This document shows positions 1-38,786 of a DNA stretch of 38,786 nucleotides, in pieces. The translations under genes and the position numbers were made by a program. The stretch is from the sequence record SRR31156797_1272. The stretch is one strand, 5' to 3'. The notes under the pieces are model-generated. The model searched no databases and was not told the origin of the DNA. It saw only the letters and a program-made list of their open reading frames with translations. Position 1 is the stretch's first letter. Every line of letters begins with the position of its first letter.

Positions 1-98
1 GGTTAAACGATCCTCCCAAGGTTCTGGATGAACAAATTCATTCAGTTGAATTTGTTCCCCAAGGTTCAGGATATAGAAATATTAGCGGTTCACAATAG
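1..98 (+). CDS. Probable 3' end of a gene truncated by the window edge (…LNDPPKVLDEQIHSVEFVPQGSGYRNISGSQ*)
   Basis: Frame from nt 3 is open to TAG at 96-98 and is followed by an AT-rich intergenic stretch. Too short to assign a function. Confidence 0.4.
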   Translation, partial: LNDPPKVLDEQIHSVEFVPQGSGYRNISGSQ

Positions 99-177
99 AT
101 AAAATATTGTTGCTATAAGATTGAGGTTTATATTTATAGCCTTTAATCTATTACTATTTGAAGAAAACATCTAACAT

Positions 178-651
178 ATGATAAAATTAAGTGAGCTAAG
201 TTATCGGGAACTGCAAGAGAATGAAATATCATTACTCATCGATTATCGCGTTATGTTTTTAAAAGAATTGCAGGGAGAACAGTTGCCAAAATCTGAACAA
301 GAATTAAGAGAGAGTTTAAAAGAATATTTTAATCATTCATTTAAAAGTAAAACATTTGTGGGGATTGTTGCAGAGTACCATAACCAACCAGTAGGTTTTG
401 GAGGTATGGTCATACAACAAATACCGGGTAATTTTAATTTAATCAACGGTCTTGAGGGATATATCTTAAGCATGTATACATTACCGGAATATAGAAAAAA
501 TGGCATTGCAAAAGAGATACTTGACCGGCTGGTAAAAAGAGGTAAGGATGATGGTTTAGGTAAAATCTATCTGCATGCTTCTGAAAAAGGAATTCATCTA
601 TATCGTCAATATGGTTTTAAAGAACCGGAATTACCTATGTTGGTATTATAA
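178..651 (+). CDS. GNAT family N-acetyltransferase
   Basis: Acetyl-CoA motif A (MYTLPEYRKNGIAK) and C-terminal LHASEKGIHLYRQYGF. Confidence 0.9.
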   Translation: MIKLSELSYRELQENEISLLIDYRVMFLKELQGEQLPKSEQELRESLKEYFNHSFKSKTFVGIVAEYHNQPVGFGGMVIQQIPGNFNLINGLEGYILSMYTLPEYRKNGIAKEILDRLVKRGKDDGLGKIYLHASEKGIHLYRQYGFKEPELPMLVL

Positions 652-905
652 TAATTCAGCCAACATGTAAAATGAAAATATGTAAAGCATGTTAACTATA
701 TGTGCAGTATAATTTGTGTGATATTTTCTATTAAAACCCTGATTAAGTAATGACTAAGCTAAAATAGTGGTGCAAGAAAGAGAAAAATACAGCACTTTAT
801 CATAAATAATCCCAAAAATATCAGTTTTCAATCTCATTTTCTTTTGTATTTTTAGTCCCCGGCTAGGTTATATAATGTATATGGCCAATTAAAATCAAAA
901 TCTAA

Positions 906-2885
906 GTGAAAATGAAAATTATCTACTTATTCCTGCTATCAGCATTGGTATTGGCTTCTTGTGGTCAATCGAAAAGAGCGTATATCCTGTCTCCAAGTGA
1001 AAATGTTGAAACAGTTATTGATGTGAAGGATGGATTATCCTATGCCTTATTGTTGGAACATGATACTATACTTAAACAATCCGATATACATATTGCATTA
1101 AAAGATATTGGGGAACTGGATAATTTTGAAATAGTAGATATTACCAAGCGTAATGTGCTTAATAAATGGGAACGTGTTTGGGGTAAACGAAAAAAAGTAA
1201 GCAATCATTATAATGAGTTACATTTAATTCTCGAGGAACTTGACAAAGGAATTTATATGGATTTATATGTACGTGCTTACGACGATGGTGTAGGTATACG
1301 ATATGGCTTTCCTAAGCAGAATGGTCTTGATTCTATCGATTTAGCAAAGGAGCAAATGCAATTTGTTTTTGCTAAGGATTACCCGGTTTGGAGAGCGGAT
1401 TACAAAAATATGGTATCACCGCAGGAACAGCCCTTTTTAAATGTGCTACTTTCAGATATACAATCGGATCAGTTAATAGGTATGCCATTGTTGGTTCAAT
1501 TAGATAAAAAAGGCTATGCTGTTGTTACGGAGGCTGATTTAACCGATTGGGCGGGTGCTTTTTTAAGAAAGGATACGCGTACTCAAAATACAATGGTTAC
1601 AGAGTTAGCTCATCATCCTAAAGATTCTACCAAGCTGGTGAAAAGAGCAACCCCCAATGTATCGCCATGGCGAGTGATTATGTTGGCAAAAGAAGCCGGA
1701 GGTTTAATTGAGTCGGACATCATTGCCAACCTGAATGATCCGGTTGCACTTGATGATGTTTCGTGGATTCAACCGGGAGCCTCAGCCTGGGACTGGTGGT
1801 GGAGTAATAAATATGCACCAAGTGCTGACTTTGAATTAGGTCCCAATCAGGAAACCATGAAATATTATATTGATTTTGCTGCCGAGATGGGCTGGGCGTA
1901 TCAAATTGTGGATTGGCAATGGTATGGCGAACCGTTTGCCGAAGGTGGAGCTAATCCGGATGTTGATATTACTACTTGTATCGATGGGATTGACATTGAA
2001 TCACTTGTGCAATATGCAAATTCAAAAGGGGTTAAAATAATTCTATGGGCGCACTGGGAGCATTTAAACAAACAAATGGATGAGGCCATGGCCTTATATG
2101 AAAAATGGGGAGTGTCCGGAATTAAAATTGACTTTATGGACAGACAGGATCAGGAGATCGTCAATTTTTATCATACAGTCGTTAAAAAAGCGGCGCAGCA
2201 TAAATTGGTGGTGGATTTTCATGGAGCCTATAAACCAACAGGTGTCAGTAGAACATATCCTAATTTAATAACGCGTGAGGGCGTAATGGGTAACGAACAT
2301 ACCAAATGGGGTAATCAGGTAACTCCCGAGCATAATGTTACTTTGCCATTTACCCGTGGTTTATTAGGTGAGATGGATTATACCCCGGTAGCTTTTCAGA
2401 ATGTGAGGCCGGATGAGTTTGTTACCGAAGATAAGGCAGAGGATCATTGTCCTAAAGTTATGTCTACCCGCTGTCACCAGTTGGCTATGCCTGTGGTATA
2501 CGAAAGTGCCTTCACTGTTTTTTGCGATTCACCCGATAATTATCATACAGGTATTGGTTTGGAGTTTTTAAAAGAAGTACCCACTACATGGGATGATAGC
2601 AAGGTATTAAATGCTTCGGTAGGAAACTATATTACCATGGCTCGTAAATCGGGTGATAATTGGTTTATTGGCAGCATGACAGATGCAGATGAGCGTGAGC
2701 TGGAAATTGATTTGTCCTTTTTAGATGAGGGAGAGTATAAATTAGTTTCTTTTGAAGATGCTCCTAATGCTAATGAAGTTCCTTCTAATGCTGTAAGACA
2801 AGAAAAGGTACTAACACATAAGGACAGTATCCATATTAAGATGGCAAAAGGAGGTGGATTTGTAGCTATGCTTCAAAAAATATAG
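906..2885 (+). CDS. Glycoside hydrolase family 97 lipoprotein (retaining-type, alpha-galactosidase-like)
   Basis: Lipobox LASC. GH97 motifs RAYDDGVGIRY, SPWRVI, SWIQPG, YIDFAA, GIKIDF, DFHG, RTYPNLITREGVMGNE, PFTR..LGEMDYTP, VPTTWD. Start may be ATG at 912 rather than GTG at 906. Confidence 0.93.
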   Translation: MKMKIIYLFLLSALVLASCGQSKRAYILSPSENVETVIDVKDGLSYALLLEHDTILKQSDIHIALKDIGELDNFEIVDITKRNVLNKWERVWGKRKKVSNHYNELHLILEELDKGIYMDLYVRAYDDGVGIRYGFPKQNGLDSIDLAKEQMQFVFAKDYPVWRADYKNMVSPQEQPFLNVLLSDIQSDQLIGMPLLVQLDKKGYAVVTEADLTDWAGAFLRKDTRTQNTMVTELAHHPKDSTKLVKRATPNVSPWRVIMLAKEAGGLIESDIIANLNDPVALDDVSWIQPGASAWDWWWSNKYAPSADFELGPNQETMKYYIDFAAEMGWAYQIVDWQWYGEPFAEGGANPDVDITTCIDGIDIESLVQYANSKGVKIILWAHWEHLNKQMDEAMALYEKWGVSGIKIDFMDRQDQEIVNFYHTVVKKAAQHKLVVDFHGAYKPTGVSRTYPNLITREGVMGNEHTKWGNQVTPEHNVTLPFTRGLLGEMDYTPVAFQNVRPDEFVTEDKAEDHCPKVMSTRCHQLAMPVVYESAFTVFCDSPDNYHTGIGLEFLKEVPTTWDDSKVLNASVGNYITMARKSGDNWFIGSMTDADERELEIDLSFLDEGEYKLVSFEDAPNANEVPSNAVRQEKVLTHKDSIHIKMAKGGGFVAMLQKI

Positions 2886-3062
2886 CATCATTTATGATTT
2901 AATTAAGATTCGATCTAAAATGTATTACTTTTTTGTGATTTTGTATTAATTGCTTACAATAATCACAAGGATTCATTGATTATCTGATAAATTATTATTG
3001 CCTATTTTATCAAATTTGTTGAGATTGAAATAATCTTAATTAGTAATAAGCAGAATTAATTT

Positions 3063-6000
3063 ATGGCAATGAATTCATTAAACACCAAGAGTGGGTGGTT
3101 AATGTTAGTTATTGGAATACTCATTTCTAATCTAACATTGGCGCAAACCTATACAGACGTAACCGACACATACCTTACCAACGCAGGGTTTAATACCAAC
3201 TGTAATTATACAACAGGAGGAACAGGCGCTGTAGCGACAGCTAATCCTGGTAATATGAGTACCGTAAATGGATGGACCATTGGAAATAATCCAATATGGA
3301 GTGCAGCAGGAACTTTCGAATACGGTTGGAATGGAACATTTAATACTATTGCAATGCCTTCATCGGGATACAATGGTGAAAGTGGTTCCGGACAAGGAGC
3401 AATTGGTTTTACAGTAGGATGGAGTGGTAGTATTTATTATATGCAAAGTATTACTTTGCCTATAGGTAAATATGCTATTGTATCGGTTGCTAGTTTTGTG
3501 GATGTTAACTCAATTAGCAGCAACTTAACAGGATGGATACCGGCTAGTGGAGATGCTGTGTTGTCTGACTTAACATCGGTATCAAGCTTAAATACATGGA
3601 TTGCAGATACTATCGAAATAACCTTGGCAGAAGAAACTAATGGTTCTATTCAGGTAGGTATGCAAGCTTTTAATTCTGGTTCAGGTTCAAATACTAAATT
3701 ATTCTTCGATTTTATCCAGATACTGAAAATAGAAGGAGATAAAACTAACTTGCAACAAATCATTAGCGATGCAACTGATATGTTTAATAATCAGGAAAGC
3801 GTCGCTGAGTCATCTACTGTTTATACTGATTTGGAAACAGCGATTTCAAGCGGACAAACAGTTTATGATAATGAAGCAGCTACCGATGAAGAAATTATTG
3901 CTGCCGAAGATGCATTATCATTAGCTATGGAAAATGTAGACAAAGCTGTTTTTGCATATCTACTTAGTACAGCTTCTTACGAGAGTCCTGTGGATGCCAG
4001 TCAAAAGATATATAATCCCGATTTTGAGTTGAATGGAGGAAGCACAGAAGGCTGGACAACAACTTTAGGTATCTATGCAGGTGCAAATGCCGTGTTTAGT
4101 GGAGCTCCAAGTCCAAATAATGTATTGGATGGAGATCCGGATGCAGCCACAGTTGCTTATCAAACTATAAGTGGAATGCCGGCAGGTGTTTATCAAGTAA
4201 GAGCAATAGCACGCGGACGAGTGGAGAACGGACCTCAAATGTTCTTAAGTGCAGAGGCAGGAAGTGTTTTTGGTTCAGCAAACAGAAGCAGTATTGAGGT
4301 AGAAAGAATCGGTGATACAGGAGGAGAACTTGATTATGGGTTTAACCAATATGAATTGCCATTTATTGCGCTTTCAGGATCTGAGGAAACGATCACATTA
4401 GGAGTTTATTTCGAAGGTGACTGTGGATGGTCTAGTGCTGATAATTTTGAGTTGTATTATTATGGCGAAACAGCGCCAATCGTTAGTTTAATAAAAGATG
4501 AAATTACAGCGTTAACCGATTCTTCCGATTTTCCTTCGTCTTATGATCTTACTGAAGTAAATACATTATTAAGTACAGAGTTAACAGAAGAGAATGCGTC
4601 GGTATTAGTAGCGTCATTAAATACGCAGGTAAATACTTTAAGAGCAGAGCTTGCAAAGAATATGGATATTAGCTTATCTGATCTTCAGGTAGATGAATTA
4701 ACAATTAGAGAATTTGCATCTGATACTTATGCTTATGAATATCATACATATAATGCAACAGGAACACCTTCCGAAGTTCCTACAGTAACAGGTGTAGCTA
4801 CAAGTTCTTATGCAAGTGTAAGCGTAACTAAAGCTGATGCAGTGCCTGGTACTACAGAAATTATTGTAACAGCAGGTAATGGTGATCAGGAAACATATAC
4901 AGTAGCTTTTACTTATGACCAACTTACTGCTCAGGAAAACTATACCGTAACACTTAGTTCTTTTGAAAGTACTATGCTTGAATTAAGTGGAATAGGTCAG
5001 TTAACCATTTCCATTGATGCAGCACCGGCTAGTCGTAGTGCTATCAACTTTACATCTAACGATGCCTGGGTTTACTTTCCAAATATGAGACCTTCAGAAG
5101 TGGTAGCATCTCAAACATTGGAGTTTTATGTAAATGGTGAACTGATGGATTGGGGAAGCAACATTAGAATTTCGCCTTATTTAAAAGGTTCCATGGTTAT
5201 TCCTCACTCGTCAACTTATGCAGCACTTACAGCTTATAGCGATATTAGTCGTGGAGGAACAGCTAAAGAATTACAGATTAATCAGTTCTATAAAACAGCG
5301 CAGCTTGGAACAATGAACGACAATATTGAGTCCTTCGTTCTTAAGAAAGGTTATATGGCTACTTTTGCCAGTAACCAAGATGGAACAGGTACAAGTAGGG
5401 TTTATATTGCTGATGATAGTGATGTTATTATCGATTTAATGCCGGAAGGCTTAAGCAATACTGTTTCATTAGTTGTGGTGCGCCAGTGGAGATGGACAAG
5501 CAAAAAAGGATGGAGAGGTAGTATTGAAGATACAGAACGTTTTACTTGTGGTTCTTTTTACGATTACAACAACGTAGCTTATTCTTCGCTTGACTATGAA
5601 TACGTTCCAATGAGATATGGACAATACTGGAATGGACTTTCTAATTTTAATGATAAATGGAATAGTACGCATGCCTTATTCTTAAATGAACCAGGAAATA
5701 CAGCGGATGGTGGTTATACGCCAATGGCAGATGCAATTGCTTTATATCCTGGTATGTTAGCTTCAGGATTACGTGTCGGAACTCCTGCTTGTACAGATGG
5801 TAATTTAAGCTGGTTGTATGAATTTATGGATGAAGTAGAAGCACAAGGACATCGTATCGACTTTGTGGCATGGCATTTTTATAGAGCAGGATATACGGCG
5901 CAGAGTTTATATAATACGCTTAAAGCTGTTCATGATAGAACGGGTCGTCCTATTTGGCTTACAGAGTTTAATAATGGTTGTAACTGGACTTACAATGGTA

Positions 6001-7283
6001 ATGTACCAAGTACAGAGACAAATGGTGATGTAATTGAGTCTTTTGTTCAGATGCTGGATACCACATCATTTGTGGAGCGTTATTTTGTATGGGATGGTTG
6101 TAACGAAACGCTTAGAATGACCAACTCAGGAAACGGTTCATTGTATCCTGCTGGTGAGTTTTATCAAAGTTTTGATTCTGATATGGCATTCTCTGCCGAT
6201 TATTATAATGATATGGAGGCTGCTACTATTCAGGAAAATGCTACAGGATTTTGTAGTATGGATGGAACTATTGAAACAACCTATGCTTACACAGGTTCTG
6301 GTTATGTAAATTCACCAGAAGAAGAAGGCAGTGGTATTGATTATAAAGTCATTTTTAAATCGGAAGGTTATAAAACCATTTCAATCCAATATGCATCAAT
6401 GGGTAATCAATTCGCTAATGTTTTAATTAATGGTGTTGAGGTTGCCAGTGATGTTGAGTTCCCTTCTACGGGTAGCTTGAACAACTATGCCTTACTTCCG
6501 GTAACGGTTTATACAGGAACTGGAATTGCTGATTTACGAATTGAGGCAGCTACATCAACAGGTTTGGCGAATATTGATTTCATTGAATTATCAGAAACAA
6601 GAGTAGCTAGTTGTAGTTTAAACGAAGAAAGTTATCCGGTTATTATCAGTGCTACAGATGAGCAAGAGGGTAATGAGGCAGATAACCTTTTGGATGGAAC
6701 TACACTTACTCGTTGGTCTGCGTATGCATTTCCACAGACAGTAGTTATTGATTATGGTGAAAATAAATCAATTGTTGGTACCAGAATATCTACTTATGAG
6801 AACAGAGCTTACCAATACACCATTGAATTGGATGAGACAGTTTATTTCTCTGACCCATATGTTGTTGACAGAAGTAGTAATACAAGTACATCTCAACCAA
6901 TTTCAGACGATTTTGAAGCAGTAAGTGCCCGATACGTTCGAATTACGGTAACAGGAGCTTCTGGTTATACCGGAGATTGGGCAAGTATTTCCGAGTTTAG
7001 CATAGTGGAAGGTTCTACAAGTGTTAAACCAACTTATGATGCTGTATCTAAAAAGTTAGTTGTATATCCTAATCCGGCAACAGAACAGATAAATGTGGTA
7101 ATTCCTGATCAATTTGAAGATGCTACATTGTATATTTATGGTTCAGGAGGTCAGTTGCTTAAGCAGTATGTACTGAACGAAAGAAATGAACTAATTGATG
7201 TTCATGAATTATCATCCGGTATATATCTACTTAAAGTAGTTAAGGATAACGAAGTGATATCTCAAAAGCTTGTGATTGAATAA
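3063..7283 (+). CDS. Multimodular T9SS-secreted glycoside hydrolase, GH128-like core (beta-1,3-glucanase family), with CBM6/35-like and F5/8-C (CBM32-like) modules
   Basis: Signal peptide. GH-A motifs FLNEP, DFVAWHFY, PIWLTEFN, VERYFVW. CBM-like YTGSGYVN…ANIDFIE. F5/8C DGTTLTRWS…ARYVRITVTG…SISEF. T9SS CTD VYPNPA…GIYLLKV…KLVIE. Confidence 0.8.
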   Translation: MAMNSLNTKSGWLMLVIGILISNLTLAQTYTDVTDTYLTNAGFNTNCNYTTGGTGAVATANPGNMSTVNGWTIGNNPIWSAAGTFEYGWNGTFNTIAMPSSGYNGESGSGQGAIGFTVGWSGSIYYMQSITLPIGKYAIVSVASFVDVNSISSNLTGWIPASGDAVLSDLTSVSSLNTWIADTIEITLAEETNGSIQVGMQAFNSGSGSNTKLFFDFIQILKIEGDKTNLQQIISDATDMFNNQESVAESSTVYTDLETAISSGQTVYDNEAATDEEIIAAEDALSLAMENVDKAVFAYLLSTASYESPVDASQKIYNPDFELNGGSTEGWTTTLGIYAGANAVFSGAPSPNNVLDGDPDAATVAYQTISGMPAGVYQVRAIARGRVENGPQMFLSAEAGSVFGSANRSSIEVERIGDTGGELDYGFNQYELPFIALSGSEETITLGVYFEGDCGWSSADNFELYYYGETAPIVSLIKDEITALTDSSDFPSSYDLTEVNTLLSTELTEENASVLVASLNTQVNTLRAELAKNMDISLSDLQVDELTIREFASDTYAYEYHTYNATGTPSEVPTVTGVATSSYASVSVTKADAVPGTTEIIVTAGNGDQETYTVAFTYDQLTAQENYTVTLSSFESTMLELSGIGQLTISIDAAPASRSAINFTSNDAWVYFPNMRPSEVVASQTLEFYVNGELMDWGSNIRISPYLKGSMVIPHSSTYAALTAYSDISRGGTAKELQINQFYKTAQLGTMNDNIESFVLKKGYMATFASNQDGTGTSRVYIADDSDVIIDLMPEGLSNTVSLVVVRQWRWTSKKGWRGSIEDTERFTCGSFYDYNNVAYSSLDYEYVPMRYGQYWNGLSNFNDKWNSTHALFLNEPGNTADGGYTPMADAIALYPGMLASGLRVGTPACTDGNLSWLYEFMDEVEAQGHRIDFVAWHFYRAGYTAQSLYNTLKAVHDRTGRPIWLTEFNNGCNWTYNGNVPSTETNGDVIESFVQMLDTTSFVERYFVWDGCNETLRMTNSGNGSLYPAGEFYQSFDSDMAFSADYYNDMEAATIQENATGFCSMDGTIETTYAYTGSGYVNSPEEEGSGIDYKVIFKSEGYKTISIQYASMGNQFANVLINGVEVASDVEFPSTGSLNNYALLPVTVYTGTGIADLRIEAATSTGLANIDFIELSETRVASCSLNEESYPVIISATDEQEGNEADNLLDGTTLTRWSAYAFPQTVVIDYGENKSIVGTRISTYENRAYQYTIELDETVYFSDPYVVDRSSNTSTSQPISDDFEAVSARYVRITVTGASGYTGDWASISEFSIVEGSTSVKPTYDAVSKKLVVYPNPATEQINVVIPDQFEDATLYIYGSGGQLLKQYVLNERNELIDVHELSSGIYLLKVVKDNEVISQKLVIE

Positions 7284-7307
7284 AATTGTGCTTGAATAGT
7301 TAATTCT

Positions 7308-7345
7308 AAGGAGCTGTATTTTTAAGAATGCAGCTCCTTTTTTTT
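7308..7345 (+). terminator. Rho-independent terminator after the GH128-like gene
   Basis: AAGGAGCTGTATTTT-TA-AGAATGCAGCTCCTT stem followed by a T run. Confidence 0.85.
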
Positions 7346-7583
7346 GTGCTGTGCATGGTAAACCCCAATTATGCATTTTTATATAATAAAGAAGGTCATG
7401 GGTCAATGGTATATGATTCATGTAGTTTTTTATACATGATATAAGGTGCTCGTCAGATATAAAATCAACGTATTTATTTGCTATAATAATTCACTTTGAA
7501 AACTCAAATGTATATTTTTTGATTAATTATTGCTTATGGAAAGGTAGAAAGTTTGCTTTTGGTTTTTACTCTGAAAAATTACC

Positions 7584-8108
7584 CTAATCCTTTTCCAGGA
7601 GAGCATAAATCACATCATCCATCCATTTGCCATTTATCCAGAGGCTTTCTTTAAAATGTGCTTCCTTTCTAAAGCCAATACGTTCAACAAGTCGGATAGA
7701 GCTTATATTTTCGGGATCGATGGATGCGCTTATGCGATGCTTGTTTAATACATGGAATAAATAGTCTATAACGCTTATTAGTGCTTCTGTGGCATATCCT
7801 TTATTTTGAAATACTTTATTTAGTGTACATCCAATTTCCGCTTGTTTATTTTCACTATCCATAAAGTGAATACCTATGTCGCCAACTATTTTATCAGATG
7901 CTCGCTCAATAATGACCAGTTGAAACCAGGTTTCCGGTACATTCACTTTCTCAGCCACCTTACTGATAAATACTTCAACATCGGCAACGGTTTCCGGTAT
8001 CCATCCCTGGTATTGGTTGGTTTCTTTATCAGAACGATAGGCAAATATCTCATTTTTATCCGCTAAGGATATAGGTCTTAGAAGTAGTCGTTTGGTTGTT
8101 AATAGCAT
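7584..8108 (-). CDS. RimJ/RimL-type GNAT acetyltransferase
   Basis: LTTKRLLLRP, AEIGCTL, FQNKGYATEAL, HRISASIDPENISSIRLVERIGFRKE. Confidence 0.92.
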   Translation of the reverse strand: MLLTTKRLLLRPISLADKNEIFAYRSDKETNQYQGWIPETVADVEVFISKVAEKVNVPETWFQLVIIERASDKIVGDIGIHFMDSENKQAEIGCTLNKVFQNKGYATEALISVIDYLFHVLNKHRISASIDPENISSIRLVERIGFRKEAHFKESLWINGKWMDDVIYALLEKD

Positions 8109-8200
8109 AGTTTTTTAAGTCATTTTAATTTGATCCTAAGAATACTTCTATTTATTTAAGCATAAATAAACAGATAAAAATAATGTAATGCATAGTAAGG

Positions 8201-8692
8201 TTAGGGTGCAAGAATAGCCAATATTTGTTTGGTTACAGTATCGTTGGCCAAACTATTTTTATTTGTCATCAGCATTACTTTTTCAATTTGATCTGTTTGG
8301 GTGAAGTCATTACTACTAGACGAATTTTTGCTTTCAAAAGCAAATATATTCTTGTTATCAAACGCTTTGTTTAGCTTGAAATGATTCACTGAGCTAAAAA
8401 TAAAGAATGCGAAAATAATACCTACAGCTACTTTATACAATGGTATTTTGTAATTGATTATTTCCATTATTATTTTTCTTTTTGTTCTGATTGGTAACTG
8501 AGGAGCCATAGTCTCAACCTCAATATCATTATCAAAGCATGCAGGTAAATTATTTATTGTAGATTTAAACTCATTATACTCAGATTCTGTCATTACTGAT
8601 AAAATGAAATTTTTATCCTTAGTTGATAACTCCTCAAAAACAAACTGTTCAGCCAGTTCAAAGATCTTTTTTTCTTTCTTATCAGAATTCAT
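8201..8692 (-). CDS. Putative single-pass membrane anti-sigma factor
   Basis: Overlaps the ECF sigma stop codon. Small soluble N-terminus, one hydrophobic segment (LYKVAVGIIFAFFIFSSV), short tail. Function inferred from context. Confidence 0.6.
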   Translation of the reverse strand: MNSDKKEKKIFELAEQFVFEELSTKDKNFILSVMTESEYNEFKSTINNLPACFDNDIEVETMAPQLPIRTKRKIIMEIINYKIPLYKVAVGIIFAFFIFSSVNHFKLNKAFDNKNIFAFESKNSSSSNDFTQTDQIEKVMLMTNKNSLANDTVTKQILAILAP

Positions 8693-9242
8693 AATCTTGC
8701 TTTTTTAATAATTTCGATAATTCCTTAATGGTATAAAATAATCTGGATTTGATAGTTCCTTCTGCACAGTCAAATATTACAGCCATTTCTTTTACAGAAA
8801 GATTAAACTTAAATCGTAAAATAATAAGAGCCCGCTTTTCATTGGGTAGCTGTTTAATGTGAGTCCACATTTCATTATTAACAGCATAATCAATTTGATT
8901 ATCAAATAAGCAATTGGCTTCTATGTTTTTTAAATGATCCGAGTATTTATTAAAAACTTTTTCTCTTCTAAACTCATTGTTACACATATTTATAGCCATT
9001 CTAAAAATCCAGGGTTTAAAGCGTTGAGAGCATTTAAAACTAGCTTTGTTTTCAATAAGTTTTAGGAATAAATCGTGCAAAAAATCCTGAGCTTTGTTAT
9101 TATCCTTATGTAAGGCATAATAAAAGTAGTTGACTAATGTTTTTGCATATCGCTGATAAAGCTGATCAAATGCCATTTGGCATTGATCGGCTTTATTCTT
9201 TTGAACTATTTCCATTAATTGTTCGTCAGTCAAAGATTTCAT
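8682..9242 (-). CDS. ECF RNA polymerase sigma-70 factor
   Basis: Region 2 (AFDQLYQRY…AQDFLHDLFLK…FKPWIFRMAINMC) and region 4 (LSVKEMAVIFDCAEGTIKSRL). Confidence 0.93.
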   Translation of the reverse strand: MKSLTDEQLMEIVQKNKADQCQMAFDQLYQRYAKTLVNYFYYALHKDNNKAQDFLHDLFLKLIENKASFKCSQRFKPWIFRMAINMCNNEFRREKVFNKYSDHLKNIEANCLFDNQIDYAVNNEMWTHIKQLPNEKRALIILRFKFNLSVKEMAVIFDCAEGTIKSRLFYTIKELSKLLKKQDYEF

Positions 9243-9251
9243 GAATAGCTG

Positions 9252-10436
9252 TTATTTTAAGATTGATTTCGCATAATCATATGATTCCTGACTAATATTT
9301 TTAGCTATTTTCAATCCTAGCCATTTCATTTTATTAGCTGCATGAATATCTCCGGCTGATGTATAGTAATCGTATAACTTAAAGATACCTGGAATATAAC
9401 TTCTATTTAGGCGGTTAATTGCAGACTGGCTAATGTCGTAACCAAAAGGTTGAGATATGTAATCAAGGGCATATTTATTCTCAAAATTATCGATTAATAA
9501 GGGTATATTATTAATATTACTTTTAGAGTATTCAAAAGCTAGTCCGGTTAAATATAAATTGTCTTCATACCCCTGCACTGCAGAAAGAGGAACACCTAAC
9601 GAAACATAAGTGTGTTGTGTATCTTCATCGATGTTTTCTAATATATGACATGAAATCTCTTTATAAAGGGAGTTAAACTTATTGTTTTGGTCAACTTGTA
9701 AAATGTCTTTAATCCCAATTTTATTAAACATTCTCTGTCTATATTCGGGGTCTGTCAGCATTGGAAGAAGCAATACCGTTACATCCGTTCTAATATTATA
9801 AACATCTTGTAATAACCAAATAGGAAAGGTGTCGTTGTCGCCATATGTAATTAGTATACTATTGGGTTTTAATCCTATTAGTAGGTTGTAACAATAATTA
9901 GTTAAGCCAGGTGATATTTCATTGGTTTCATAAATCTTTTGATTGAATTCTTTTCTTTTTTCGTAATTGCCAACCTTTTCGTAATGGTTAACCATATTGG
10001 GATAGATCTCTGAAATGTCAGGTCTCAATTCGTATGCTTTTTGGAAAAAAGTGAAATTTTCATCAGTCGACTCGTATTTACCTTTTAAATAATAGAATGT
10101 GAATGTATTAGGAATGTTTTCACGAATTAGTTTAAGTAAATCGTCCTTCTTTTTATGAAAGATGGTTTCTTGTAGCCATTCCGTTTCTTTGTTCGTGTCA
10201 AGACTCTTTTCTTTAAAGGTATAATAACTATTTCTATTGGCTTTATAAAAGTTAAACCAAGCCTCTTCATTTTGCTTGTCTTTTTCAATTTCTTTCCACC
10301 ATAATTCAACTTGTTGTGTATAATACTTATGAGGTTTATCCACTTTAGCAAATGAGTATATTTTTTCAGGTTTCTGAGCGGTTAAATATCCAATACTTAA
10401 ACTTATTATCAGGAATATTAAAACAATTTTTCGCAT
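9252..10436 (-). CDS. Secreted hypothetical protein: TPR-like helical N-half plus a segment resembling the extracytoplasmic domain of DUF2723 proteins
   Basis: Signal peptide. FQKAYELRPDISEIY is TPR-like. Motif ILITYGDNDTFPIWLLQDVYNIRTDV. Ends 9 bp before the sigma gene. Confidence 0.6.
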   Translation of the reverse strand: MRKIVLIFLIISLSIGYLTAQKPEKIYSFAKVDKPHKYYTQQVELWWKEIEKDKQNEEAWFNFYKANRNSYYTFKEKSLDTNKETEWLQETIFHKKKDDLLKLIRENIPNTFTFYYLKGKYESTDENFTFFQKAYELRPDISEIYPNMVNHYEKVGNYEKRKEFNQKIYETNEISPGLTNYCYNLLIGLKPNSILITYGDNDTFPIWLLQDVYNIRTDVTVLLLPMLTDPEYRQRMFNKIGIKDILQVDQNNKFNSLYKEISCHILENIDEDTQHTYVSLGVPLSAVQGYEDNLYLTGLAFEYSKSNINNIPLLIDNFENKYALDYISQPFGYDISQSAINRLNRSYIPGIFKLYDYYTSAGDIHAANKMKWLGLKIAKNISQESYDYAKSILK

Positions 10437-10491
10437 TTTCTCTTTTTTAATAGTTTATAATTTGGTGCGCACATTGTCGAATTCAGTATTA

Positions 10492-10518
10492 AATACACGC
10501 TCAAATTTCAAACGTTCA
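10492..10518 (-). promoter_or_regulatory. Candidate ECF promoter (TGAAC-N16-TGTATT) for the 3-gene ECF operon
   Basis: Minus strand reads TGAAC gtttgaaatttgagcg TGTATT, ~55 bp upstream of the 10436 start. AAC -35 box with 16-nt spacer is typical ECF geometry. Confidence 0.5.
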
Positions 10519-10542
10519 AAAAAAAGTAAGTTTTTATTTAAA

Positions 10543-11667
10543 CTACTGATAAAACATTAAACCGCGTGCCGGTTTCCATTTGCTTGTGTATTTCTCCACA
10601 AAATCTTTTTCACGCTCAATGTCTTTCATTAATCCGGGCAATTTTTTTCGAGCGGCCTTTATCAGCTTATTCAGATCATCGTTTGAGGCCATTAAGCCAT
10701 AAAGCATATCGTTGGCTGCATAAATAGCTTGACTGGCATCATTAATTAAGTGCTTAATCTGCTTTTCATCCAGTTTGGGATTTCTAAATTGTCTGTTTTT
10801 GTGTGTGATGTACAGATTAAAAGCATCGATCCCGTAGTTTAATGTATCAATGGCTAGATTATATTTTTTAGTAGTGATTTGCAGAAAGTTTTGATCTACA
10901 TGTAATTGAATAAGCTTGTTTTTAATGCCGCTGGCTATAATCCTGTTATTTGAATTTTCTAATCGGGCTAATTCGTTTAAATCCTTCTGTTTTTGAATGG
11001 AATCTTCGAAGGCATAATCACCGGAAGTTTCCAGTTTAGAGAAATCCTTTGCCATAAAATCACGGTTAACTATCGGGTTATCGATGAATTGCCAGATTGG
11101 ATCAAAAGGCATATGGGTTTTAATAAACTCCTGAGGCGATATTAAAAAGAAATTATCCCTAAAGCGATGAATATACTTGCCGTTGTGCTGATACCCTGCA
11201 GCCCAGGTTGCATCAATCAAATAATAGGCAGAATCTATTTTTATTCCATTCCAGGCATGACTCAAATCTGCAATCTTGCCCGTTGCATTTCGTGTGTATC
11301 CGCTAATCATATAGCTTTCTAATCCAACGGTATTGCTCATTTCACGAAACAGTTCGGCATAATGTTGACAAACACCTTTTCTTCTTTTCAGCACATCTTC
11401 AACAATATTATAAGAGGCATCATACTGTTTTTGCGCATACATTAAATTCATGTCGTATTTAATGTTATGCGCTATCCAAATGTATATGGCCCGGGCTTTT
11501 TCTGTATCAGATTCTAAATTTTGGGTTAAATGATTTGCAATAGCCTTGTAATCCCTTAATGAATTAGGAACCGATTTTGACAGGCTGTCAATAGTTGCAT
11601 AATCAGTCTGGCTAAACCCCCAAGTAGATACTATAAGTAATCCGGCTAGTACAAATGTTCTTATCAT
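10543..11667 (-). CDS. Secreted transglutaminase-like domain protein
   Basis: Signal peptide. KARAIYIWIAHNIKYD and intact Cys-His-Asp triad (GVCQHYA, HAWN, LIDATW). Confidence 0.88.
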   Translation of the reverse strand: MIRTFVLAGLLIVSTWGFSQTDYATIDSLSKSVPNSLRDYKAIANHLTQNLESDTEKARAIYIWIAHNIKYDMNLMYAQKQYDASYNIVEDVLKRRKGVCQHYAELFREMSNTVGLESYMISGYTRNATGKIADLSHAWNGIKIDSAYYLIDATWAAGYQHNGKYIHRFRDNFFLISPQEFIKTHMPFDPIWQFIDNPIVNRDFMAKDFSKLETSGDYAFEDSIQKQKDLNELARLENSNNRIIASGIKNKLIQLHVDQNFLQITTKKYNLAIDTLNYGIDAFNLYITHKNRQFRNPKLDEKQIKHLINDASQAIYAANDMLYGLMASNDDLNKLIKAARKKLPGLMKDIEREKDFVEKYTSKWKPARGLMFYQ

Positions 11668-11670
11668 TTT

Positions 11671-11700
11671 GCTGCTATTTTAAGCGCTTAAAATAGCAGC
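11671..11700. repeat. Perfect 30-bp palindrome directly upstream of the transglutaminase-like start codon
   Basis: GCTGCTATTTTAAGCGCTTAAAATAGCAGC equals its own reverse complement. Confidence 0.9.
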
Positions 11701-11792
11701 TTTATTTTATTCTACCATAATAAAAAAGGTTGATCGCAATTCAGGTATTTACTTAGGGGTAGTTTTTAATAAAGAAGTAGTAGATATTACTC

Positions 11793-11829
11793 AAAAAAAG
11801 ACCTCATTTATTAATGAATAAATGAGGTC
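11793..11829 (-). terminator. Rho-independent terminator after the alginate-lyase-family gene
   Basis: GACCTCATTTATT-AATG-AATAAATGAGGTC, with A7 on the + strand (U run on the - strand). Confidence 0.88.
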
Positions 11830-11872
11830 GAATTACGCATTGTCGAATAATACTATGATTAGTATTTATCTT

Positions 11873-14800
11873 TTATTTTTTGATTATTCTTTTGGTTAGT
11901 TTGTAATCCCGGCCTACAAATTCTATTAAATATACGCCGCTTATAAGTTGTCCCATTTCGATAGAAATGCGGCCATTGTTGTAATTCACAGGGCAATTGA
12001 TTAGACTACCACTTATGTTATAAATGTTTATTTGATTGGCTTCAGGAGTGTCTGTAAAAGTGATAGTGCAAATATCATTTACGGGATTTGGTTGAATTTT
12101 TATACTATTACTATTTACTTTGTTAATGCTGCTGCTTTTTGCATTGACAGTTACTTCAACAGAGTTTTCTCCTTCATACGGACCACTTATGGCAGAAACC
12201 ACATAATAATAAGTGCCATCTGCTACGCTTCTGTTTGTATAGCTGGTTCTGATTGTTGAGCGTAATGTTTCATATTCTCCCCCCTGAGTAGTAGAACGTT
12301 TAACATTATATGATCTGGCTCCAGGAACTGCGTCCCAACTAAGTTCAACATCTCCATCAACTAAAACTGCTTGCAGATTCGCAGGCACATCTGGTATAAT
12401 TCTGTTTTGTAATTCTACAATTTCTTCCTGACTAAACCCTCTGTTATATATGTATAATTCATCCAATGTTCCCTGAAAAAGAGGATCGGCATATTGCGAT
12501 TTCCCAAGGTAATTTTGTCCGGTATAACCTAAATCTGAAGGACTGATAGTAACGCTACTGTTGCTTCCGGCTACTTCACCGTTTATGTATAGAATACATT
12601 GATTTCCTGTTTTGCTAACTGCAAAGTGTGTCCACTCTTCGCTAACTAAAGTATGAGTGGTGGTTATGGTTTGCTCGCTGCCTCCGTTTTTTATGGCAAA
12701 TCTTGCATAGCCATCACTAGCCAGTCCAGTTAAAAAAAGATAGTTATCTGTTCCATTACCAAAATCCCATATGCGCGACCAGGTTTCAATAGTGCTTGGA
12801 TAAACCCAAAGGGCAATGGTAAAATCATCCAGTGAACTTGTTATATCAGCAGGTAAACTAGCATATGAATCAGTACTGCCATCCAATCCAATACCGCTAT
12901 TGCGAGCAGCATAGCGTACCCAGCTTGACCCATTTAATTCCAATGTATTTCCTTGCCAAATGTCCTCAGCTGTGCTACCTATATTTTCGTCCATAGGCCA
13001 ATAACCAAAATGGTCTATGGAAGAAAGAATATAAAGAGAATAAGTAAGAGAATATTCCTTTCCATCATAAGTATAGGTTACACTTATTTCGCTTGCCTCT
13101 TCAGGATTGCTAATGGTTAAGGTTGGTTCAGTAGAACCATCACTCCAAAGCCAGGTACCGCCTTCTACACCTTTTTTAACTTGTGGTGCCAATGTAACAG
13201 ATTGCTCACTGGTTAAAGCGATATTCGATTTATAAACAGTAGTACCTTCATCAATATTATATGCATAACCTAGTGTGTCCACTTGTATATGGAAACCAAT
13301 TTTATGTTGAGCACCTCCTCGGTTTGTTCCAATTACATAACAAGTAGAATCTGCGTTTGCCAGATTTATAGTAACGGTACCATTTGTTTCTCCATTATCC
13401 CATTGGAATGACGAACGCCAGGATGAAGACCACACAGATAATTGAACGATGGTATTCTGCTTTACAGTAATAACAGTGTCATTATAACTAGTACCATCAT
13501 ATTTAATAGAATAGAAATATCGATCAGGCCAGCAATCACCATCTACAGCTATACTAAAGGCTTGCGTGCTCGCTATTCCATTGGAATTGATATAGGTCAC
13601 CCTATATAGTTTACTTTCATCAGCTGTAATCTCTATTTCCTGAGAAGTTTCACCGGATTCCCATGACCAATTGCCTGTATTAGTTTCTCCTTCAGGTAAT
13701 ACGGGAATTAAAGTAACTGAACTTCCTGCCACAATATTGGATAATTCTCCTTTATCATAAGTTGTACCATCGTAGGTAATCTGTGTTGATATAGTTGTAG
13801 GTGCCTGCTCGGCAGTAACTGCCTCGCGGGTGCAGGTTAATGTTGAAAAACCAAGATGATCGTAACCTCCACTGGTACTACCTCCTCCTCCAAAGTCGGC
13901 ACCAATATTATCTCTCATAACAGTAGAATATGGCAAGGATATACCTTTAATACCTTCATAATGTCCAATAATTCTATCCCAATATGGACGAAATTGCCCC
14001 CTGCCACCACCGTTGTTACCTGCTTGAACCCAGGAATTATGAATCGCAGTACGCACATCATGGTACCAGTAATTTTTCCATGGTAGGTCCTCTGTTCCTG
14101 TATTGTAAGCGGCTACAAATTCAATACCTGCAGCCAAGCGGTTATCCATATAACCAAATAAATCGTCGCCTTGGTTCCACGCAATCTGACAAATATCGGT
14201 AGCCAAGCCAAGAGCCATCAACGTGTGTCCCTGATCACGTCCTGATTCTTGCATTTGTCCAAGTTGTCCATATGGTCCTCTTTCATCTTCCCATACTATT
14301 GGAACAAGATTACCAATAAATTCAGTTAAGCCATCATTAACAAGATGATCATCGCCAGTCTTATCTTCTCTAAAAGTACCTACTATATCGTATTTGTAGT
14401 AGGAAAGTCCTTGGTTGTATACGAACGGGTCATCACAAAGTACACCTATACTTACCAAAGCCAAAGTGTTACATAAGCCCCAGTTCGACCAGTAGTGACC
14501 GGGTCTGCCCTGGCTCCATGTATCATGTCTTCGTTCCAAAAAGTCAACAATGTATGGATACCACACGTACATCATCCATTCCTGGTAAGCTTTAAAGTCA
14601 GTAGCCGACCAACCTTCATAATCACGCATAATTTCGGCTGCATTGGCAAACTCATATCCGTATAATCCGGATGCTAAAGATAGGTTTGAATTACCTCCAA
14701 TGCCGGTGGTTGTCGAAGCCCAGGCATTTAGTATCTGTACCGCTCTATCTGCATGTGCCACATCGCCACTGATTTTCCAACGAAGTGCATTCATATAAGC

Positions 14801-15082
14801 AGCATGCGCTCCACGGGCTGCGTTAATATAGTTTTCATCCCCGGCAATTCCTCTTTTTATGGTTTCTACCGGCCAGGTTCCTATATTGGATTGTGACCAT
14901 TCATTCGCTTTAAGGTTTTCATAAGCTGCCACTACCATTTCATTCCCGTCTGCCAATTGTGTTTTTATTCTATCAAAATCTTCTTGAGTGTGCAAGGCTC
15001 CGGGGTGTTTAAATCCTTGGGCATGCAAACACAGGTTAAAGATTATCCCACTAATAAATAGTATCCATTTAGCTCTTTCCAT
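11873..15082 (-). CDS. T9SS-secreted alginate-lyase-family (alpha/alpha toroid) protein with Ig-like, LamG/ConA-like and FN3 modules
   Basis: Signal peptide. FKHPGALHTQEDFDRIK, ILNAWA, SNWGLCN, QMQESGRDQGH. LamG (DFTIALWV…WSRIWDFG…WTHFAVS…GTLDELYIYNR). FN3 (LSWDAVPGARSYNVKRS). T9SS CTD (IQPNPV…GVYLIE). Substrate not established. Confidence 0.75.
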   Translation of the reverse strand: MERAKWILFISGIIFNLCLHAQGFKHPGALHTQEDFDRIKTQLADGNEMVVAAYENLKANEWSQSNIGTWPVETIKRGIAGDENYINAARGAHAAYMNALRWKISGDVAHADRAVQILNAWASTTTGIGGNSNLSLASGLYGYEFANAAEIMRDYEGWSATDFKAYQEWMMYVWYPYIVDFLERRHDTWSQGRPGHYWSNWGLCNTLALVSIGVLCDDPFVYNQGLSYYKYDIVGTFREDKTGDDHLVNDGLTEFIGNLVPIVWEDERGPYGQLGQMQESGRDQGHTLMALGLATDICQIAWNQGDDLFGYMDNRLAAGIEFVAAYNTGTEDLPWKNYWYHDVRTAIHNSWVQAGNNGGGRGQFRPYWDRIIGHYEGIKGISLPYSTVMRDNIGADFGGGGSTSGGYDHLGFSTLTCTREAVTAEQAPTTISTQITYDGTTYDKGELSNIVAGSSVTLIPVLPEGETNTGNWSWESGETSQEIEITADESKLYRVTYINSNGIASTQAFSIAVDGDCWPDRYFYSIKYDGTSYNDTVITVKQNTIVQLSVWSSSWRSSFQWDNGETNGTVTINLANADSTCYVIGTNRGGAQHKIGFHIQVDTLGYAYNIDEGTTVYKSNIALTSEQSVTLAPQVKKGVEGGTWLWSDGSTEPTLTISNPEEASEISVTYTYDGKEYSLTYSLYILSSIDHFGYWPMDENIGSTAEDIWQGNTLELNGSSWVRYAARNSGIGLDGSTDSYASLPADITSSLDDFTIALWVYPSTIETWSRIWDFGNGTDNYLFLTGLASDGYARFAIKNGGSEQTITTTHTLVSEEWTHFAVSKTGNQCILYINGEVAGSNSSVTISPSDLGYTGQNYLGKSQYADPLFQGTLDELYIYNRGFSQEEIVELQNRIIPDVPANLQAVLVDGDVELSWDAVPGARSYNVKRSTTQGGEYETLRSTIRTSYTNRSVADGTYYYVVSAISGPYEGENSVEVTVNAKSSSINKVNSNSIKIQPNPVNDICTITFTDTPEANQINIYNISGSLINCPVNYNNGRISIEMGQLISGVYLIEFVGRDYKLTKRIIKK

Positions 15083-15175
15083 AGTCCTAAAAATGTTTTG
15101 TAAAATTAACTGATTTTAGTTTTCGAATGTAAAATTAGTTGAAGTTAATTTCAGAACATTATTTCTGGGTTCTAT

Positions 15176-15205
15176 ACTTGTTTCATTTTAAAAAATGAAA
15201 CAAGT
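15176..15205. promoter_or_regulatory. 14-bp-arm inverted repeat upstream of the lyase gene (operator or terminator)
   Basis: ACTTGTTTCATTTT-AA-AAAATGAAACAAGT. Confidence 0.5.
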
Positions 15206-15322
15206 GGTAGTTTGTAATGAAAAGAATACTAGTGTTTTGAGGGAGTGTGTTAGTTGGGACTAAATAATGTGATAAATAAAAGTTTAAAAGTGATTATTAT
15301 TTTTTTTACCAAAATTAGGTGC

Positions 15323-18124
15323 TTATTCGCTCACCACATCTTTATGCAAGTGTTCATAAATTGTTCGGATCAATTGCTCTTTTTTTATGGGTTTGGCTAA
15401 ATAATCAGTACAACCAATAGCCATAAACTTTTGTTTGTCGTTATTCATAGCATAGGCGGTTTGAGCTATGATTGGCAGTTCGGGTTTAAGTTTCCGAATT
15501 TCGACAGTAGCTTCTATTCCAGTTAAATCGGGCATCTGAATATCCATAAGAATTAACTGGATATGATCATCAGAAAGTGCTTTTTCAATGGTTTCTCTAC
15601 CTGTTTTCGAACGAATGAGTTGTAATTTGTATTTGGCTAAAGCTGTTTCGAGATATTTGTAATTATAGTCTTCGTCTTCGGCTATCAGAATAAGCTCGTT
15701 GTTAAATTCGTAATCGCTTAGTTTAGGGTGAGCCCAATTTTTCTTATTTATATGAATGGGGACATGCAGAATGGTAAAATAAAATGTTGTGCCTTTATCT
15801 ACTTCAGATTCTAACCAAATATCTCCTCCGAGCAGTTCTGTACAAGCTTTGGCTATCGATAAGCCAAGACCGGTTCCTCCGTAAATTTTTTCAGTTTCAT
15901 GTGCCGCTTGTTGAAAACGGTCGAAGATTTTAGTTTGTTTTTCTTTGGCTATTCCAATACCGGTATCGCTGACAAAAAATCTGATTTTATCATTTTCAAT
16001 ATCGTAGCCAAACTCAATTTCTCCTTCGTGGGTAAACTTTAAGGCATTCCCTATCAGGTTCATCAATATTTGTCGTAGTCGCGTTTCGTCGGTTAGTAAA
16101 AACATTTTCTTTACCGGCATATGTACTTTCAGATGGATATTGAAATTGTTTTTACTCAATTGCCCGGAGTGAAAAGTGTTATATAAATCTATCAGTAAAG
16201 CATTCAAATCGACTTTTGTTTTACTAATGGTAATTTGTCCGGCATCAATTTTAGAAATATCAATGATATCATTAATTAAATTAAGCAGATGATTTCCTTC
16301 ATTCATAATGATATCCGCATATTTTTCGATTTCTCCTTTAGGATTACTCGGATCTTTTAAAAACGAAGCAAAGCCTATGATAGCGTTCATCGGAGTACGT
16401 ATTTCGTGGCTCATATTTGCTAAAAATGCAGATTTTAGCTGGTTGCTTTCTTCGGCTTCGTTTTTGGCCTTAATTATATTTTTTTCGTATGTCTTAATTT
16501 TAGTTACATCGGTAATAACGGTAGCAAAGTATCCTTTTTTAGGAGAGTAGGCAGTCACTTCATAATAACTTTCCAAATCTTTGGCGTAGTTTTCAAAACG
16601 TAAGGGAATTCCAGAAGATGCTACTTCGCTATAGTTTTCAATCCAAACATCCTCAATGTTTGGTAAAACCTGTTTAACTGTTTTTCCCAAGCAATCTTTA
16701 ACTTTAAGGCCTGTAACTTTTTCAAAAGCTTTGTTGAGTAATACAAATTGATAATCAATTGGGCGATTAGCTTTGTCGTAAATCATTTTATGCAACGCAA
16801 ATCCCTGTTCCATATTTTCAAACAGCAGTCTGAATTGCTGTTCACTCTCTTCAACTTCTGTTTTGGTTTTGATGAGTTCCTCTTCAATATGTTTTTGTCG
16901 GGTTATATCCTGAGCTGCTCCCCAAAGTCCTGTAATTTCTTTTTTATTGTTATACACAGCTTCACCGCGCACCCACATCCAACCGTTACTGCCGTCTTTT
17001 TTTATGGTTTTCAATTCTAATTCATATGGAATACCTTCTGTTCTTGTTTTTTCAAGAGATGTACTTAATAGATTCCAGCTTTCGGGTATAAACAGTTTTT
17101 GATGCTCATTATATGGAGGAGGAGGAAGGCTTGGATCAAAACCATACATTTTATACAACTCCTCGGTCCATTCTACTTCGTTGGTTTTTATATCTAAATA
17201 CCAGCTGCCCAGATGGGCAATTTTTTGTGCTTTGATCAGGTTAAACTGGCTTTTTTCTAATTTTTGCTTTGCATCCTTTAGTGTTTCACTTGATTTTTTC
17301 TGAGCTGTTAAATCCAATCCAAAAGCCCAATTCTCATTTCCATTGGAATTAAAATACCATCGTATGTATTTTTTAGAACCATCTTTACATTGAACCCAGG
17401 CGTCAACCGGTTCAATATCTGATTTTTCAGCTATCGCTTTTTCCATTTTTAGGTTCCACTCTTTCATTATTTGGGCACGATAAACTTCATCTGGGAAAGC
17501 TTTGGGCCACCAATGAGCTGCAGTAGGAACTTCTCTCATTGTATACCCAAATAATTGAATAAATGTATGATTAATATATTCCGCTTTTATATCAGGACCT
17601 TTGGACATATAAATTGCCAAAGGTGATTTAGCAAACATGCGTCTGAACTTTTTCTCACTTTCCAGTGCCTGATGACTGGCATTTATAATAATATCGGAAT
17701 TTTTTAAGGAGGTAATATCTTGATGAGCACCCATTAAGCGTATCGGTTTGTTGTCTTTATCGCAAATAGCTTTTCCAAAACACCTAATCCATACGGTTGA
17801 ACCATCTTTATGTTTAAATCTAACTATTTGATCGTATGAGTGAGTAGGGTCGTCAAGATGTTTTTGAAGGTTGTGGTTAATTAAATCTAAATCCTCAGGG
17901 AAAATAATAGCTTTCCAGGCACTGGCTTTTTGAGGCATATCTAGAGGGTTATATCCAAGCGTCGTCCAAAAACGTTCATTCATCCATTCGTTTTCAGGCT
18001 CTTCCAAATCCCAATACCATAAGCCGTCAAACAGGTTTTCCTGAATAAAATCAAAAATAGAACTATCATTCTGTATTAATTCAAACAGCTCTTGCTGCAG
18101 GTAGTCTTTTTCCACATCTCCCAT
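15323..18124 (-). CDS. Cytoplasmic multi-PAS hybrid sensor histidine kinase/response regulator
   Basis: About four PAS/PAC domains and no TM segment. H-box FLANMSHEIRTPMNAI, N-box NLIGNALKFT, DTGIGI, GTGLGLSI, receiver ILMDIQMP…DYLAKP. Confidence 0.93.
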   Translation of the reverse strand: MGDVEKDYLQQELFELIQNDSSIFDFIQENLFDGLWYWDLEEPENEWMNERFWTTLGYNPLDMPQKASAWKAIIFPEDLDLINHNLQKHLDDPTHSYDQIVRFKHKDGSTVWIRCFGKAICDKDNKPIRLMGAHQDITSLKNSDIIINASHQALESEKKFRRMFAKSPLAIYMSKGPDIKAEYINHTFIQLFGYTMREVPTAAHWWPKAFPDEVYRAQIMKEWNLKMEKAIAEKSDIEPVDAWVQCKDGSKKYIRWYFNSNGNENWAFGLDLTAQKKSSETLKDAKQKLEKSQFNLIKAQKIAHLGSWYLDIKTNEVEWTEELYKMYGFDPSLPPPPYNEHQKLFIPESWNLLSTSLEKTRTEGIPYELELKTIKKDGSNGWMWVRGEAVYNNKKEITGLWGAAQDITRQKHIEEELIKTKTEVEESEQQFRLLFENMEQGFALHKMIYDKANRPIDYQFVLLNKAFEKVTGLKVKDCLGKTVKQVLPNIEDVWIENYSEVASSGIPLRFENYAKDLESYYEVTAYSPKKGYFATVITDVTKIKTYEKNIIKAKNEAEESNQLKSAFLANMSHEIRTPMNAIIGFASFLKDPSNPKGEIEKYADIIMNEGNHLLNLINDIIDISKIDAGQITISKTKVDLNALLIDLYNTFHSGQLSKNNFNIHLKVHMPVKKMFLLTDETRLRQILMNLIGNALKFTHEGEIEFGYDIENDKIRFFVSDTGIGIAKEKQTKIFDRFQQAAHETEKIYGGTGLGLSIAKACTELLGGDIWLESEVDKGTTFYFTILHVPIHINKKNWAHPKLSDYEFNNELILIAEDEDYNYKYLETALAKYKLQLIRSKTGRETIEKALSDDHIQLILMDIQMPDLTGIEATVEIRKLKPELPIIAQTAYAMNNDKQKFMAIGCTDYLAKPIKKEQLIRTIYEHLHKDVVSE

Positions 18125-18198
18125 ATTTAGTTCATGTTGCTTAAAGTTATTGGAAAATATGCAAAAAATCCACCAAGTAGGAATTATAATATATGGTG

Positions 18199-19323
18199 TT
18201 AGAAAATTAATTTTTGTCGGGTGAATTCTTCTGCAGCCAGTTGAACGTATAATGAGGCATTTTTCATGGAGTCCTCTTTGCTTTGCGCATAAGACTTGAT
18301 TTCTTTCATGTAATGGATTGACTCTGGAAGTTTGTCATTAGACAGGAACTTATTTATTCCGCAAATGATAGCGACTTTTTGTTTGGTTACAGATTGTAAA
18401 ATACCTTGAATAACTTTACCGGATAAAGTTTGATCGTCAAAGCTACCTTCTCCAGTAATAATCCAATCTGCATTTTCAATTTTACTATTAAATCCAGATA
18501 AGGTCTTCATCAGTTCTATGCCTTGCGCTATACTTGCATTTAAAAAGATTCTGCTTCCGCCACCAAGACCACCTGCTGCACCGGAACCCGGAAGACTTTG
18601 CAAGTTGAGTTGATATTGTTTTTTTACAACTTCGTTAAAATTACGGAGTCCATTATCCAGCAGTTTAATGTCTTGCGGCGAGGCTCCTTTTTGCGAAGCA
18701 TATACATATGCTGCTCCGTCTTTACCAAAAAAGAGGTTGTTCACATCAGAGGCAATACTAAATTTAACTGTATGGATTTGAGGATAAACCCGAGAAGAAT
18801 CAATACGATGTAGATGGATTAAATCATGACCAATGCCTTTTAATTCCTTTTGGTCCTGGTCAAAAAAACGATATCCTAAAGCTCGTGCCATGCCCATTCC
18901 TGCATCGTTGGTGGCACTGCCTCCAATTCCTAAAATAATGTTTGTAACACCTTTTTCTATGGCATGATTAATTAGTTGACCAGTACCAAAAGTAGAGGTG
19001 AGAAGCGGATTTTTATCTTCCTTTTTTAAGAGATGTAAGCCAGAAGCTTCAGCCATTTCAATAAAGGCTGTTTTTGTATTTCTGTTAAATAAATAAGTAG
19101 CCTGAATCTTTTTACCTACAGGATTTTGCACCTCAGCCTGAATCTTCTCTCCTCCTAAATAATATTTAATCACTTCAACAGTACCATCACCTCCATCAGC
19201 CATGGGAACCTTTATGATATGTGCTTGAGGCAAGTATTTAAGAATTCCTTTTTCAATTGATCTGCAAAAATCAATGCTACGCAATGAACCTTTCATTTTA
19301 TCCGGAGCAATTATAATATTCAT
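18199..19323 (-). CDS. glxK: Glycerate kinase (GlxK/GarK family)
   Basis: IIIAPDKMKGSL, PMADGGDGT, IEMAEASGL, GIGGSATNDAG, GAAGGLG, ITGEGSFDDQTLSGKV. Confidence 0.92.
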   Translation of the reverse strand: MNIIIAPDKMKGSLRSIDFCRSIEKGILKYLPQAHIIKVPMADGGDGTVEVIKYYLGGEKIQAEVQNPVGKKIQATYLFNRNTKTAFIEMAEASGLHLLKKEDKNPLLTSTFGTGQLINHAIEKGVTNIILGIGGSATNDAGMGMARALGYRFFDQDQKELKGIGHDLIHLHRIDSSRVYPQIHTVKFSIASDVNNLFFGKDGAAYVYASQKGASPQDIKLLDNGLRNFNEVVKKQYQLNLQSLPGSGAAGGLGGGSRIFLNASIAQGIELMKTLSGFNSKIENADWIITGEGSFDDQTLSGKVIQGILQSVTKQKVAIICGINKFLSNDKLPESIHYMKEIKSYAQSKEDSMKNASLYVQLAAEEFTRQKLIF

Positions 19324-19371
19324 GACACTTAAGGTGCAATGTTGATGAGATAAAAATAAGAAACGAAAAAT

Positions 19372-19548
19372 TTACTTTTTGCTTCGCTTCATTTCTCGGG
19401 GTGCTTTAATGATTATTTGTTCACCACAATGGTAGCAAATATAAATTTCGCAGCCGGTGCAGGCAAAACAATTGCTGCATTTACGCTTTAGGTCTGCTGA
19501 TGTATACTTACTGTTACAATGTGGGCATTGAATAATTTCTTTGTTCAT
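19372..19548 (-). CDS. Small 58-aa cysteine-rich putative metal-binding protein (absent from the ORF track)
   Basis: Manual translation: MNKEIIQCPHCNSKYTSADLKRKCSNCFACTGCEIYICYHCGEQIIIKAPREMKRSKK*. Eight Cys, all in CxxC spacing. Confidence 0.75.
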   Translation of the reverse strand: MNKEIIQCPHCNSKYTSADLKRKCSNCFACTGCEIYICYHCGEQIIIKAPREMKRSKK

Positions 19549-19702
19549 TGAGTGAGTTAATCTTATTGTTTTACAGTTTTTTAGTTGTAAAATATTTTGT
19601 TGTTCTGAAACTTTTATTTGGGTAATTCGTTTCTTAATTACGAATATACTCTTTAAACCTTATTTTGTCTTATAGAACAAAAATACTAATACCATTTTAA
19701 CA

Positions 19703-20788
19703 ATGCCTAAATCTAAAAAAAGTATACTTAAAAAGTTATTCAGATATATGATGTCATTTGGCGTATTAATGGGCATCATTTTTCCTGTCTACGCCAACTT
19801 TTTTGTGAATTGGAAAGAGGGATTCTTTGTTTACTTTGTCATTGGATGTATAATGGCCGGAATTACAGTTGGAGTAGTGAGTTACTGGTTTGTAAAATCC
19901 ATTTTAATTAAGGAACTATTAAAAGTATCACATGTAGCTAAGGGTATTGCGAATAACGAAATTAGTGAAGAATTGGATATTCAAAGTGATGATGCAGTAG
20001 GTGAAATTGCCAATGGGTTTAATGTGGTATTAAAAACTTTAAATGATATTGTATCAAAAACCAAGAGTATTACTAACGAGGTGAATGATATTGGAGGAAA
20101 CGGAAATGAACACCAACAATCTGTTTTTTCAATAGATCATTTAACTAATACTATTCAACACGTTAAAATTAATACAGGATCCATTTCTCAGTTGTCCGAT
20201 AATATTAGGGATGAAGTACTTCATATACAAACTTCTGTAAATCAAGCAGGAAAGGATTTAAAAGTATTAGATGAAAATGTGGATGCTTTTACCAAAGTGA
20301 TGGTTACCCTTAATACACAAACTGAAGAAATAAATAAAATAGTTCAATTTGTAAGTGAAGTAGCTTCACAAACCAATATTTTAGCTTTAAATGCATCCAT
20401 AGAAGCTTCTAAAGCCGGTGAATTCGGAAAGAGTTTTGCTGTTGTTGCTGCCGAAGTTAGAAAACTATCTACTCATATTGCTGAATCGGTTACGCAGATT
20501 ACCGGAATAGTTAACGAATTAAATAAAGATCTTCAATTAGCAAACAATCTCAATCTTCAAATTACCAACCTGTTTAAGGGTAATATGAATAACAATATCC
20601 AATTCACAGAAATCATTAAGAAGGTTGATTCTTATTCCGATTCCAATATTCAGGAGAATAGAAAGCTAAACGAAGTTATACACGAACTCAACAATACGGT
20701 TCAAAATATCAATAATAAGTTTGCTTCTTTTTACAATTCTGTCAATCATCTAAACGATTCAGTGCAAAAATATCAAAGTGTAAGTTAA
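19703..20788 (+). CDS. Methyl-accepting chemotaxis-like protein (2 TM, HAMP, short signalling domain)
   Basis: Two N-terminal TM helices. HAMP (SDDAVGEIANGFN). Hairpin tip QTNILALNASIEASKAGEFGKSFAVVAAEVRKLS. Confidence 0.88.
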   Translation: MPKSKKSILKKLFRYMMSFGVLMGIIFPVYANFFVNWKEGFFVYFVIGCIMAGITVGVVSYWFVKSILIKELLKVSHVAKGIANNEISEELDIQSDDAVGEIANGFNVVLKTLNDIVSKTKSITNEVNDIGGNGNEHQQSVFSIDHLTNTIQHVKINTGSISQLSDNIRDEVLHIQTSVNQAGKDLKVLDENVDAFTKVMVTLNTQTEEINKIVQFVSEVASQTNILALNASIEASKAGEFGKSFAVVAAEVRKLSTHIAESVTQITGIVNELNKDLQLANNLNLQITNLFKGNMNNNIQFTEIIKKVDSYSDSNIQENRKLNEVIHELNNTVQNINNKFASFYNSVNHLNDSVQKYQSVS

Positions 20789-20997
20789 TTTTTTAAAAGC
20801 TTAAATTATTTGTATAATTCTAGTAATTATCGTTAAATTTGGTAGAGACCAAAATCGTATTCATTTCTTTTAGAAAATGATATTCTTATATTCGGAATAG
20901 CTATCTTTTAAACAATTTATTTAGCGGGTGAGTAGCAGGTTTTGGTATGCCTTACTATAATCCAATTGTGATGGTTTTATAATTAAAAAACACATCA

Positions 20998-23900
20998 GTG
21001 AATAAACTTTTACTTACCATAGCATTCCTGTTGAGTGTATTTAATTCCGGTGCTTCGGAGTTAGATCAAATTCCATTTGAATACCTAGATACAGGATCAA
21101 GTGTATCTTTAGTAAGATGTGTTTATAGAGATAGTGATGATTATTTGTGGGTTGGGCATTATGACGGTGTAGTTAGATACGGTAATAATAATGTTGTGAA
21201 TTATCAACACAGCAAATCGGATACAAATACGATTACTAATAATATAGTTGTTAATGTACTAGAGGACGATAAGAAGAATATTTGGATTTGCACCTTTAAC
21301 GGATTAAATAAGTTTAATAAAATCACCAATCGTTTTGATCGTTATTTAAAGGATATTGAAATTATCGATGAGTTTAATATTCAAATAGTCTATCAAGTTT
21401 ATCAGGATGTTAGTAAACGAATATGGGTAGCTGCAGGTTCCGGTTTATATGAGTATTCATTCGATCTTGATTCAATGATAAATCATCCTTTACCATTACC
21501 AGATTCATTAAGAAATATTACTTCAATCCAAGAAGATTCCAAAGGAAACTTATGGTTGGCTTGTAGAGCTAATTATATTATCAAGTATAATCCCCAAAGC
21601 AAAAAAAGCGATTTATATGCAGTAGAGGGGATACCTCAGGATAACAAAATAGATAAAACAATTTTAGTAGATAGCCATGATGATATTTGGATTGCTAATT
21701 CGAGATACTGTTTTTCGTATTTTGATCCGAAAGAAAAGAAATTTAATCATTATTATGAAAATAAAAATGGAACAGGCCTAAATAGCCAAAGTGTTTTTCA
21801 TTTAGCAGAATATGATGATAAGTATATCCTTGTTGCAACCGATCAGGGTGGAATAAATGTCTTCAATAAGCAATCGCAAAAGTTTAACTATGTTAGTTCG
21901 TTTAAAGGGAATGCAGGTAAGTTGACTTCTGATGGTATATTGTATGTGTACAAGGATAATGAAGGTATTATTTGGGTTGGTACTTCCAGAGGAGGTGTAT
22001 GTTATTATAATCCTAAGGAACATTATTTTAAAGTTTATCGAAAAAAAGATGTTGATTATTATTCACCCAAAAACAAAAGTTTATCCAACGGAGTAGTTGG
22101 TTGTTTAATGGAAGATTCACGAGGACTTATCTGGATTGGTACTGATGGAGGTGGAATAAATATTTTAGATAGAAAAACGGGGCATATTCGAGTTTTAAAT
22201 ACAGAAAACTCTAAGCTTAGATTTAATACTGTTCGCTCAATGTCAGAAGATAAAGATGGGAATGTTATTATTTGTTTATGGCCTAATACGCTCGATAAGT
22301 ACATTCGTAAAAAGGATGAGATAGAACCTTTAAATATGAATACTAGCTATCTAAATGAGTATGTGTGGACTACTTCTATTGATTATAAAAACAGACTTTG
22401 GTTAATTGGAGGAAGTGGAAACGTAGCTATGTTAGAAGGTGATAGTGTTGCTTATTTAAATGAACATAATACTCAAGGGAATTTTTATGAGGCAACCCAA
22501 GTTTATTGTTCCCAAAATAGCTCAACGATTAGGCTTTTACTGCCGAGTCAAGGAATGTATAAATGGAATGAAAAAACAAAAGAGTTTGATGTCCCAATAT
22601 ATTTAGGGAATGATATAGTGCAGGTTGAAGAAGATAATGAAGGCAACCTATGGGTAGGAACAGCTAATAAAGGAGTATTGATGTATAAAAAGAATTCAAA
22701 TGATACTATATATTACAATATTTCTAATGGATTGTCTAATAATCAGGTGAAGTCAATGTTGATTGATAATTTAGGTGATGTTTGGGTAGCAACCAATAAT
22801 GGTTTAAATCAAATTTCTGTTAAAGACAGTATTATCTACTCGTATTCTAAAGAAGATGGCTTGCAAGGAAATCAGTATTTTACAATTGCGAGTTTATTAA
22901 CAAATGATGGAGCACTCTTTTTTGGAGGGAATCAAGGTTTGGATTCGTTTTATCCAGATAAAATACAAAGGAATGATTATTTGCCAAAGGTGTTTGTAGA
23001 AAGCGTAAATGTAATTGCGCAAAATAAAAGAGAAAACTACTTACTTTATCCTCAAAATTCAGATACCATTTATTTAAAGTGGTACCAAAGTCGACTAGAA
23101 ATTTCCTTTTTTGCTAATAACTTTACTTTTAAGAAAAAAACAAAGTTTAAGTATAGTTTAACTAGTTCATTGGATAATAATATAAAAATTACAGATGGTA
23201 ATTATGCTATATTTAATTATTTAAAACCAGGAAGTTATAAGTTTGAAGTTTTTGCAGCAAATAGTGATGGTTTGTGGAATGATAAGGGATACAGTTTGTT
23301 TTTTGAGGTGAAGGAAAAAATGTGGAAAAGAACCTGGTTTTATCTATTTCTTGCATTTATGATTGTCCTGTCTATTTATATAACCATTCTCTGGCGAGAA
23401 AAGAATTTAAGAAGAATTAAGTTACAGTTAGAGGAGAAAGTTAAGGATAGAACACGAACCATTGAAAAACAAAATGACCTTTTGATGGAGCAACATGAAG
23501 AATTATTTGTTCAGAAAGAAGAATTGCAACAGCATAAAGATCATCTTGAAAACATGATTGGAGAACGAACCGCTGAGTTAGTAAAAGCCAAAGAAAAAGC
23601 AGAAAACTCAGATCGTTTAAAATCCTATTTTTTGGCGAATATGAGTCACGAAATCCGTACGCCAATGAATGCTATAATCGGATTTTCATCATTACTTGAA
23701 GACGATTCTATTGAAGGAGAGGAGAAACATGGTTTTATTGAATTGATTGTCAGGAATTCTAACGCTCTTCTTTTATTAATCGAGGATATACTTGACTTTT
23801 CACAAATAGAGGCCAATCAATTAAAAATAAGAAAAGAAGAGTTTTCTGTAAACCGTTTACTGGATGAAGTATATTCTACTTTTTCCTTGAGAAACGAAAA

Positions 23901-24720
23901 TCCTTTGGTGGAAATTAAAAAAGAGAATCAGCTGAATTCGGTTGATCTGCATATATATTCTGATGAATACAGAATACGTCAGATACTATTTAATTTAATG
24001 GGGAATGCCCTTAAGTTTACTAAAAGTGGCAGTATTAGCTTAGGTGTAATTATTGTTGATTCCAATGTGAAATTTTATGTAAAAGATACTGGTGTTGGAA
24101 TGAGCGAAGGTGAAGTTAAAGTTATTTTTAATCAGTTTGTAAAACTAAACAGGGATCAGGTAAGTGCGAAACGTGGAATTGGTTTAGGATTGGCAATCTC
24201 CAGGCGATTAGCCAAACTCCTTGGCGGGGATTTATCTGTGGAATCAAAACCTAAAGTAGGATCAACTTTTATTTTAAGCTTACCTTATGAACAGTCTTTA
24301 GAAGAATTCTCAAAAAAAGTAAAAGAGATAAAAGTAGCCTCAACTGTTAATTGGGAGGATAAACGCATTTTAGTAGTGGAGGATGAACAAGCTAATTTTA
24401 AGTTTTTAGAGGAATTATTAAAAAAGACAAAGATTAAAATTGATTATGTGGAGGATGGCCTACAAGCTGTACAGAATTGCGATAAATGTGATAAATATGA
24501 TGTTGTTCTGATGGATATCCGAATGCCCATTATGAACGGATATGAAGCCTTAATGAAAATTAAAGCTGCCTGTAAAAAACAAATTGTTATTGCACAAACA
24601 GCTTATGCCAGACCCGAGGACAAAGTTAAAATCAAAGAAGCCGGTTTTACGGATTATATGGCTAAACCATTTTTACCAAAGGATATTATAGATCTATTAC
24701 AAAAATACCTGGGTGCCTAA
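20998..24720 (+). CDS. Hybrid sensor kinase with periplasmic beta-propeller/Y_Y_Y sensor, HisKA, HATPase and receiver (no AraC output)
   Basis: Repeated DxxGxIWIGT propeller motifs, LKPGSYKFEVFAANSDG, a TM helix, FLANMSHEIRTPMNAI, GIGLGLAI, VLMDIRMP. Protein ends after the receiver. Confidence 0.92.
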   Translation: MNKLLLTIAFLLSVFNSGASELDQIPFEYLDTGSSVSLVRCVYRDSDDYLWVGHYDGVVRYGNNNVVNYQHSKSDTNTITNNIVVNVLEDDKKNIWICTFNGLNKFNKITNRFDRYLKDIEIIDEFNIQIVYQVYQDVSKRIWVAAGSGLYEYSFDLDSMINHPLPLPDSLRNITSIQEDSKGNLWLACRANYIIKYNPQSKKSDLYAVEGIPQDNKIDKTILVDSHDDIWIANSRYCFSYFDPKEKKFNHYYENKNGTGLNSQSVFHLAEYDDKYILVATDQGGINVFNKQSQKFNYVSSFKGNAGKLTSDGILYVYKDNEGIIWVGTSRGGVCYYNPKEHYFKVYRKKDVDYYSPKNKSLSNGVVGCLMEDSRGLIWIGTDGGGINILDRKTGHIRVLNTENSKLRFNTVRSMSEDKDGNVIICLWPNTLDKYIRKKDEIEPLNMNTSYLNEYVWTTSIDYKNRLWLIGGSGNVAMLEGDSVAYLNEHNTQGNFYEATQVYCSQNSSTIRLLLPSQGMYKWNEKTKEFDVPIYLGNDIVQVEEDNEGNLWVGTANKGVLMYKKNSNDTIYYNISNGLSNNQVKSMLIDNLGDVWVATNNGLNQISVKDSIIYSYSKEDGLQGNQYFTIASLLTNDGALFFGGNQGLDSFYPDKIQRNDYLPKVFVESVNVIAQNKRENYLLYPQNSDTIYLKWYQSRLEISFFANNFTFKKKTKFKYSLTSSLDNNIKITDGNYAIFNYLKPGSYKFEVFAANSDGLWNDKGYSLFFEVKEKMWKRTWFYLFLAFMIVLSIYITILWREKNLRRIKLQLEEKVKDRTRTIEKQNDLLMEQHEELFVQKEELQQHKDHLENMIGERTAELVKAKEKAENSDRLKSYFLANMSHEIRTPMNAIIGFSSLLEDDSIEGEEKHGFIELIVRNSNALLLLIEDILDFSQIEANQLKIRKEEFSVNRLLDEVYSTFSLRNENPLVEIKKENQLNSVDLHIYSDEYRIRQILFNLMGNALKFTKSGSISLGVIIVDSNVKFYVKDTGVGMSEGEVKVIFNQFVKLNRDQVSAKRGIGLGLAISRRLAKLLGGDLSVESKPKVGSTFILSLPYEQSLEEFSKKVKEIKVASTVNWEDKRILVVEDEQANFKFLEELLKKTKIKIDYVEDGLQAVQNCDKCDKYDVVLMDIRMPIMNGYEALMKIKAACKKQIVIAQTAYARPEDKVKIKEAGFTDYMAKPFLPKDIIDLLQKYLGA

Positions 24721-24807
24721 GTCGCTAATAAAAGAATTATACTTCATCATATGGTATCGTATGTTTTTAGTTTTATATTTCGCATGAAATATAAAAATAT
24801 GTTCGAA

Positions 24808-25440
24808 ATGAAAATATTACGAAATCTCCTTTTGCTTGTTTTATTTTTAAACCCATTGATTTTAATGGCGCAGTTAGAAGCAGTTACCACTGAGGGTAAA
24901 ACCGTTTTGTTATTTGAGAATGGTACGTGGAAATATAAAGATGAAGCTGTTACTATAAATGAATTTAAAACAGATCTAAATTCTAATTTCTCAGGAGAAT
25001 CGGAGATGGTGGAGTTGTTTTATGCCAATAGTCAACGTTTGGTAAAATACTTTGGAGATTTAAAAGGTAAGATAAAATGCAGAGCTATATGCAAAATCGA
25101 CTCAGGTCAAGCAAAAATTTATTTTCAGTGGGAGGTAGGCTTAATTGATAGCTACCGGTATTTTGGAAATATGAAAGCAGGAAAGGAACTGTGGTTACAA
25201 ACAAGGAATGGAGAAGAGATTGCTTTGGTGATTTCAGAAGATGCTGAAATAGAGTTTTTAGATAAGTATAACTATTCGGTTCTAAAAGGAACATGTTTGC
25301 TCACGGAGGAACAGTTTCTGAAAGTAATGAATTCGGATATAACGGAATTAAAAGTAGGGTGGAAAAAAGAAGCAGAATCGTATGTAATTCATGATCCCCG
25401 GATCTTTAAAAAGATGTTTACTTCAGTTCTGAATGAATAA
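24808..25440 (+). CDS. Secreted hypothetical protein (DUF3157-like N-terminal motif)
   Basis: Start moved from 24751 to ATG 24808, giving the signal peptide MKILRNLLLLVLFLNPLILMA. This is followed by AVTTEGKTVLLFENGTWKY. Confidence 0.6.
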   Translation: MKILRNLLLLVLFLNPLILMAQLEAVTTEGKTVLLFENGTWKYKDEAVTINEFKTDLNSNFSGESEMVELFYANSQRLVKYFGDLKGKIKCRAICKIDSGQAKIYFQWEVGLIDSYRYFGNMKAGKELWLQTRNGEEIALVISEDAEIEFLDKYNYSVLKGTCLLTEEQFLKVMNSDITELKVGWKKEAESYVIHDPRIFKKMFTSVLNE

Positions 25441-25441
25441 A

Positions 25442-25476
25442 AAAAGGTCAGTAGTTTATAATTCTGCTGACCTTTT
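25442..25476. terminator. Bidirectional terminator between convergent genes
   Basis: AAAAGGTCAGTAG-tttataatt-CTGCTGACCTTTT. Confidence 0.8.
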
Positions 25477-25506
25477 CATATTTCTTATATACCAGAGGTT
25501 TGTGTT

Positions 25507-27312
25507 CTAGTGGATAGCATCAATAATTTTACCTTCCTTGGTAATTTCACCTTCAGAAATTGTAATGGCTGTTTCAATTAAAGCTAAATGCGAATATGCC
25601 TGAGGGAAGTTACCTAGCTGTTGCTTGGTTTCAAAGTCTAAATCCTCACTAAATAATCCAAGGTGGTTGTTGTAAGTCAGTAGTTCTTCAAAACGTTTTT
25701 TAGCTTGCTCTTTTTCTCCAATTTTGTACAAAGCATTTACCAGCCAAAAAGCACAAATGGTAAAAGCAGATTTAGGTAAACCAAAATCATCCTGGTTAAT
25801 GTATCGATACATTAAGCCGTTATATTCTAATTCTTTTTGAATAGCATAAACCGTAGATTTAAACCTTTCGTCTTTGGAACTAACAAAACCATAGCTTTCC
25901 ATTAAAAGAACAGAGGCATCTAAATCATCCGTTCCATAAGCTTGAGTATAAGATTGTTTAGCCTCTGACCATGCATTTAATTCTATATCAGCCTTTATTT
26001 TGTCCTCAAGTTTCTTCCACTTTTTGGTGTAATCATCTTGTTTTAACAAAGCAGCAATTTTCTGAGCTCTGTCAATGGCTACCCAACAAAGTACCTTACT
26101 AAAGGTAAAGTGTTTGCTCTCGTTGCGAATTTCCCAAATTCCCTTATCTGGTTTTTTCCAATTACTTTCCACCATTTTTACCACATTTCTAACTACAGTC
26201 CATAGGTCTTCACTGTAACCTAAAGAATGAGAGTTAATGCTAAAATGCTGGTAAATAGCATCCATTAAAATTCCGTAAATATCATTCTGCTTCTGCTTAT
26301 AGGCAGCATTTCCAACACGCACGGGTTTTGAGTTTCCATATCCATCTAAATGAGGCAGCTCATATTCTGATAGTCGCTTTTCTCCACTAATACCGTACAT
26401 AATCTGCATCTTTTCATCTTTCTCCGGGAGAATATCAACGATGAAGCGTAGATAATTTTGAGCAACCGTATTGTGTCCAATCAGGTTTAATATTTTTACC
26501 ACCATCGAACCATCCCTGATCCAGCAAAAACGATAATCCCAGTTTCTGACTTCTCCAATAGTTTCAGGTAATGAGGTGGTTAATGCCGCTAAAACGGCGC
26601 CTGTTTTTTCGTAACTTAAAAGTTTTAATGTGAGTGCACTACGAACGATCTCTTCGTTGTATTTACTAAAGCGGGTTGTACGTTCCGACCAGTTTAACCA
26701 ATAAACTTTAGTACGTTCCATCTTAAGTTTAACCCGATGGATATCTTGCTTTAAAATTTTCTGATTATAACTCACCAGTAAAAAACGCGATTGCGTTAAG
26801 GTGATGGTTTCTTTATTTATGATATCGTCATAATCAAAGTCGGAATACATATACAAAGAATCATACGGTCCTTTTTTGGTAACAGCTTTTACATACTTTT
26901 TCTCCTTTGATAAAAAGGTGGTATGTAAAGCGTATTCCAATTTTGGATCGTAAGTAATTTTAAAAGTAGGTGCCCCGCTAATTCTATTAAAAACCCTTAC
27001 CACGTCAGGTGGTGAGTAGTATGAGCCGTCATCATTTTTGTAACGAGGCATAAAATCAATGACTTCAAAAACGCCATCCTCACAAATAAATCGCGTGCAC
27101 AACAAATTTGTTCTATCAATATACTCCTGCCCAATTGATAAAAGTTTCTCAGGTTCAATAGACATGGAACCGCCCTTTTCCGTGTCTAGTAATTTTGCAA
27201 ATACCGATGGTGCATCAAACTTTGGCAAACATAACCAATCGATACTCCCCTTTTCGGAAACTAAAGCTGCCGATTTGCAGTTTCCGATAATCCCGTAATT
27301 CAGATTCTCCAT
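25507..27312 (-). CDS. Glycoside hydrolase family 15 (trehalase-like)
   Basis: YGIIGNCKSAALVS, IDWLCLPKFDAPSVF, TTSLPE..GEVRNWDYRFCWIRD, GIWEIR, GLFSED, LGNFPQAYSHLALI. Confidence 0.93.
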   Translation of the reverse strand: MENLNYGIIGNCKSAALVSEKGSIDWLCLPKFDAPSVFAKLLDTEKGGSMSIEPEKLLSIGQEYIDRTNLLCTRFICEDGVFEVIDFMPRYKNDDGSYYSPPDVVRVFNRISGAPTFKITYDPKLEYALHTTFLSKEKKYVKAVTKKGPYDSLYMYSDFDYDDIINKETITLTQSRFLLVSYNQKILKQDIHRVKLKMERTKVYWLNWSERTTRFSKYNEEIVRSALTLKLLSYEKTGAVLAALTTSLPETIGEVRNWDYRFCWIRDGSMVVKILNLIGHNTVAQNYLRFIVDILPEKDEKMQIMYGISGEKRLSEYELPHLDGYGNSKPVRVGNAAYKQKQNDIYGILMDAIYQHFSINSHSLGYSEDLWTVVRNVVKMVESNWKKPDKGIWEIRNESKHFTFSKVLCWVAIDRAQKIAALLKQDDYTKKWKKLEDKIKADIELNAWSEAKQSYTQAYGTDDLDASVLLMESYGFVSSKDERFKSTVYAIQKELEYNGLMYRYINQDDFGLPKSAFTICAFWLVNALYKIGEKEQAKKRFEELLTYNNHLGLFSEDLDFETKQQLGNFPQAYSHLALIETAITISEGEITKEGKIIDAIH

Positions 27313-27396
27313 ATATTAAAATTTATTGGTTAGTTTTGTAGTACCTCCAAAAAAAGGGGTATTATTTTTAAAATTCAAATAAAAAGCATCATATCT

Positions 27397-29598
27397 ATGC
27401 AAAAAATTCACATTGTTTCTAACAGACTCCCGTTTAGTATTAAGGATGAAGATGAAAATATATCACTTGAAGCCAGTGTAGGGGGGCTAGCTACAGGTAT
27501 GAAGTCGATTTATAAAGATTATGGTGGTACCTGGATTGGTTGGCCCGGAGTAAACAGTGATCAACTCGAAAAGGAGAAGATGGAAACCATCGATAATCTC
27601 TTTAAAGGTGAAAAATGTGCGCCAGTACACTTGAGTTCCGAGGAAATTCATCTTTTCTACGAAGGATTTAGTAACAGAACCATCTGGCCACTATTCCATT
27701 ATTTTACTCAGTTCGCCGATTTTAACAACGAAGATTGGGAAACCTATAAAAGCGTAAACCAGAAATTTGCCGATGCTGCACTGGAAACACTAGATGACGG
27801 CGATGCTGTTTGGGTACATGATTACCAGCTATTACTGGTTCCGGAAATGATAAAATCAAAAAAGCCTAACGTTACAGTCGGTTTCTTTTTACACATTCCG
27901 TTTCCTTCGTACGAGGTCTTCCGAATTTTACCATGGCGTAATGAAATTATAAAAGGTATGTTGGGCGCCGATTTAATTGGATTTCATACTTATGATTATG
28001 AACGTCACTTCTTTAGTTGTGTGCGTCGTTTATTCGGATACGAAATTTCATTTAATCAAATTCATATTGAAGAGCGCATCATCATTGCTGATTCTTTTCC
28101 AATGGGAATCGATTACCAGAAGTTTATGCAAAGTGCCCAGGATGTTAGTATGAAGGCGATTACGGAAAAATCGGACTTGCATAAGGAATTAGATAAGTAC
28201 TTTTTAGCTTCGCCAGACAGGAAGTTGATTTTGTCTATTGATCGATTGGATTATACCAAAGGAATTCCAAACCGATTAAAAGCTTTCGGAAGATTCCTTG
28301 AAAAATATCCTGAATTCAGGCAAAAAGTAACATTAATAATGCTAGCTGTGCCTTCTCGCGGTCAGGTTGATCACTATCAGCAATTAAAAAGAGAGGTAGA
28401 TGAATTGGTTGGTCAGATTAACGGCGCCTATGGTACTATTAATTATGCTCCAATCTGGTATTTTTATCGTTCTTTGCCGTTTAATAATTTAATAGAGCTG
28501 TATAGTTCTTGTGATGTGGCATTGATTACGCCTGTGCGCGACGGTATGAATCTGGTAGCCAAAGAATATGTCGCATCCAGAATTAACAATACTGGTGTAC
28601 TTATTCTAAGTGAAATGGCTGGGGTAGCTAAAGAAATGGGAGAGTCTTTAATCATCAATCCTGTTGATGAAGAAGATATGGCAGACAGTATTTATCAGGC
28701 TTTAACAATGCCGATAGAGGAGCAAAAAGAACGTATAGCGTATATGAAAGAGCGCATTCAAAGATACGATGTGTTTAAGTGGGCCGGAGAATTTGTTAAG
28801 TCATTAAAGAAAGCTGAGAATGTTCAGAGCGACTTTTTAGCTAAACGAATTACTAAGAATTTATCTACTAAACTTACTGAAAAGTATCAGGATGCAAAAA
28901 AACGTGCTATCTTTTTAGATTATGACGGAACGCTTTCGCACTTTAAAAAGAATCCGCAAGATGCCAAACCGGATGAAGAATTGCACAGTATTATAAAAAA
29001 CCTAACATCTAATGAGTTAAATACGGTGACTATTATTAGTGGTCGCGACCGTTATACGCTTGAGAAATGGTTTGCCGGACATAAAGTTAATTTAATATGC
29101 GAGCATGGCGTTTGGCTTAAAAAGGTAGGTGGAGAATGGGAAATGCTATCTACAGTTAACAATAATTGGATGCCTAATGTACGTCCTGTAATGGAAAATT
29201 TTGTGGATCGTACTCCTGGTAGCTTTATTGAAGAAAAGAACTACTCTTTGGTTTGGCACTTCCGTAAATCAGAACCGGAACAAGGAGAGTTAAGAGCTAA
29301 TGAATTGAAAGATGAATTAAATACGCATCTATCTAACCATAACCTTGAAATTATGGAAGGAAATAAGGTAATTGAAGTAAAGAGTGGTGGAATTAATAAA
29401 GGTGTAGCAGCTTTAAAATTCTTAAACAACCAGCCTTTTGATTATATTATGGCTATTGGTGATGACTGGACAGATGAATTTATGTTCCGAGAATTGCCTG
29501 AGGAAGCGATAACCATAAAAGTGGGAATGAAACATACTAAAGCTGCGTATAAAGTAGAATCGGTTGATGCCGTTCGAGCTTTGTTAAAACAGATGTAA
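27397..29598 (+). CDS. otsAB: Bifunctional trehalose-6-phosphate synthase/phosphatase (OtsA-OtsB fusion)
   Basis: GT20 motifs VSNRLP, WVHDYQL, FFLHIPFP, DRLDYTKG, RDGMNLVAKEY. HAD motifs FLDYDGTL, ISGR, GDDWTDE. Confidence 0.95.
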   Translation: MQKIHIVSNRLPFSIKDEDENISLEASVGGLATGMKSIYKDYGGTWIGWPGVNSDQLEKEKMETIDNLFKGEKCAPVHLSSEEIHLFYEGFSNRTIWPLFHYFTQFADFNNEDWETYKSVNQKFADAALETLDDGDAVWVHDYQLLLVPEMIKSKKPNVTVGFFLHIPFPSYEVFRILPWRNEIIKGMLGADLIGFHTYDYERHFFSCVRRLFGYEISFNQIHIEERIIIADSFPMGIDYQKFMQSAQDVSMKAITEKSDLHKELDKYFLASPDRKLILSIDRLDYTKGIPNRLKAFGRFLEKYPEFRQKVTLIMLAVPSRGQVDHYQQLKREVDELVGQINGAYGTINYAPIWYFYRSLPFNNLIELYSSCDVALITPVRDGMNLVAKEYVASRINNTGVLILSEMAGVAKEMGESLIINPVDEEDMADSIYQALTMPIEEQKERIAYMKERIQRYDVFKWAGEFVKSLKKAENVQSDFLAKRITKNLSTKLTEKYQDAKKRAIFLDYDGTLSHFKKNPQDAKPDEELHSIIKNLTSNELNTVTIISGRDRYTLEKWFAGHKVNLICEHGVWLKKVGGEWEMLSTVNNNWMPNVRPVMENFVDRTPGSFIEEKNYSLVWHFRKSEPEQGELRANELKDELNTHLSNHNLEIMEGNKVIEVKSGGINKGVAALKFLNNQPFDYIMAIGDDWTDEFMFRELPEEAITIKVGMKHTKAAYKVESVDAVRALLKQM

Positions 29599-29618
29599 AA
29601 AGTGTTAATTTTACTTTT

Positions 29619-29651
29619 GCCCCCACGTCGATTAGGTGTGGGGTGTTTTTT
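29619..29651 (+). terminator. Probable terminator after otsAB
   Basis: CCCCAC…GTGGGG GC-rich stem followed by a T run. Confidence 0.65.
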
Positions 29652-29799
29652 GTTTTATTCAATTAATAATCTATGATGTAAAAGAAGGGTCTGTAATACA
29701 AAAAAAGAGTTTTTTTTGTATTAGCCTTTAATTGCATCAGCGATATTGTTTGTTGATTTCTGATCTAATCTATATCTTGCCCACAATTTTTTTGAAGGT

Positions 29800-30360
29800 A
29801 TGATAGTTGAAGGTAGAATAATATCCTACGATAGTATTGAGTTTAAAGAATTATTTGATCGTTTGTATCCATCCATGTGCATGGTTGCAGATCGTTTTTT
29901 TGATAATAATGCGCTGAGTCAGGATATAGTACAAGAGGCCTTTATTAAATTATGGCAGAAAGATGATGAAGAGTTCAAATCGGAACAAGCACTTCGAAAA
30001 TATTTGTATGTTCTGGTTAAAAACGCCGCAATAACCGAATTAAGGAAGCAAAATAGAATAGAAAATTCACCTATCGAGGATCATAAAAATTTGTTGACAG
30101 ATAAGGTGTTTCTTGATGAAGTTTTAAAAGAGGAAACATATCAGTTACTTCAAAAAGCCATATCTAATTTAACTCCCCAAACAAAAAAAATAATTCGTCT
30201 ATCCTTAAAAGGTTATATAAATAAAGAAATTGCCAAGGAACTAAATATTAGTGTAAATACCGTAAAAACCTTAAAACAAAGAGCATATAAAATGCTTAGA
30301 GAGCAATTAGGTAATGAGTTTTTGGTAATCCTGTACATCTATATGGCTTATAACTTGTAA
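29800..30360 (+). CDS. FecI-type ECF sigma-70 factor (Bacteroidota PUL-associated)
   Basis: FKELFDRLY, SQDIVQEAFIKLW, GYINKEIAKELNISVNTVKT. Lies directly upstream of fecR. Confidence 0.92.
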   Translation: MIVEGRIISYDSIEFKELFDRLYPSMCMVADRFFDNNALSQDIVQEAFIKLWQKDDEEFKSEQALRKYLYVLVKNAAITELRKQNRIENSPIEDHKNLLTDKVFLDEVLKEETYQLLQKAISNLTPQTKKIIRLSLKGYINKEIAKELNISVNTVKTLKQRAYKMLREQLGNEFLVILYIYMAYNL

Positions 30361-30377
30361 AAAAAGTATCTTATTTG

Positions 30378-30405
30378 TCACCCACTTGTAATTTTATTGC
30401 GTCTT
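30378..30405 (+). promoter_or_regulatory. Candidate ECF-dependent promoter of fecR-susC-susD (TCACCC-N16-CGTCTT)
   Basis: TCACCC acttgtaattttattg CGTCTT, 30 bp upstream of fecR. The same motif and spacing recur at 38242 and 38502. Confidence 0.65.
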
Positions 30406-30435
30406 TTAGTTACGATGTGTAATTATTCGTAACTT

Positions 30436-31623
30436 ATGGTCATGATGAATCCTATAGATGAGATATTTAAAGTTTCCAAGCTAATAGTAGAAGAAAGCAT
30501 GAGTGATCTTAACGATAATGATCGAGAGCTTTTAAATAGTTGGAAGAATAAAGAAGATAATCTTAAAATTTATGATGAGGTCAAAAGTGAAGTTTTATAT
30601 GTTGATCGTAATCAGAAACTTCAGCAATTTGACGCAACAAAAGCCTGGAAAGGTTTTGTTGTTAGAATGGATAAACAGAATTCAACAAATGAGAGGCGAA
30701 AGAAAAAACTAGCATTCCGTTTTTCTCCAATAGCAGCAATCTTTTTAATAGGTTTATTCACTTATATGTCTGTTGTTATATGGCAGAAATATATGGTAGC
30801 AAATGATATATTAATTGAGCCAGGGCATTATAAAGCAGAGTTGATAGTTGACGGGCAAGTCTTTAAGCTTGAAGATCAAATTAAACATATTAATAAGCAA
30901 GGTGTTAGAATTAGAAATGAGAAGGGAAAATTAATTTATAATAGTAAAAATAATACCGATTCATTAGAAAGATCACCAAATAAGCTTATTGTGCCAAGAG
31001 GAGGTGAGTATCAATTAATTTTATCAGATGGAACAAAGGTTTGGTTAAACTCGGAAACTGAACTCTCCTATCCAGAACAGTTTACTAGTGAGGAAAGAAG
31101 AGTATCCTTAACAGGAGAAGCTTATTTTGAGGTGACTAAAAATCAAAACAAACCATTTATTGTAGAATCTGGAAGTATTGAAATTAAAGTTTTAGGAACC
31201 TCTTTTAATGTGCGTAATTATGCAGAAGAAAAAGTATATGCCACAACCTTGGTTGAAGGTAGTGTAGAGTTGTTGTCAAAAAATAGAGAATTTGAAACAA
31301 CACTTCTTATGCCGGGTTATCAGTTTAAAGTCAATAAGGAAACCAATAAATCTGGTTTACTTCAGGTAAACCTTAAAGAATATGTATCCTGGAAAGATGG
31401 GGTATACACTTTTAAGCATAAACCATTATCTGATGTATTAAACGAATTAAGTCGATGGTATGATGTTAGAATTATATATGCCGATCATGAAATTGGTAAC
31501 AAAACGATAACAGGGAACTTTAAGCGCAGCCAAAATTTTAATGAGTTTATAGAGCTCGTAAATAAAATTGAAGTTGCTGAGCTGCATATAGAAGAAAGAA
31601 CAATTATTGTATCTGAAAAATAA
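30436..31623 (+). CDS. fecR: FecR-family anti-sigma factor
   Basis: TM helix, VPRGGEYQLILSDGTKVWLNSET, RRVSLTGEAYFEV, VLGTSFNV, SWKDG, LSRWYDV. Confidence 0.95.
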   Translation: MVMMNPIDEIFKVSKLIVEESMSDLNDNDRELLNSWKNKEDNLKIYDEVKSEVLYVDRNQKLQQFDATKAWKGFVVRMDKQNSTNERRKKKLAFRFSPIAAIFLIGLFTYMSVVIWQKYMVANDILIEPGHYKAELIVDGQVFKLEDQIKHINKQGVRIRNEKGKLIYNSKNNTDSLERSPNKLIVPRGGEYQLILSDGTKVWLNSETELSYPEQFTSEERRVSLTGEAYFEVTKNQNKPFIVESGSIEIKVLGTSFNVRNYAEEKVYATTLVEGSVELLSKNREFETTLLMPGYQFKVNKETNKSGLLQVNLKEYVSWKDGVYTFKHKPLSDVLNELSRWYDVRIIYADHEIGNKTITGNFKRSQNFNEFIELVNKIEVAELHIEERTIIVSEK

Positions 31624-31700
31624 AAAAAGGGATGCGCCAACATCCCTCTAAAATTTCTCTTACGAAAAGAGATTAAATCTAATGTAACATTACAAATGTA
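31622..31700 (-). ncRNA. Candidate cis-antisense sRNA unit in the fecR-susC leader (promoter -7 box plus terminator)
   Basis: Minus-strand TACATTTG (TAnnTTTG consensus) at 31693-31700. Hairpin AGGGATG-cgccaa-CATCCCT with A7 on +, i.e. a minus-strand terminator. Confidence 0.5.
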
Positions 31701-34700
31701 TGAAAAAGTATTATTTATCGCCACCTCATTTAGGTCGGGGCTGGAAAAGAATTTTTCTAATTATGAAAATGACTTTGTTTTTAGTCGTTATTTTTTGTCA
31801 ACAGGCTTTTGCACGACAGGCTTATTCTCAGATGGATAAGATATCGTTAAAAGTAACAAACTTAAGTATGGTAGAGGTGTTTGAACTCATAGAACAGCAA
31901 ACTACCAAATCGTTTATGTATAAGGATGATGATGTTGTTACCCATCAGAGTCTAAATATAGATATTCAGGATCAGCTTCTTGATGATGTACTGCAACTGT
32001 TACTTAATGATGTTGGTTTAGAATATGAAATAAAGGAAGATTTAATTCTGATTAAACCTTATAATAGTAGTAATAATCAGCAACAAGAAATTACGGTTAA
32101 AGGAAAAGTTCTAGATTATAAAGGAGAACCTATTGTGGGAGCTAATGTTATCCTATTACCCTATAATAAAGGAACTGTTACAGACACTAATGGTGAGTTT
32201 TTACTAAAAGTGAATAGTTCTACAGGAAAACTGAAGATTTCTTGTATTGGTTTCAAACACAAAGAAGTTGAATTTGTTATAAACCAAGAGCTTATTGTTG
32301 TTATGGAGGAGGAGATAGCAGGTTTGGATGAAGTTACGGTTGTAGCTTATGGTACCCAAAAATCGCAAGAAGTTACCGGATCTATTTCATCATTAAAAGG
32401 AGCAGAATTAAGAGATGTCCCAACTGCCAATGTTAATAATCTGTTACAAGGACGAGTTGCAGGAATGAGTGTGGTTAATAGTTCAGGATCGCCAGGAGGA
32501 GGAGGAACCTCTATTGTTATCAGGGGTTTTAATTCCTTGTCAGTAGAAGCAGAAAGGCGTGGTTCTGATCCTCTATGGGTTATTGATGGAGTGCCTGTTC
32601 AGTCTTTTACCTCTCCTGTTACGGGAACTAATGCCTTGGCTGATATCGATCCAAATGATATTGAATCCATTGAAGTACTAAAAGATGCATCGTCGGCTTC
32701 TATGTATGGATCAAGAGCTGCTAACGGGGTAATTTTAGTAACTACAAAAAAGGGTAAAGAAGAGTCTGCAAAGTTAAGTCTTAATTTTTCTCAATCTTTT
32801 GGCTTTAAACCTACTATGTTGGATGTTACAGGAGGTGTTGCAGAAAGACGTTATCATGTAGCTCAGCTAGAAGGCTTACGTACGGCATATCGCTACAAAA
32901 ATGATGAAGGGTATTATGAGTATAAAAATCCCGAAGGGTATATTGATTCATATAATAATTCTGCCCAATATGATTTGTGGTGGAATAAGGGATACGGACA
33001 CGATGATGTGGCTTTGCAGGATAGTTTAAATCCATTTTATAATAACTCTACCAATTGGTTTGATCTGTACATGCAGGCTTCACGCACTTCGGCTATAAAT
33101 TTAAGTGTTTCTGGAGGAAATAAGCAGATTAAATATAATTTAGGAATGGGGTATTACGATGAAACAGGCGTATTAGCCCGAACTAACTTTAATCGTGTTA
33201 ATATGTTGGCTAACTTTCAAATAAATCCGGTAAAAAATCTGGATATGGATTTAAGAATGTATGTAGCCAGAACAGACCGGGGAAGAGCTAATCAGAATGA
33301 TGCATTAGGTATTGAAATGATGACAACAGATCCATTTGAATTATCTACAACTCTGCCAGGGGTTAACTCTGCTGTGTATAATGAAGCAAAAAAATTAACA
33401 GAAGGTGTAAAAGATGATAATATAGGATATCGATTAAGAGGGAGCTATAATATTGCATACGAAATATTTAAGGGCTTGCGTTTATCTAGTTCTATTGCTT
33501 TAGATTATCAACAAGCCGAGAATTATTATTTTGGTCCATCTATTATTTATAGCGATCTAAGGTCAAGGGTAAGTAATGAGATTGATAAACGATCTATGAT
33601 GCTTAATGAAAATCTTTTAAGTTATAAATTTGAAATAGGAAGTAATCGTTTTGATGCCCTTCTGGGTTCTTCTTACCAGTATGATACGCGCATTTATATT
33701 GGGGGAGGCGCAAGAGGAGGATCTAGCGATCAAATACAGTGGGCGGTGAACTTTCCGGAACTGGTATATAATAATGATGTAGCTGAAGCCGGACAGGCTT
33801 TTAGCTCATATAAGATAGAAAAAGCATTATTAGGATATTTTGGTCGTATAAATTATGTATTAAATAATAAATACTTGGCATCCGTTACTTTACGTCGCGA
33901 TGGGAGTTCTACTTTTGGCGAAGATAATCAATGGGGGTATTTTCCATCAGGTTCTGTAGGTTGGATCCTTTCCCGTGAAGCATTTATGGGGAATATCTCA
34001 GCTATCGATTTTCTTAAATTTAGAGGAAGTTTTGGTAAAACAGGTTTGCATTTCTCTCAGCCTTACCTAGCTCTTGGAGTATTTAGTCCTTCTACCTTTT
34101 CATTTCTTGGACGATCAGCAGTAGAGCCAGAATGGGAAGAAGGGTTATATAACCCGCAATTAGCATGGGAGGAAACAGAACAGCTAGATCTCGGTTTTGA
34201 CTTACAAATGCTCAACAATAAGCTGGATGTAACCTTCGACTACTACCATAGGCATACTACAAATCTTTTATCTCAAATAGTATTGCCTTCAGCAGGTAAT
34301 TATACTGGTTATAAGACGCAATGGCAGAATGCTTATTCTATCTATAACCAGGGTGTAGAGTTGATGGTTAAAACAAATATTATAAATAAGCCCGACTTCT
34401 TCTGGGATCTTACCTTTAATATTGCTCGAAATTGGAATAAGTTTGGAGGAGGTGGTGATGGACGTGACTTTCTTAATGGATCCAACAACATTAATATTGT
34501 TGGGAAATCAATGAATCAGTTGTATCTATACCAACAAGATGGTTTCTATCAAACAGATGAAGAAGTACCTGTTTATGATTATATTAAGGAGGGATATTCC
34601 TATACCCAATATGGATCAGGGAATAAATACAATATCTATTCTGCAGGCGATCCTAAATATCTCGATTTAAATGGTGATGGAGAAATTACAGCAGAAGACA

Positions 34701-35242
34701 AAGTATATGCTGGTTCTCCTTTGCCTTTAGCCTATGGAGGTATTATAAATCAAATTACCTGGAAAAACTGGGATTTTAACTGTTTGTTCAATTATTCATT
34801 AGGAGCACACCTCTTAAATGCGGCGATAGGACAAGGGCTAAGTATTGATGTAAATACAGCTACAGGTGAAGCTCATACATTACACCCTGTATTGGTGGAT
34901 TTATCTCAATACAACTTTTGGAGTTATGCGGGAGATGATGCTGATGTAGCTAGAGTTCAGGCCGATGCAGGAAAGAAAGTGTATAGCATGTACACTTCTA
35001 ATATGGTTGAACAGGTTAATTATATTAAGCTTAAATCTATTGTTTTGGGTTATACCTTTAAAAAGATTACTAAAAAAAGTAATATGTCAGCAAGGGTATT
35101 TGCAAGTGGCGAAAACCTTTTTACTATAACAAATTATTCAGGAAGAGATCCGGAAGCAGTTGATCCGGTTACGGGTATTGATAGAGCTGATACCTATCCT
35201 TTAATCAGAAAAGTAACTGTTGGTTTCAGTTTAAATTTTTAG
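31700..35242 (+). CDS. susC: SusC/RagA TonB-dependent transporter with N-terminal signalling (STN) extension
   Basis: N-terminal extension. LDEVTVVAYG, LQGRVAG, DIESIEVLKDASSASMYGSRAANGVILVTTKKG, RRDGSSTFG, C-terminal F. Confidence 0.96.
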   Translation: MKKYYLSPPHLGRGWKRIFLIMKMTLFLVVIFCQQAFARQAYSQMDKISLKVTNLSMVEVFELIEQQTTKSFMYKDDDVVTHQSLNIDIQDQLLDDVLQLLLNDVGLEYEIKEDLILIKPYNSSNNQQQEITVKGKVLDYKGEPIVGANVILLPYNKGTVTDTNGEFLLKVNSSTGKLKISCIGFKHKEVEFVINQELIVVMEEEIAGLDEVTVVAYGTQKSQEVTGSISSLKGAELRDVPTANVNNLLQGRVAGMSVVNSSGSPGGGGTSIVIRGFNSLSVEAERRGSDPLWVIDGVPVQSFTSPVTGTNALADIDPNDIESIEVLKDASSASMYGSRAANGVILVTTKKGKEESAKLSLNFSQSFGFKPTMLDVTGGVAERRYHVAQLEGLRTAYRYKNDEGYYEYKNPEGYIDSYNNSAQYDLWWNKGYGHDDVALQDSLNPFYNNSTNWFDLYMQASRTSAINLSVSGGNKQIKYNLGMGYYDETGVLARTNFNRVNMLANFQINPVKNLDMDLRMYVARTDRGRANQNDALGIEMMTTDPFELSTTLPGVNSAVYNEAKKLTEGVKDDNIGYRLRGSYNIAYEIFKGLRLSSSIALDYQQAENYYFGPSIIYSDLRSRVSNEIDKRSMMLNENLLSYKFEIGSNRFDALLGSSYQYDTRIYIGGGARGGSSDQIQWAVNFPELVYNNDVAEAGQAFSSYKIEKALLGYFGRINYVLNNKYLASVTLRRDGSSTFGEDNQWGYFPSGSVGWILSREAFMGNISAIDFLKFRGSFGKTGLHFSQPYLALGVFSPSTFSFLGRSAVEPEWEEGLYNPQLAWEETEQLDLGFDLQMLNNKLDVTFDYYHRHTTNLLSQIVLPSAGNYTGYKTQWQNAYSIYNQGVELMVKTNIINKPDFFWDLTFNIARNWNKFGGGGDGRDFLNGSNNINIVGKSMNQLYLYQQDGFYQTDEEVPVYDYIKEGYSYTQYGSGNKYNIYSAGDPKYLDLNGDGEITAEDKVYAGSPLPLAYGGIINQITWKNWDFNCLFNYSLGAHLLNAAIGQGLSIDVNTATGEAHTLHPVLVDLSQYNFWSYAGDDADVARVQADAGKKVYSMYTSNMVEQVNYIKLKSIVLGYTFKKITKKSNMSARVFASGENLFTITNYSGRDPEAVDPVTGIDRADTYPLIRKVTVGFSLNF

Positions 35243-35250
35243 CAAAAGGT

Positions 35251-36744
35251 ATGAAGAAGTATATATTTATTTGTATAAGTGTTTTAGTATTAATGTCGTG
35301 TAACGATCTTTTAAATACAGAACCAGAGATTAATGTTAATGTAGATAATTTTTGGCAGAATGAAGGAGATGTAGAATCATTTAGTAATAATTTGCACATT
35401 CTATTTCGAAATTGTTACTCAAATATTCCATGGATTTTTGGGGAAACCAGGGCACGGTCAACTGATGCAATGACTAATTGGCTTTGGAAGGATTTTTTTG
35501 ATAATGATTTAACGAGTCCTTATGGTCAATTAAATTGGTCTGCTTATTTTAAAGTAGTGGCCAGTTGTAATATGCTGTTAGAGAACGTTCACAGAGCAGG
35601 TCTAAAGTCTGAAAGAGAAAAATATTATGTTGGGATGGCTAAATTTATGCGTGCATTTAGCTACTTTGCCATGTCACGCATTTGGGGAGAAGTTCCTTTA
35701 ATGCTTAAGTCAACCGATGTTGAGGCGAAAGCCAAAGCTGAAATTAACGAAATCATGGCCGTAATTATTGCTGATGCAGAAGAAGCAAGAATATTGCTTC
35801 CTCAATTTAGTGAACTTACCTGGGCTGACGGAACATCTGTTACCACAAAACAAATACCTTCAAAAGGAGCTGCGGATGCACTATTAGCTCATGTTTATGC
35901 TTGGTTTGGATCTTTAAATAATGATGAAGAAATGTTGCAGAAGGGTATTGAGGCTTGTACCAGGCTAATGGAAAATACCGAGTATGAACTGGCAGGTACC
36001 ATTGCCGATTTATGTGAAAACGTAATGTATGGAAATAGTTCAGAAGGTATTTTTGAAATTGAAGCAAGGTCTAATTCAGCAGATCAGCTTGGATCAACAG
36101 CTCTGATTGCAGGTTTAACTGCCGGATATCCAGTAATCCCTAAAAAAATGCCAGGAGATATTACGCATTGGAGTCTGCAAAATGTGATTATGGTTGAATC
36201 AGTTAAGGCTTTATATAATGATGTGAATGATGACAGACGTAAAGAGTATTTTTACGAATTAGATGAAATGGCAGAGTTGCCTGAGTCCAACGGACGTGCG
36301 TATTTATACAAATGGAGACATATTGTGTTAACCACCGATGGTAATGACGACTTTTTAACATTTGAAGACAACATAATTTTGTATCGTTTGGCTGATATTA
36401 TTTTATTGAGAGCAGAGCTATTCAACCGTCTTGGAAATGTAGAGGAAGCAATTGTTGATTTAAATGTGATAAGAAACCGAGCCAATGCGCAATACTATTC
36501 AGCTGAAGAAGGTGATTTAAAAGAAGTTATATTGCAAGAGAGATACAAGGAGCTTTATCTTGAGAATCATCGCTTTTTTGATTTGGTGCGGAATGATGAA
36601 TTACGTAATAAAGTGGAAACTTTTAGTGAAATTACCGATCAGGAAGTTGAGGAAGGTGCATACTATTGGCCTGTTTCCAGTTCTAACTTTGTTAAGAATC
36701 CTCATATGCGTCAAAATGCATATTGGAAAAAGCAAGGATTATAG
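35251..36744 (+). CDS. susD: SusD/RagB surface lipoprotein
   Basis: Lipobox LMSC. AKFMRAFSYF, WGEVPL, YRLADIILLRAE, ERYKELYLENHRFFDLVR, QNAYW. Confidence 0.95.
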   Translation: MKKYIFICISVLVLMSCNDLLNTEPEINVNVDNFWQNEGDVESFSNNLHILFRNCYSNIPWIFGETRARSTDAMTNWLWKDFFDNDLTSPYGQLNWSAYFKVVASCNMLLENVHRAGLKSEREKYYVGMAKFMRAFSYFAMSRIWGEVPLMLKSTDVEAKAKAEINEIMAVIIADAEEARILLPQFSELTWADGTSVTTKQIPSKGAADALLAHVYAWFGSLNNDEEMLQKGIEACTRLMENTEYELAGTIADLCENVMYGNSSEGIFEIEARSNSADQLGSTALIAGLTAGYPVIPKKMPGDITHWSLQNVIMVESVKALYNDVNDDRRKEYFYELDEMAELPESNGRAYLYKWRHIVLTTDGNDDFLTFEDNIILYRLADIILLRAELFNRLGNVEEAIVDLNVIRNRANAQYYSAEEGDLKEVILQERYKELYLENHRFFDLVRNDELRNKVETFSEITDQEVEEGAYYWPVSSSNFVKNPHMRQNAYWKKQGL

Positions 36745-37005
36745 TCCTTTGGGGAGTAATCTTTAAGTAAACTATCATTCCGAACAATGTATTTATTTTT
36801 ACCAGAGAATGATGTTTTTTGTAATGAATAATACTAATAAGTAGTGTACATGCTCTTTATAAAACAGAAAGCAGTAGGTATTGCTACATTAAATAATAAA
36901 GAAAATTCCCATAAAAACCATTGGGTTGATAAACTAAAAAGTTTCTGTCTTATGCAAAAGAAAAATGAAAGAAATTTGATTTGGGAATTAAGAAAAACTA
37001 AACAC

Positions 37006-37611
37006 ATGAAGAAACTGATATATTTATTTTGCCTGGTGATGCTCACCTGGGCATGCAAAGATGATTACTACCACGATACCGGTTTGTCCAAAGGAGATTT
37101 AGATATGACCATGTGGGAGTATTTTCAAACCAGTTCTTATAACTGGGATTCAACAATGCTGGTAATTGAAAGGGCTAATCTTAAATCATATTTTACAGGA
37201 GAAGAGATTAGTGAATCTATAACATTTTTAGGAATTACAAATCACTCTATTAGAAAGTTTATGCTTGATAATGGTTATGAGAAAGTAGAAGATATTCCAA
37301 CTGAAGCATGTGAAGAATATATGAAATCCTATATTATTTTAAAACCTTATTTATGGGATGAAATAGACTACGAGGTAAAAGGAACTACATCCAACGAAGG
37401 AGGTATATGGGTAACTAACTTAAATGGTGATCATTTACGATTATTTCGTAGAAAGTCCGATTATGGAACTGTTGCCGATGCTGGTCCGGTTAGCACCTTT
37501 GCTCAATCATTAACAGTAAACAAAACAGTACAGGCAGTATCGACTAATATTCGTACATCCACGGGTGTTGTTCATGCATTAAGTTATACACATTCATTCG
37601 GACCCTTTTAA
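37006..37611 (+). CDS. Lipoprotein with fasciclin-like fold
   Basis: Start moved from 36844 to ATG 37006 (MKKLIYLFCLVMLTWAC-KDD, lipobox plus acidic export signal). ITFLGITNHSI and TNIRTSTGVVHAL resemble the FAS1 H1/H2 motifs. Confidence 0.7.
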   Translation: MKKLIYLFCLVMLTWACKDDYYHDTGLSKGDLDMTMWEYFQTSSYNWDSTMLVIERANLKSYFTGEEISESITFLGITNHSIRKFMLDNGYEKVEDIPTEACEEYMKSYIILKPYLWDEIDYEVKGTTSNEGGIWVTNLNGDHLRLFRRKSDYGTVADAGPVSTFAQSLTVNKTVQAVSTNIRTSTGVVHALSYTHSFGPF

Positions 37612-37621
37612 AACAAAAAAT

Positions 37622-38050
37622 ATGAATTGGATTAAATATATATCTACGTTATTTATAGCACTTAGCCTGTTTTGTGCCTGTGATCAGGATAATGAAGTTG
37701 GGTATTTATTAGTTGATGGGGCAGGCTATAGTCCTGATTCGTTAAATGTTAGGATAGAGCTCGACCCAATACTCGATTCTAAACGTATGGCAAAGAAAGT
37801 ACCTTGGTTTTCTACCTCTATTCAAGGAGTTGAAGGAACATCTCCCTTAAGCTACTCCTTAGCAGATGTTTATTCTGAAGATGGAGATGTTCAAAGCATA
37901 ATTGATAATGTTGAATTTAAAGGAATTGGAGTTATTTATATTCCGTTCGAGAATTCAGTAAAAGAAGGTAGATATACGCTATCTGTTAAAATATCAAATG
38001 TATATGGCGAAAAAGTAATAAAAGACGCTTTTACGATTATAGTAGATTAA
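37622..38050 (+). CDS. Hypothetical lipoprotein, Ig-like
   Basis: Lipobox FCAC-DQD, beta-rich sequence, GRYTLSVKISNVYG. Starts 10 bp after the previous gene. Confidence 0.75.
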   Translation: MNWIKYISTLFIALSLFCACDQDNEVGYLLVDGAGYSPDSLNVRIELDPILDSKRMAKKVPWFSTSIQGVEGTSPLSYSLADVYSEDGDVQSIIDNVEFKGIGVIYIPFENSVKEGRYTLSVKISNVYGEKVIKDAFTIIVD

Positions 38051-38065
38051 AAACAAGATTTGATT

Positions 38066-38104
38066 AAAGGGGCTGCTTTTATTGAAATCGACAGCCCCTT
38101 TTTT
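38066..38104 (+). terminator. Terminator of the susCD locus
   Basis: AAAGGGGCTG…CAGCCCCTTT followed by Ts. Confidence 0.85.
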
Positions 38105-38241
38105 GTGAATCCGGGTTAAAGTTGGAGGCTAGATGCTTTGGTATTATTAAAACTAGTTTTAAACGAAGATGTTAAAACTAAGTATCCAAATAATACTCAC
38201 CAATTCTTGGGGAAGATTATAAAAAAGAAGTCAAATTTTGA

Positions 38242-38269
38242 TCACCCGTTTTTACTTACGGGGTGTCTT
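38242..38269 (+). promoter_or_regulatory. Candidate ECF promoter, repeat copy 1 (TCACCC-N16-TGTCTT)
   Basis: TCACCC gtttttacttacgggg TGTCTT matches the fecR upstream motif. Confidence 0.6.
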
Positions 38270-38274
38270 AGTGT

Positions 38275-38445
38275 AAAATAAGGATAATAAATAGCAGTGT
38301 GTAGTTTATTTATCCTGCGAATTACAATATTGAATTTCGTATTAATTTTTCCATTGTACCTATCTACTAGGATTGCAAATGGTTTAAGTTAATTATTGTG
38401 TAAACAGGAAAACCCGAAATGTAAACGTGCATTCCGGGTTTTATT
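38275..38445 (+). ncRNA. Candidate structured sRNA, copy 1 (~170 nt, ends approximate)
   Basis: Lies between the promoter motif and terminator AAAACCCG-A-AATGTA-aacg-TGCATT-C-CGGGTTTT (38409-38442). Three internal hairpins and no conserved ORF. Confidence 0.55.
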
Positions 38446-38501
38446 ATTAAACAGAGTTCGATTAAAATTTTGAGAATAGATTCAAAAAAATCAAATTTTA
38501 A

Positions 38502-38529
38502 TCACCCGTTTTTACTTTTTGGGTGTCTT
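38502..38529 (+). promoter_or_regulatory. Candidate ECF promoter, repeat copy 2 (TCACCC-N16-TGTCTT)
   Basis: TCACCC gtttttactttttggg TGTCTT. Confidence 0.6.
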
Positions 38530-38534
38530 AGTAT

Positions 38535-38710
38535 TAAATAAGGATAAAAAATAGCAGTGTATAGCTCATTTTTATACCTGCGAATTAAAATATTGATTTT
38601 TGTATTAATTTTTCCAGCAAACCTATCGCTTAGGAATGCAGATGGTTTAGGTTAATAATTGTGTAAACACGAAAACCCGAAATGTAAACGTACATTTTGG
38701 GTTTTTATTT
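38535..38710 (+). ncRNA. Candidate structured sRNA, copy 2 (~175 nt, ends approximate)
   Basis: Terminator AAAACCCGAAATGTA-aacg-TACATTTTGGGTTTT(T) at 38672-38706. Same hairpin layout as copy 1. Confidence 0.55.
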
Positions 38711-38786
38711 AACAATAGTACTTAATCCCTTAATATGCATTAGGAAATCTTCTATAACGCATCAAAATTACTTCAAAACAAGTCAC

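Follow-up and report, generated by a model that had tools for sequence, protein, structure and literature searches.

In enterobacteria, the sigma-E-dependent small RNAs MicA and RybB form the non-coding arm of an ECF regulon that represses outer-membrane channel mRNA. For Bacteroides, the sections of PMC11697453 considered here describe the FopS sRNAs (Rfam RF04319), which block translation by pairing at susC start regions and which bind RbpB (section 8). An earlier note on the DNA analysed here, in which the known PUL sRNAs were held to be mainly cis-antisense, overlooked this trans-acting family, the closest working model for the present case. PUL-associated cis-antisense RNAs, for their part, are non-coding RNAs at SusCD loci, as outlined in the portion of PMC10994844 considered. 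FecI-like ECF/FecR/SusCD loci (ECF240 group) combine the gene order rpoE-fecR-susC(STN)-susD with a promoter shared with fecR, and the parts of PMC7826278 and PMC13472631 covered here describe no trans-acting RNA output for such trans-envelope loci. The same part of PMC13472631 reports dCas12f-sigmaE guide RNA loci, in which dcas12f lies beside rpoE, FecR and SusCD are absent and the guide is found at the 3′ end. As of 2020, no recognition motif was available for any B. thetaiotaomicron ECF sigma according to the consulted portion of PMC7366714, and PMC9723704, likewise in part, belongs to the literature used for comparison.

We analysed a stretch of 38,786 nucleotides (the window), which carries two tandem units close to its end, directly behind a locus like the FecI-like ones in gene order and in the promoter shared with fecR. 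The unit is a real, uncatalogued element, and on balance we favour the reading that the two copies encode ECF-driven trans-acting RNAs which would turn down a housekeeping peptide importer of the BT2261-64 type. Read in this way, the locus is like the sigma-E regulon with MicA and RybB in having an ECF regulon with a predicted non-coding arm against an outer-membrane channel mRNA, and unlike it in the phylum, in the sigma class and in the single dominant predicted target, the likeness being one of logic. Unlike the PUL cis-antisense RNAs, the units lie on the same strand as the SusCD genes, downstream of them, and would be aimed at another locus, the leader of the cognate susC being unmatched. 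From the locus come a concrete ECF promoter motif and, for Bacteroidota, a candidate for the non-coding arm of an ECF regulon; its single predicted target, the BT2261-64-type importer, has a solved structure and lends itself to testing. A dCas12f-sigmaE guide RNA was rejected at this locus, as the sigma gene is directly followed by fecR and susCD, and a conserved hairpin forms the 3′ end of the predicted RNA.

The candidate driver is an ECF sigma factor of 186 aa (29800..30360, plus strand, as are all features below unless stated otherwise; Pfam Sigma70_r2/r4_2/ECF). It is followed by the FecR anti-sigma factor (30436..31623; Pfam FecR, FecR_C), the cognate transporter SusC with an STN signalling domain (31700..35242; TIGR04056 over cut-off, STN a weak match), SusD (35251..36744; Pfam SusD_RagB, SusD-like_3) and, at the end of the operon, two small genes of 201 and 142 aa (37006..38050; no family at E ≤ 0.001), whose signal-like N-termini suggest that they encode lipoprotein-like products. 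A terminator-like hairpin at 38066..38104, seen in the sequence and unflagged by the terminator scan, closes the susCD operon and would insulate the RNA units. The sigma factor is 87% identical to the copy in the relative G001 and 84% to that in G020, the only genomes with a match of at least 84%, seven other genomes being at 50–54%. The window shares its flank with these two relatives and differs from them in the cassette (FecR 44%, SusC 28% identical); FecR of G001 and G020 are 80% identical to each other, compared with the 44% between the window's and G001's, and the cassettes of both relatives continue with thioredoxin-like and M16 peptidase genes. The swapped FecR-SusCD cassette thus defined by comparison of close relatives measures 7 kb in the window (30436-38050) and 22 kb in G001 (L022/L010), and sits between the conserved sigma gene and the RNA unit. 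The most diverged part of FecR is C-terminal (10–32%); a crossover inside fecR was considered and dropped, since the whole protein is only 44% identical.

The two tandem copies are direct repeats within 38224-38710, 86% identical and 260–263 bases apart, in agreement with the ~85% identity and 260-bp distance given in the earlier note. They comprise a block of 88 nt (38224/38484, spacing 260) and a block of 129 nt (38314/38577, spacing 263), each 86% identical, which a single 3-nt indel separates. Each unit is built from a TCACCC-N16-TGTCTT box, a structured RNA of ~170 nt and a terminator-like hairpin. The opening box had been named before and is exact in both copies, at 38242..38269 and 38502..38529 (as box matches, TCACCC-N15-GTGTCTT). 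The predicted RNAs would extend over 38276..38446 and 38536..38710, with the start placed from the −10 box in copy 1, and fold with z-scores of −4.0 and −5.1, respectively, none of 200 shuffles being as good in either case. Their 5′ halves fold differently. Common to all five homologous copies is a long imperfect hairpin (38341..38393 in copy 1), which carries invariant CCTA/TAGG and CCA/TGG pairs and masks the 5′ part of the seed described below. Based on fold and pair counts, the units end in hairpins at 38409..38446, with a short U tract, and at 38672..38710, each of 14 pairs followed by a short T run. From the GC stem plus T run proposed earlier the hairpin is thereby retained; the T run is short, some of its bases pairing with the A run that opens the stem, and a strict terminator scan of 36700-38786 flagged 0 sites. 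Covariation (1 of 24 pairs changed on both sides) has no power here, as true homologues occur only in G001 and G020.

No Rfam family exceeded its threshold in 30000-38786 or 38230-38720, which bears out the view that the unit belongs to no described family; a weak BTnc049 match (24.1 of 81.9 bits) falls on another seed module. The covariance-model search suggested in the earlier note was carried out and gave true homologues only in G001 (two) and G020 (one) among 133 family genomes, the 3′-half model scoring 123–127 bits at these three places and at most 48 elsewhere. Fourteen weak matches of the model were terminators (13 inspected), several with a seed-like word and without the hairpin. A GTDB-wide 19-mer scan returned three stretches, two of them real and the third inside an unrelated gene, and the single stretch from a metagenome pattern search was judged to be chance. 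Searches of viral contigs and of plasmids gave 0 matches each, and among the sequencing runs listed there was no carrier of the RNA. Using blastn against 61 relatives, four genomes matched; the matches in G033 and G009 are short and the element is absent there. The promoter-plus-seed pattern at a distance of 100–130 nt occurred in 3 of 133 genomes, including G030, where it is located inside a gene, and G083, where it marks a long RNA of the g9 genomes (see below) that does not align with the window unit (of 300 shuffles, 130 and 93 aligned equally well).

In G001 and G020, the 3′ half stands alone past the stop codon that ends the last M16 gene, so that it also occurs with no promoter of its own, forming the 3′ UTR of a peptidase transcript, a form the earlier note had missed. 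G001 additionally contains one full copy, whose promoter and 5′ half are 98% identical to copy 2 and which is followed by an SDH_alpha gene with a promoter of the same type. By parsimony, the 3′ half would be the older part, its own promoter having been gained in the lineage of the window and G001. The unit does not behave as a MITE, a possibility the earlier note had raised against itself: there are two strong matches, both at one locus of G001, and a terminal inverted repeat is absent. Outside the unit, 38722..38786 represents the left end of a separate MITE-like repeat of ~180 nt that is cut by the window end. This repeat has 37 matches in G001 (loci L028-L039) and terminal inverted repeats of ~22 bases in 12 of 12 aligned copies, and is probably the reason why the contig ends there. 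Furthermore, the spacer stretch 38446..38468 (no strand assigned) resembles the end of another MITE-like element, with a 16-base exact match to L192; this second family was seen in G008 (L192:2650-2830).

Such surroundings raise the question whether the units are non-functional debris. In that case, the exchange of cassettes together with MITE activity would have doubled an ECF promoter along with the terminator region of an operon, the seed match would be a remnant of a 3′ UTR that once had a function, and the full-length units would have little effect. The exchanged susCD cassette with its SusC at 28% identity to G001/G020, the MITE-like sequence both in the spacer and directly after copy 2, the differently folding 5′ halves and the very narrow distribution are all compatible with this. 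We nevertheless consider it unlikely, because both promoter boxes are intact in 3/3 full copies while the spacer between the boxes varies, because hairpin, seed and terminator are kept in 5/5 copies at 77–88% identity, and because the arrangement outlived the replacement of the whole cassette.

Quite unlikely, in our estimation, is that the units, as small-protein genes or as RNAs with a dual function, produce a hydrophobic, GTG-started peptide of 31–32 residues, either type I toxin-like or a membrane regulator. The corresponding frames, of doubtful coding status, span 31 codons in copy 1 (38297..38392) and 32 codons in copy 2 (38557..38655); they are open in 3/3 full copies, with an indel of exactly 3 nt, and a shared frame as long arose in 23 of 3000 column shuffles, a length threshold that was set after the frame had been seen. 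Against coding, the codon changes amount to 3 silent and 11 replacing between copies 1 and 2 and to 1 and 5 between copy 2 and G001, for a neutral expectation of 24% silent; the swaps are non-conservative with no purifying selection seen, the peptide has no Pfam match at E ≤ 5 and the half copies lack the start. On the minus strand, a single sigma-A-like TAnnTTTG box is present, in copy 2 alone. The inventory of open frames in the earlier note requires correction in two respects: plus-strand ATGs do not all end within 1–2 codons, as one has 4, and the GTG frame had gone unnoticed; MEKLIRNSIL is not the sole minus-strand mini-ORF, as a 21-codon ATG frame exists in both copies (38432, 38695) and an 11-codon frame in copy 2.

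The reading as trans-acting RNAs is carried by the word GGTTTA-N-GTTAAT-W-ATTGTG, which precedes the terminator in all five copies. A search of G001 and G020 that allowed three mismatches placed its reverse complement in one and the same susC leader in both. The copy 2 seed (38644..38664) forms 21 contiguous pairs, two of them G-U, with positions −30 to −10 of this leader, and the copy 1 seed (38381..38401) is antisense to it with one mismatch and one G-U pair. The leader belongs to the orthologue of BT2264 (5fq6, E 1e-195), a gene followed by SusD-like_2, BT_2262-like_C and Lipid_bd genes in a BT2261-64-like operon; the BT2261-64 complex binds oligopeptides, according to the part of PMC7782687 considered. 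The target start region is present in 23/23 same-genus genomes, from which we assume its presence in the window's own genome. Among 27 SusC leaders of G001 this one stands out, at −32.3/−36.6 versus −20.7/−26.6 for the next best and −10.2/−14.0 for the unmatched leader of the cognate susC (25 °C). Likewise, it ranks first of 252 leaders for both copies, with −25.8 and −29.4 kcal/mol (z −6.6 and −6.2), in a SusC-enriched sample of ~250 out of several thousand genes with starts taken at the first ATG. Over 207 leaders, 0/82 and 0/69 base-shuffled seeds paired as well as the real ones, and 63 ordinary pre-terminator stretches gave a mean of −9.2 and a best value of −20.9. A sliding scan along copy 1 has its maximum at the seed (z −6.2, the remaining positions lying between −2.8 and −5.2); in that of copy 2, a stretch of 25 nt ties with a second leader, L066. 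This second candidate target (L066:1500-1535 in G001) belongs to a 237-aa protein of no clear family and pairs with copy 2 only (−26.3).

Across 15 same-genus leaders, chosen by a similarity that includes the paired site, this site is conserved at 0.98, compared with 0.51 further upstream. Within the RNA the seed is mostly paired, and opening it costs 4.6–8.9 kcal/mol; once the cost of opening both partners is deducted, −9 to −17 kcal/mol of binding energy is left in 5/5 homologues. As the target leader is nearly unstructured, requiring 2.0 kcal/mol to open, repression appears likelier than activation, and given the 21-base complementarity to the ribosome-loading region of the importer, the RNAs probably turn the importer down when the sigma is active. 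In the mechanism we propose, an ECF sigma reading TCACCC-N16-(T/C)GTC would initiate transcription near 38276 and 38536, giving RNAs of ~170 nt with their 3′ ends at the hairpins near 38446 and 38710. The 21-nt seed would pair, as computed, with −30 to −10 of the BT2264-type SusC mRNA, the first gene of the conserved oligopeptide importer, and the pairing would keep translation from starting, in the way FopS acts on other susC mRNAs. The sigma regulon would thereby raise its own envelope genes and lower a housekeeping outer-membrane importer while sparing the cognate susC. The idea of paralogous RNAs behind ECF-type promoters that silence a competing transporter, voiced in the earlier note, thus acquires a specific predicted target in the leader of the BT2264 orthologue. 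Literature searches, with most subscription papers outside their scope, found neither a printed description of such a system nor any report combining ECF, small RNA, PUL and trans-envelope; a search for BT2264 or the BT2261-64 importer with small RNA or sRNA also found none.

Distant orthologous loci lack the seed at their 3′ end in 6/6 cases (best −13.5 to −19.1), and that of G076 has a strong seed in an internal 3′ UTR. In G020, four consecutive BT2264-like susCD operons are found (L185-L186), with a full seed-matching leader in two. The 3′ UTR of the target operon in G001 (L187:12990-13060) contains a FopS-like word pairing with its own leader (−20.9), possibly a feedback loop.

Conservation of the shared word at both leader and RNA could alternatively mean that it is the site of a DNA- or RNA-binding protein, the RNAs or loci being decoys that act without base pairing, for which the binding of RbpB by FopS, as given in the cited part of PMC11697453, would offer a parallel. 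We regard this as very unlikely, since the word has opposite orientations in leaders and RNAs and seed and target differ at G-U-compatible positions. Moreover, RRM_1 (RbpB-type) genes were found in 0/2 nearest genomes, with B. thetaiotaomicron as a positive control, which also speaks against the titration of an RNA-binding protein suggested in the earlier note.

Judged by score, profile, promoter, length and fold, the window unit with its predicted base-pairing RNAs resembles FopS in predicted action and is not a member of that family. The RF04319 covariance model gave 18.6 bits against a cut-off of 56, and only at 38523-38578, and the G001 copies are absent from the four RF04319 matches in that genome at E ≤ 1. 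A two-block profile of the R1′ seed, with an anti-start and an anti-leader block and built on 27 FopS and FopS-like loci, scored 12.3 and 10.0, within the null range of 8.6–22.4 (12 shuffles). FopS measures ~70 nt, with a single-stranded 5′ seed and then the terminator; the window unit, in contrast, has ~170 nt, and its seed lies ~105 nt from the inferred start, mostly paired inside the conserved hairpin. FopS, the known trans-acting repressor of susC mRNA, is driven by sigma-A (PMC11697453, in part), whereas the window units carry an ECF-type promoter instead: the sigma-A promoter TAnnTTTG, present before true FopS loci, was found nowhere on the plus strand between 38051 and the window end. 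The predicted target of the window unit, the BT2261-64-type importer, was not found in the searched part of the FopS supplement. FopS proper exceeds the cut-off in 22/151 genomes of the order and in 0/5 family genomes. Diverged FopS-like units of 23–38 bits, several per genome, were seen in G001, G014, G020, G063 and G084 (L245-L265); as two of these genomes have no RRM_1 gene, RNAs of the FopS-like kind may be independent of RbpB there. Equating the box with the PM2 motif of GibS was unsupported, a GibS-like locus being without the box.

The promoter is taken as ECF-type from the position and conservation of its TCACCC-N16-(T/C)GTC box. A one-mismatch copy, TCACCC-N16-CGTCTT, lies before fecR at 30378..30405 as the putative promoter of fecR-susCD. 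As the box alone is weak within the window (six matches at two mismatches versus 2.5 expected), support comes from relatives. In G001, 7 of the 25 genome-wide matches of TCACYC-N16/17-GTCHT fall into the 24-kb syntenic locus, all on one strand, with a reversed-box control yielding 19 matches genome-wide; its intergenic boxes occur at the syntenic locus and before one other M16 gene. There are none in the blocks around six other ECF-FecR-SusC loci, the fecR promoters of which look related to the box. The same box precedes fecR in G001 and G020, also in G078, G005 and G018, and cassette genes in 5/6 distant orthologous loci fully examined (sigmas ~52% identical), with none in G071. The RNA units thus have their promoter boxes in common with fecR and the cassette genes: the −35 box is the same as in the neighbour's promoters, the −10 box is mostly GCGTC at cassette genes, and the RNA promoters carry GTGTCT.

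This GTGTCT class marks a regulon in 17/18 genomes of the sister genus g9, 2/2 genomes of genus g10 and 3/23 genomes of the window's genus, and none in G020; only five of the g9 genomes gave a close match to the window sigma. Classified by sequence tags, 65 such sites lie before DsbD_N-type genes (25), a PALP enzyme (9), Crp-like genes (3), an M16 peptidase (1) and non-coding units (20), with 7 unclassified, and among them no sigma gene was recognised behind the sites. The g9/g10 loci (L347-L414) accordingly present a putative ECF regulon under TCACCC-N15-GTGTCTW with DsbD_N proteins, a PALP enzyme, a Crp-like regulator and an M16 peptidase; the same promoter heading DsbD_N, PALP and M16 genes is in keeping with sigma-E regulon logic. 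We rate it as about equally likely that the RNA promoters would be read by the FecR-coupled sigma next to them and that this would fall to a paralogue sharing its −35 preference. Induction through the neighbouring SusC, as put forward in the earlier note, is uncertain.

Two further uncatalogued RNA families are indicated under the same promoter. A short g9 unit, present in eight genomes between Tex-like and Crp-like genes (L329-L335, L342, around position 1500), combines the RNA promoter type, with fixed boxes and variable spacer, with an anti-BT2264-leader seed and a terminator; it gives −20 to −30 with the G031 leader and −17 to −30 with its own fetched leader, three of these being paralogues. 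It may be the leader of the Crp-like gene behind it. A structured g9 unit of ~150 nt occurs behind the same promoter at 12 sites (L347, L353, L356, L360, L363, L379, L386, L387, L393, L398, L404, L412). Its seed, which is weaker and sits in a loop, gave −12 to −19 in the four cases tested, and in several loci the unit is divergent from a 407-aa GTPase-like gene, presumably hydF. Neither unit aligns with that of the window, and none of those scanned (one short, two ~150-nt) reached an Rfam threshold.

That the window units are themselves 5′ leaders or attenuators of a downstream gene lost or beyond the window end, which stops 76 bases past copy 2, has a parallel in the short g9 analogue before the Crp-like gene, which the same promoter drives directly at three other sites, but is highly improbable, as copy 1 is followed by the copy 2 promoter and no ORF, the gene next in line in G001 is served by a separate promoter of this type, and the G020 half copy ends an operon; the refuting outcome named in the earlier note, homologues that always form the 5′ UTR of a downstream ORF, did not occur. 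With the trans-acting reading, a wider scheme is conceivable, which we advance tentatively as a minority view: a Marinilabiliaceae circuit like that of sigmaE and MicA, in which an ECF regulon with genes for disulfide handling, for cysteine and for peptidases would have recruited unrelated sRNAs at least three times (the ~170-nt window pair, the short g9 unit and the ~150-nt g9 unit) against one importer leader site. The RNA output would be kept while the FecR-SusCD sensing cassette is exchanged, connecting a new input to the same output.

A parallel short RNA in the family follows a lolE-like gene in 13/36 loci (e.g. L194:2800-2940) and carries the same anti-leader word behind a TGGCA box, which we take to be sigma-54-like. 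Its seed follows local changes of the leader in G095, G076 and G003, and for eight copies of the common same-genus type, leaders of the own genus pair better (~−20 versus −15). Seed-like words are also found directly before terminators in 3′ UTRs at L171, L183, L065, L042, L056 and L211, the host genes including a prolyl oligopeptidase, an SDH_alpha gene and another M16 gene. Finally, the window contains a second ECF sigma factor (8682-9242, within 8201-10436 on the minus strand), neighboured by a secreted-looking protein of 394 aa and a protein of 163 aa, both with no Pfam match, the latter of which may be its anti-sigma factor.
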